Source: a virus (lineage: Duplodnaviria; Caudoviricetes). From it: a stretch of DNA of 33,137 nt. The stretch covers positions 1 to 33,137 of the IMG/VR virus record IMGVR_UViG_3300049009_000318, one strand, 5' to 3'. This document shows, one piece after another, positions 1 to 33,137 of the stretch (the first letter of the stretch is position 1; every line of letters begins with the position of its first letter). A program made the translations under genes and the position numbers. The notes under the pieces were generated by a model. That model was not told the DNA's origin. It searched no databases and saw only the letters and a list, made by a program, of their open reading frames with translations.

Positions 1-758
1 CTAATAACCTTCTGACTAGAGGCTGTTCGGTGTTTTGTACAACCCTCAGAGGTTGTTGATTTTTGCTCTCCAGGTTGTATCTCATCAGTTTGAGAAGATG
101 AGTTATCCACAGGCTGTTGGACTGCTTGTGCAACAACCTCTGGAGGTTGTAAGACAGTCCCCTTGGACTGCCTCTTTTTGGCGATCTCTGCCTTCATCTT
201 CTTGACCGTCAATGTGTCGTTGCCTGTTGGCATGGTGTACTCCTTTGGTTGTGGTTTGACTGACTTGAGTGCGCCTTGCATGAGCTTGGCGATTCGCTGT
301 TGACCGGCCCTGCTGACTGGTTCTTCCATGGCCTTTTGGTCGATCTTTTGCATGACTGGTGGCCTTGTGTCTTCAATGGTTGACGTGATGGTGATGGCAT
401 CTTGAGCACTGATTGATGGGTCGTAGATGACCCGCCAGGTGTTCATCCGCTCGCCTGGCTTGGCCTTCCAGATGACCTCCAGGTAGCCCAGCTTGGTCAA
501 CTTGACCACTTGTTTGCTGATGGCTTGCTGGCTGACCTTGAGCTGTTCGGCCAGCTTTGCCTGGCCAACCCAGGTGATGCCGGCACGGTTGCAGTAGCTG
601 CAGATCAGGATCAGGGCACGCATCATCCCCTCAGAAAGCCGCCTGTCGGTGCATGCGCGGATCGGGATGACGGCCAGCTTGCGCTGATCTGGGATCGGAT
701 CACGCTCTTTGATGCGCGGCTTCTTGGGGATGCTGAAGGGCACGATGTTGTCAATCAT
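1..758 (-). CDS. HTH replication initiator (lambda O/RepA-like), runs off window start
   Basis: Hand-translated, absent from the ORF track: ATG at 758, MIDNIVPFSIPKKPRIKERD...LILICSYCNRAGITWVGQAKLAEQLKVSQQAISKQVVKLTKLGYLEV. This is a winged-HTH typical of phage initiators. No stop before base 1. Iterons and a DnaA box lie in its 3' half. Confidence 0.75.
   Translation of the reverse strand, partial: MIDNIVPFSIPKKPRIKERDPIPDQRKLAVIPIRACTDRRLSEGMMRALILICSYCNRAGITWVGQAKLAEQLKVSQQAISKQVVKLTKLGYLEVIWKAKPGERMNTWRVIYDPSISAQDAITITSTIEDTRPPVMQKIDQKAMEEPVSRAGQQRIAKLMQGALKSVKPQPKEYTMPTGNDTLTVKKMKAEIAKKRQSKGTVLQPPEVVAQAVQQPVDNSSSQTDEIQPGEQKSTTSEGCTKHRTASSQKVI
39..150. promoter_or_regulatory. Putative replication origin: ACAACC-N6-GGTTGT palindromic iterons plus DnaA box
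   Basis: ACAACCctcagaGGTTGT at 39-56, ACAACCtctggaGGTTGT at 133-150, half-site AGGTTGT at 72-78, perfect DnaA box TTATCCACA at 103-111. AT-rich sequence adjoins across the window junction. Confidence 0.7.
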
Positions 759-984
759 GGGCAGAGCGCTCACGGTAGATGTCCTTCATGTGCTGCCTGA
801 TGCGCTCGGCACTGCCCTGGCCGTAGATCTTCTCGCTGGCCACCAGCATGCGTTCGACCATGGCCTTGTCCTTCTTGTAGTCCCAGGCTGCCAGGATGTC
901 CCTGGCCTGGCCACGCTCGGTGATCCAGCGCTCGGGCAGTGGGCCTGTGTTCTTGGGGTAGTGCGGCTTCCATGGCCGCTTCAC
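751..984 (-). CDS. Hypothetical protein (77 aa)
   Basis: Overlaps both neighbours by a few bases in a tightly packed operon. Confidence 0.7.
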   Translation of the reverse strand: MKRPWKPHYPKNTGPLPERWITERGQARDILAAWDYKKDKAMVERMLVASEKIYGQGSAERIRQHMKDIYRERSAHD

Positions 985-1172
985 TTGAGCTTGATGGCGT
1001 TGATCACGCGCTGGGCAATGGTTGGGTGCTGATCGGCCTTGATGCTCTCAGCCAGGTGCTTGCGCAGCCACACAACGCCACCCAGGCGCGTCCATTCTCT
1101 GTGCTCATGTGGTCTCAGCCGGGCGCTAACTGATCTGGTCACGCCTGTCATTTCACTCTTTGGTCTTGGCAT
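981..1172 (-). CDS. Small putative DNA-binding protein (RHH-like)
   Basis: MPRPKSEMTGVTRSVSARLRPHEHREWTRLGGVVWLRKHL: strand-helix-helix pattern; AAGGAAG RBS upstream. Confidence 0.6.
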   Translation of the reverse strand: MPRPKSEMTGVTRSVSARLRPHEHREWTRLGGVVWLRKHLAESIKADQHPTIAQRVINAIKLK

Positions 1173-1389
1173 AGTCTTCCTTCAAAATCTCTTTGTTGAG
1201 CTCCAGGGCAATGCGGCGCACCCCTTTGAGCAGCTCATGCAGGTTGTCAACGGTCTCCATCTCCCGCTCAAGCGCGTCCTTGAGTAGTGCGATCTGGTGG
1301 TGCAGGTTGCGCAGCTCACCGTTGGCCTCTTGGGTGTCGCGGATGATCCCGTCGTCATCCCGGAATAGCTTGACGTAGCTCACATGCAT
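1153..1389 (-). CDS. Hypothetical coiled-coil protein (~78 aa)
   Basis: Start re-called at MHVSYVKLFRDDDG, which overlaps the upstream stop. Heptad-rich C-terminus. Confidence 0.6.
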   Translation of the reverse strand: MHVSYVKLFRDDDGIIRDTQEANGELRNLHHQIALLKDALEREMETVDNLHELLKGVRRIALELNKEILKEDYAKTKE

Positions 1390-1829
1390 CGCTTGCTCCA
1401 TTTCCAGTGGTTCCAGGTGGTCACGTCGCAGTCGAGCTCCCACAGATGCACCCCGGTGATCTTCTGCTGGTGACGGCGCAGCTTGCGCATGCCCTTGAGG
1501 TAGATCTGCCTGGCTCGCTCTTGTGTGCAGCCGAGCTCATGGCCAGCCTCTTTGAGCGTCAGCTCGTCATGCACGATCAGCTTGATGGCCAGCATCTCGC
1601 GGTCTGTCAGCGGTATTTCAGCCAGAATCTTGAACAACAGATCTTTGGCCTCAACCAGATCCATGTCGTCCTGAAGCTGCCATGACCACTTGTGCCGGGG
1701 CAGCTCGGGCAGCTCTTCATCCCGGCTGTACCAAATCTTTTTGACCTCGCTGGGCAGGGTCTCGGTCATGAGCTGGCCGTAGTAGGGCGAGCCACGACCG
1801 TTGCGGTTTACTGTGTTTTTGCCAGTCAT
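1380..1829 (-). CDS. Sigma-70 region 4 domain protein
   Basis: LTDREMLAIKLIVHDELTLKEAGHELGCTQERARQIYLKGMRKLR matches the sigma70 region 4 HTH (LT.RE...TL.E.G....T.ER.RQI...A.RKLR). No region 2 evident. Confidence 0.85.
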   Translation of the reverse strand: MTGKNTVNRNGRGSPYYGQLMTETLPSEVKKIWYSRDEELPELPRHKWSWQLQDDMDLVEAKDLLFKILAEIPLTDREMLAIKLIVHDELTLKEAGHELGCTQERARQIYLKGMRKLRRHQQKITGVHLWELDCDVTTWNHWKWSKRCM

Positions 1830-1927
1830 CGTTTGTGCTCCCAGGCCTTTACAAAGGCGTAGAGCACGGCCAGGCAGATCACGGCACCCAGCACCAGCAC
1901 GCCAAAGATCACAAGCAGGTCAATCAC
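1826..1927 (-). CDS. Small membrane peptide (33 aa)
   Basis: Hand-translated GTG start, (M)IDLLVIFGVLVLGAVICLAVLYAFVKAWEHKR. GTGA and ATGA overlaps at both ends; one TM helix. Confidence 0.6.
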   Translation of the reverse strand: MIDLLVIFGVLVLGAVICLAVLYAFVKAWEHKR

Positions 1928-2100
1928 ATCACCCCTCGCATTTCTTGTGGCATGACACCCCGCATTTCCCAGCCTGCCAAAAAGTAATTCCAGCGCTGCT
2001 GCATGGCCGGGTTGGCGTACTTGTCGCCTGTCATGGCCAGGTCTGCATCGGTGTAGCCTTTGCTCGCCATTAAGGCGTGAAACACTTTGCGTGCTTTCAT
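1924..2100 (-). CDS. Hypothetical protein (58 aa)
   Basis: Hand-translated MKARKVFHALMASKGYTDADLAMTGDKYANPAMQQRWNYFLAGWEMRGVMPQEMRGVM; coupled by 4-nt overlaps. Confidence 0.65.
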   Translation of the reverse strand: MKARKVFHALMASKGYTDADLAMTGDKYANPAMQQRWNYFLAGWEMRGVMPQEMRGVM

Positions 2101-2225
2101 GTGTCCCCCTTTATGCCGTGTGCGGCTTCACATTTATGTGTGACAATTTTTTCAGCGGATTTTTCGATACTTGAACCAAGTAATATTAGTCCGCACATTA
2201 CAAACCAACCTGCAATTGCATTCAT
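2097..2225 (-). CDS. Hypothetical protein (42 aa), hydrophobic N-terminus
   Basis: Hand-translated MNAIAGWFVMCGLILLGSSIEKSAEKIVTHKCEAAHGIKGDT. ATGA overlaps at both ends; AAGGAG RBS. Confidence 0.6.
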   Translation of the reverse strand: MNAIAGWFVMCGLILLGSSIEKSAEKIVTHKCEAAHGIKGDT

Positions 2226-2458
2226 GTGTTGCGCTCCTTTAACTTGGCTTCGGTTAAATCAAAAATACTGCCCTCTGATCTCAAAATCGTATCTCGCTCA
2301 TCTTCCGTTAGCCCTACCCACTCACGTTTTGGTTTAATAAGTTCTTCCTTTGCAAAAGTCATGGCTTGCCCCAGCTTCTTGACAAGTACATCTTCGATCA
2401 ATGGCACTATGATCTCTTGCAGATATTCACGCAACGCATCTTCTTGTTTTGGTGTCAT
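2222..2458 (-). CDS. Hypothetical protein with WVGLT...KERNT C-terminal module
   Basis: ORF track; ATGA-coupled; C-terminal module shared with the next ORF. Confidence 0.7.
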   Translation of the reverse strand: MTPKQEDALREYLQEIIVPLIEDVLVKKLGQAMTFAKEELIKPKREWVGLTEDERDTILRSEGSIFDLTEAKLKERNT

Positions 2459-2472
2459 GTGTTGCGCTCCTT
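2222..2472 (-). repeat. Identical 18-bp gene-junction repeat AAGGAGCGCAACACATGA (2222-2239 and 2455-2472)
   Basis: Plus strand tcatgtgttgcgctcctt occurs twice. Degenerate copies at 2724 (tcatgtgttctcctt) and 2097 (tcatgtgtcccccttt). Confidence 0.85.
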
Positions 2473-2727
2473 GACCTTGCGCTCAACTGCCGCACCGTAA
2501 AACACCCAATCAGCACTCATGCAACCGCACTCAACAGCAATGTCGGTATGTTCTTGCTCAGTCAGCCCAACCCATGTGCGCTGTGCAAACATAACATCAA
2601 CCTTTGGTGTTTGGTCGCGCTCGCAGTACAGATCAATCGTGTGGTCTTTGTCGATGGCGACACTCGCCACCACCATGTCATCACCCCATTGTGTTTTGAC
2701 AGGGGCTTGTTGCCATTTGAGTTTCAT
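2455..2727 (-). CDS. Hypothetical protein with WVGLT...KERNT C-terminal module
   Basis: ORF track; AAGGAG RBS; ATGA-coupled. Confidence 0.7.
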   Translation of the reverse strand: MKLKWQQAPVKTQWGDDMVVASVAIDKDHTIDLYCERDQTPKVDVMFAQRTWVGLTEQEHTDIAVECGCMSADWVFYGAAVERKVKERNT

Positions 2728-2753
2728 GTGTTCTCCTTATGTTGTGGTGTCAT
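2724..2753 (-). CDS. 9-codon mini-ORF MTPQHKENT
   Basis: ATG ACA CCA CAA CAT AAG GAG AAC ACA TGA. It exactly bridges the upstream stop and the downstream start through two ATGA overlaps. Confidence 0.5.
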   Translation of the reverse strand: MTPQHKENT

Positions 2754-2968
2754 GCTTGTCCCCTTTTATCTATGGCCTCAATCAAATCCCCTTGAAACCA
2801 ATTGCTGAATGGTGTTTCTCTGATGATTTGTTTGAACTCCTCACGCTCTGCGGCGGCCACCAGCTTGGCAAAGGCTTCCAAGTGATGCACAAACCTTGCT
2901 CTGTCTTTGCCAAGACCATATAACTCCATGCCAGAGTCACGGGCCATCTCAATGATTTCTTGTGTCAC
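2750..2968 (-). CDS. Hypothetical protein (TQEIIEMAR...LEAFAKLVAAAERE type)
   Basis: Start re-called at GTG 2968 (GTGA overlap). The motif style is one I recognise from small ORFs of uncultured freshwater phages. Confidence 0.65.
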   Translation of the reverse strand: MTQEIIEMARDSGMELYGLGKDRARFVHHLEAFAKLVAAAEREEFKQIIRETPFSNWFQGDLIEAIDKRGQA

Positions 2969-3114
2969 AGCTTCACCCCTTCGTACCACCCATCAACATA
3001 GGCCTCATGGAATCCCCAAGCGAAAAGCCAAGTCCAACTGAGCTTTTCATCGCGTGGGTACGTTACTTTTGCCATCAGCAGGCACAACTCTTTACTTGGT
3101 GGTGGTGCTTTCAT
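2965..3114 (-). CDS. Hypothetical Trp-rich protein (49 aa)
   Basis: Hand-translated MKAPPPSKELCLLMAKVTYPRDEKLSWTWLFAWGFHEAYVDGWYEGVKL; 4-nt overlaps at both ends. Confidence 0.6.
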   Translation of the reverse strand: MKAPPPSKELCLLMAKVTYPRDEKLSWTWLFAWGFHEAYVDGWYEGVKL

Positions 3115-3575
3115 TTGTCGGCCTCCAGTGCCCAGTGCAGCAGCGCCAGCGCGTCTGCTTCGTTGTCGTCAGTTACCGGGTGGCCAAGTAGTTGCATGGA
3201 TGCAACCATGGCCTGCTTGTCGGCGTTTCCCCGGCCAGTCGCGTGCTTCTTGATCGTGCCCACCGGCACGCCTTGGTAGGGAATGTTGTTTTGCTCGCAC
3301 CAGGCAGTCAGCGTGGCCAGCAGGCCACCGTAGACGTGAGCGCTGTCGGTGCTGGCGTGGCGGCGCACCTCTTCAAAGTAGATGGCGCTGATCTCTGGGC
3401 CAACGCTGCCGTAGATCTCGGCCAGCCACTTCTTGAAGCGCAGGTAGCGCATGCCGCCACCCTCATACCGGCCAGGCTTGAAGCTCGACCAGCCATGCAC
3501 GATGGTGCCGTCAGCAGCCTGGCAGGCCCAGCCTGTGGTGGTGCCCAAGTCCAGGGCCAGGACAACCGCCGTCAT
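3111..3575 (-). CDS. ruvC: RuvC-like Holliday junction resolvase
   Basis: VLALDLGTTTGWA, IYFEEV, PVGTIKKHATGRGNADK and DDNEADALALL are RuvC-family catalytic motifs. Confidence 0.88.
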   Translation of the reverse strand: MTAVVLALDLGTTTGWACQAADGTIVHGWSSFKPGRYEGGGMRYLRFKKWLAEIYGSVGPEISAIYFEEVRRHASTDSAHVYGGLLATLTAWCEQNNIPYQGVPVGTIKKHATGRGNADKQAMVASMQLLGHPVTDDNEADALALLHWALEADK

Positions 3576-3748
3576 AGCTGGCCAGCCTCGCGCAGCGCCT
3601 GCACAAATGCCTCGACATCAGGGCAGGGCAGGTCGCGCCAGCAGGCAGCGTCCCCGGTCATAAAGAGCGCCTCGGTGATCACGTCATCGGGCAGGCGATG
3701 GCCTTCCTTGGCCTTGTCCAAGATCTGGGTGGCTTCCTGGTGTGTCAT
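3572..3748 (-). CDS. Hypothetical protein (58 aa)
   Basis: Start re-called at MTHQEATQILDKAKEG (ATGA overlap). Confidence 0.6.
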   Translation of the reverse strand: MTHQEATQILDKAKEGHRLPDDVITEALFMTGDAACWRDLPCPDVEAFVQALREAGQL

Positions 3749-3942
3749 GGCTGGCGCACCCCCGACAGAAAGCGCTGCAGCCGGGGCTGGAGCTCGCCGT
3801 AGCGGGGCTGCAGTTGGTCGCGCACGCACTGGTCAATGAGGGATGAGATGCTGCGCCGCTGGTCGGCAGCCGCAGTGTCCAGCAGCGCCCTGGTGGCAGG
3901 GTGCAGCCGCATCAGGAAGGGTTTGAGTTTGGGTGTGTCCAT
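3745..3942 (-). CDS. Ribbon-helix-helix (Arc/CopG-like) transcription regulator
   Basis: KPFLMRLHPATRALLDTAAADQRRSISSLIDQCV fits the RHH pattern. First gene of the leftward operon, probably leaderless. Confidence 0.8.
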   Translation of the reverse strand: MDTPKLKPFLMRLHPATRALLDTAAADQRRSISSLIDQCVRDQLQPRYGELQPRLQRFLSGVRQP

Positions 3943-4116
3943 CATCCAAGTGTATATCACCTAGATATTGCACAGGCCACCCAAGTCACTGATTTAGCGC
4001 TGCATTAGGGTAAATCCCTAGAAAATATCAGCTTTTGGGGGTTGTACAGCGATATACAAACCGTGCTACAGTACACCCATGTTCAACGCACAGATGACGT
4101 GCAAGGAGTTGCAAAC
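3943..4116. promoter_or_regulatory. Divergent promoter/operator region
   Basis: Leftward -10 TACACT (3949-3954). Rightward extended -10 TGcTACAGT (4064-4072). Operator TGTATATCACCTAGATAT (3951-3968), half-site GATATACA (4051-4058), palindrome TAGGG-taaat-CCCTA (4006-4020). Confidence 0.65.
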
Positions 4117-4377
4117 ATGACCAAGATCGAAGCCATCAACAAAGCACAAGCCGCTCGCCATGCAGCCAAGTTGGCGCTAGCCCGCCATGCCCTGTACGCC
4201 ACCACCTTTGGCGGCAATGACCCGCTCACGCAAGCAGCCATGCTGGAGCACGATGTAGCGCTTGAGGCGCACAACAAGTGGATGGATGTTGCCTTCCTTC
4301 ACCCCAGCACCCGCGCCAGCCTGATCCGCAAGCAGTCCCTGCCTGCCTTCATGTTCGGCTACAAGCTGGAGGCCTGA
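4117..4377 (+). CDS. Hypothetical early protein (86 aa)
   Basis: AAGGAG RBS before ATG 4117 (MTKIEAINKAQAAR). Confidence 0.7.
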   Translation: MTKIEAINKAQAARHAAKLALARHALYATTFGGNDPLTQAAMLEHDVALEAHNKWMDVAFLHPSTRASLIRKQSLPAFMFGYKLEA

Positions 4378-4379
4378 TC

Positions 4380-5063
4380 ATGACACCCCACACCGGCAAA
4401 TTCGTCGCCTACTACCGCGTTTCCACCGACCGCCAAGGCCAGTCAGGCCTCGGCCTTGATGCCCAGCGTGCAGCAGTGGCCAAGCACATTGGCACCGCCG
4501 AGCTGGTGGCCGAGTTCACCGAGGTCGAGTCCGGCCGCAAGAATGACCGCGAGCAACTAGCTCACGCATTGAGCCTGGCAAAGCGTACAAAGGCAGTCCT
4601 TGTGATTGCAAAACTCGACCGCCTTGCCCGTAACGTGCATTTCATCTCTGGCCTGCTTGAGTCTGGCGTGCCCTTCGTCTGCGCCGACATGCCCGAGGCC
4701 GACCGCACCTTCCTTCAGATGATGGCCGTGTTTGCTGAGTGGGAAGCACGCAAGATCAGCGAGCGCACTAAAGCAGCGCTGGCCCAGGTCAAAGCACAGG
4801 GCCGCACCCTGGGTTGCCCGACACCAGAGATCGGCTCGGCCATTGGCGTGCAGGCCGTGATGGCCAAGGCCGACAAGTACGCCGACCGCGTTGGCCCTAT
4901 CGTGCGCGACATCATCGCCCGGTCTGGTGCCAGTACCCTGAGAGACATTGCTGCAGCCCTTGAGGCTCGCGGCGTGGCCACACCCCGTGGCAATGTGACC
5001 TGGGGGCCAACTCAGGCCTCCAACCTTTTGAAACGCCTCAACCTGGAGCTCAATCATGCATGA
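4380..5063 (+). CDS. Serine recombinase (resolvase/PinR family, 227 aa)
   Basis: AYYRVSTDRQ catalytic Ser motif, ESGRKNDR, LVIAKLDRLARN and AEWEARKISERTK. C-terminal SLRDIAAAL..RG..TPRG..W-type DNA-binding segment. Confidence 0.93.
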   Translation: MTPHTGKFVAYYRVSTDRQGQSGLGLDAQRAAVAKHIGTAELVAEFTEVESGRKNDREQLAHALSLAKRTKAVLVIAKLDRLARNVHFISGLLESGVPFVCADMPEADRTFLQMMAVFAEWEARKISERTKAALAQVKAQGRTLGCPTPEIGSAIGVQAVMAKADKYADRVGPIVRDIIARSGASTLRDIAAALEARGVATPRGNVTWGPTQASNLLKRLNLELNHA

Positions 5064-5139
5064 AACCTTGACCGAAAAAATCACCGTGGCCACATTGTTT
5101 GTGGCTTGCGTTGGCCTCTTGATCTGGATGCCAATATGA
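5056..5139 (+). CDS. Small membrane peptide (27 aa)
   Basis: Hand-translated MHETLTEKITVATLFVACVGLLIWMPI; GGAG upstream; ATGA overlap with the next gene. Confidence 0.5.
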   Translation: MHETLTEKITVATLFVACVGLLIWMPI

Positions 5140-5330
5140 GTGCAAAGATCACCACCCCACCGAAGACCCTGCTGGAGGGCGCTGAGTACACAAGCGCCGC
5201 AGCCACTGACATTGAGCGCACCTGGCGCAAACACGGCTGGCTGCCCAAAGAAGAGCGCGAGGCCGAGCTCAAGGCCCAGCAGACGGTCAAACGCATGAAG
5301 ACCAAGGAGCGCAACGATGCTGGCTCCTAA
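5136..5330 (+). CDS. Hypothetical protein (64 aa)
   Basis: Start re-called at ATG 5136; contains YTSAAATDIERTWRKHGW. Confidence 0.65.
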   Translation: MSAKITTPPKTLLEGAEYTSAAATDIERTWRKHGWLPKEEREAELKAQQTVKRMKTKERNDAGS

Positions 5331-5625
5331 CCTTGCCGCTGGCCGCGACATGCGCGAGCGCCAGCTCGACATCTTTGAGCAGCGAGATCACCAGTTCCTG
5401 GAGCGCTGCCGGGCACTAGCCGTGTTGATCTGCAAGCAACAGGGGCAGGTCTCAATCAACGACATCAGGCAGTTCATCGAGGTGCCGCCGGGTGTCCACC
5501 CATCTGTCCTGGGCGCGGTCTTCCGCACCAAGCAGTTCAAGCGGGTTGGCTTCATCGAGGCCGCCCACCCAGAAGCTCACGCCCGAGTGGTGCGTGTGTA
5601 TTCCCTCGCCACCAACAAGGAGTGA
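5317..5625 (+). CDS. Hypothetical protein (102 aa), possible winged helix
   Basis: AAGGAG RBS; VSINDIRQFI..P....PSVLGAVF pattern. Confidence 0.7.
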   Translation: MLAPNLAAGRDMRERQLDIFEQRDHQFLERCRALAVLICKQQGQVSINDIRQFIEVPPGVHPSVLGAVFRTKQFKRVGFIEAAHPEAHARVVRVYSLATNKE

Positions 5626-5629
5626 AAAA

Positions 5630-6589
5630 ATGGCCGGAAAATTAACCGACGACAAAGAGATGAGCGCCAGCCGACTGCCTGGCCTGATGGGGTTCAGCAA
5701 GTACAGCAGCCCTAATGATGAGCTGCAGTTTTCGATCAACGCCATCGACGGCAAGGAGCGCCCTGACATTGGCAACGAAGCCATGGGCTGGGGCAACACC
5801 TTGGAGCCGGTGATCCTGACCGAGGCTGCCAAGCGGCTTGGCATCGAGCAGTTCGACACCCAGATCGGGCAGGCCTACACGCACCGCAGCTTCGCGCTGT
5901 CGTGCAGCCTGGATGGGGTTGGGTATGGCATTGGCCAGGAGATCTTCACCGACCCGGACAAGGGTCTGTATGTGGTTGGCCAGGACTCCATTGTGCTTGC
6001 TGGCCCCGGTGTGCTGGAGGCCAAGCTCACCAAGGCCATGCCCGAAGAGACCCCGCACCTGGCCCGTGGCCCCATCCAACTGCAGGGCCAGATGCTGGTC
6101 ACCGGCCACAGGTGGGGCGCGGTTTGCGTGCTCTACCAGGGTATCGAGCTGCGGGTGTTTCTGTTCGCACCCCACCATGACACCCAGAAGGAGATCGTCA
6201 AGGCGGTGCTGACCTTTGAGCACAAGCTGCAGACCTACCGGGAGAGCGGGGCCATCGACTGGTATCCACCTGCGAGCAGCAAGGAGCTGGATCGGATCTA
6301 CCCCATGGTGGCCACCAAGGAAGAGGTCGAGCTCGATGTCAGCGTGGCCGACCTGGCCGCCGGCATTGTGGCCAACAAGGCCGCGATCAGGGCAGCCGAG
6401 GCCAGCATCGAGAGCGCGGAGAAGCTGATCAAGACGCAGTTGGGCCAGGCCGAGCGGGGCAGGGCAGGGCAGTACCTCATCAACTGGCCCATGCGCAACC
6501 ACAAAGCCCAAGCGGAGCGTTTGATCCCTGCCAAGGAACCCTACTCTGTGCGCCAGAGCACGCTGTCGATCAAGGAGCTGCAGCCATGA
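5630..6589 (+). CDS. YqaJ/lambda-exonuclease family 5'-3' exonuclease
   Basis: SASRLPGLMG.SKY, WGNTLEP, CSLDG, LEAK and QLQGQM motifs. AAGGAG RBS before ATG 5630. Confidence 0.88.
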   Translation: MAGKLTDDKEMSASRLPGLMGFSKYSSPNDELQFSINAIDGKERPDIGNEAMGWGNTLEPVILTEAAKRLGIEQFDTQIGQAYTHRSFALSCSLDGVGYGIGQEIFTDPDKGLYVVGQDSIVLAGPGVLEAKLTKAMPEETPHLARGPIQLQGQMLVTGHRWGAVCVLYQGIELRVFLFAPHHDTQKEIVKAVLTFEHKLQTYRESGAIDWYPPASSKELDRIYPMVATKEEVELDVSVADLAAGIVANKAAIRAAEASIESAEKLIKTQLGQAERGRAGQYLINWPMRNHKAQAERLIPAKEPYSVRQSTLSIKELQP

Positions 6590-6771
6590 ACCTTCCCGAC
6601 AAGCCTGCCATCAGGCATGCCTATGAGCAGGCCGTTGTGGCCCTGCTAAACGCAACAAACGCAACCGAGGAAGATGCCGAGGTCTTCGTCGACGCGATGG
6701 CCGACCTCATCTTCACCACCATGCAAACCTACCTATCCGAGAAAGACATCAATGCAATTGACCACCACTAA
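6586..6771 (+). CDS. Hypothetical protein (61 aa)
   Basis: AAGGAG RBS; ATGA overlap. Confidence 0.65.
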   Translation: MNLPDKPAIRHAYEQAVVALLNATNATEEDAEVFVDAMADLIFTTMQTYLSEKDINAIDHH

Positions 6772-7810
6772 CCGGGGCTTCGCCCCAGCCACCCTCACCG
6801 AGGCGATCCAGTTCTCCGACATGCTGGCCAGCTCCAGCATGGTGCCCAAGGCCTACCAGGGCAAGCCCCAGGACATCCTGGTCTGCGTGCAGTGGGGCTA
6901 TGAGATGGGCCTGGCACCCATGCAGGCGCTGCAAAACATCGCCGTGATCAACGGCAAGCCCAGCGTCTACGGTGACGCGGCCATGGCCCTGGTGCAGGCC
7001 AGCTCGGTCTGTGAGGATGTCGAGGAATACTTTGAAGGCGAGGGCACAACCAACCCGGTGGCGGTCTGCGTGGCCAAGCGCCGTGGCCGCAAGCCGGTGA
7101 CCGCCAAGTTCAGCGTCGAGGATGCCAAGCGAGCTGGCCTATGGAACAAGCAGGGGCCATGGACGGCCTACCCCAAGCGCATGATGCAGATGCGAGCTCG
7201 CGGGTTTGCCCTGCGCGATGCCTTCCCGGACGTGCTGAAGGGTCTGATCACCGCCGAGGAGGCCCAAGACTACCCTGACGAAGCCAAGCCCAGGCCGGTG
7301 GCCAAGCCAGCCAACCCGCTGGACATGGTGGCCAAGCCTGCGCCGGTGGCCATCGAGAATGAGATCACCAACCCGGCAGCCATTGAGGCCGCGTTCGCTG
7401 ACACGGTCGAGCCTGATCCTGTGCCGGTCGAGGTGCTGGCCGTGATCCCGCACGCGGAGGCAGAGCCCGTCGAGGTCGAGCATGTCGAGCTGCAGCCACT
7501 GGTCGAGCGCGTGCCTGGTGAAGATGACGACCTGGGTGAAGAGATCCCCATCGGGTTTGAATTGAAGGTGCCGGGCAAGCACAAGCCCTACTCAATCCAC
7601 CAGACGTTGGATGAGTGGCAAGATGCCTACGAAGAGCTGGCCGACCAGGTTGCCAAGGCTGGAAAGCGACCACCCAGGGAGCGCATGACAGCGCTCAAGG
7701 AGCTCAAGCAGATTAATGAGGAGACCATCCAGCGGGTGGATACGCTCAAGCGGCTGCGCCACACAAGCGCATATCAGCGCCGACTCAATGCGCTGGGAGC
7801 TGCGCAGTAA
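6752..7810 (+). CDS. recT: RecT/Redbeta-like single-strand annealing protein
   Basis: VPKAYQGKP...G.EMGL.PMQALQNIAVINGKPS...W..YPKRM...RA..FALRDAFPDVLKGL...EE. Adjacent to the YqaJ exonuclease. Start re-called at ATG 6752. Confidence 0.85.
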   Translation: MQLTTTNRGFAPATLTEAIQFSDMLASSSMVPKAYQGKPQDILVCVQWGYEMGLAPMQALQNIAVINGKPSVYGDAAMALVQASSVCEDVEEYFEGEGTTNPVAVCVAKRRGRKPVTAKFSVEDAKRAGLWNKQGPWTAYPKRMMQMRARGFALRDAFPDVLKGLITAEEAQDYPDEAKPRPVAKPANPLDMVAKPAPVAIENEITNPAAIEAAFADTVEPDPVPVEVLAVIPHAEAEPVEVEHVELQPLVERVPGEDDDLGEEIPIGFELKVPGKHKPYSIHQTLDEWQDAYEELADQVAKAGKRPPRERMTALKELKQINEETIQRVDTLKRLRHTSAYQRRLNALGAAQ

Positions 7811-8404
7811 TTAGATTACCGCGAGCACCTCGTTGGTGTGCTTGATGCGGTCTGAGAGCCCTATGGCCCCGCCATTGATGATCTTCGTTAAGCGCTGGTG
7901 ATCAAGAATCTCAGCGGGGGCATTGCATTTGTGGGTTGACCAAAACCACCCGGCGGTCAGGGCTGCGTATTTTGGCGTGGCCACCAGGTCGGGCTGGGTG
8001 ACCAGGTCAACACCCAATGCTTTGCTCGCGTGGTGGTAGTTGTCCGAGCCAGTTAATTGAACCAGACCTCTACCGCGCATCATCCACCCATCATTGCTGG
8101 CCTCGTCCCGGTTTCCCATGCGACCGCTGTAGACTTTGTTGGCGATAAGGCGCGGCTGGCCTGAGTACTGGCTGGCCACTTCCATTGTGGGGAATCGCTT
8201 GGGCCAGACCCGCATCAATGTCGCCGCTTTGTAGTTTAGATTTTCTTCAAGCATTCTGAAGTTGCCCGACTCATGCGAGCACTGGCCAATGAAGCAGGCC
8301 TGTTGATTCTTGGTGGTGATGCCAAAGCGCTCAAAGGTTTCGTTCAGTGGGTCAACCCACTTGACATCAATGTGGAGTTTGGAAAGATGTTCAGCGTTTA
8401 GCAT
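7811..8404 (-). CDS. Endolysin, glycoside hydrolase family 19
   Basis: FIGQCSHESG, EENLNY, RGRGLVQLTG.DNY, AGWFW and TKIINGG..GL.DR motifs. Confidence 0.93.
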   Translation of the reverse strand: MLNAEHLSKLHIDVKWVDPLNETFERFGITTKNQQACFIGQCSHESGNFRMLEENLNYKAATLMRVWPKRFPTMEVASQYSGQPRLIANKVYSGRMGNRDEASNDGWMMRGRGLVQLTGSDNYHHASKALGVDLVTQPDLVATPKYAALTAGWFWSTHKCNAPAEILDHQRLTKIINGGAIGLSDRIKHTNEVLAVI

Positions 8405-8891
8405 TTATGGCCTCCATCACTTGGTTGTAGCTGTCGATGCAGGCGTTGAGCTGGTTGATGGCCCGGTCACCGTCGGCTGTGATTTGGGCGATGAGTCGGA
8501 GGACTTCTCGCTCCTCATCAGAAGGCGTGTCAGCCGGTCTGTCAGGTTGGGCTCTCGCTTCAGTCCAATTTCCGGGGGCAGCGGTGGCACTTGGGGCGGC
8601 TGATACACAACCGGGGGCCGGGAGGCGCACCCGACCAGCACTGATAGCGCGATCAAGAGCAGACTGTTTTTGATTGACAACATTGTTGACCTCCATAAGT
8701 TTTGTCGATGTTTCAGTAATTTGTGCAGTGAGTTTTTGCTCTGTCTCTCTGGCCTCTGCGTTCTTCTTTGCAATTTCGATTTGCATTTCTTGATCGCGGT
8801 CACCCCAGCCTTTGTGGTGGCCATAGAAGTAGGTAGACGTGCAGACAACGATTGCACCCAGGATCAGGTAGGGGTTGGGTAATCCAATCAT
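8391..8891 (-). CDS. Rz: Rz-like inner-membrane spanin
   Basis: N-terminal TM, coiled coil, C-terminal AD.AI.QL.AC; contains a nested lipoprotein gene. Confidence 0.8.
   Translation of the reverse strand: MIGLPNPYLILGAIVVCTSTYFYGHHKGWGDRDQEMQIEIAKKNAEARETEQKLTAQITETSTKLMEVNNVVNQKQSALDRAISAGRVRLPAPGCVSAAPSATAAPGNWTEARAQPDRPADTPSDEEREVLRLIAQITADGDRAINQLNACIDSYNQVMEAINAKR
8417..8683 (-). CDS. Rz1: Rz1-like outer-membrane spanin lipoprotein, embedded in Rz
   Basis: GGAGG 6 nt before ATG 8683. MLSIKNSLLLIALSVLVG-C lipobox followed by a Pro-rich segment, in another frame inside Rz. Confidence 0.8.
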   Translation of the reverse strand: MLSIKNSLLLIALSVLVGCASRPPVVYQPPQVPPLPPEIGLKREPNLTDRLTRLLMRSEKSSDSSPKSQPTVTGPSTSSTPASTATTK

Positions 8892-9379
8892 TTGACTGAT
8901 GCCCTGGCTTCAGCCTGGAGCTCGCGCTCTGCGTCATCTTCCAAGCTGGGCGGAGTGGTCGGCGGTGGCGGTGGCGACCAGCTCTCATCAAGCGGTGGGT
9001 TTGTCCAGACAGGCAACGCTCCGAATGCATTCTGTACAGGTGCAGCAGGCGCAGGCGGGGCCGTAGGGGCAGGCGCAGGAGCTGGTGCAGCCGGGGCAGG
9101 GGCAGGTGGCGGCGCAGGGCTTACTGCGTTGCTGACGGCCCCCACAGCACGCTTGCCTACGATGCCGCCTATGCCGCCAACAAGTAAAAGCACGATGTCG
9201 TTCAAAATTTTAGAGAACTGCATGTCTAGCGGAGCCATCGATTTAATGGGCTGAACCACAAAAATTAAGCTATAAAGTAGTACAAAAACAATTCCAAAAA
9301 GAATGACAGTTATGCAAACAACGACAAAGCCCCAGATTCGGATTTCAATGTCTTCTGCGGTGTATTTACTTTTTAGCAT
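8888..9379 (-). CDS. Two-TM membrane protein with Pro/Ala-rich tail (holin candidate)
   Basis: Hydrophobic IWGFVVVCITVILFGIVFVLLYSLIFVV and IVLLLVGGIGGIVG segments; lies in the lysis cluster. Confidence 0.6.
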   Translation of the reverse strand: MLKSKYTAEDIEIRIWGFVVVCITVILFGIVFVLLYSLIFVVQPIKSMAPLDMQFSKILNDIVLLLVGGIGGIVGKRAVGAVSNAVSPAPPPAPAPAAPAPAPAPTAPPAPAAPVQNAFGALPVWTNPPLDESWSPPPPPTTPPSLEDDAERELQAEARASVK

Positions 9380-9575
9380 CTTCGCCTTTCTTATCGTCAA
9401 CCTTGTTTGTTAAGACTGGGGCGACCAGATACTCAGGGCATGTCTGAGTAAATAGGCAGCGTGGCTTTTGGCACTCAGGCAAGTCGAACTTGTCGGGGTT
9501 CTGGCAGACGTAACGATAACGATCCTCGCACCCGGCAGCGGCGACGATGGTCAAACCAAGCAGCAGTAGTCTCAT
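9366..9575 (-). CDS. Cys-rich lipoprotein (69 aa)
   Basis: MRLLLLGLTIVAAAG-C lipobox; CEDRYRYVCQNP...C...C....TC. Confidence 0.75.
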   Translation of the reverse strand: MRLLLLGLTIVAAAGCEDRYRYVCQNPDKFDLPECQKPRCLFTQTCPEYLVAPVLTNKVDDKKGEDAKK

Positions 9576-9772
9576 CTCTGGTCTTCCTTCCTGTTAGCTT
9601 GATCCATCTTCTTGCGTTCATCTTCAAGCTGTTTGCGTAACCTCTCCATTCGCTCGATCTGAGCTTTGCTTTCCTTCTGCGTGGACAAGGTGTCGAAGTA
9701 CATGATGCCAATCAACGGCATCATCAACAGAAACACCAAGACCATGCAGACCAGTGCAATCAGAAACCCCAT
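9572..9772 (-). CDS. Single-TM coiled-coil protein
   Basis: MGFLIALVCMVLVFLLMMPLIGIMYF followed by a charged helix. Start could alternatively be ATG 9895. Confidence 0.6.
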   Translation of the reverse strand: MGFLIALVCMVLVFLLMMPLIGIMYFDTLSTQKESKAQIERMERLRKQLEDERKKMDQANRKEDQR

Positions 9773-10437
9773 CGCACTTTTCGATCCATCACCAGCAGTG
9801 ACCAGAACACGGTCAGGTACACGATCACCAACAAGGCGGCGGCCAGGTAAATTGCTTTGTCCTGCAGATCGTTGATTACCCTTCTTCGTTGCCATCTTGC
9901 CTGTGCCTCGCGCTGATCCCGAACCTCCCTGGCCTGCTCCTGCTCGACTGCAATCTGTTGGCGCATCTCGTTGAACCGTGTCCAAAGATCTCCCAACTCT
10001 GGTGGCGACTGATAGATCATTTGCTCACGCAAGTCAGTCTCCATCTGTCTCAACTGGGTGAGAACAAGGGTACGCTGCAAGGCACGCTCTGCCAGCGAGT
10101 CTGCACCGGCATAGACCTCTTCCTTTGACTTGCGCTCTTCTTCCTTGTAGAAGTCTTGGATCTGCTGCATATGCCGCATGAATTCACCCAAGCTCTTTGC
10201 AATGTTTCCCATGACCTGGTTGGGGTCATAAGCAGCGACTTCCTGCACTCGCTTTTGCTCTGCAACGATCTGCTTCTTTTGCTCCTTGCTTGGGTTTGGC
10301 CCAAACATGCCAGCGATCTCATTGACGATCTTTTTAACGTCACCGGCGGTGTTCTTAACATCCTTGTACGTTGCAATGCCCTGCTTGATAGCGCTGAATG
10401 CGCTTGAGGCCATAAGCAGGATGCTGATTGGGTCCAC
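9760..10437 (-). CDS. Helical protein with C-terminal TM anchor (225 aa)
   Basis: MDPISILLMASSAFSAIKQG N-terminus, coiled coil, C-terminal AIYLAAALLVIVYLTVFWSLLVM. Confidence 0.75.
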   Translation of the reverse strand: MDPISILLMASSAFSAIKQGIATYKDVKNTAGDVKKIVNEIAGMFGPNPSKEQKKQIVAEQKRVQEVAAYDPNQVMGNIAKSLGEFMRHMQQIQDFYKEEERKSKEEVYAGADSLAERALQRTLVLTQLRQMETDLREQMIYQSPPELGDLWTRFNEMRQQIAVEQEQAREVRDQREAQARWQRRRVINDLQDKAIYLAAALLVIVYLTVFWSLLVMDRKVRWGF

Positions 10438-10440
10438 ATC

Positions 10441-10638
10441 TTACAAACCAAAGATCTTTGCAAACAGAGATGCAGCCGCACCAGGACCCAGCAAGACGGC
10501 CACGATCACGGCATAAAGCAAATACTCAATCTTGGTCATGCGCTCTGACCCCTTGCTGAGAGAGTCAGAAATAAATTTCATCCTCTCTGTGCAAATGGCC
10601 TCATGCACTGCCAGCCTGGTCTCGGTGGAGTCGGTCAT
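10441..10638 (-). CDS. Small membrane protein (XhlA/holin-like)
   Basis: RLAVHEAICTER coiled coil followed by a TM helix; first membrane gene after the tail fibre. Confidence 0.6.
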   Translation of the reverse strand: MTDSTETRLAVHEAICTERMKFISDSLSKGSERMTKIEYLLYAVIVAVLLGPGAAASLFAKIFGL

Positions 10639-10844
10639 TCAGATGCCGCCCGTAGTGGTTCAAGATTCTCAGTTGTCCAAAAGTCTTTTGCCAGCATGAT
10701 CTTCAAATGCTCTTTGTTGCGTGACAAGCAATCTGCCCACTCAGCATCTTCCATGCCTTCGGGCTTGCCAGCATTGATTAGGTTAACTGAGTCCATTGCG
10801 GCGCTGAGGTGCTGGGCGATTTGTTCTGCGGTGATTTCATTCAT
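10635..10844 (-). CDS. Tail-fibre-associated hypothetical protein (69 aa)
   Basis: AAGGAA RBS before MNEITAEQIAQHLSAAMDSVNLI; directly downstream of the tail fibre. Confidence 0.7.
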   Translation of the reverse strand: MNEITAEQIAQHLSAAMDSVNLINAGKPEGMEDAEWADCLSRNKEHLKIMLAKDFWTTENLEPLRAASE

Positions 10845-10855
10845 GTCAATTCCTT

Positions 10856-13828
10856 TTAACCACAATATAAAACAGTCGGTACGCAATATGAACCATCGTC
10901 ATATTGGTGCGTCTTTTCTGTGCAGGTGACTTTGCCAATCGTGCTTGAGCGAATAATGTCATCGGCCTGCACTCTGGCTGTGCCATCGCCATTTGATTCC
11001 AGCAGATCACCTTCTTGCACAGTCACGCTTGCGTTAATTCTGCAAACAAATGCGCCAACAGCAGTGACATACATATCATTGGTGGCAGTCCAATCGTTAT
11101 CCCAATCCATAAACACGCCATAAACTTTTTTACTTCCAGCCGTGTCGGACACTTTGACTTTGCAAAGCCTCTCTGTCGTTGGCTCATTGGGCCATTGAAT
11201 AAGTTCGTTTATGGACTCCAGCACTGTGCCACGCAGAATGTTTGGTTTGCTTCCATCCGATAATTGTGACCAATGCGAACCCGCAAATGCGTTGTAGGAA
11301 ACTGTGCCGCCTGATACCGAAATGGTTCCTTGTTCAGTTCCATCTCTGGCAAAAGAAAGCAATGTTCCATCTGAGGTATTACGGTTAAATCGTGCAACAA
11401 CTGTGTTAGCCCTAGAAACAGATAGCTGACCAGCACTTTCAAGATAGATTCCCGTATTTGTATTTCCACTGCCGGGGTAATCTACTGTTGCGCCGCTAAA
11501 AAACCCAGAGCCAGAGCCATTGAAATAACCCCGTGGATTCCCATCCCCATCAGACAGCACGATGTAGTTGCTTGATGTGCGAATGTCTAAGCCGCCTTGG
11601 TTGCCTTGAAAGCCGCCAAGCACTACGTTTGAAACACCTGTTGTAATATCTTTACCAGCGCGATAGCCAATAAATACGTTGCTTCCGTTTACGGCATTAG
11701 AACTGTAACCAGCGTGATAACCAAAAAATGTGTTTGCCCCGCCAGTCGTATTGCTATACCCAGCCTGATAACCCACAGCAGTGTTGTTTGAGGCTGTGGT
11801 GTTGGATTGAAGGGCTCCTTGACCCATTGCGGTGTTGTTTGCACCTGTTGTGTTGTAATAAAGCGCACTCTCACCAAACGCAGAATTATTATTGGCGGTG
11901 CTATTTGTGTACAGTGCGCCATTGCCCACTGCTGTATTTTGTACCCCACTTGTATTGCTGTACAAAGAAATTCTTCCAACAGCAGTGTTGTTTGTGTTTC
12001 CACTTCCCGTGTGGCTATACAAAGACTGATAACCCACTGCGGTGTTGTTTGAGGCTGTGGTGTTGGAGAAGAGGGAAGAATTGCCAATTGCAGTGTTGAA
12101 ACTACCAGTGCTGTTGCTAAGAAGTGATGAATAACCAAAACCAGCATTAGACTGACCAGTTGTATTGGACAACAACGAAGTTCTACCATGTGCATCGTTG
12201 TATAAACCAGTCGTGTTTGAGCTTAATGCACTATCACCAAATGCCGAATTATCTGTTGCAGATGTATTAACGATAAGGGCATTCCTACCAACGGCTGTAT
12301 TCCTGCCAGCACCGGTATTTGCACCCGCCAAAGCACTTGCACCCACCGCAGTATTGGTGGATACAGCACCTGCGCCACGGCCTACGGTGAGGCCGTTCAC
12401 TACAGCATCACTGCTGAATGTCTTGGTGCCAGCAATGGTCTGATTGCCCGTCAGCTTCACAGCAAACGCATCAATCTGCGCTTGGGTATATGTGTTGGCC
12501 ACACTGAAGCTACCAAACGCATAGGCGCACAGCTCATCATTTAAGCTGGCTGCCGTGATCAACACAATGCTGGTGCCATTGCTCGCGGTGTAGTCATCGC
12601 CAGGTCGCAAGATCGCGCCGTTCAAGCTGACAATCAGACCGCCTGCAATGTAGGACAGCGTCAGGCTGTTTGCATCCGCGCCGCTGAATGTGGTTTGTCC
12701 TGCAGTAGCGACGTACTCATAAGTCACCAGCGCAGACTGCTGTGCTGAAGACGCTGCAATCCAACCTGCGCCGTCATACACATACATGCGACCTTGCACA
12801 CTGTCGTAGTACAAGGCACCAGTGACCAATGCATTGCCGTCATTGTCCAAAGTAGGTGCGCTTGTCTTGCTTCCCAAGTAGCGATCATCAAAGCTGTCCA
12901 GCGCGGCAGCCGCAGCCGCAGCCGAGGATGCGGCAGAGCTTGCGCTGTTAGACGCATTAGTTGCCTGTGTGGTTGCCGTGCTGGCAGAGTTGCTGGCATT
13001 AGTTGCACTTGTGGCCGCATTGGAAGCAGACGTACTGGCAGCAGACGCAGAGCTCGCAGCGTTGGTGGCTGACGTGCTGGCATTGCTGGCCTGGGTTGAT
13101 GCAGTGCTGGCCGAGGCGGCAGCATTGGTCGCTGACGTGGATGCCGAGCTTGCACTGTTGGATGAGTTGGTCGCCGAGGTTGAAGCGTTGCTGGCCTGGG
13201 TGCTGGCCGTGCTGGCCGAGCTGCTGGCGCTCGATGCCGAGCTCGATGCCGAGCTGGCGCTGGATGCCGCAGCGGTAGCGCTGTTGGCAGCGTTGGTTGC
13301 ATAGGTAACAGCATTTGTTACGTCAGCCACACTTATGCCTGCACTTGGATTTCCATCAGAGTCAAAAGTTAATGTTTTGTTTGCGCGTGTTGCCTTTGCA
13401 GGCAACGTCATGTTGATGGTTGTCGGATCTGTCTGCGGTGCCTGCAAGGCACGCTGCAATCCTTCGGCATTCTGCTGGGCAAAGATGGTCTGCTGATCCA
13501 GCTCGTCGTTGATGGTGTTGGCAAAGAAGTCACCGCCGGTGGTGAAGTCAGTTGACCTGGCAATGGTTCGGTTGCCGACAATTGCGTACTGGGTGGGCGA
13601 GGTCGGAGACAGAGCCAGGCCAGCAGCGGTGATGGTCACCGAGCCGGTGCCGTTGGCGTTGATGGTCACTGTGTAGTGGGTGGTCAACGTCAGCAGCGTG
13701 TTGTCTTTGAAGACCGCAATGTCAGTGTTGGCCAGGATCTCAAAAGTGAAGGCATAGGGGCCAGCGCCACCAGATCCACTTGGTGCGTATACCTGCCTGC
13801 GAGTTACGTTGCTGATTGGTACTGCCAT
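10856..13828 (-). CDS. Tail fibre/tailspike protein (990 aa)
   Basis: T7 gp17-like N-terminal attachment (YAFTFEIL..TDI.V), Ser/Ala/Thr-rich stalk, NTAVG..AL..NT beta-helix repeats, C-terminal chaperone-like domain (GDLLESNGDG...TIGKV...VP.VLYCG). Confidence 0.9.
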   Translation of the reverse strand: MAVPISNVTRRQVYAPSGSGGAGPYAFTFEILANTDIAVFKDNTLLTLTTHYTVTINANGTGSVTITAAGLALSPTSPTQYAIVGNRTIARSTDFTTGGDFFANTINDELDQQTIFAQQNAEGLQRALQAPQTDPTTINMTLPAKATRANKTLTFDSDGNPSAGISVADVTNAVTYATNAANSATAAASSASSASSSASSASSSASTASTQASNASTSATNSSNSASSASTSATNAAASASTASTQASNASTSATNAASSASAASTSASNAATSATNASNSASTATTQATNASNSASSAASSAAAAAAALDSFDDRYLGSKTSAPTLDNDGNALVTGALYYDSVQGRMYVYDGAGWIAASSAQQSALVTYEYVATAGQTTFSGADANSLTLSYIAGGLIVSLNGAILRPGDDYTASNGTSIVLITAASLNDELCAYAFGSFSVANTYTQAQIDAFAVKLTGNQTIAGTKTFSSDAVVNGLTVGRGAGAVSTNTAVGASALAGANTGAGRNTAVGRNALIVNTSATDNSAFGDSALSSNTTGLYNDAHGRTSLLSNTTGQSNAGFGYSSLLSNSTGSFNTAIGNSSLFSNTTASNNTAVGYQSLYSHTGSGNTNNTAVGRISLYSNTSGVQNTAVGNGALYTNSTANNNSAFGESALYYNTTGANNTAMGQGALQSNTTASNNTAVGYQAGYSNTTGGANTFFGYHAGYSSNAVNGSNVFIGYRAGKDITTGVSNVVLGGFQGNQGGLDIRTSSNYIVLSDGDGNPRGYFNGSGSGFFSGATVDYPGSGNTNTGIYLESAGQLSVSRANTVVARFNRNTSDGTLLSFARDGTEQGTISVSGGTVSYNAFAGSHWSQLSDGSKPNILRGTVLESINELIQWPNEPTTERLCKVKVSDTAGSKKVYGVFMDWDNDWTATNDMYVTAVGAFVCRINASVTVQEGDLLESNGDGTARVQADDIIRSSTIGKVTCTEKTHQYDDGSYCVPTVLYCG
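11765..12067. repeat. 42-bp direct repeat inside the tail fibre (11765-11806 and 12026-12067)
   Basis: ctgataacccacWgcRgtgttgtttgaggctgtggtgttgga, 40/42 identical, encoding SNTTASNNTAVGYQ. Confidence 0.85.
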
Positions 13829-13861
13829 GATGCCATCCTTCCGATTGAGAATTGTACGGTG

Positions 13862-16738
13862 TTAGTCAGGTTTGTAATAGAGGCCGTTGGCTTTGCGCAG
13901 CTCTTTGAGCTCATCGATCTTGGCTTGCAAAGTCGGGGTCTCTACCTTCAGTTGTTGCTTGGCAGCGTCCATGAATTTGGAATGCACGCGCTGCACGGTC
14001 TTTTGCTGATCGTCCAGCGAAAGCAGGTCAAAGCCTGGGGTCTGCATGATGTTCAAGAGCTCTTGCTTGGCTGGCAGCTCCTTGCCGTAGATGGTCAGCA
14101 GCCGGTTGTATTGGGTTGCATCCATCTCGATACCGTCGATCTTGCGCTCGGGCATGCCAATGGGTGAGCCCATGCGCACCAGCATGTCATCCACCTCAGA
14201 GAACTGCTGCGGTGTCACGCGGGTGGGCAGCACCAGCTCGTAGGCTGCGCCGGTGCCTGACTTGGTCGGCTCGCCCCACAGGTTGAGCGCTTCAGGCAGG
14301 TCGGCGCTGAAGTAGGGCAGCCGTGACTTGTACTTGTTGAAGGCCTCCACAAAGCCACGCACACCCATGGGCAGCTCTGGGCTGGCGCGGGTGTCCCGGT
14401 TGGTGGGATCGGACAAGCGCTCGATGCCAGCCAGCAGCGAGCTGTAGGCACCGGCAGGCGAGCCGCCAATGACAAAGCCACCAAACTGCTTGACCAGGCC
14501 GTCCACAATTTTCTTGCCATCCACCTGGCCCTGCTGGTTGGTTCCGATCAGCTTGGCCACATCGGCCACGCCTTGCAGGTATGGCTGCTCTTTGAGGTAT
14601 TCGTACAAGCCATAGGTGCCGCCCAGGAAGACCTCTTCGATCTTGCTGGCATCGGTCTCATGCTTGGCGTACTCGGCATAGTCGGCAGCGATGGCCATCA
14701 GCGCAGAGACCGGCTCCATGCCGCTGTAGCTGTAGTACTTGTCGCCCACTTTGATGGAGTAGGGCTGCCAGCCGTCGCGGATTAGCGCATCGCGGTCGGC
14801 CTTGCGCTCTGGGCCGCGCCCGGTGATGTTGCCCTCGGCGGCCAAGGCGGCAAAGGTGGCCAGAACGGCAGATCCCAGCGTCACCTTGGCCAATGCCATG
14901 TCTCTGAACACACCACCCTTGGCGATCTCCTCGCGCCACTGTGATGACAGCGGGGCGAACGGTGTGCGCTCAATGACCTGCAAACCAATGTTGGCCGGGG
15001 TCTTGAAGAACGGCACCACAACCTTGAGGGCAGGGTGGTTGAAGGTCTGCTGCAGACTTTTGAGCGCTGGCGGCAGCTCGGCAGTGAAGGTGCCCTTCTG
15101 GGCAAACAGCACAGCGGCCTCGTCCAGGTCGCGGGGCGGGTTCTGGAACAGGCTGACTGCCTCGGCCTCGGCCTTGGCCAGCGCGTCAGCTTCAGGCATG
15201 CCAGAGTCAAGCGCCTCACGGTAGACCGACTTGCTGCGCCGGGTGATCTGGGTGTTGAGCTCCATGCGGTAGAGCACGCCCTTGAAGAACTCGTCCTCAG
15301 ACATGAGCATTCTGCCGGGCAGGGTGACCGCTGTGCCGTAGTAGTCGATGGCCTTGCCCAGCCACTTGTCCTGCTCAATGCCAAAAGCAGCAGAGCTGAT
15401 GGATGGCAGGGTGGTGCCACGCTGCGCCTCGATCTTGCTCATCAGGTCGTTGGGCTGGTTCTTCTTGAACGCAGTGCTGGCCAGATCAAAGCCTTCGACC
15501 AGCCCGTTGCGCAGCGACTGAATCATGGTCAGCGCTTCGTCGTAGCCGATCTTCTCAGCCTCGCTGCCGGGAATCAGCGCCTTCCAAGAGCGCACACCGG
15601 GTGGCAGCACATTGCCATAGAAAGAGGCGATCACCCGCTCGGGGATTTGGTACAGGCCAAACATGGTGTTGGACACAATGTTCTTGGCGTGCGACACGGG
15701 GCTCGACAGCAACCCGTTGATGTAGGTAGTGAACCAGACATCCTTCACACCAGACATCATGGATTTTTCGACCAGGGCATTCTTGGCCGCACGCGACTCC
15801 AGCGTCAGGTAGGACTTGGCCATGTCCGACAGGGCGGCATCGCCACCGTACTCATCAATGACCTGGCGCACCACGGCTGCGTTGCCATCGCGGGGAATGC
15901 GGAACACGGCCAGCGATCTGGCGGTCTCGGTCTGGATACCCTTGACACCGCGCTGGATCAGGCCGTGGAAGGCGATCTGCTGGCGCAGCACCAGCTTGTC
16001 CACATCGGTGGCATTGCCGCTGTCTACCAGCTTGAACAGGCGATCCAGCTCGTTGGCGCTGGACTCCAGCACCTCCAGCGCTTTGTAGGTCTCGACCGCG
16101 TTGGCCATCATCTTGTTGTCGCTGCCAATCAGCCGGGACAGGAAGCCCTCGCTGATGCCAGACTCAGCGGCCTTGGCCTTGATCTCATCGAAGGTCACCG
16201 CCTTGGTCTTGATGTTCAGCGCGTCAGCCACGCCGCCCACAATGGCTGCGGCATCCTCGGTCTGGTAGCGCGACAGGTTGAACGGCTCAACCGGCACACC
16301 GGCTGCGGCCTCGGCAGTGGTAGGGCTGGGCTTGCCAATGTTGGGAGCTACAGCTTGCCGGGCCTTGACGGCAGCGCCGACCGTGTTTGTCAGCACTTGG
16401 TCAGCCTCTGGGATCAGCTTGAACCGGCCAGCCTTGGCTGCATCTGGCAGCTCGCCTGGCAGGGCACGGGCGGCATCTGGCACCAGATTGCGCTCGGCCT
16501 TGGTGGCTTGCCGGGTGATCAGCTTGCGCAGTGCGGCATCGACTGGGCCAGCAACCTGGATGCCTTCCTCCATGCTGGGGGTGCCGGTCTCGGCATCTAG
16601 CTGGGGCTCAGCCATCATGTCCTGGGCTGCGCCAGGCATGGGCTCCAGGGGGATCTGATCGGCGGGGGTGCTGGGCGCAGCGCTCGGCAGGATCTGACCT
16701 AGTCGTTGTTCAAGGGGTCGTTGTTCAATGGCCATCAT
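13862..16738 (-). CDS. Large internal virion (ejection) protein, 958 aa
   Basis: Sits in the T7 gp16 slot before the tail fibre. Helical, with PFFKTPANI and GWQPYSIKVG motifs typical of large phage ejection/polyvalent proteins. Confidence 0.75.
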   Translation of the reverse strand: MMAIEQRPLEQRLGQILPSAAPSTPADQIPLEPMPGAAQDMMAEPQLDAETGTPSMEEGIQVAGPVDAALRKLITRQATKAERNLVPDAARALPGELPDAAKAGRFKLIPEADQVLTNTVGAAVKARQAVAPNIGKPSPTTAEAAAGVPVEPFNLSRYQTEDAAAIVGGVADALNIKTKAVTFDEIKAKAAESGISEGFLSRLIGSDNKMMANAVETYKALEVLESSANELDRLFKLVDSGNATDVDKLVLRQQIAFHGLIQRGVKGIQTETARSLAVFRIPRDGNAAVVRQVIDEYGGDAALSDMAKSYLTLESRAAKNALVEKSMMSGVKDVWFTTYINGLLSSPVSHAKNIVSNTMFGLYQIPERVIASFYGNVLPPGVRSWKALIPGSEAEKIGYDEALTMIQSLRNGLVEGFDLASTAFKKNQPNDLMSKIEAQRGTTLPSISSAAFGIEQDKWLGKAIDYYGTAVTLPGRMLMSEDEFFKGVLYRMELNTQITRRSKSVYREALDSGMPEADALAKAEAEAVSLFQNPPRDLDEAAVLFAQKGTFTAELPPALKSLQQTFNHPALKVVVPFFKTPANIGLQVIERTPFAPLSSQWREEIAKGGVFRDMALAKVTLGSAVLATFAALAAEGNITGRGPERKADRDALIRDGWQPYSIKVGDKYYSYSGMEPVSALMAIAADYAEYAKHETDASKIEEVFLGGTYGLYEYLKEQPYLQGVADVAKLIGTNQQGQVDGKKIVDGLVKQFGGFVIGGSPAGAYSSLLAGIERLSDPTNRDTRASPELPMGVRGFVEAFNKYKSRLPYFSADLPEALNLWGEPTKSGTGAAYELVLPTRVTPQQFSEVDDMLVRMGSPIGMPERKIDGIEMDATQYNRLLTIYGKELPAKQELLNIMQTPGFDLLSLDDQQKTVQRVHSKFMDAAKQQLKVETPTLQAKIDELKELRKANGLYYKPD

Positions 16739-18720
16739 TCAGCTCCAGACTGCAGAGCTTGACGGCCCTGTTTTAGGCGTTTCGGATTTCCGGTGGCAGG
16801 CTGGATTCCTCCAGCTCCGGTGGCACCCCTTCCGGGTATGCCAGCCCCAGGTAGTTCTCCCGTGTTACCGGCAGGTTGAACTGCTTGAGCAGATCCAGGA
16901 CGTAGTCCGGCTCCTTCCCACTCTGGAGGTCTGATTCCACCGGCATTTCTGAAGACTTCATTGCGTGCCTCCTCAAGGGACATTTTGCCTTTGCGATATT
17001 GTAACCAGATGCCATCGATCTGATCGACATTCTTGGCTTGGCTCTTGAAGGTGTCAGGATACAAGCCGCGCACTGCTTCCCAGGTGATCGATTGCATCTC
17101 GCGGGGCAGGATCCCGCGCTCTTGGGCAGCTCGGCGGTAGGCCTCGGCGTAGATGCCGTAGGTGCCCTGCACGCCCGTGATTGAGCTGTTCTTTGGGCCG
17201 ACCTCGCCCTTCATATTTGATCCAAAATTGTGTGCCACTTCACGGCTGTTGCCAGACAGTGGGCGCAGCAGGCCAGCAGCCACCGCATGGGTGTCGATGG
17301 TCACTGGGCCTGCCGGATCATTGGGCGCATAGATGTTGCTGTAGAAGTTGCGCACCTTGTGCTGTTGGCCAAGGTTGGTGCTGATCGTTTCAATGCGCGG
17401 GTCTTCCAAGATGACGATGGCTTTGCCGATCTCATTGAGCGATCCCCAGCCGGTTTGTGTTGGGGTCTTGCCGTCTTGGTTCATGCGCACGCCAACGAAG
17501 TCACCCTCTGGGCTGACGATCTGGTGCTCGCGTGGGTTCTTTGCTTGGTCGTAGGTTCGCAGCCACATGGCTTTGAGGCCTGGCTCCTTGACCTCGGCCA
17601 GGGTCTTGCCCCGAATGGCATTGACCATCGGCGCGTATTTGGGGTCGCCAAAGATGGTCTTGGCAATCACGTCCATGCTGGAATCCCAGCGGGTGGATTG
17701 CTGCTTGGTTGCAATGTCGAGGACGCGCTGGCCCAGCGACACATTCATGAACCAGTCCTTCTGCGGCGAGAGTACGGCCAACACGCCAGAAACCGCCTGA
17801 TCAGGCACACCGTAGTCCACAGAGAAACGGTCGGTGATGTTGCGTGCGCCGTCATACCAGAGCTTGCTGCGCTGGCGCGTAGCTTCTGGCACTTGATCGT
17901 GCAGAAACAGCAGGTTGTTCTTCACCTCGGTGATGAAGTCTTCTGCTTGTTTGTCAGGGTTGCGAGCCTTGCTGGCAAAGTTGGGGTACTGACGAATCAG
18001 CCCCATGTTGTGCGCAAAGGCTTCTGGGTCTTGCTTGACGGCCTGGAGGTCGATCACCAGCCTGCTGGTCAGCGGATCCTCGGTTTTCTTCACTGCGGTC
18101 GGCAGGCGAGTGCTGACCAAGTTGGGGCCGGGCGGGGCTCCAGTTGGGATCCCGTCAACAGCTTGGATACTCAGGCCAACAGGCAAATTCTTTGGAAGTA
18201 CTTTTGCAGCCTTCACAGTGCCGACAGCGCCAGGGATCATGCCCAGCGCAGCGCCGCCAGCTTGCAGAGCAGCGGCGCCATAGTTGCCTTGCTTGGCAGA
18301 CTCAACAGCCTCGCCACCCATGATGGCGGCTTCCTCTGTCTGCATGGTGGTGCCCAGGAACGGCACAAAGTCAGCCAAGCCGATGTTCAATGGCAGGTTG
18401 CTACTGCCGCCACCAATCAGCGTCTGAGCGTTTTGACGGGCCTTGTAACGATCCATGCCCAAGCCTTCAAAGCTGGACTGCAACAGGCCAGCCAGACGCT
18501 CGCGCACGGTCGGATCGTAGGGCTTGATGGTGTCAGGGTAGCGGCCACTGTAGGCTTGATCAGGAAGACCACGCGACCCAGCCTCGGCCAGCAAGATGTC
18601 TCCCGGCTGCTGGCCTGGTGCCATCTCTTGAGGTGCTGCCATGTCGGCAACCGGTGCGTCTGGGAATTGGACAGCGGTCAAGGCCGACAGGTACTTGTCC
18701 TCGATTTGGCTGTAGGCCAT
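16735..18720 (-). CDS. Putative internal virion protein with HhH-GPD glycosylase-like domain (661 aa)
   Basis: Lies among the ejection genes. Motifs WYDGA, AVLSPQKDWFMNV, LGQQHKVRNFYSNI, PAGPVTIDTHA and Y.EAYRRAA..RGILPREMQSITW. Confidence 0.65.
   Translation of the reverse strand: MAYSQIEDKYLSALTAVQFPDAPVADMAAPQEMAPGQQPGDILLAEAGSRGLPDQAYSGRYPDTIKPYDPTVRERLAGLLQSSFEGLGMDRYKARQNAQTLIGGGSSNLPLNIGLADFVPFLGTTMQTEEAAIMGGEAVESAKQGNYGAAALQAGGAALGMIPGAVGTVKAAKVLPKNLPVGLSIQAVDGIPTGAPPGPNLVSTRLPTAVKKTEDPLTSRLVIDLQAVKQDPEAFAHNMGLIRQYPNFASKARNPDKQAEDFITEVKNNLLFLHDQVPEATRQRSKLWYDGARNITDRFSVDYGVPDQAVSGVLAVLSPQKDWFMNVSLGQRVLDIATKQQSTRWDSSMDVIAKTIFGDPKYAPMVNAIRGKTLAEVKEPGLKAMWLRTYDQAKNPREHQIVSPEGDFVGVRMNQDGKTPTQTGWGSLNEIGKAIVILEDPRIETISTNLGQQHKVRNFYSNIYAPNDPAGPVTIDTHAVAAGLLRPLSGNSREVAHNFGSNMKGEVGPKNSSITGVQGTYGIYAEAYRRAAQERGILPREMQSITWEAVRGLYPDTFKSQAKNVDQIDGIWLQYRKGKMSLEEARNEVFRNAGGIRPPEWEGAGLRPGSAQAVQPAGNTGELPGAGIPGRGATGAGGIQPATGNPKRLKQGRQALQSGAE
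16773..16961 (-). CDS. Nested small acidic protein (62 aa) in an alternative frame
   Basis: GAGGAGG 6 nt before ATG 16961; MKSSEMPVESDLQSGKEPDYVLDLLKQFNLPVTRENYLGLAYPEGVPPELEESSLPPEIRNA. The overlapping host frame is low-complexity here. Confidence 0.7.
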   Translation of the reverse strand: MKSSEMPVESDLQSGKEPDYVLDLLKQFNLPVTRENYLGLAYPEGVPPELEESSLPPEIRNA

Positions 18721-20480
18721 TACTGATCCCCTTCTGCTTGCTTGAGAAGCTGTTTGATGCGATTGAGCTCTTGCTGTCGCTTCTTGTCGTTGCCTGCTTT
18801 GTGCTCAAGAGCTGGCAGTGTGTCGCGGGTGATGGGCCCGTTGATCCACTCTTGTTTTTCAAACACCTTCAAGGAAGTCTGCGCAGCCTTGGCGGTCTCG
18901 GTGTTGCGGCGCTTGGCGATATTGTCCTCAAGCTGGGTCAGGATCTGGCGGGGTGTCAGCGTCTTGCCGTCAGCGGCTGCCGCTGATTGGATCTGCAGCG
19001 CCTCAGCTTGCAACTGGGTGCGGCGCTTGAACTCCTCGCCCTTTGGGTCAATGACCACTACGCTGCCGGGGATCACAGGGATGCCTGATAGCTGGGAGAT
19101 GCCGCGATCAAGCTGAGAGCTGTCACGCCGGTCTTCGCTCTGCAAGAGCTTGAGCGCGGTCACAGCGTCCTTGCCGGTGATGCCTTTGCCGACCAGCGAC
19201 CAGATCTGCTTGGGGTCGGTGATCGTGTTGTTGTAAATTCCAGACAGCAGGTTGAAGTTGACGGCAGCGTTTCCTTCTTTGCTTGGTTCCAGTAAGTCTT
19301 TGAGCGTGCCAATAGGCACCGAGCCTTCGGGCAGGGCGGTGAGCTGGCCAATGAGTTGCTTCCTCTTTGGGCTGCCTTCTGGCAAAGGGAAGATCTGCTC
19401 CAGCAGGTTGATGGCCTCGGCCTCACCCTGCTTCTTGATCTCTGCAGACTTGGCATCTGTGATCGACTTTCGATTGTTGACGGCCACCATGTAGTTGGCA
19501 GTCACCTTGGCCACGGCATCAAAGTCGTTGGTGATCAAGTCTTTGAGCACCGGGCTCATGTTGCCCAGATCTCCGCTTCTGAGCTTTTGCAAGGTGCGCT
19601 CTGGATCGACCATGTTCTCATCAGCCATCAAAGCCTTGGTCACAGAGTTGATCTTGGCGGTGCGCAGCGCCGCCTCAAACTTGGTGCTGTACTGGATCTG
19701 CAGCGCCTTGTCGCCCAGCAGCAGAGACTGGGTCAGCACGTTTTTGCGGAACACATCGGCGAGCTCGTCGATGGATCGCTGCTGGCCATTGGAGTCAGTC
19801 CAACTGCCCTGTGATACCGTGGCCTCCAGCAGCCTGGTGCTGCTGTCAAAGTCCGAGTCGAACTTGGCGATGCGCTGCGCCTTGGCCCGGTCAAGCTCGG
19901 CCTTGTAGGCGGCATTGAGCACGGTGTTGCCATGCGTGGCCATGGTTGCGCGGAACTTGATCGAGGCCTCTGGGTCGATATTGGCCAGCGACTTTGAAAA
20001 GCCATCCGACATGGTCTTAATCTTGGCGCTGACCTGCTCGGAGGTGGTGCTGCCAGCCTCCACATCAGCCAATAACTTCACCAGCTCGTTGCGGCCTTCA
20101 ATCTCAAAGTGGCCAGACAGCTCCAGGCTGCGAGCCTTGGCCACCGCTTGGTCAAAGAAATTGGGCGAGCTGGTGCTGACAGATGACATGTCACCACGGC
20201 CACCAAAACCCCAAGGCACGCCATCTTTGGCCATCTGCAATTGCTCGGGTGTCAGCGGGTTCTGCGCAGCAAACTGCAAACCCTCTTGCTGGCGCATGAC
20301 ACCGGCAGTCTGGAAAGCGCTGGCGCTCATGCGGTCTAGGATCTGCGCCAACTGGCCAGCACCTTGCGCAGCCACACGCGGCCCAATGTAGTCCACCTGC
20401 TGTTGCTGGGCTTGCACCATGGGCACGCCGCCAGCGGAACGCAGTTGCATCTGACCTGATTCAATTCTTTGTGTGGCCAT
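18720..20480 (-). CDS. Internal virion protein (T7 gp15 position), 586 aa
   Basis: Helical, Gln/Ala-rich; synteny. Confidence 0.7.
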   Translation of the reverse strand: MATQRIESGQMQLRSAGGVPMVQAQQQQVDYIGPRVAAQGAGQLAQILDRMSASAFQTAGVMRQQEGLQFAAQNPLTPEQLQMAKDGVPWGFGGRGDMSSVSTSSPNFFDQAVAKARSLELSGHFEIEGRNELVKLLADVEAGSTTSEQVSAKIKTMSDGFSKSLANIDPEASIKFRATMATHGNTVLNAAYKAELDRAKAQRIAKFDSDFDSSTRLLEATVSQGSWTDSNGQQRSIDELADVFRKNVLTQSLLLGDKALQIQYSTKFEAALRTAKINSVTKALMADENMVDPERTLQKLRSGDLGNMSPVLKDLITNDFDAVAKVTANYMVAVNNRKSITDAKSAEIKKQGEAEAINLLEQIFPLPEGSPKRKQLIGQLTALPEGSVPIGTLKDLLEPSKEGNAAVNFNLLSGIYNNTITDPKQIWSLVGKGITGKDAVTALKLLQSEDRRDSSQLDRGISQLSGIPVIPGSVVVIDPKGEEFKRRTQLQAEALQIQSAAAADGKTLTPRQILTQLEDNIAKRRNTETAKAAQTSLKVFEKQEWINGPITRDTLPALEHKAGNDKKRQQELNRIKQLLKQAEGDQ

Positions 20481-20482
20481 GC

Positions 20483-21076
20483 TTATCTCACCTTCAAGTA
20501 ATCAACACCGGCCTTGGCCAGTGTTGCATTGGCAAGGATGCCACCAGCCCTGCGAGCTGCAGTGCCAGCAAACTCCCCCTGGGCAGCTTGGCTGCGGGCG
20601 CTGTACAAGTTGAGTGTGTTTTGGTAGTCGGTGGATTGCAGCATGGCGCTGGCATCTTCAAAGCCCAGCACCCGCGCAGTCAGCGCATTCAGATCGGCGA
20701 TGCCAACATCGCGCATGGTTGCGGCCACGTTCTCGCGCTGCACGGCCTGGACAGATCCCTCACCCAGCACCACACCGCTTGCAGCAGCTCTTGCGCGAAC
20801 AGCAGCATTGGTGGCACGCATGCTCTTGAGCAGGGTGTTGCCAGCGATGGTGTAGTTCTGCGCCTCGATCTCGGCCTTTTTGATGGTGCGACCAGCCTGG
20901 ATCGTGGCGTACTGTTCGGCCATGTCGGCACGCACCTCGGCCACCGCCAGGGTATCTCTAGCCTGCAACATGTAGCCTGTCTGCTGATTGATCGCAGCAG
21001 CTTGCTGGGCCTGGGATTCACCATAGGCACCAATGAGGCCTGCTATGCCAACCGTTTGTCCAGTTGTGAGTGCCAT
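20483..21076 (-). CDS. Internal virion protein (T7 gp14-like), 197 aa
   Basis: Ala/Gln-rich, ARAAASGVVLGEGS motif; follows tail tubular B. Confidence 0.72.
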   Translation of the reverse strand: MALTTGQTVGIAGLIGAYGESQAQQAAAINQQTGYMLQARDTLAVAEVRADMAEQYATIQAGRTIKKAEIEAQNYTIAGNTLLKSMRATNAAVRARAAASGVVLGEGSVQAVQRENVAATMRDVGIADLNALTARVLGFEDASAMLQSTDYQNTLNLYSARSQAAQGEFAGTAARRAGGILANATLAKAGVDYLKVR

Positions 21077-21077
21077 G

Positions 21078-23078
21078 TTATGTTCCTGAGAAAACCGCCA
21101 CGCGGTAGTCCAAACCCAGCAGGTTCATCTTGACGGGCAAGTCTTGCGACACCTCGATGAACTGCTCGCGGCTGTAGCCGAGCACGCCGTTGACCCGCTT
21201 GATGCCGGTGAATTCTGGCAGCGGTTCATCCAGCAACGGGTTATCAAAAATCCTAAACGCAACCGGCTGGTTGTTGATGATCATGTTCTGGGTCTCGTTG
21301 ACAACAGCGCTGATTTCCACAATGCGCTTCTTGAACGACACCCGGCTGCCGGTCTGCAGCTTGACCTCGGCAGGCATGGTCTTGATGTAGACGTTGATGG
21401 GCAGCCCGACCTCATAGCTGGTGGTGCTGGCGCGATCAAACGTCACCGAGCCACCACCGCTCACAGTTTCGTTGCTTTGCGGTGACCCATCGGTAATCAC
21501 GTTCAGCGCCTTGGCCACATGGGGCAGGCCGCTGGCGCTGGCTGCAGCACCGCCGACAAACGCACAGTCGGTGAAATAGGCGTAGTCAAACAGCTCGATG
21601 AAGTACCTGTTGACACCATTGAAGCTGCGCCATGTCACCACATAGATCGCGTTGACATCCACGCCGACATCGATGAAAAAGCCGTCAGTGGTGAATTCAG
21701 ACGGGCTTGTTACCTGCTGGCTGCGCATGATGCTGAACACCGCCATGCTGCCGTCATCGGTGTTGGTCATCAGCAGCAGGTCGGCTTCCTCGGTGCTCGA
21801 TGCTTTGCGCAAAGCCACGCGCTGCGGCCCCTTGAGCAGGTGGCCAGACAGCAGCGAGATCCGCTGGGTGATGTAGGTGAGCTGGGTGTCAGAGAACACA
21901 AACTCGTTGAGAGACTTGCCTTGACGCTGGATGTAGATCGATCCAGACTCAACCGATTGCACGCGGGTGCCAGGCTTGATGCCGTTGCGGCTAACGTTCT
22001 TGAATGTGAATGTCAGCGGGGTGACTGGATCTGTGCCCTGCTGCGGAACGTAGAACTCGCCGCCAGTAGTGAACACTTGGAAGTCACGCGAGCTGATGAT
22101 GTCTGTGATCACGTTCAGATCGTTGGTGTCTAGCGTCGCCTCGACCGCATCGTCATCCAGCGACTCGCTGGGAACAAAGTCAAAGAACAGGCCGATCTTT
22201 GAGCCCCAAACCGTAGATGGCCGTGACTTGCTGCCGCCAAAGTACAAGCGGCCCTCATGGAAGGTGACCGTGCGCGGCCAGCCCTTGCCAGAGCTCCACA
22301 CATCCACATAGCCGCTCTCGATCTCCCAGTTGCCCTGGGCGATGTTGCTGGTGTCAAAGAACGGGTATTCGGTGATTGCCTTGACCTTGGTATTGCTGAC
22401 GTACTCGACAATGCGAGCTCTGCCTTGTGGGGTGGCGTTGATATATTGACCAACACTTGCCGCAGAGAATGCCGAGTTTTGCGAGGTCAGCTCTACATTG
22501 CCGGACACAGCGCTGGGTGTCAGATGGCCAGCACCCAGCGTTGTCGAGCTGGTGATGGTCATTGTGTAGGCGTACTGCGGAATGCTGTCGAATGTGATGG
22601 TGGTGGCTGTCCAGGCCGTATCGCTGGTGCGTGTAATACGCACCGGCTGTAGGTCAGGATGCACCACGATTAATGTGTCGGCAGACTGAGTCCAGCACAT
22701 GTCGTCCACCATGTCGCTGCTGATGGTGGTGGTCAGGTAGCTGTTGCCGGTGCCGTTGATGTTGGCCACTACCGCGCCGTTCTTGACAACGTGCATGCGG
22801 TTGTGGGTGAAGCACAGCATGTAGCTGTCAGACACCGAGAACTGGAAGGGCACCAGCCGCACACCGTTGGCCGCGTTGGATGCGCCAGCAGATGCGTTGG
22901 GAAGCTCAAAGATGTGCTTGGTGCCTGGCCTGCGGCGCAGTCCACCCTGGGGCTGGATCAGCACGTTGGTGGCCTTGGCCAATGCGTTGTTGTAGGCCTG
23001 CAGGTCAACCCGCGCACGCAGCAAAGGGTCGAGCTCGCCCGTTGCAAAGTTGGTGGTGAACTCTACGAAGCGTGGCAT
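21078..23078 (-). CDS. Tail tubular protein B / nozzle (T7 gp12-like)
   Basis: NFATGELDP.L.AR.D, PQGGL.RRPGT, TQSADTL and GWP..V.FHEGRL.FGG motifs. Confidence 0.88.
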   Translation of the reverse strand: MPRFVEFTTNFATGELDPLLRARVDLQAYNNALAKATNVLIQPQGGLRRRPGTKHIFELPNASAGASNAANGVRLVPFQFSVSDSYMLCFTHNRMHVVKNGAVVANINGTGNSYLTTTISSDMVDDMCWTQSADTLIVVHPDLQPVRITRTSDTAWTATTITFDSIPQYAYTMTITSSTTLGAGHLTPSAVSGNVELTSQNSAFSAASVGQYINATPQGRARIVEYVSNTKVKAITEYPFFDTSNIAQGNWEIESGYVDVWSSGKGWPRTVTFHEGRLYFGGSKSRPSTVWGSKIGLFFDFVPSESLDDDAVEATLDTNDLNVITDIISSRDFQVFTTGGEFYVPQQGTDPVTPLTFTFKNVSRNGIKPGTRVQSVESGSIYIQRQGKSLNEFVFSDTQLTYITQRISLLSGHLLKGPQRVALRKASSTEEADLLLMTNTDDGSMAVFSIMRSQQVTSPSEFTTDGFFIDVGVDVNAIYVVTWRSFNGVNRYFIELFDYAYFTDCAFVGGAAASASGLPHVAKALNVITDGSPQSNETVSGGGSVTFDRASTTSYEVGLPINVYIKTMPAEVKLQTGSRVSFKKRIVEISAVVNETQNMIINNQPVAFRIFDNPLLDEPLPEFTGIKRVNGVLGYSREQFIEVSQDLPVKMNLLGLDYRVAVFSGT

Positions 23079-23692
23079 CAGTTTCTCACTGCGATTAGGC
23101 TGTAGTCTTCGATGACTCTGACAGGATTGTTCTGGCCATCGATCTGCATGGCGGTGCGCATATAGCCACCACGGCCATTCTCAGAGATGTCGCCAGTGGC
23201 CACGCGCTGCCATTTGGCAGACTTGTCTTGCTGTTCTGTGATGGTCTCAGCGATATGCCAAGCCACCATGTACTTCAGCAATTGCACAAAGTACTGGGGC
23301 ATTGCGTACTCAGGCACGCTGAACTGGTAGTCAATGAAGACGCTGGTCAGGTTGGTGAGCAGCTTGTCGCCTTGGATCTCCCAGTCTTTTTGTACCGGGC
23401 TGCCAGGGTTGGCGCTGTTGTACACAGCACGCGGGTTGGCCAGCTTGTCGCCAGGTAGTTGGTACTCGTAGCGCCAGACGCTTGTTGGGGTGGTGATGAG
23501 CTGTGCGAGCTGCACCTTCTTCATGCCAAAGCTCCACGGGTACATGACCAGCGTGGAGTCGCGGATGTCGGGATAGAGCCGGTCGCAAACGCTTGACTCG
23601 TCGGTGCCGTCGTTAAAAGACGAAATTGCCTTGGCCCCAATCAGGAGCAAGGCATCAGAGCAGATCGATACACCAGTGTCGCCAGCGGCCAT
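23078..23692 (-). CDS. Tail tubular protein A / adaptor (T7 gp11-like)
   Basis: ICSDALLLIGA..I, YP..RD..L..YPWSF and Y.YQLP.D motifs. Confidence 0.88.
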   Translation of the reverse strand: MAAGDTGVSICSDALLLIGAKAISSFNDGTDESSVCDRLYPDIRDSTLVMYPWSFGMKKVQLAQLITTPTSVWRYEYQLPGDKLANPRAVYNSANPGSPVQKDWEIQGDKLLTNLTSVFIDYQFSVPEYAMPQYFVQLLKYMVAWHIAETITEQQDKSAKWQRVATGDISENGRGGYMRTAMQIDGQNNPVRVIEDYSLIAVRN

Positions 23693-23709
23693 TTGAACCT
23701 CTCAATGTG

Positions 23710-23746
23710 AGAAGGGCCAACCTCCGCTGATGGCAGAAGTTGGCCC
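23710..23746 (-). terminator. Stem-loop after the capsid operon (probable leaky terminator)
   Basis: GGGCCAACTTCTGC-CATCA-GCGGAGGTTGGCCC followed by TTCTC on the minus strand; mismatches are G-U pairs on this strand. Confidence 0.6.
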
Positions 23747-23764
23747 GGTTGCAGCAAACCCGAT

Positions 23765-24046
23765 TTAGTCGGTATCAGTTGCAGTAACAGTCACACCGTC
23801 AGTGATGTCCACAACCGTGCCGGTGTTGGAATTCACATAAGCAGTGGACATCACAGGAGTGCCGCCCGTTGCCGAGTAGCAGAAGATGATGTCGCCAACC
23901 TTAAGGATGGATGCCACCGAATTGAAGTACCCAGACACGCGAATCGCAGACTGTGCGTCTGTGGATGCGTAGGTATAAATTGCGGGAGCATTGCCAGCCT
24001 TGGATTGACCGCCAACGGCATTGAAGCCAGTAGATGAAAAAGCCAT
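23765..24046 (-). CDS. Small virion protein (possible capsid decoration)
   Basis: AGGAG RBS; beta-rich, with GYFN...LKVGDII; directly after the major capsid gene. Confidence 0.7.
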   Translation of the reverse strand: MAFSSTGFNAVGGQSKAGNAPAIYTYASTDAQSAIRVSGYFNSVASILKVGDIIFCYSATGGTPVMSTAYVNSNTGTVVDITDGVTVTATDTD

Positions 24047-24062
24047 GTCAGTCTCCTATATA

Positions 24063-24905
24063 TCAAGATTCACGGCAGGTGATCGAAACGATACCTTCCG
24101 CGTCAATGGTGACTGCGCCAGCGCTGAAGACCTCGTTCACCAACCAAGAAGTCTTCTCGGCGATGTAGTTGATCTCGGTGCGCATGCCAATGCCTTCGCC
24201 GTAGCCGATTGCATCCTTGTGGAACGCAAAGCAGGTGCGGTCAAGCGAGCCGTCGATGGCCAGGCCACCTTCGGAGCGGTCACCCAACACATGGAACGTG
24301 AAGCCCAAGTAGGTGTTGATCTCGCCTTGCACCAGCGCTTTGACGCTGTTGAAGTCGGAGCTCGTCACGCTGGTTTCGGACAACAAGTTGGCCAGGCCGT
24401 TGGCATGAATCACGATGTGACGGCCATCAGGCGGCACATTGTTCTTGTCCATCAAGCGCTTTGCTTCGCGCAATTTGGCAATGTTCATGTTGCTGGTTGC
24501 GCCACCAATGCTGTTGGCCACGGTCAGGCTGGTGCCGGAAGAACCGAGTGCGTCCAGAATCATCTGATCTTGGCGACGGCCCATGGCACCGGCCACGACT
24601 TGCACCAGCTCTTGGCGCTCATCGAAGTTGACCTTGGCCTGGGAGAAGATGTCGCTGTACTCTGCGGCGTTGTAATCAGCCAACGTCAAGGTGACGGTGC
24701 TGAAGCCTACGTTCAGAGGGGTGACATCGGTTTGGGGCACGCGAATAGTCGCAACGCCTTTGCCCACTTTGGGGAATTTAACAGTTGAACCTTCGACTCC
24801 ACGACGCTGGCGAACCGCCGGGACAAGCATTGCTTTACCTTGGTAGGCTTGCTTGACCTCTGCATCGAACAGAGTCACAAAGGCGTTAGAAAGAGAAACG
24901 CTCAT
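24063..24905 (-). CDS. Major capsid protein (280 aa)
   Basis: F..EVKQAYQ, AMGRRQDQMILDAL, SSDFN.VKALVQGEIN.YLGF.F; follows the scaffold; GAGG RBS. Confidence 0.9.
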   Translation of the reverse strand: MSVSLSNAFVTLFDAEVKQAYQGKAMLVPAVRQRRGVEGSTVKFPKVGKGVATIRVPQTDVTPLNVGFSTVTLTLADYNAAEYSDIFSQAKVNFDERQELVQVVAGAMGRRQDQMILDALGSSGTSLTVANSIGGATSNMNIAKLREAKRLMDKNNVPPDGRHIVIHANGLANLLSETSVTSSDFNSVKALVQGEINTYLGFTFHVLGDRSEGGLAIDGSLDRTCFAFHKDAIGYGEGIGMRTEINYIAEKTSWLVNEVFSAGAVTIDAEGIVSITCRES

Positions 24906-25044
24906 TTGGATACCTCATTCGGTTGTTGGACTGGGTTCTCGCGCCGGTGAGCCTGAGAATCAGGGCCGATTGCTTGCTGGTATCGCCAGCCAATCGTCAG
25001 CATCCGCTGCGGTAAGGGTCGGTTGCCCGGTGGGCCTTGGCGCG

Positions 25045-25072
25045 ATTGTATGTCTTTTTTGCAACAGTGCAA
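25045..25072 (-). promoter_or_regulatory. Sigma70-type promoter for the capsid gene
   Basis: TTGCAC-16 nt-TACAAT just downstream of a terminator. Confidence 0.6.
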
Positions 25073-25093
25073 TAGGGGCTCTTGACTGTTGCA

Positions 25094-25120
25094 CAAAAAA
25101 GACCCAGCCGAAGCTGGGTC
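25094..25120 (-). terminator. Rho-independent terminator after the scaffold gene
   Basis: GACCCAGC-TTCG-GCTGGGTC followed by TTTTTT; C(UUCG)G tetraloop. Confidence 0.88.
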
Positions 25121-25141
25121 AAATGGCGACTGCCTTGGAGA

Positions 25142-25921
25142 TCACTTGAATGTAGCTTGAAACATCTTTTCGACCTTTTGGCGATAGCCGGGGTCGCTCT
25201 TGTATTTGGGGTCATTGACCATCTGATAGAGCTCATCCTTGCTGGGCGCTCCCTCAAGCTGCATGCTCTGAGTTGGCACCCGGCCCTCGTACGCTTCACG
25301 CACCTTCATCAGCGCGGTGATCCCGCGAGCGGTGCCGCCCATGATCTTGAACTCTTCAAAGTCATCCTTTGACCAGACACCCTTGTTGACCAGGCCGCGA
25401 GCCCAATCAACCATGCCGTTGACGATTGCATTGCCGTTGGGGCCGAGCTGCTTCATCTCGGCTGCCGGGTCAACCATGTCGCCCTGCATGATCTCTTTGG
25501 CCTGGGTCTGCAGGTTGTTGACCAGGTCATCAAAGGCAGCCTGAGACAGCCCGTTGTCCTTGGCCCAGCTTGACAGGGTTGTGGCGATGGGGTTGGTGTC
25601 GGCCTGGTCGCCAAAGGATTTGAGGTCGTATTTGCCGTCGGCTGGGGCTTTGTGCTTGCCCTGGCTGATTTGCTTACGCAGATCTGACCAGCTCTTGGCG
25701 ATGCCTTCTAGGTCTGGCTCGTTGGAGTCCTTCTTCCAGAAGTTCTCTGGCCAGAAGTCTGGCCGCTCCAGCGGTTCATCAGGCGCTGGCGCGTCTGGTG
25801 CTGCCGCTTTGTGGTCGATCTCGACCGCTTGGGGATTGTCTGGCTTGGTGGTGTCGTCAGTCACTTGCACGTTGTCAAGTAGGCCGGTTCCACCGGGCTC
25901 GACGGTTGCTGTGTCGGTCAT
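25142..25921 (-). CDS. Capsid scaffolding protein
   Basis: Acidic N-terminus, RPDFWPENFW, C-terminal DPKYKSDPGYRQKVEKMF; between portal and capsid. Confidence 0.8.
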   Translation of the reverse strand: MTDTATVEPGGTGLLDNVQVTDDTTKPDNPQAVEIDHKAAAPDAPAPDEPLERPDFWPENFWKKDSNEPDLEGIAKSWSDLRKQISQGKHKAPADGKYDLKSFGDQADTNPIATTLSSWAKDNGLSQAAFDDLVNNLQTQAKEIMQGDMVDPAAEMKQLGPNGNAIVNGMVDWARGLVNKGVWSKDDFEEFKIMGGTARGITALMKVREAYEGRVPTQSMQLEGAPSKDELYQMVNDPKYKSDPGYRQKVEKMFQATFK

Positions 25922-26181
25922 AGTTTCCTTGCTGTGTTGATCCGTACCTCGATGTCCCTCACCACCGTCCTCTGCCCTTCGGCAAAATAGGCGTGTGAGG
26001 GGTCAGTGCCCGGCACGGCGATGGGCACATTCACATACATGTCGCGCAGCCACTGGAGTAGCTTCTGGCCATCCTCTGAGCCAAACACTCGCAAGGTCAA
26101 CCGAGCCAAGTCCTCGCGCTTTTGGTCAACCTCGCGGATGTCGCTTGTTTCGCCAATGGCGTTGATTTCGTCCCAGCTCAT
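25918..26181 (-). CDS. Head-module protein (BPP-1 Bbp19-like)
   Basis: VFGSEDGQKLLQWL...FAEGQRTVVRDI; directly after the portal. Confidence 0.75.
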   Translation of the reverse strand: MSWDEINAIGETSDIREVDQKREDLARLTLRVFGSEDGQKLLQWLRDMYVNVPIAVPGTDPSHAYFAEGQRTVVRDIEVRINTARKL

Positions 26182-27791
26182 GCTGGCATCCCTTGTGGCG
26201 CAGGCAGCGCAGGCATACCGGCACCAGCCTGGGCCTGCATGGCCATGGCCTGTGCAATGGCTTGCTGCTGCTGCTGGTTCTTCATCTCTTCCATGAGCAC
26301 GGCACGCTCGGCTGCGGTATTGCGCACGGCAGCAGGCACACCCAGCTTGTCGGCCAAGTAGTCCACCAGCATGTCGGTCTTGATGGCGAGCTGGCCATCG
26401 GTGCCCAGGCTCTGGCTGATCTGCATGTACTGCATGATTGCGTTGACCTCTTCCATGTTCTGGGCCATGGCCAGCGGAGCCACCGGGGTGACCTTGACCT
26501 CCAACCCATTGACGCGCAGGGGCATGTCGATCAGGCCACGCTCATCCATGACCTCCAAGATCTTGGCGGTCACAGGGATCATGGTCTCGTTGATCAGTCG
26601 GCCAAAGGCAGAGCCCAGGTTCTGGGCCAGCTCCTTCATGCGCTCGACGATCTCGGTGGCCGACCGGGCGCTCATGTTGTCTGGCGGCAGCGATTCGTCC
26701 AGCAGGATGCGCTTGACGTTTGAGCGCAGGTCGTTGATCACCAACTGGCTGATGTTGAAATCGCCAGACCGAGGCAGGGGCAGCAGGGCTGGGCCTTGTG
26801 AGCCGCCATTGCGTGCCACTGGAATGATCGCGCCCGGCACGATCTTGACCGTGTTGGGGTTGAGCACACCATCGTCTGCAGCGGTATAGACACCCGCCAC
26901 GGCCAGCGATGCGTTCTTGAGCAACAGCTCGATGGTCTTGTTCAGCGTCTTGATGTCGGGGAGGGCGGTCATCAGTGGGCCACGGCCATATATCTCGCCA
27001 GCCACCTTCATGTACCGGCTGATCACCCATGGCGACATCTTGCGGCGGCGATAAACCAGCTCCTGCTTAGAGGCCTTGTCGATAACGTGGTAGCAGTAGT
27101 CGCCACGCTTGTGGTCGTAGATGGTGGCTTCCAGCAGCTCGATGTCATCAGTTGGCTTTTGCTCGATGCGCCGGGCCATGTCGTCAGGGATCTCGGCATC
27201 TGGCCACTGGCGCTGGATGCTTTCACCCTTCATGCGCATGCGGCGGTAGACGTTGTCCACCTGGCCATTGGCACCCTCCTCGTAGCTCACCAAGAAGAGC
27301 GGCACAGGGATGAAGTTGAGCGGCTGCACATCGTCACCTGGTTGCACCATCATGCAGGCGGTGCCAACAGCCAGATCCAGCAAGAACTCGCCCATGGCGA
27401 TGTCAAAGTTGGACTGGTTCAGCATGGTGAACATCTTGTCTTGGTAGACCTCCAGCACGGCTTGCGCTTGCTGTTTGCGTTCAAACGGGATGTCCGAGCC
27501 AGCTTCCAGCTTGGCCCATTTGCGCTGTGGTGGAAATACCACAGACTGCAGCCGGTTGGCAAAACGCTGGGTGGAGTTGATGGCGGTCGAGTCAAAGACG
27601 CGCTGCATCTTCTTGGAGCCAGTGGCACCACCCTCCCACACACCGTAGAGCTGGCGCTGGGGCAGGGCGAATTCGTAGGCATCTTGGTAGAGCTGCTGGA
27701 ATTCGTCCTTCTTGGCTTGTGCAGCCACCTGCCGCTTGAGGATCTGATCTGGTGTCAGGCGCATGCCGCCAGGTGCATCATTCGTTGCCAT
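26178..27791 (-). CDS. Portal (head-to-tail connector, T7 gp8/Bbp21-like)
   Basis: VFDSTA, DLAVGTA, GEIYGRGP...ALPDIKTLN and SATEIVER motifs. Start re-called at ATG 27791 after AAGGAAG. Confidence 0.93.
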   Translation of the reverse strand: MATNDAPGGMRLTPDQILKRQVAAQAKKDEFQQLYQDAYEFALPQRQLYGVWEGGATGSKKMQRVFDSTAINSTQRFANRLQSVVFPPQRKWAKLEAGSDIPFERKQQAQAVLEVYQDKMFTMLNQSNFDIAMGEFLLDLAVGTACMMVQPGDDVQPLNFIPVPLFLVSYEEGANGQVDNVYRRMRMKGESIQRQWPDAEIPDDMARRIEQKPTDDIELLEATIYDHKRGDYCYHVIDKASKQELVYRRRKMSPWVISRYMKVAGEIYGRGPLMTALPDIKTLNKTIELLLKNASLAVAGVYTAADDGVLNPNTVKIVPGAIIPVARNGGSQGPALLPLPRSGDFNISQLVINDLRSNVKRILLDESLPPDNMSARSATEIVERMKELAQNLGSAFGRLINETMIPVTAKILEVMDERGLIDMPLRVNGLEVKVTPVAPLAMAQNMEEVNAIMQYMQISQSLGTDGQLAIKTDMLVDYLADKLGVPAAVRNTAAERAVLMEEMKNQQQQQAIAQAMAMQAQAGAGMPALPAPQGMPA

Positions 27792-28245
27792 TTTCTTCTT
27801 CCTTTTCGTCTGTGATCGGGCCACCCACCAGCCACGCATCACAGGTGCGGGTGTCGGCGCACTTGAAGTGCAGCAGCTCGCAGTAGCCAAGGCCAGCAGA
27901 CTCAATTACGTCTTCGTCATATCCGGCCTCTTGCTCTGGTCGCTTGGCCTCAATGCCTGCCTTGATGCAGTCCAGCATCTGCTTGGTCACAATGAATGCA
28001 GAGCAGTTGCCGCAGCGCATGCCCATGGCCTCGGCCTCGCTGGTGTTGAGCATGATCGACTTCTTGAGCCAGAAGACCCGGTTGTTTTCGGTGTCGTTAG
28101 GGTTGGCCGGGCCATAGCCGTAGTGCTCAAACGCAAAGTTGCGAGCCTTGAGGTTTTCAGCCAAGTCGCGTGTGGCGATGGGGCAGGAATACTCCTCTTG
28201 CTCCAGCTCTGCATCCATCAGCATGGCGCGTTTGGTTGCCATCAT
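27778..28245 (-). CDS. Cys-rich conserved phage protein (155 aa)
   Basis: CPIATRD, YGYGPANP, CGNCSAF, GYCELLHFKCADTRTCDAW. Confidence 0.8.
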   Translation of the reverse strand: MMATKRAMLMDAELEQEEYSCPIATRDLAENLKARNFAFEHYGYGPANPNDTENNRVFWLKKSIMLNTSEAEAMGMRCGNCSAFIVTKQMLDCIKAGIEAKRPEQEAGYDEDVIESAGLGYCELLHFKCADTRTCDAWLVGGPITDEKEEENGNE

Positions 28246-28403
28246 TTGCCTTTCTTGAGCTTGTCGGCTTCGCTCATTGCGATTGCAACGGCTTGCTCGC
28301 GGCTGGCCACCTTGTCACCGCTTGAGCTTTTGAGCTTGCCAGCCTTGTACTCACGCATGACCTTGTGAACCTTGTCTTGCATCTTGGCTTTCATGTCTTT
28401 CAT
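28242..28403 (-). CDS. Small basic protein, DUF6496-like (53 aa)
   Basis: Hand-translated MKDMKAKMQDKVHKVMREYKAGKLKSSSGDKVASREQAVAIAMSEADKLKKGK; AGGAG RBS. Confidence 0.8.
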   Translation of the reverse strand: MKDMKAKMQDKVHKVMREYKAGKLKSSSGDKVASREQAVAIAMSEADKLKKGK

Positions 28404-29005
28404 CATTGAGCTCCTGAGAGTAGGGGTCTTGTTGCTTTGCGAGACACAGCACCCAGCTTGGCAGCCTTACGCTCTCCGACCTCACGCTTGAATGTGCCTT
28501 CAGCCTCTGTCTTTTTGGCCGCAAACTGTGAAGAGTCGAACTCCTCAATGGTCGGGGCAGCGGGTATCTCTGGCGGTGCCGGTGCTGTCTCAGTAAATTT
28601 GGGGATCTCTTTGGGCGCGTAGTAGGTAAAGGCCTCTTGCCTGGTCTCATAGCCAGCCAATCCAAACAATCCCCACCTTGGTGTTTTGATTTCTTTGTAC
28701 CCTGTCATCGGAATGACTGGGTTCTTCTGAATATCGGCCAACATCGTGTTGTAGTCGTCCAGCTTCTTCTGGTAAGCGGCCTTCTGCGTTTCGTATGTCG
28801 GCAGCAGCGACTCTTTATAAGTCGCCATCTGCGCTTCATACGGCCTCATCTTCTCGGCCACGCCAGCTTGGTAGCCGGTGAAGGCGGTCTGGTACTCGCC
28901 TGTCAATTGATCAACACTGGTCTTGTACTGTTTGGCCAGACGATCAATGTCAGATGAGCTGCGCCTGGCAATCTGGCGCTGTTTGAATTGGGGCAGGGTG
29001 GCCAT
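28403..29005 (-). CDS. Hypothetical protein (200 aa), probably virion-associated
   Basis: Long coupled ORF upstream of the portal. Confidence 0.7.
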   Translation of the reverse strand: MATLPQFKQRQIARRSSSDIDRLAKQYKTSVDQLTGEYQTAFTGYQAGVAEKMRPYEAQMATYKESLLPTYETQKAAYQKKLDDYNTMLADIQKNPVIPMTGYKEIKTPRWGLFGLAGYETRQEAFTYYAPKEIPKFTETAPAPPEIPAAPTIEEFDSSQFAAKKTEAEGTFKREVGERKAAKLGAVSRKATRPLLSGAQ

Positions 29006-29454
29006 TACTGCAACCTCATCCCGCCGCTGTTAAAGTCAACCGGGATGCCCAGCTCTGCGTCCATGCGCTCACCTGAGAGCAGGGATCTGCGGCCACCACG
29101 GGTGCGAGCCTTGAGCGCGGAGGCCTCGGCAGAGGCTGCCTTGCGGCGCTCCTCGTCGGCTGCGGCCTGCACTTCCTTGGCCTTGCGCTCCATCTCCAGC
29201 TTGTTCGTCGCATAGTTGGCCTGGGATGTCTCAAACTGCTGGCGAGCGGTCTGAGCTTGCTGCTCAAGTGACGCACCCTGCTTGGCGTACTCAGCCGTCT
29301 GTCGAGACAGCTCGGTGCGCATTGCAGCTTGGTCAGCGGCCTGCTGCGCCAGCAATGTGCGCTGATCATTCTCAGCTTGCTCACGCGATTTGCGCGCTTG
29401 ATCAGCGCTGACTGCGGTGCTCAATACGATGGCACCAGTGATCCAGTAGCTCAT
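29005..29454 (-). CDS. Hypothetical coiled-coil protein (149 aa), probably virion-associated
   Basis: Hydrophobic N-terminus, coiled coil, RGGRRSLLS tail; AAGGAG RBS. Confidence 0.72.
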   Translation of the reverse strand: MSYWITGAIVLSTAVSADQARKSREQAENDQRTLLAQQAADQAAMRTELSRQTAEYAKQGASLEQQAQTARQQFETSQANYATNKLEMERKAKEVQAAADEERRKAASAEASALKARTRGGRRSLLSGERMDAELGIPVDFNSGGMRLQ

Positions 29455-29927
29455 GTGGTTATCTCCTTGTGTTCAAAAACTTCCATTCCAAGTTCGGCGT
29501 ATTCCAGCGCAGTGAACATGTCTTCCAGTGTCTTGATGTCTGTCTCATCGGTTGGATTCGGATGGATCGTCGTCCAGATCGCATCCTCATGGGTATGCAC
29601 CACCCGCTTGGTGCCAGCCTCAGAGATGAATGACGCTGGCGCTGTGTGTGTCTCCAGCCCAAACTCGGTGTAGCAGGTAATGCTGCCCTGGCTGATGATG
29701 TTGAAGTGGCGATGCCGGTGGATTTTGCCCACCACCACGGTGCCAGCAGGCAGGTGGATCTCACGCGCATAGATGCCGGGTGCCAGCCAGTGCTTGAGCG
29801 GCGGCGATTCATCCATCCGCTCACCATCCGGCAGCGCCTGACAAGCCTTTTGAATGGCCATGATCTTCTGCCGCGCAATCGGCGCAGGCAGATTCGTCGA
29901 TGGCATTTCAATGATGGCTGTGCTCAT
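29451..29927 (-). CDS. Cupin-fold protein
   Basis: H..APGIYARE..LPAGT.VVGKIHRHRHFNIISQG...GTKR...HED..W.TIH. Confidence 0.75.
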   Translation of the reverse strand: MSTAIIEMPSTNLPAPIARQKIMAIQKACQALPDGERMDESPPLKHWLAPGIYAREIHLPAGTVVVGKIHRHRHFNIISQGSITCYTEFGLETHTAPASFISEAGTKRVVHTHEDAIWTTIHPNPTDETDIKTLEDMFTALEYAELGMEVFEHKEITT

Positions 29928-29935
29928 GGCAAAGG

Positions 29936-29985
29936 ATTCTAATGGGCTTTGGACATGCGGCAATGGCTGTATATCAGCCAGATAT
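29936..29985 (-). promoter_or_regulatory. Promoter with upstream operator, before the cupin/portal operon
   Basis: TTGCCG-16 nt-TAGAAT ending 8 nt before the ATG. Operator TGTATATCAGCCAGATAT at 29968-29985. Confidence 0.6.
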
Positions 29986-29989
29986 AGCC

Positions 29990-31543
29990 CTATGCAAACA
30001 CATCAAAGTCAGTGGTTGCGCTGGATTGGCCGGGTGGCCTGGCACCGTAGCTGTTTGTGCGGGTCATGCGGTTGTATTCGCCCCCGCCCAGCATCAGGTA
30101 GCCGAAACTGTCGCCAATGTGTGAGTGTTCGTTCTTGTTTGGGGCATCTCTGAAGCGCTCCTGGCCAGCTCCGACCGCCACCCGCTTGAAGTGGTAGCCG
30201 CCGCCCAGGGCTTTGCGCAGCAGCTTGCACTCGCGGCTCACAATCAGGCCTGGCTTGCCGTTGATCAGGCGCTGCATGGGGGCTGCAGAGGCCTCGCGGC
30301 GCACCTTGAAGTCGTTGCTGGCCGTTGGCTGGGCCTTGAGCCCCAAGGTTCGCAGGAAATCAAAGGCCGTGACCTCGTAGATCGCGTCCCTGGCCATGCC
30401 TGCCGGGTCGCCCCAGATCATCACCTGGTGGTTTGGCCACCTGGAGTTGAGCTCGGCAAGCAATTGCTGGCCAAACCGCTCCAGCCCCATGTCAAAGGTC
30501 ACGATCTCATGCAAGATCTGCCATCTGCCGTTGGGCAAACGCTGGCCAATGGTGGCTGCCGGGGTCAATCCGAAGTCCAAACCCACCTGGATGGGCACAT
30601 CTTTGCTCACTTCCACGTCACCAGACATCGAGCTGTCCTCGTATTCTGGCCAGACGGGCCTGCCTTCTTGCACATAGGTGTATTCGCCCCCGGCATAGCA
30701 GCGGATCCAGTCCAGGTTCTTGCCCAGCAGCATCTGCTGGTAGTAGCCGCCGGGCAGGTTGTTGACGTTCTCGGCGCGAGGGTTGAGCTTCCACCACTTG
30801 CCAGCGCTGTATATGTGGTCTTGGGCCTCTGGCATCTCGGGCAGGTCTTCGACATCGACCGGCACCACGCCGCCAGGCTGCTTGAAGAACTTCCAGGCAT
30901 AGGGGCCGGTCATCTTTTCCTTCTCGGCCATCTTGTGCCACCAATGATCGTCATCCATGGGGTTGGTGTCCATCCAGATCCCATGCCATGAGGCACCGCC
31001 ATCGCGCTTGGTGGGGTAGCGGCCAACCCGGTGGGTCAACCCGTCGATCACCGCCTTGGGCAGCTCTCGCGCCTCATTGACCCAGGCACCCGTGAGCTCC
31101 AGCGACAACAGCTTCCTGACATCCTTGGGCTGGTCAAGGGCCAAGAAGATGACCTCGCAGTCGATCCCCGCGGCATCCCCACGGGCAGGCAGCCGGATGT
31201 GGTGGGTGATGGGGGGTGTCCACAGCATGGGGCCAAAGGTGTTCTCAGGAAAGAGATCCAGCCACGTCTTAATGGTGGTGGTCTTCAGCATGGGGTAGCT
31301 GTTCCTGACAATCGCCCAGCGCGAGTACTTGATGCCATCAATCGGGCTTGGCTTTTGTTGGACAGCTTTGAGCATGATCTTGGCCGCGCAGCCATAAGAC
31401 TTGCCCGACCCCACCGGCCCCATCACGCCCTGCACAAAAGCCTTGCTCTGGATGAAGTCGTAGATCACAGGCGACTTGCTGAAGTCCAGGTTCAGCCCGG
31501 TGATGGGCACCTCCTTGCCTGATGTCTCTTTGGTTCTGCTCAT
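29990..31543 (-). CDS. terL: Terminase large subunit
   Basis: Walker A GPVGSGKS, Walker B GAWVNE, motif III DTNP, nuclease GLDFG...GDPAG...SH..D. Confidence 0.95.
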   Translation of the reverse strand: MSRTKETSGKEVPITGLNLDFSKSPVIYDFIQSKAFVQGVMGPVGSGKSYGCAAKIMLKAVQQKPSPIDGIKYSRWAIVRNSYPMLKTTTIKTWLDLFPENTFGPMLWTPPITHHIRLPARGDAAGIDCEVIFLALDQPKDVRKLLSLELTGAWVNEARELPKAVIDGLTHRVGRYPTKRDGGASWHGIWMDTNPMDDDHWWHKMAEKEKMTGPYAWKFFKQPGGVVPVDVEDLPEMPEAQDHIYSAGKWWKLNPRAENVNNLPGGYYQQMLLGKNLDWIRCYAGGEYTYVQEGRPVWPEYEDSSMSGDVEVSKDVPIQVGLDFGLTPAATIGQRLPNGRWQILHEIVTFDMGLERFGQQLLAELNSRWPNHQVMIWGDPAGMARDAIYEVTAFDFLRTLGLKAQPTASNDFKVRREASAAPMQRLINGKPGLIVSRECKLLRKALGGGYHFKRVAVGAGQERFRDAPNKNEHSHIGDSFGYLMLGGGEYNRMTRTNSYGARPPGQSSATTDFDVFA

Positions 31544-31551
31544 ATCGATCC

Positions 31552-31713
31552 TTAATTTGTTTCTTGCGCCAGCCCGTCATCATCGGCCTCACACTTCTCA
31601 CAGCCCGGATGATCAGGATCCCTGCAGTCAGGGTTGGCCATCAGCCTGGCACGCTGCTGGTTCAAATAGAGCTGCTCCATGCGCATCTCAATGATGTCTT
31701 GTTGGTCAACCAT
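31552..31713 (-). CDS. Small C-x4-H-x2-C-x2-C protein (53 aa)
   Basis: Hand-translated MVDQQDIIEMRMEQLYLNQQRARLMANPDCRDPDHPGCEKCEADDDGLAQETN; AGGA RBS. Confidence 0.65.
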   Translation of the reverse strand: MVDQQDIIEMRMEQLYLNQQRARLMANPDCRDPDHPGCEKCEADDDGLAQETN

Positions 31714-31828
31714 GCTTTATCCTAATCAAGCGGCTGAATTGATCAGTCTTGCCGCAATAGCTTTTGATCCAGGCCTTGTTCACATCTCGACTGAGCTGTT
31801 GCCCACACTTAGAGCAGCGGTACATCAT
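31706..31828 (-). CDS. Small Zn-ribbon-like protein (40 aa)
   Basis: Hand-translated MMYRCSKCGQQLSRDVNKAWIKSYCGKTDQFSRLIRIKHG; ATGA overlap with terS. Confidence 0.55.
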   Translation of the reverse strand: MMYRCSKCGQQLSRDVNKAWIKSYCGKTDQFSRLIRIKHG

Positions 31829-32286
31829 CTGCGCTCACCTTCAATGCCATCTGGCTCCACGTCAGTTACATCCGGTGCCATCACATTGATGCCCAGCACA
31901 GATGGCCTGTCCTCGTTGTCAGGGTTGTCCAGCAAACCAGAAGCCTTGGCCAGCAACCGCAGCACCCCAACCTTGTCATACAGCTCGATCTCCAGCGTGC
32001 TGTATGTGTCGCCATCCTTGTCCTTCCTGGTCTGAACCCGGATGTTCTTGATCGCGTGCAGCGCATGCTCGGGGATCTCATGGCTTGCCTTCACCTTGAC
32101 ATTACCCTGGTCATCCCAGGACATGATGTCTGTCAGCTTGGTGTTGGCCATGGACAGCAGCGCATAAGCCACCGCCTCCTTGTTGGCCAGCAGGGTCGAG
32201 CTGCGCTCCAGTCGGCGCTGCACCGACCTCACCCCACCCCAGTTGGTCAGGGGCGGCACCACAGGGCTTTGCTTAATCCTGGCCAT
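31825..32286 (-). CDS. terS: Terminase small subunit
   Basis: Upstream of terL; DIMSWD...AIKNI...IELYDKVGVLRLLAKASGLL resembles the TerS C-terminal half. Confidence 0.75.
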   Translation of the reverse strand: MARIKQSPVVPPLTNWGGVRSVQRRLERSSTLLANKEAVAYALLSMANTKLTDIMSWDDQGNVKVKASHEIPEHALHAIKNIRVQTRKDKDGDTYSTLEIELYDKVGVLRLLAKASGLLDNPDNEDRPSVLGINVMAPDVTDVEPDGIEGERR

Positions 32287-32558
32287 CAGAACGGTATATC
32301 GTCATCATTGTCAGGCGCAGCAGACCCCAAAGGCGGCACCGAGCTCGCCACAGGCTGCTGTTGGCATCTGTCGCCAATCTGACAAGAGATCCACTTCTCG
32401 CCAGCCTGGGTCGTCTTCGTCCAGCCCTTGAACCAGTGCAGCGTCCCGTCAGGCAGCATGATCTTGCCACTCAGGTTGGGGTCTTTCTTGTCGGGCCTCA
32501 TGTCCTTGTTTTTAAAAAGTGAACCACTGTTGGGTCTGATCTCAAAGTTAGTAGCCAT
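32286..32558 (-). CDS. Putative single-stranded DNA-binding protein
   Basis: GSLFKN...P.LSGKI...GW.K OB-like core and an acidic DDDIPF C-terminus; AAGGAG RBS. Confidence 0.7.
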   Translation of the reverse strand: MATNFEIRPNSGSLFKNKDMRPDKKDPNLSGKIMLPDGTLHWFKGWTKTTQAGEKWISCQIGDRCQQQPVASSVPPLGSAAPDNDDDIPF

Positions 32559-32885
32559 TTACAAATGCTCCTTTTGGTTGATTGTCATACAGGTTGGAAA
32601 AGTGAGAGAAATTCTCTTGCGGGGAAAAAGTGAGGAAAATTTTGGGGTGGCCCCCGGCGACCGTGGTGAGGGGTGGGGGGCAAGGGGTCGCGTTCCGGGC
32701 GCGTCGTCGGGCGCGGATCGCAGGCGCACACGCTGGCGCATATAGCGAGACCCAGCTGCCTGGGAGCCAGACACCCTCGATCCGCTGGGCGTGTACAAAA
32801 CCCATACGTTCGTCTGCGATTTGAACAGACCGATTTAAACGGCCTACAACGCGCTGACTGGATGGGATGCTACCTGCGTACCAGC

Positions 32886-33137
32886 TCATGGTTTTGCAGG
32901 GCTTCCTGAGCCTTCCAGGTGCCTTGCCGTGGCATCGGATTGGTGCTCGATCACTGCATTGATCCACCACTCCAGTCGTTTGGGGGGCTCGACACCCTCG
33001 CGCCTGGCCGCTGCCAGCAGGTCGTCAACCGCCTGCTCGACCTGACCGACAGTGAAGTCCAGGTCAGTCAGGTATCCAATCAACATTTCTTCGTTTTGGT
33101 TGTTCAGAACATTTAAACTTCTTTTAATAAATATATC
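32886..33137 (-). CDS. ORF open to the window end; likely C-terminal domain of the replication initiator
   Basis: The frame of the 66-aa ORF (MLIGYLTDL...) has no stop back to base 33137 and no clear RBS at ATG 33086. Confidence 0.55.
   Translation of the reverse strand, partial: DIFIKRSLNVLNNQNEEMLIGYLTDLDFTVGQVEQAVDDLLAAARREGVEPPKRLEWWINAVIEHQSDATARHLEGSGSPAKP

Follow-up and report, generated by a model that had tools for sequence, protein, structure and literature searches.

A phage cassette pairing a predicted HhH-type DNA glycosylase domain with an overprinted, putatively inhibitory partner gene

A small gene is nested in the gene for a putative internal virion protein

We analyzed a 33-kb virus record (33,137 nucleotides); this whole stretch is the window to which all positions below refer. 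Its minus strand carries terminase, T7-like portal, scaffold, capsid, tail-tube, internal virion, and tail-fibre genes. A gene encoding a 661-aa protein (16735..18720, minus strand; the "host gene") is flanked on one side by the tail-tube genes and on the other by the gene for a conserved 958-aa internal virion protein (phrog_6651; 13862..16738, minus strand), which served as the constant flank for the slot survey below. The 661-aa protein comprises a variable N-terminal region, a DUF7178 domain (residues 201-600; 16921..18120, minus strand), and a 62-aa tail rich in glycine, proline, and alanine; Pfam and PHROG scans matched it to PF23802 (E = 2e-24) and phrog_3842. Judged by gene position alone, it is likely an ejected internal virion protein that is packaged and injected.

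A first-pass annotation of this DNA had drawn attention to a 62-codon ORF (16961-16773) wholly within the host gene (18720-16735), on the same strand and in the +1 frame. We refer to its product as partner family A, the conserved core of which spans residues 18-60. The reported Shine-Dalgarno-like GAGGAGG is present 6 nt upstream of the nested ATG (16974-16968), within host codons for L-E-E-A. The product is acidic, as had been stated (12 D/E versus 5 K/R), and G/P/A make up 50% of the final 62 residues of the host protein. Over the nested gene, the host frame stays open as a read-through tail (16735..16920, minus strand) whose stop codon overlaps the start of the next gene (ATGA). The one positional claim that needs correction is that the ORF starts just after the enzyme domain: its ATG falls on host residue 587, some 13 codons before the conserved end of the domain (GGI.PP.W) is reached.

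Elsewhere in the window, RecE-like (YqaJ) and RecT-like genes (5492-7810, plus strand) could supply recombination that exchanges cassettes. The phage is a small T7-like podophage with a sigma-70 region 4 protein (1380-1829, minus strand), and no phage RNA polymerase was found among the 26 ORFs scanned.

The DUF7178 domain is predicted to be an HhH-type glycosylase

The domain scores 86.9 bits against a Pfam cut-off of 27 for DUF7178, a family of 2770 clusters at 50% identity. Its structure model (pLDDT 96.5) contains the two-lobed helical fold of EndoIII, OGG, and AlkA that marks the HhH-GPD superfamily, and all of the top 22 structural matches are HhH glycosylases, with OGG2 the best; the best Z score, 9.5, is modest for a helical protein, and the Foldseek E value is just 0.056. 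The nearest folds are those of OGG2 (3n0u), AGOG (1xqo/1xqp), and the queuine-salvage enzyme DUF2419. Identity to these and to EndoIII (2abk) is 6-14% with no sequence-level PDB match, and the domain differs from those glycosylases in being phage-encoded and about 400 aa long with insertions. A PDB sequence search returned nothing useful for the domain, nor for allele C described below.

HhH-GPD enzymes have a catalytic lysine after the HhH motif and an aspartate about 18-21 residues later. In DUF7178, K455 in HKVRNF (17356..17358, minus strand) and D476 in TIDTH (17293..17295, minus strand) are invariant in 184/184 sequences and also in all 30 loci that lack an adjacent family-A gene (see below); by analogy with HhH-GPD chemistry, we take these to be the putative catalytic residues. 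A near-invariant motif, S318-P319-Q320 (17761..17769, minus strand), resembles the LSAQ motif of EndoIII. The HhH-type fold proposed in the first-pass annotation is supported by modeling, and we predict that DUF7178 is an HhH-type DNA glycosylase/AP-lyase.

The nested frame is conserved and under selection

We examined 80 closely related viral loci (domain identity, 61-98%). The nested ORF is complete in 77 of these; a contig end cuts it in 2, and the sequence is absent in 1. It is nested in 68 loci and forms a separate gene in 9 that derive from another phage backbone. The synonymous T that creates the nested ATG is kept in 86/92 distinct loci, compared with a 43% background at other Asn/Asp codons. 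Given this retention and the completeness of the ORF, we rejected a chance ORF; the 62-codon ORF is a real gene. Across the wider family, a loosely defined RBS plus start was found in 175 of 188 family-A loci, a count made without a chance control. The loci behind these comparisons are related, so the counts are not independent events. Searches with the small protein gave no usable match in the ESM Atlas and none in Pfam or PHROG.

Substitution patterns in 36 distinct gap-free sequences separate the two frames. For codons 18-62, pN/pS comes to 0.33 when read in the nested frame, against 1.96 for the host frame and 1.43 for the third. At codons 2-14, the host frame is the constrained one (0.32, versus 0.95 for the nested frame); because the ATG precedes the conserved domain end by about 13 codons, these first codons are under host-frame selection, and the switch to nested-frame selection comes later. 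At the level of sequence comparison, these data show that the nested gene is under protein-level selection.

An alternative is that the +1 frame is not a separate gene: programmed frameshifting could lead into it as a second C-terminus of the host protein, or it could simply reflect sequence composition. Because the RBS lies over host codons that are themselves conserved, the host protein could account for some of its conservation. This explanation does not account for the ATG-creating T or the low pN/pS in the nested frame, nor for the orphan copies and the 49 loci in which the small gene stands separately past the host stop, and we regard it as very improbable.

We also considered the host frame over the nested gene. 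When the nested gene was recoded synonymously, the host frame remained open in just 13% of trials, and it is open in 68/68 nested close loci. (Stop-avoidance counts of 0/659 and 0/666 are partly true by the definition of "nested.") The host stop abuts the next start (at -4, -1, or 0) in 67 of these 68 loci, the other ending at a contig edge. Comparison of these loci shows the host frame to be maintained, either to reach the start of the next gene or to continue into further domains. Since it stays open, a partner can adjoin the domain without breaking the polyprotein. Obligatory read-through was rejected, as in one locus (L179) the host stop falls inside the small gene. In three loci with a host tail 163 aa longer (L015, L016, and L020), an additional domain of roughly 100 aa has been inserted, in frame, downstream of the nested gene, and there, too, the host stop abuts the next gene.

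Family A usually adjoins the domain

Our collection of 442 loci (74 of them retrieved using the small protein as query) includes 432 with the C-terminal end of the domain, of which 218 are distinct and have enough downstream sequence. A family-A gene directly follows the domain in 188 of the 218, nested or free-standing, as judged with a profile iterated on the same loci and with two weak matches (L411 and L417). The gene is nested near the host gene end in 73, nested mid-gene in 57, separate in 49, and partly overlapping in 9. In the mid-gene cases, the host frame runs more than 40 codons beyond, often more than 800; in the GenBank phage LS06-2018-MD07, for example, the family-A gene is nested in a 3109-codon ORF. 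Family A follows the domain in several phage backbones, and in the phage loci examined it lay beside the domain in 74/74.

No family-A gene adjoins the domain in the remaining 30 loci, all of which retain K455 and D476. Five such records contain no family-A gene anywhere, in a search that recovered 4/4 known positives. In about 10 of the 30, a nested gene that is displaced or of a different kind lies further along: in L123, insertion of a domain of some 150 aa that looks ART-like by eye has shifted the family-A gene to 461 nt past the domain end, and in nine, other recurring nested +1 genes occur 600-740 nt further, past the next domain. About six loci have plausible divergent +1 frames by eye, and the others show nothing. 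These observations suggest that the enzyme can be kept without its family-A partner, and we rejected obligatory linkage. The earlier description of an inhibitor "hard-linked" to its enzyme captures the adjacency in 188/218 loci and overstates it for the 30/218 in which no adjacent partner is present.

Sister phages exchange the domain and nested gene together

We used the downstream 958-aa gene as an anchor to survey this genomic slot, obtaining 80 loci, 61 with a usable upstream gene. These 61 contain eight alleles. Five alleles account for 55 of the 61, each with its own unrelated nested +1 gene, which is present in every case (A, 19/19; B, 17/17; C, 12/12, with a GTG start; D, 5/5; F, 2/2). 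With the exception of L600, which has an extra C-terminal insert, the nested genes of all five end 35-38 nt before the host stop. Profile comparison found no cross-matches among the five partner families (L600 was left out of the family-A profile). The other sister alleles carry PBECR5 (four) and ART-PolyVal (two), and no RBS-led nested ORF was found in these six. The flanks and N-terminus are constant: a phage with allele B (L443) shares the first 49 residues of the host protein with the window (65%) and the downstream gene (87%). The slot thus has the constant N-terminus and flanks and the variable C-terminal effector that characterize polymorphic toxins.

By profile comparison, allele B is distantly homologous to the enzyme, and the motifs of the two align (probability 82%, E = 1e-5); its small gene is nested in 28/28 loci, with a pN/pS of 0.35 in the nested frame versus 1.79 in the host frame. 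No homology support was obtained for alleles C, D, F, and E by this method, in which profiles were shallow. ESM features give a lead from allele C to DUF7178 (29/30 matches), and alleles D and F resemble the enzyme by eye only, with no family support. In allele B, a further domain without annotation separates the distant DUF7178 domain from the nested gene (L443:914-3703, residues ~640-860), so that the B partner could belong to either domain; this extra domain had no match among the tails of other loci.

These comparisons show that where the enzyme allele is replaced, the nested gene is replaced by an unrelated one, in agreement with the proposal that the two move as one cassette. Because sister phages swap both together, the small protein is likely the antidote of the enzyme. 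The partner had also been likened to the acidic DNA mimic Ugi. We regard this likeness as weak. Family-A proteins are acidic, with a median net charge of -5 and negative values in 175/188, but representatives of three sister-allele partners have net charges of +3, +4, and 0, and we rejected DNA mimicry as a general mechanism.

Partners also occur without the enzyme and fused to one another

Seven bacterial genomes contain a family-A gene without an intact enzyme. Three of them keep only the last 40-65 codons of the domain, including the RBS and start (two were found via that stub), and the other four have no domain match; these genomes are mostly metagenome-assembled and may be incomplete. Orphans were found in 1 of 401 genomes of one order and in 5 of 301 genomes of one family, the latter count including the centre genome. 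Five of the seven lie near a tyrosine integrase or IS21 element. In an integrase/AlpA element, a Cas3 HD-domain gene (L439:6161-6814) lies about 2 kb from the orphan partner.

Partner families are also joined to each other. A database search with family A yielded 141 proteins, 37 of which combine two or three partner families within a single ORF (B-A, 13; F-A, 11; A-C, 6; B-A-C, 6; F-C-A, 1). Four fused proteins belong to one 90% cluster; some could conceivably be assembly artefacts, although the fusions come from several sources. Searches of viral contigs (the best 80 of 93), plasmids, and the surveyed loci did not reveal the genomic setting of the fusions; junction patterns gave 0 matches in viral contigs, and a search of 401 genomes of one family, made with no positive control, found none. 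By eye, a small nested ORF about 3044 nt upstream of the domain end in L424 looks like the N-terminal portion of one fused protein (P0286), which suggests a further partner family.

The combination of allele-specific, orphan, and fused partners leads us to favor an inhibitor role, and the small partner is probably an inhibitor of the enzyme domain. We considered whether it could be a domain-specific chaperone, loading adaptor, or activating subunit needed for folding, packaging, or targeting of the enzyme. Any cognate binding partner could show such strict adjacency and allele specificity, and the conserved partner residues are hydrophobic or proline. However, such a protein would have no obvious use as an orphan in genomes without the enzyme or in proteins that join the partners of mutually exclusive alleles, and intact enzymes exist without it; a chaperone or activator is in our estimation unlikely. 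The orphans, which show retention without the enzyme, would also suit an independent effector with a different target that merely hitch-hikes with the domain. That the small gene is seen in phages only beside the domain, that it stays downstream in L123 despite the domain inserted between, and that each allele has a different partner all argue against this idea, to which we attach scarcely any weight.

The enzyme itself could be protective, repairing or unmarking the incoming phage genome, with the partner merely a timing regulator. Its nearest folds are repair or salvage enzymes, intact copies occur without a partner, and the injected DNA-protecting proteins DarA and DarB are described in PMC5512222. 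Against this, the exchange of divergent versions at one slot and the existence of orphan and fused partners point to conflict rather than housekeeping, and we consider a protective role improbable.

A proposed model of a putatively injected enzyme and its probable antidote

In the model we favor, a predicted glycosylase, probably injected, and a conserved, overprinted +1-frame gene together form a phage cassette that can be swapped as a unit, and the product of the small gene would bind and inhibit the enzyme domain. The predicted HhH-type DNA glycosylase/AP-lyase would be carried in the virion, injected, and then remove a base from host or rival-phage DNA. The target would most likely be a guanine derivative, since the nearest folds are OGG2, AGOG, and the queuine-salvage enzyme. 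Co-expressed late, the partner would keep the enzyme off replicating phage DNA and be left out of the virion. Bacteria or other mobile elements may gain protection by capturing partners, either as orphans or joined in multi-partner fusions. The overall pattern is typical, by analogy, of toxin-immunity systems, and the first-pass reading as a whole is partly supported.

A broader proposal, which we put forward tentatively, is that this locus exemplifies a hidden polymorphic effector-immunity system of injected base-excising enzymes with antidotes overprinted in linkers. This system would extend to other polyvalent-protein domains, with bacteria or rival elements gathering antidotes into orphan and multi-antidote proteins to defend against injected glycosylases.

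Relation to known systems

Ugi and p56 are likewise small phage proteins directed against a glycosylase. Both inhibit uracil-DNA glycosylase, and their target is a host UDG, not the phage's own enzyme. In lambda, Rz1 is a same-strand +1 gene nested in Rz, and it is a lipoprotein spanin subunit at a fixed locus; it is not an exchangeable partner, unlike the nested partner here.

The arrangement resembles polymorphic toxin-immunity systems, including phage MuF toxins (PMC3482391, PMC12226406). In both, a common N-terminus is combined with a C-terminal enzymatic domain that is exchanged, a small cognate gene comes directly after it, and partners also occur as orphans or in fused multi-partner proteins. 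What sets the present arrangement apart is the position of the partner, which is overprinted in frame +1 within the effector ORF and may even lie mid-gene. The 661-aa protein showed no MuF domain, the Pfam and PHROG scans giving DUF7178 and phrog_3842 alone. In the portion of PMC3482391 available, "glycosylase" appears once, in the background section.

Similarity to polyvalent proteins (PMC5512222) is seen in the PBECR5 and ART-PolyVal carried by sister alleles, and in domain relatives that lie in proteins of 2-4 kaa with InPase, ART-PolyVal, LPD22, DUF3293, and SLT; this latter combination applies to relatives, and the protein in the window has one recognized domain. The available main text of that paper contains neither "glycosylase" nor "overlap" and uses "nested" solely for a hairpin structure. 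The antiviral glycosylases Dag and Brig1 (10.1101/2025.10.29.685425) similarly repurpose HhH glycosylase folds for conflict. They are host defences against modified phage DNA, whereas the enzyme here is phage-encoded with a linked partner; the term "phage-encoded" is absent from the available text of that report. In the open-access literature searched, DUF7178 is unmentioned, and we found no description of this glycosylase/nested-partner system.

The locus adds a predicted enzyme fold, an allele-specific swap, and orphan and fused partners, and the system is real, widespread, and mechanistically testable, a variant of effector-immunity organization. DUF7178, a large unannotated phage family, gains a fold and a testable function, and our results suggest that phages may use glycosylases offensively. 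If orphans and fusions protect cells, they would represent a novel form of anti-phage defence. With its five allele/partner pairs at one slot, this 33-kb phage offers a ready matrix for cognate versus non-cognate tests.

Small genes nested in polyvalent-protein linkers are easily missed by annotation, and the model offers a concrete role for them. Other recurring nested +1 genes occur in our collection. One, with an HP(L/F)KGG.IIFG-like core, lies 680-740 nt past the domain end in L290, L312, L391, and L403 (also L413 and L434), following the next host domain in loci without family A. A second family (LRASG.TVTV) follows a different host domain about 620 nt past the domain end in L288, L406, and L433. 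A third (F.H.P) is found 1.4-2.6 kb upstream of the domain end in L269, L283, L299, and L305; in three of these four loci, it follows a domain ending in E.FAQ, which we take to be possibly zincin-like.
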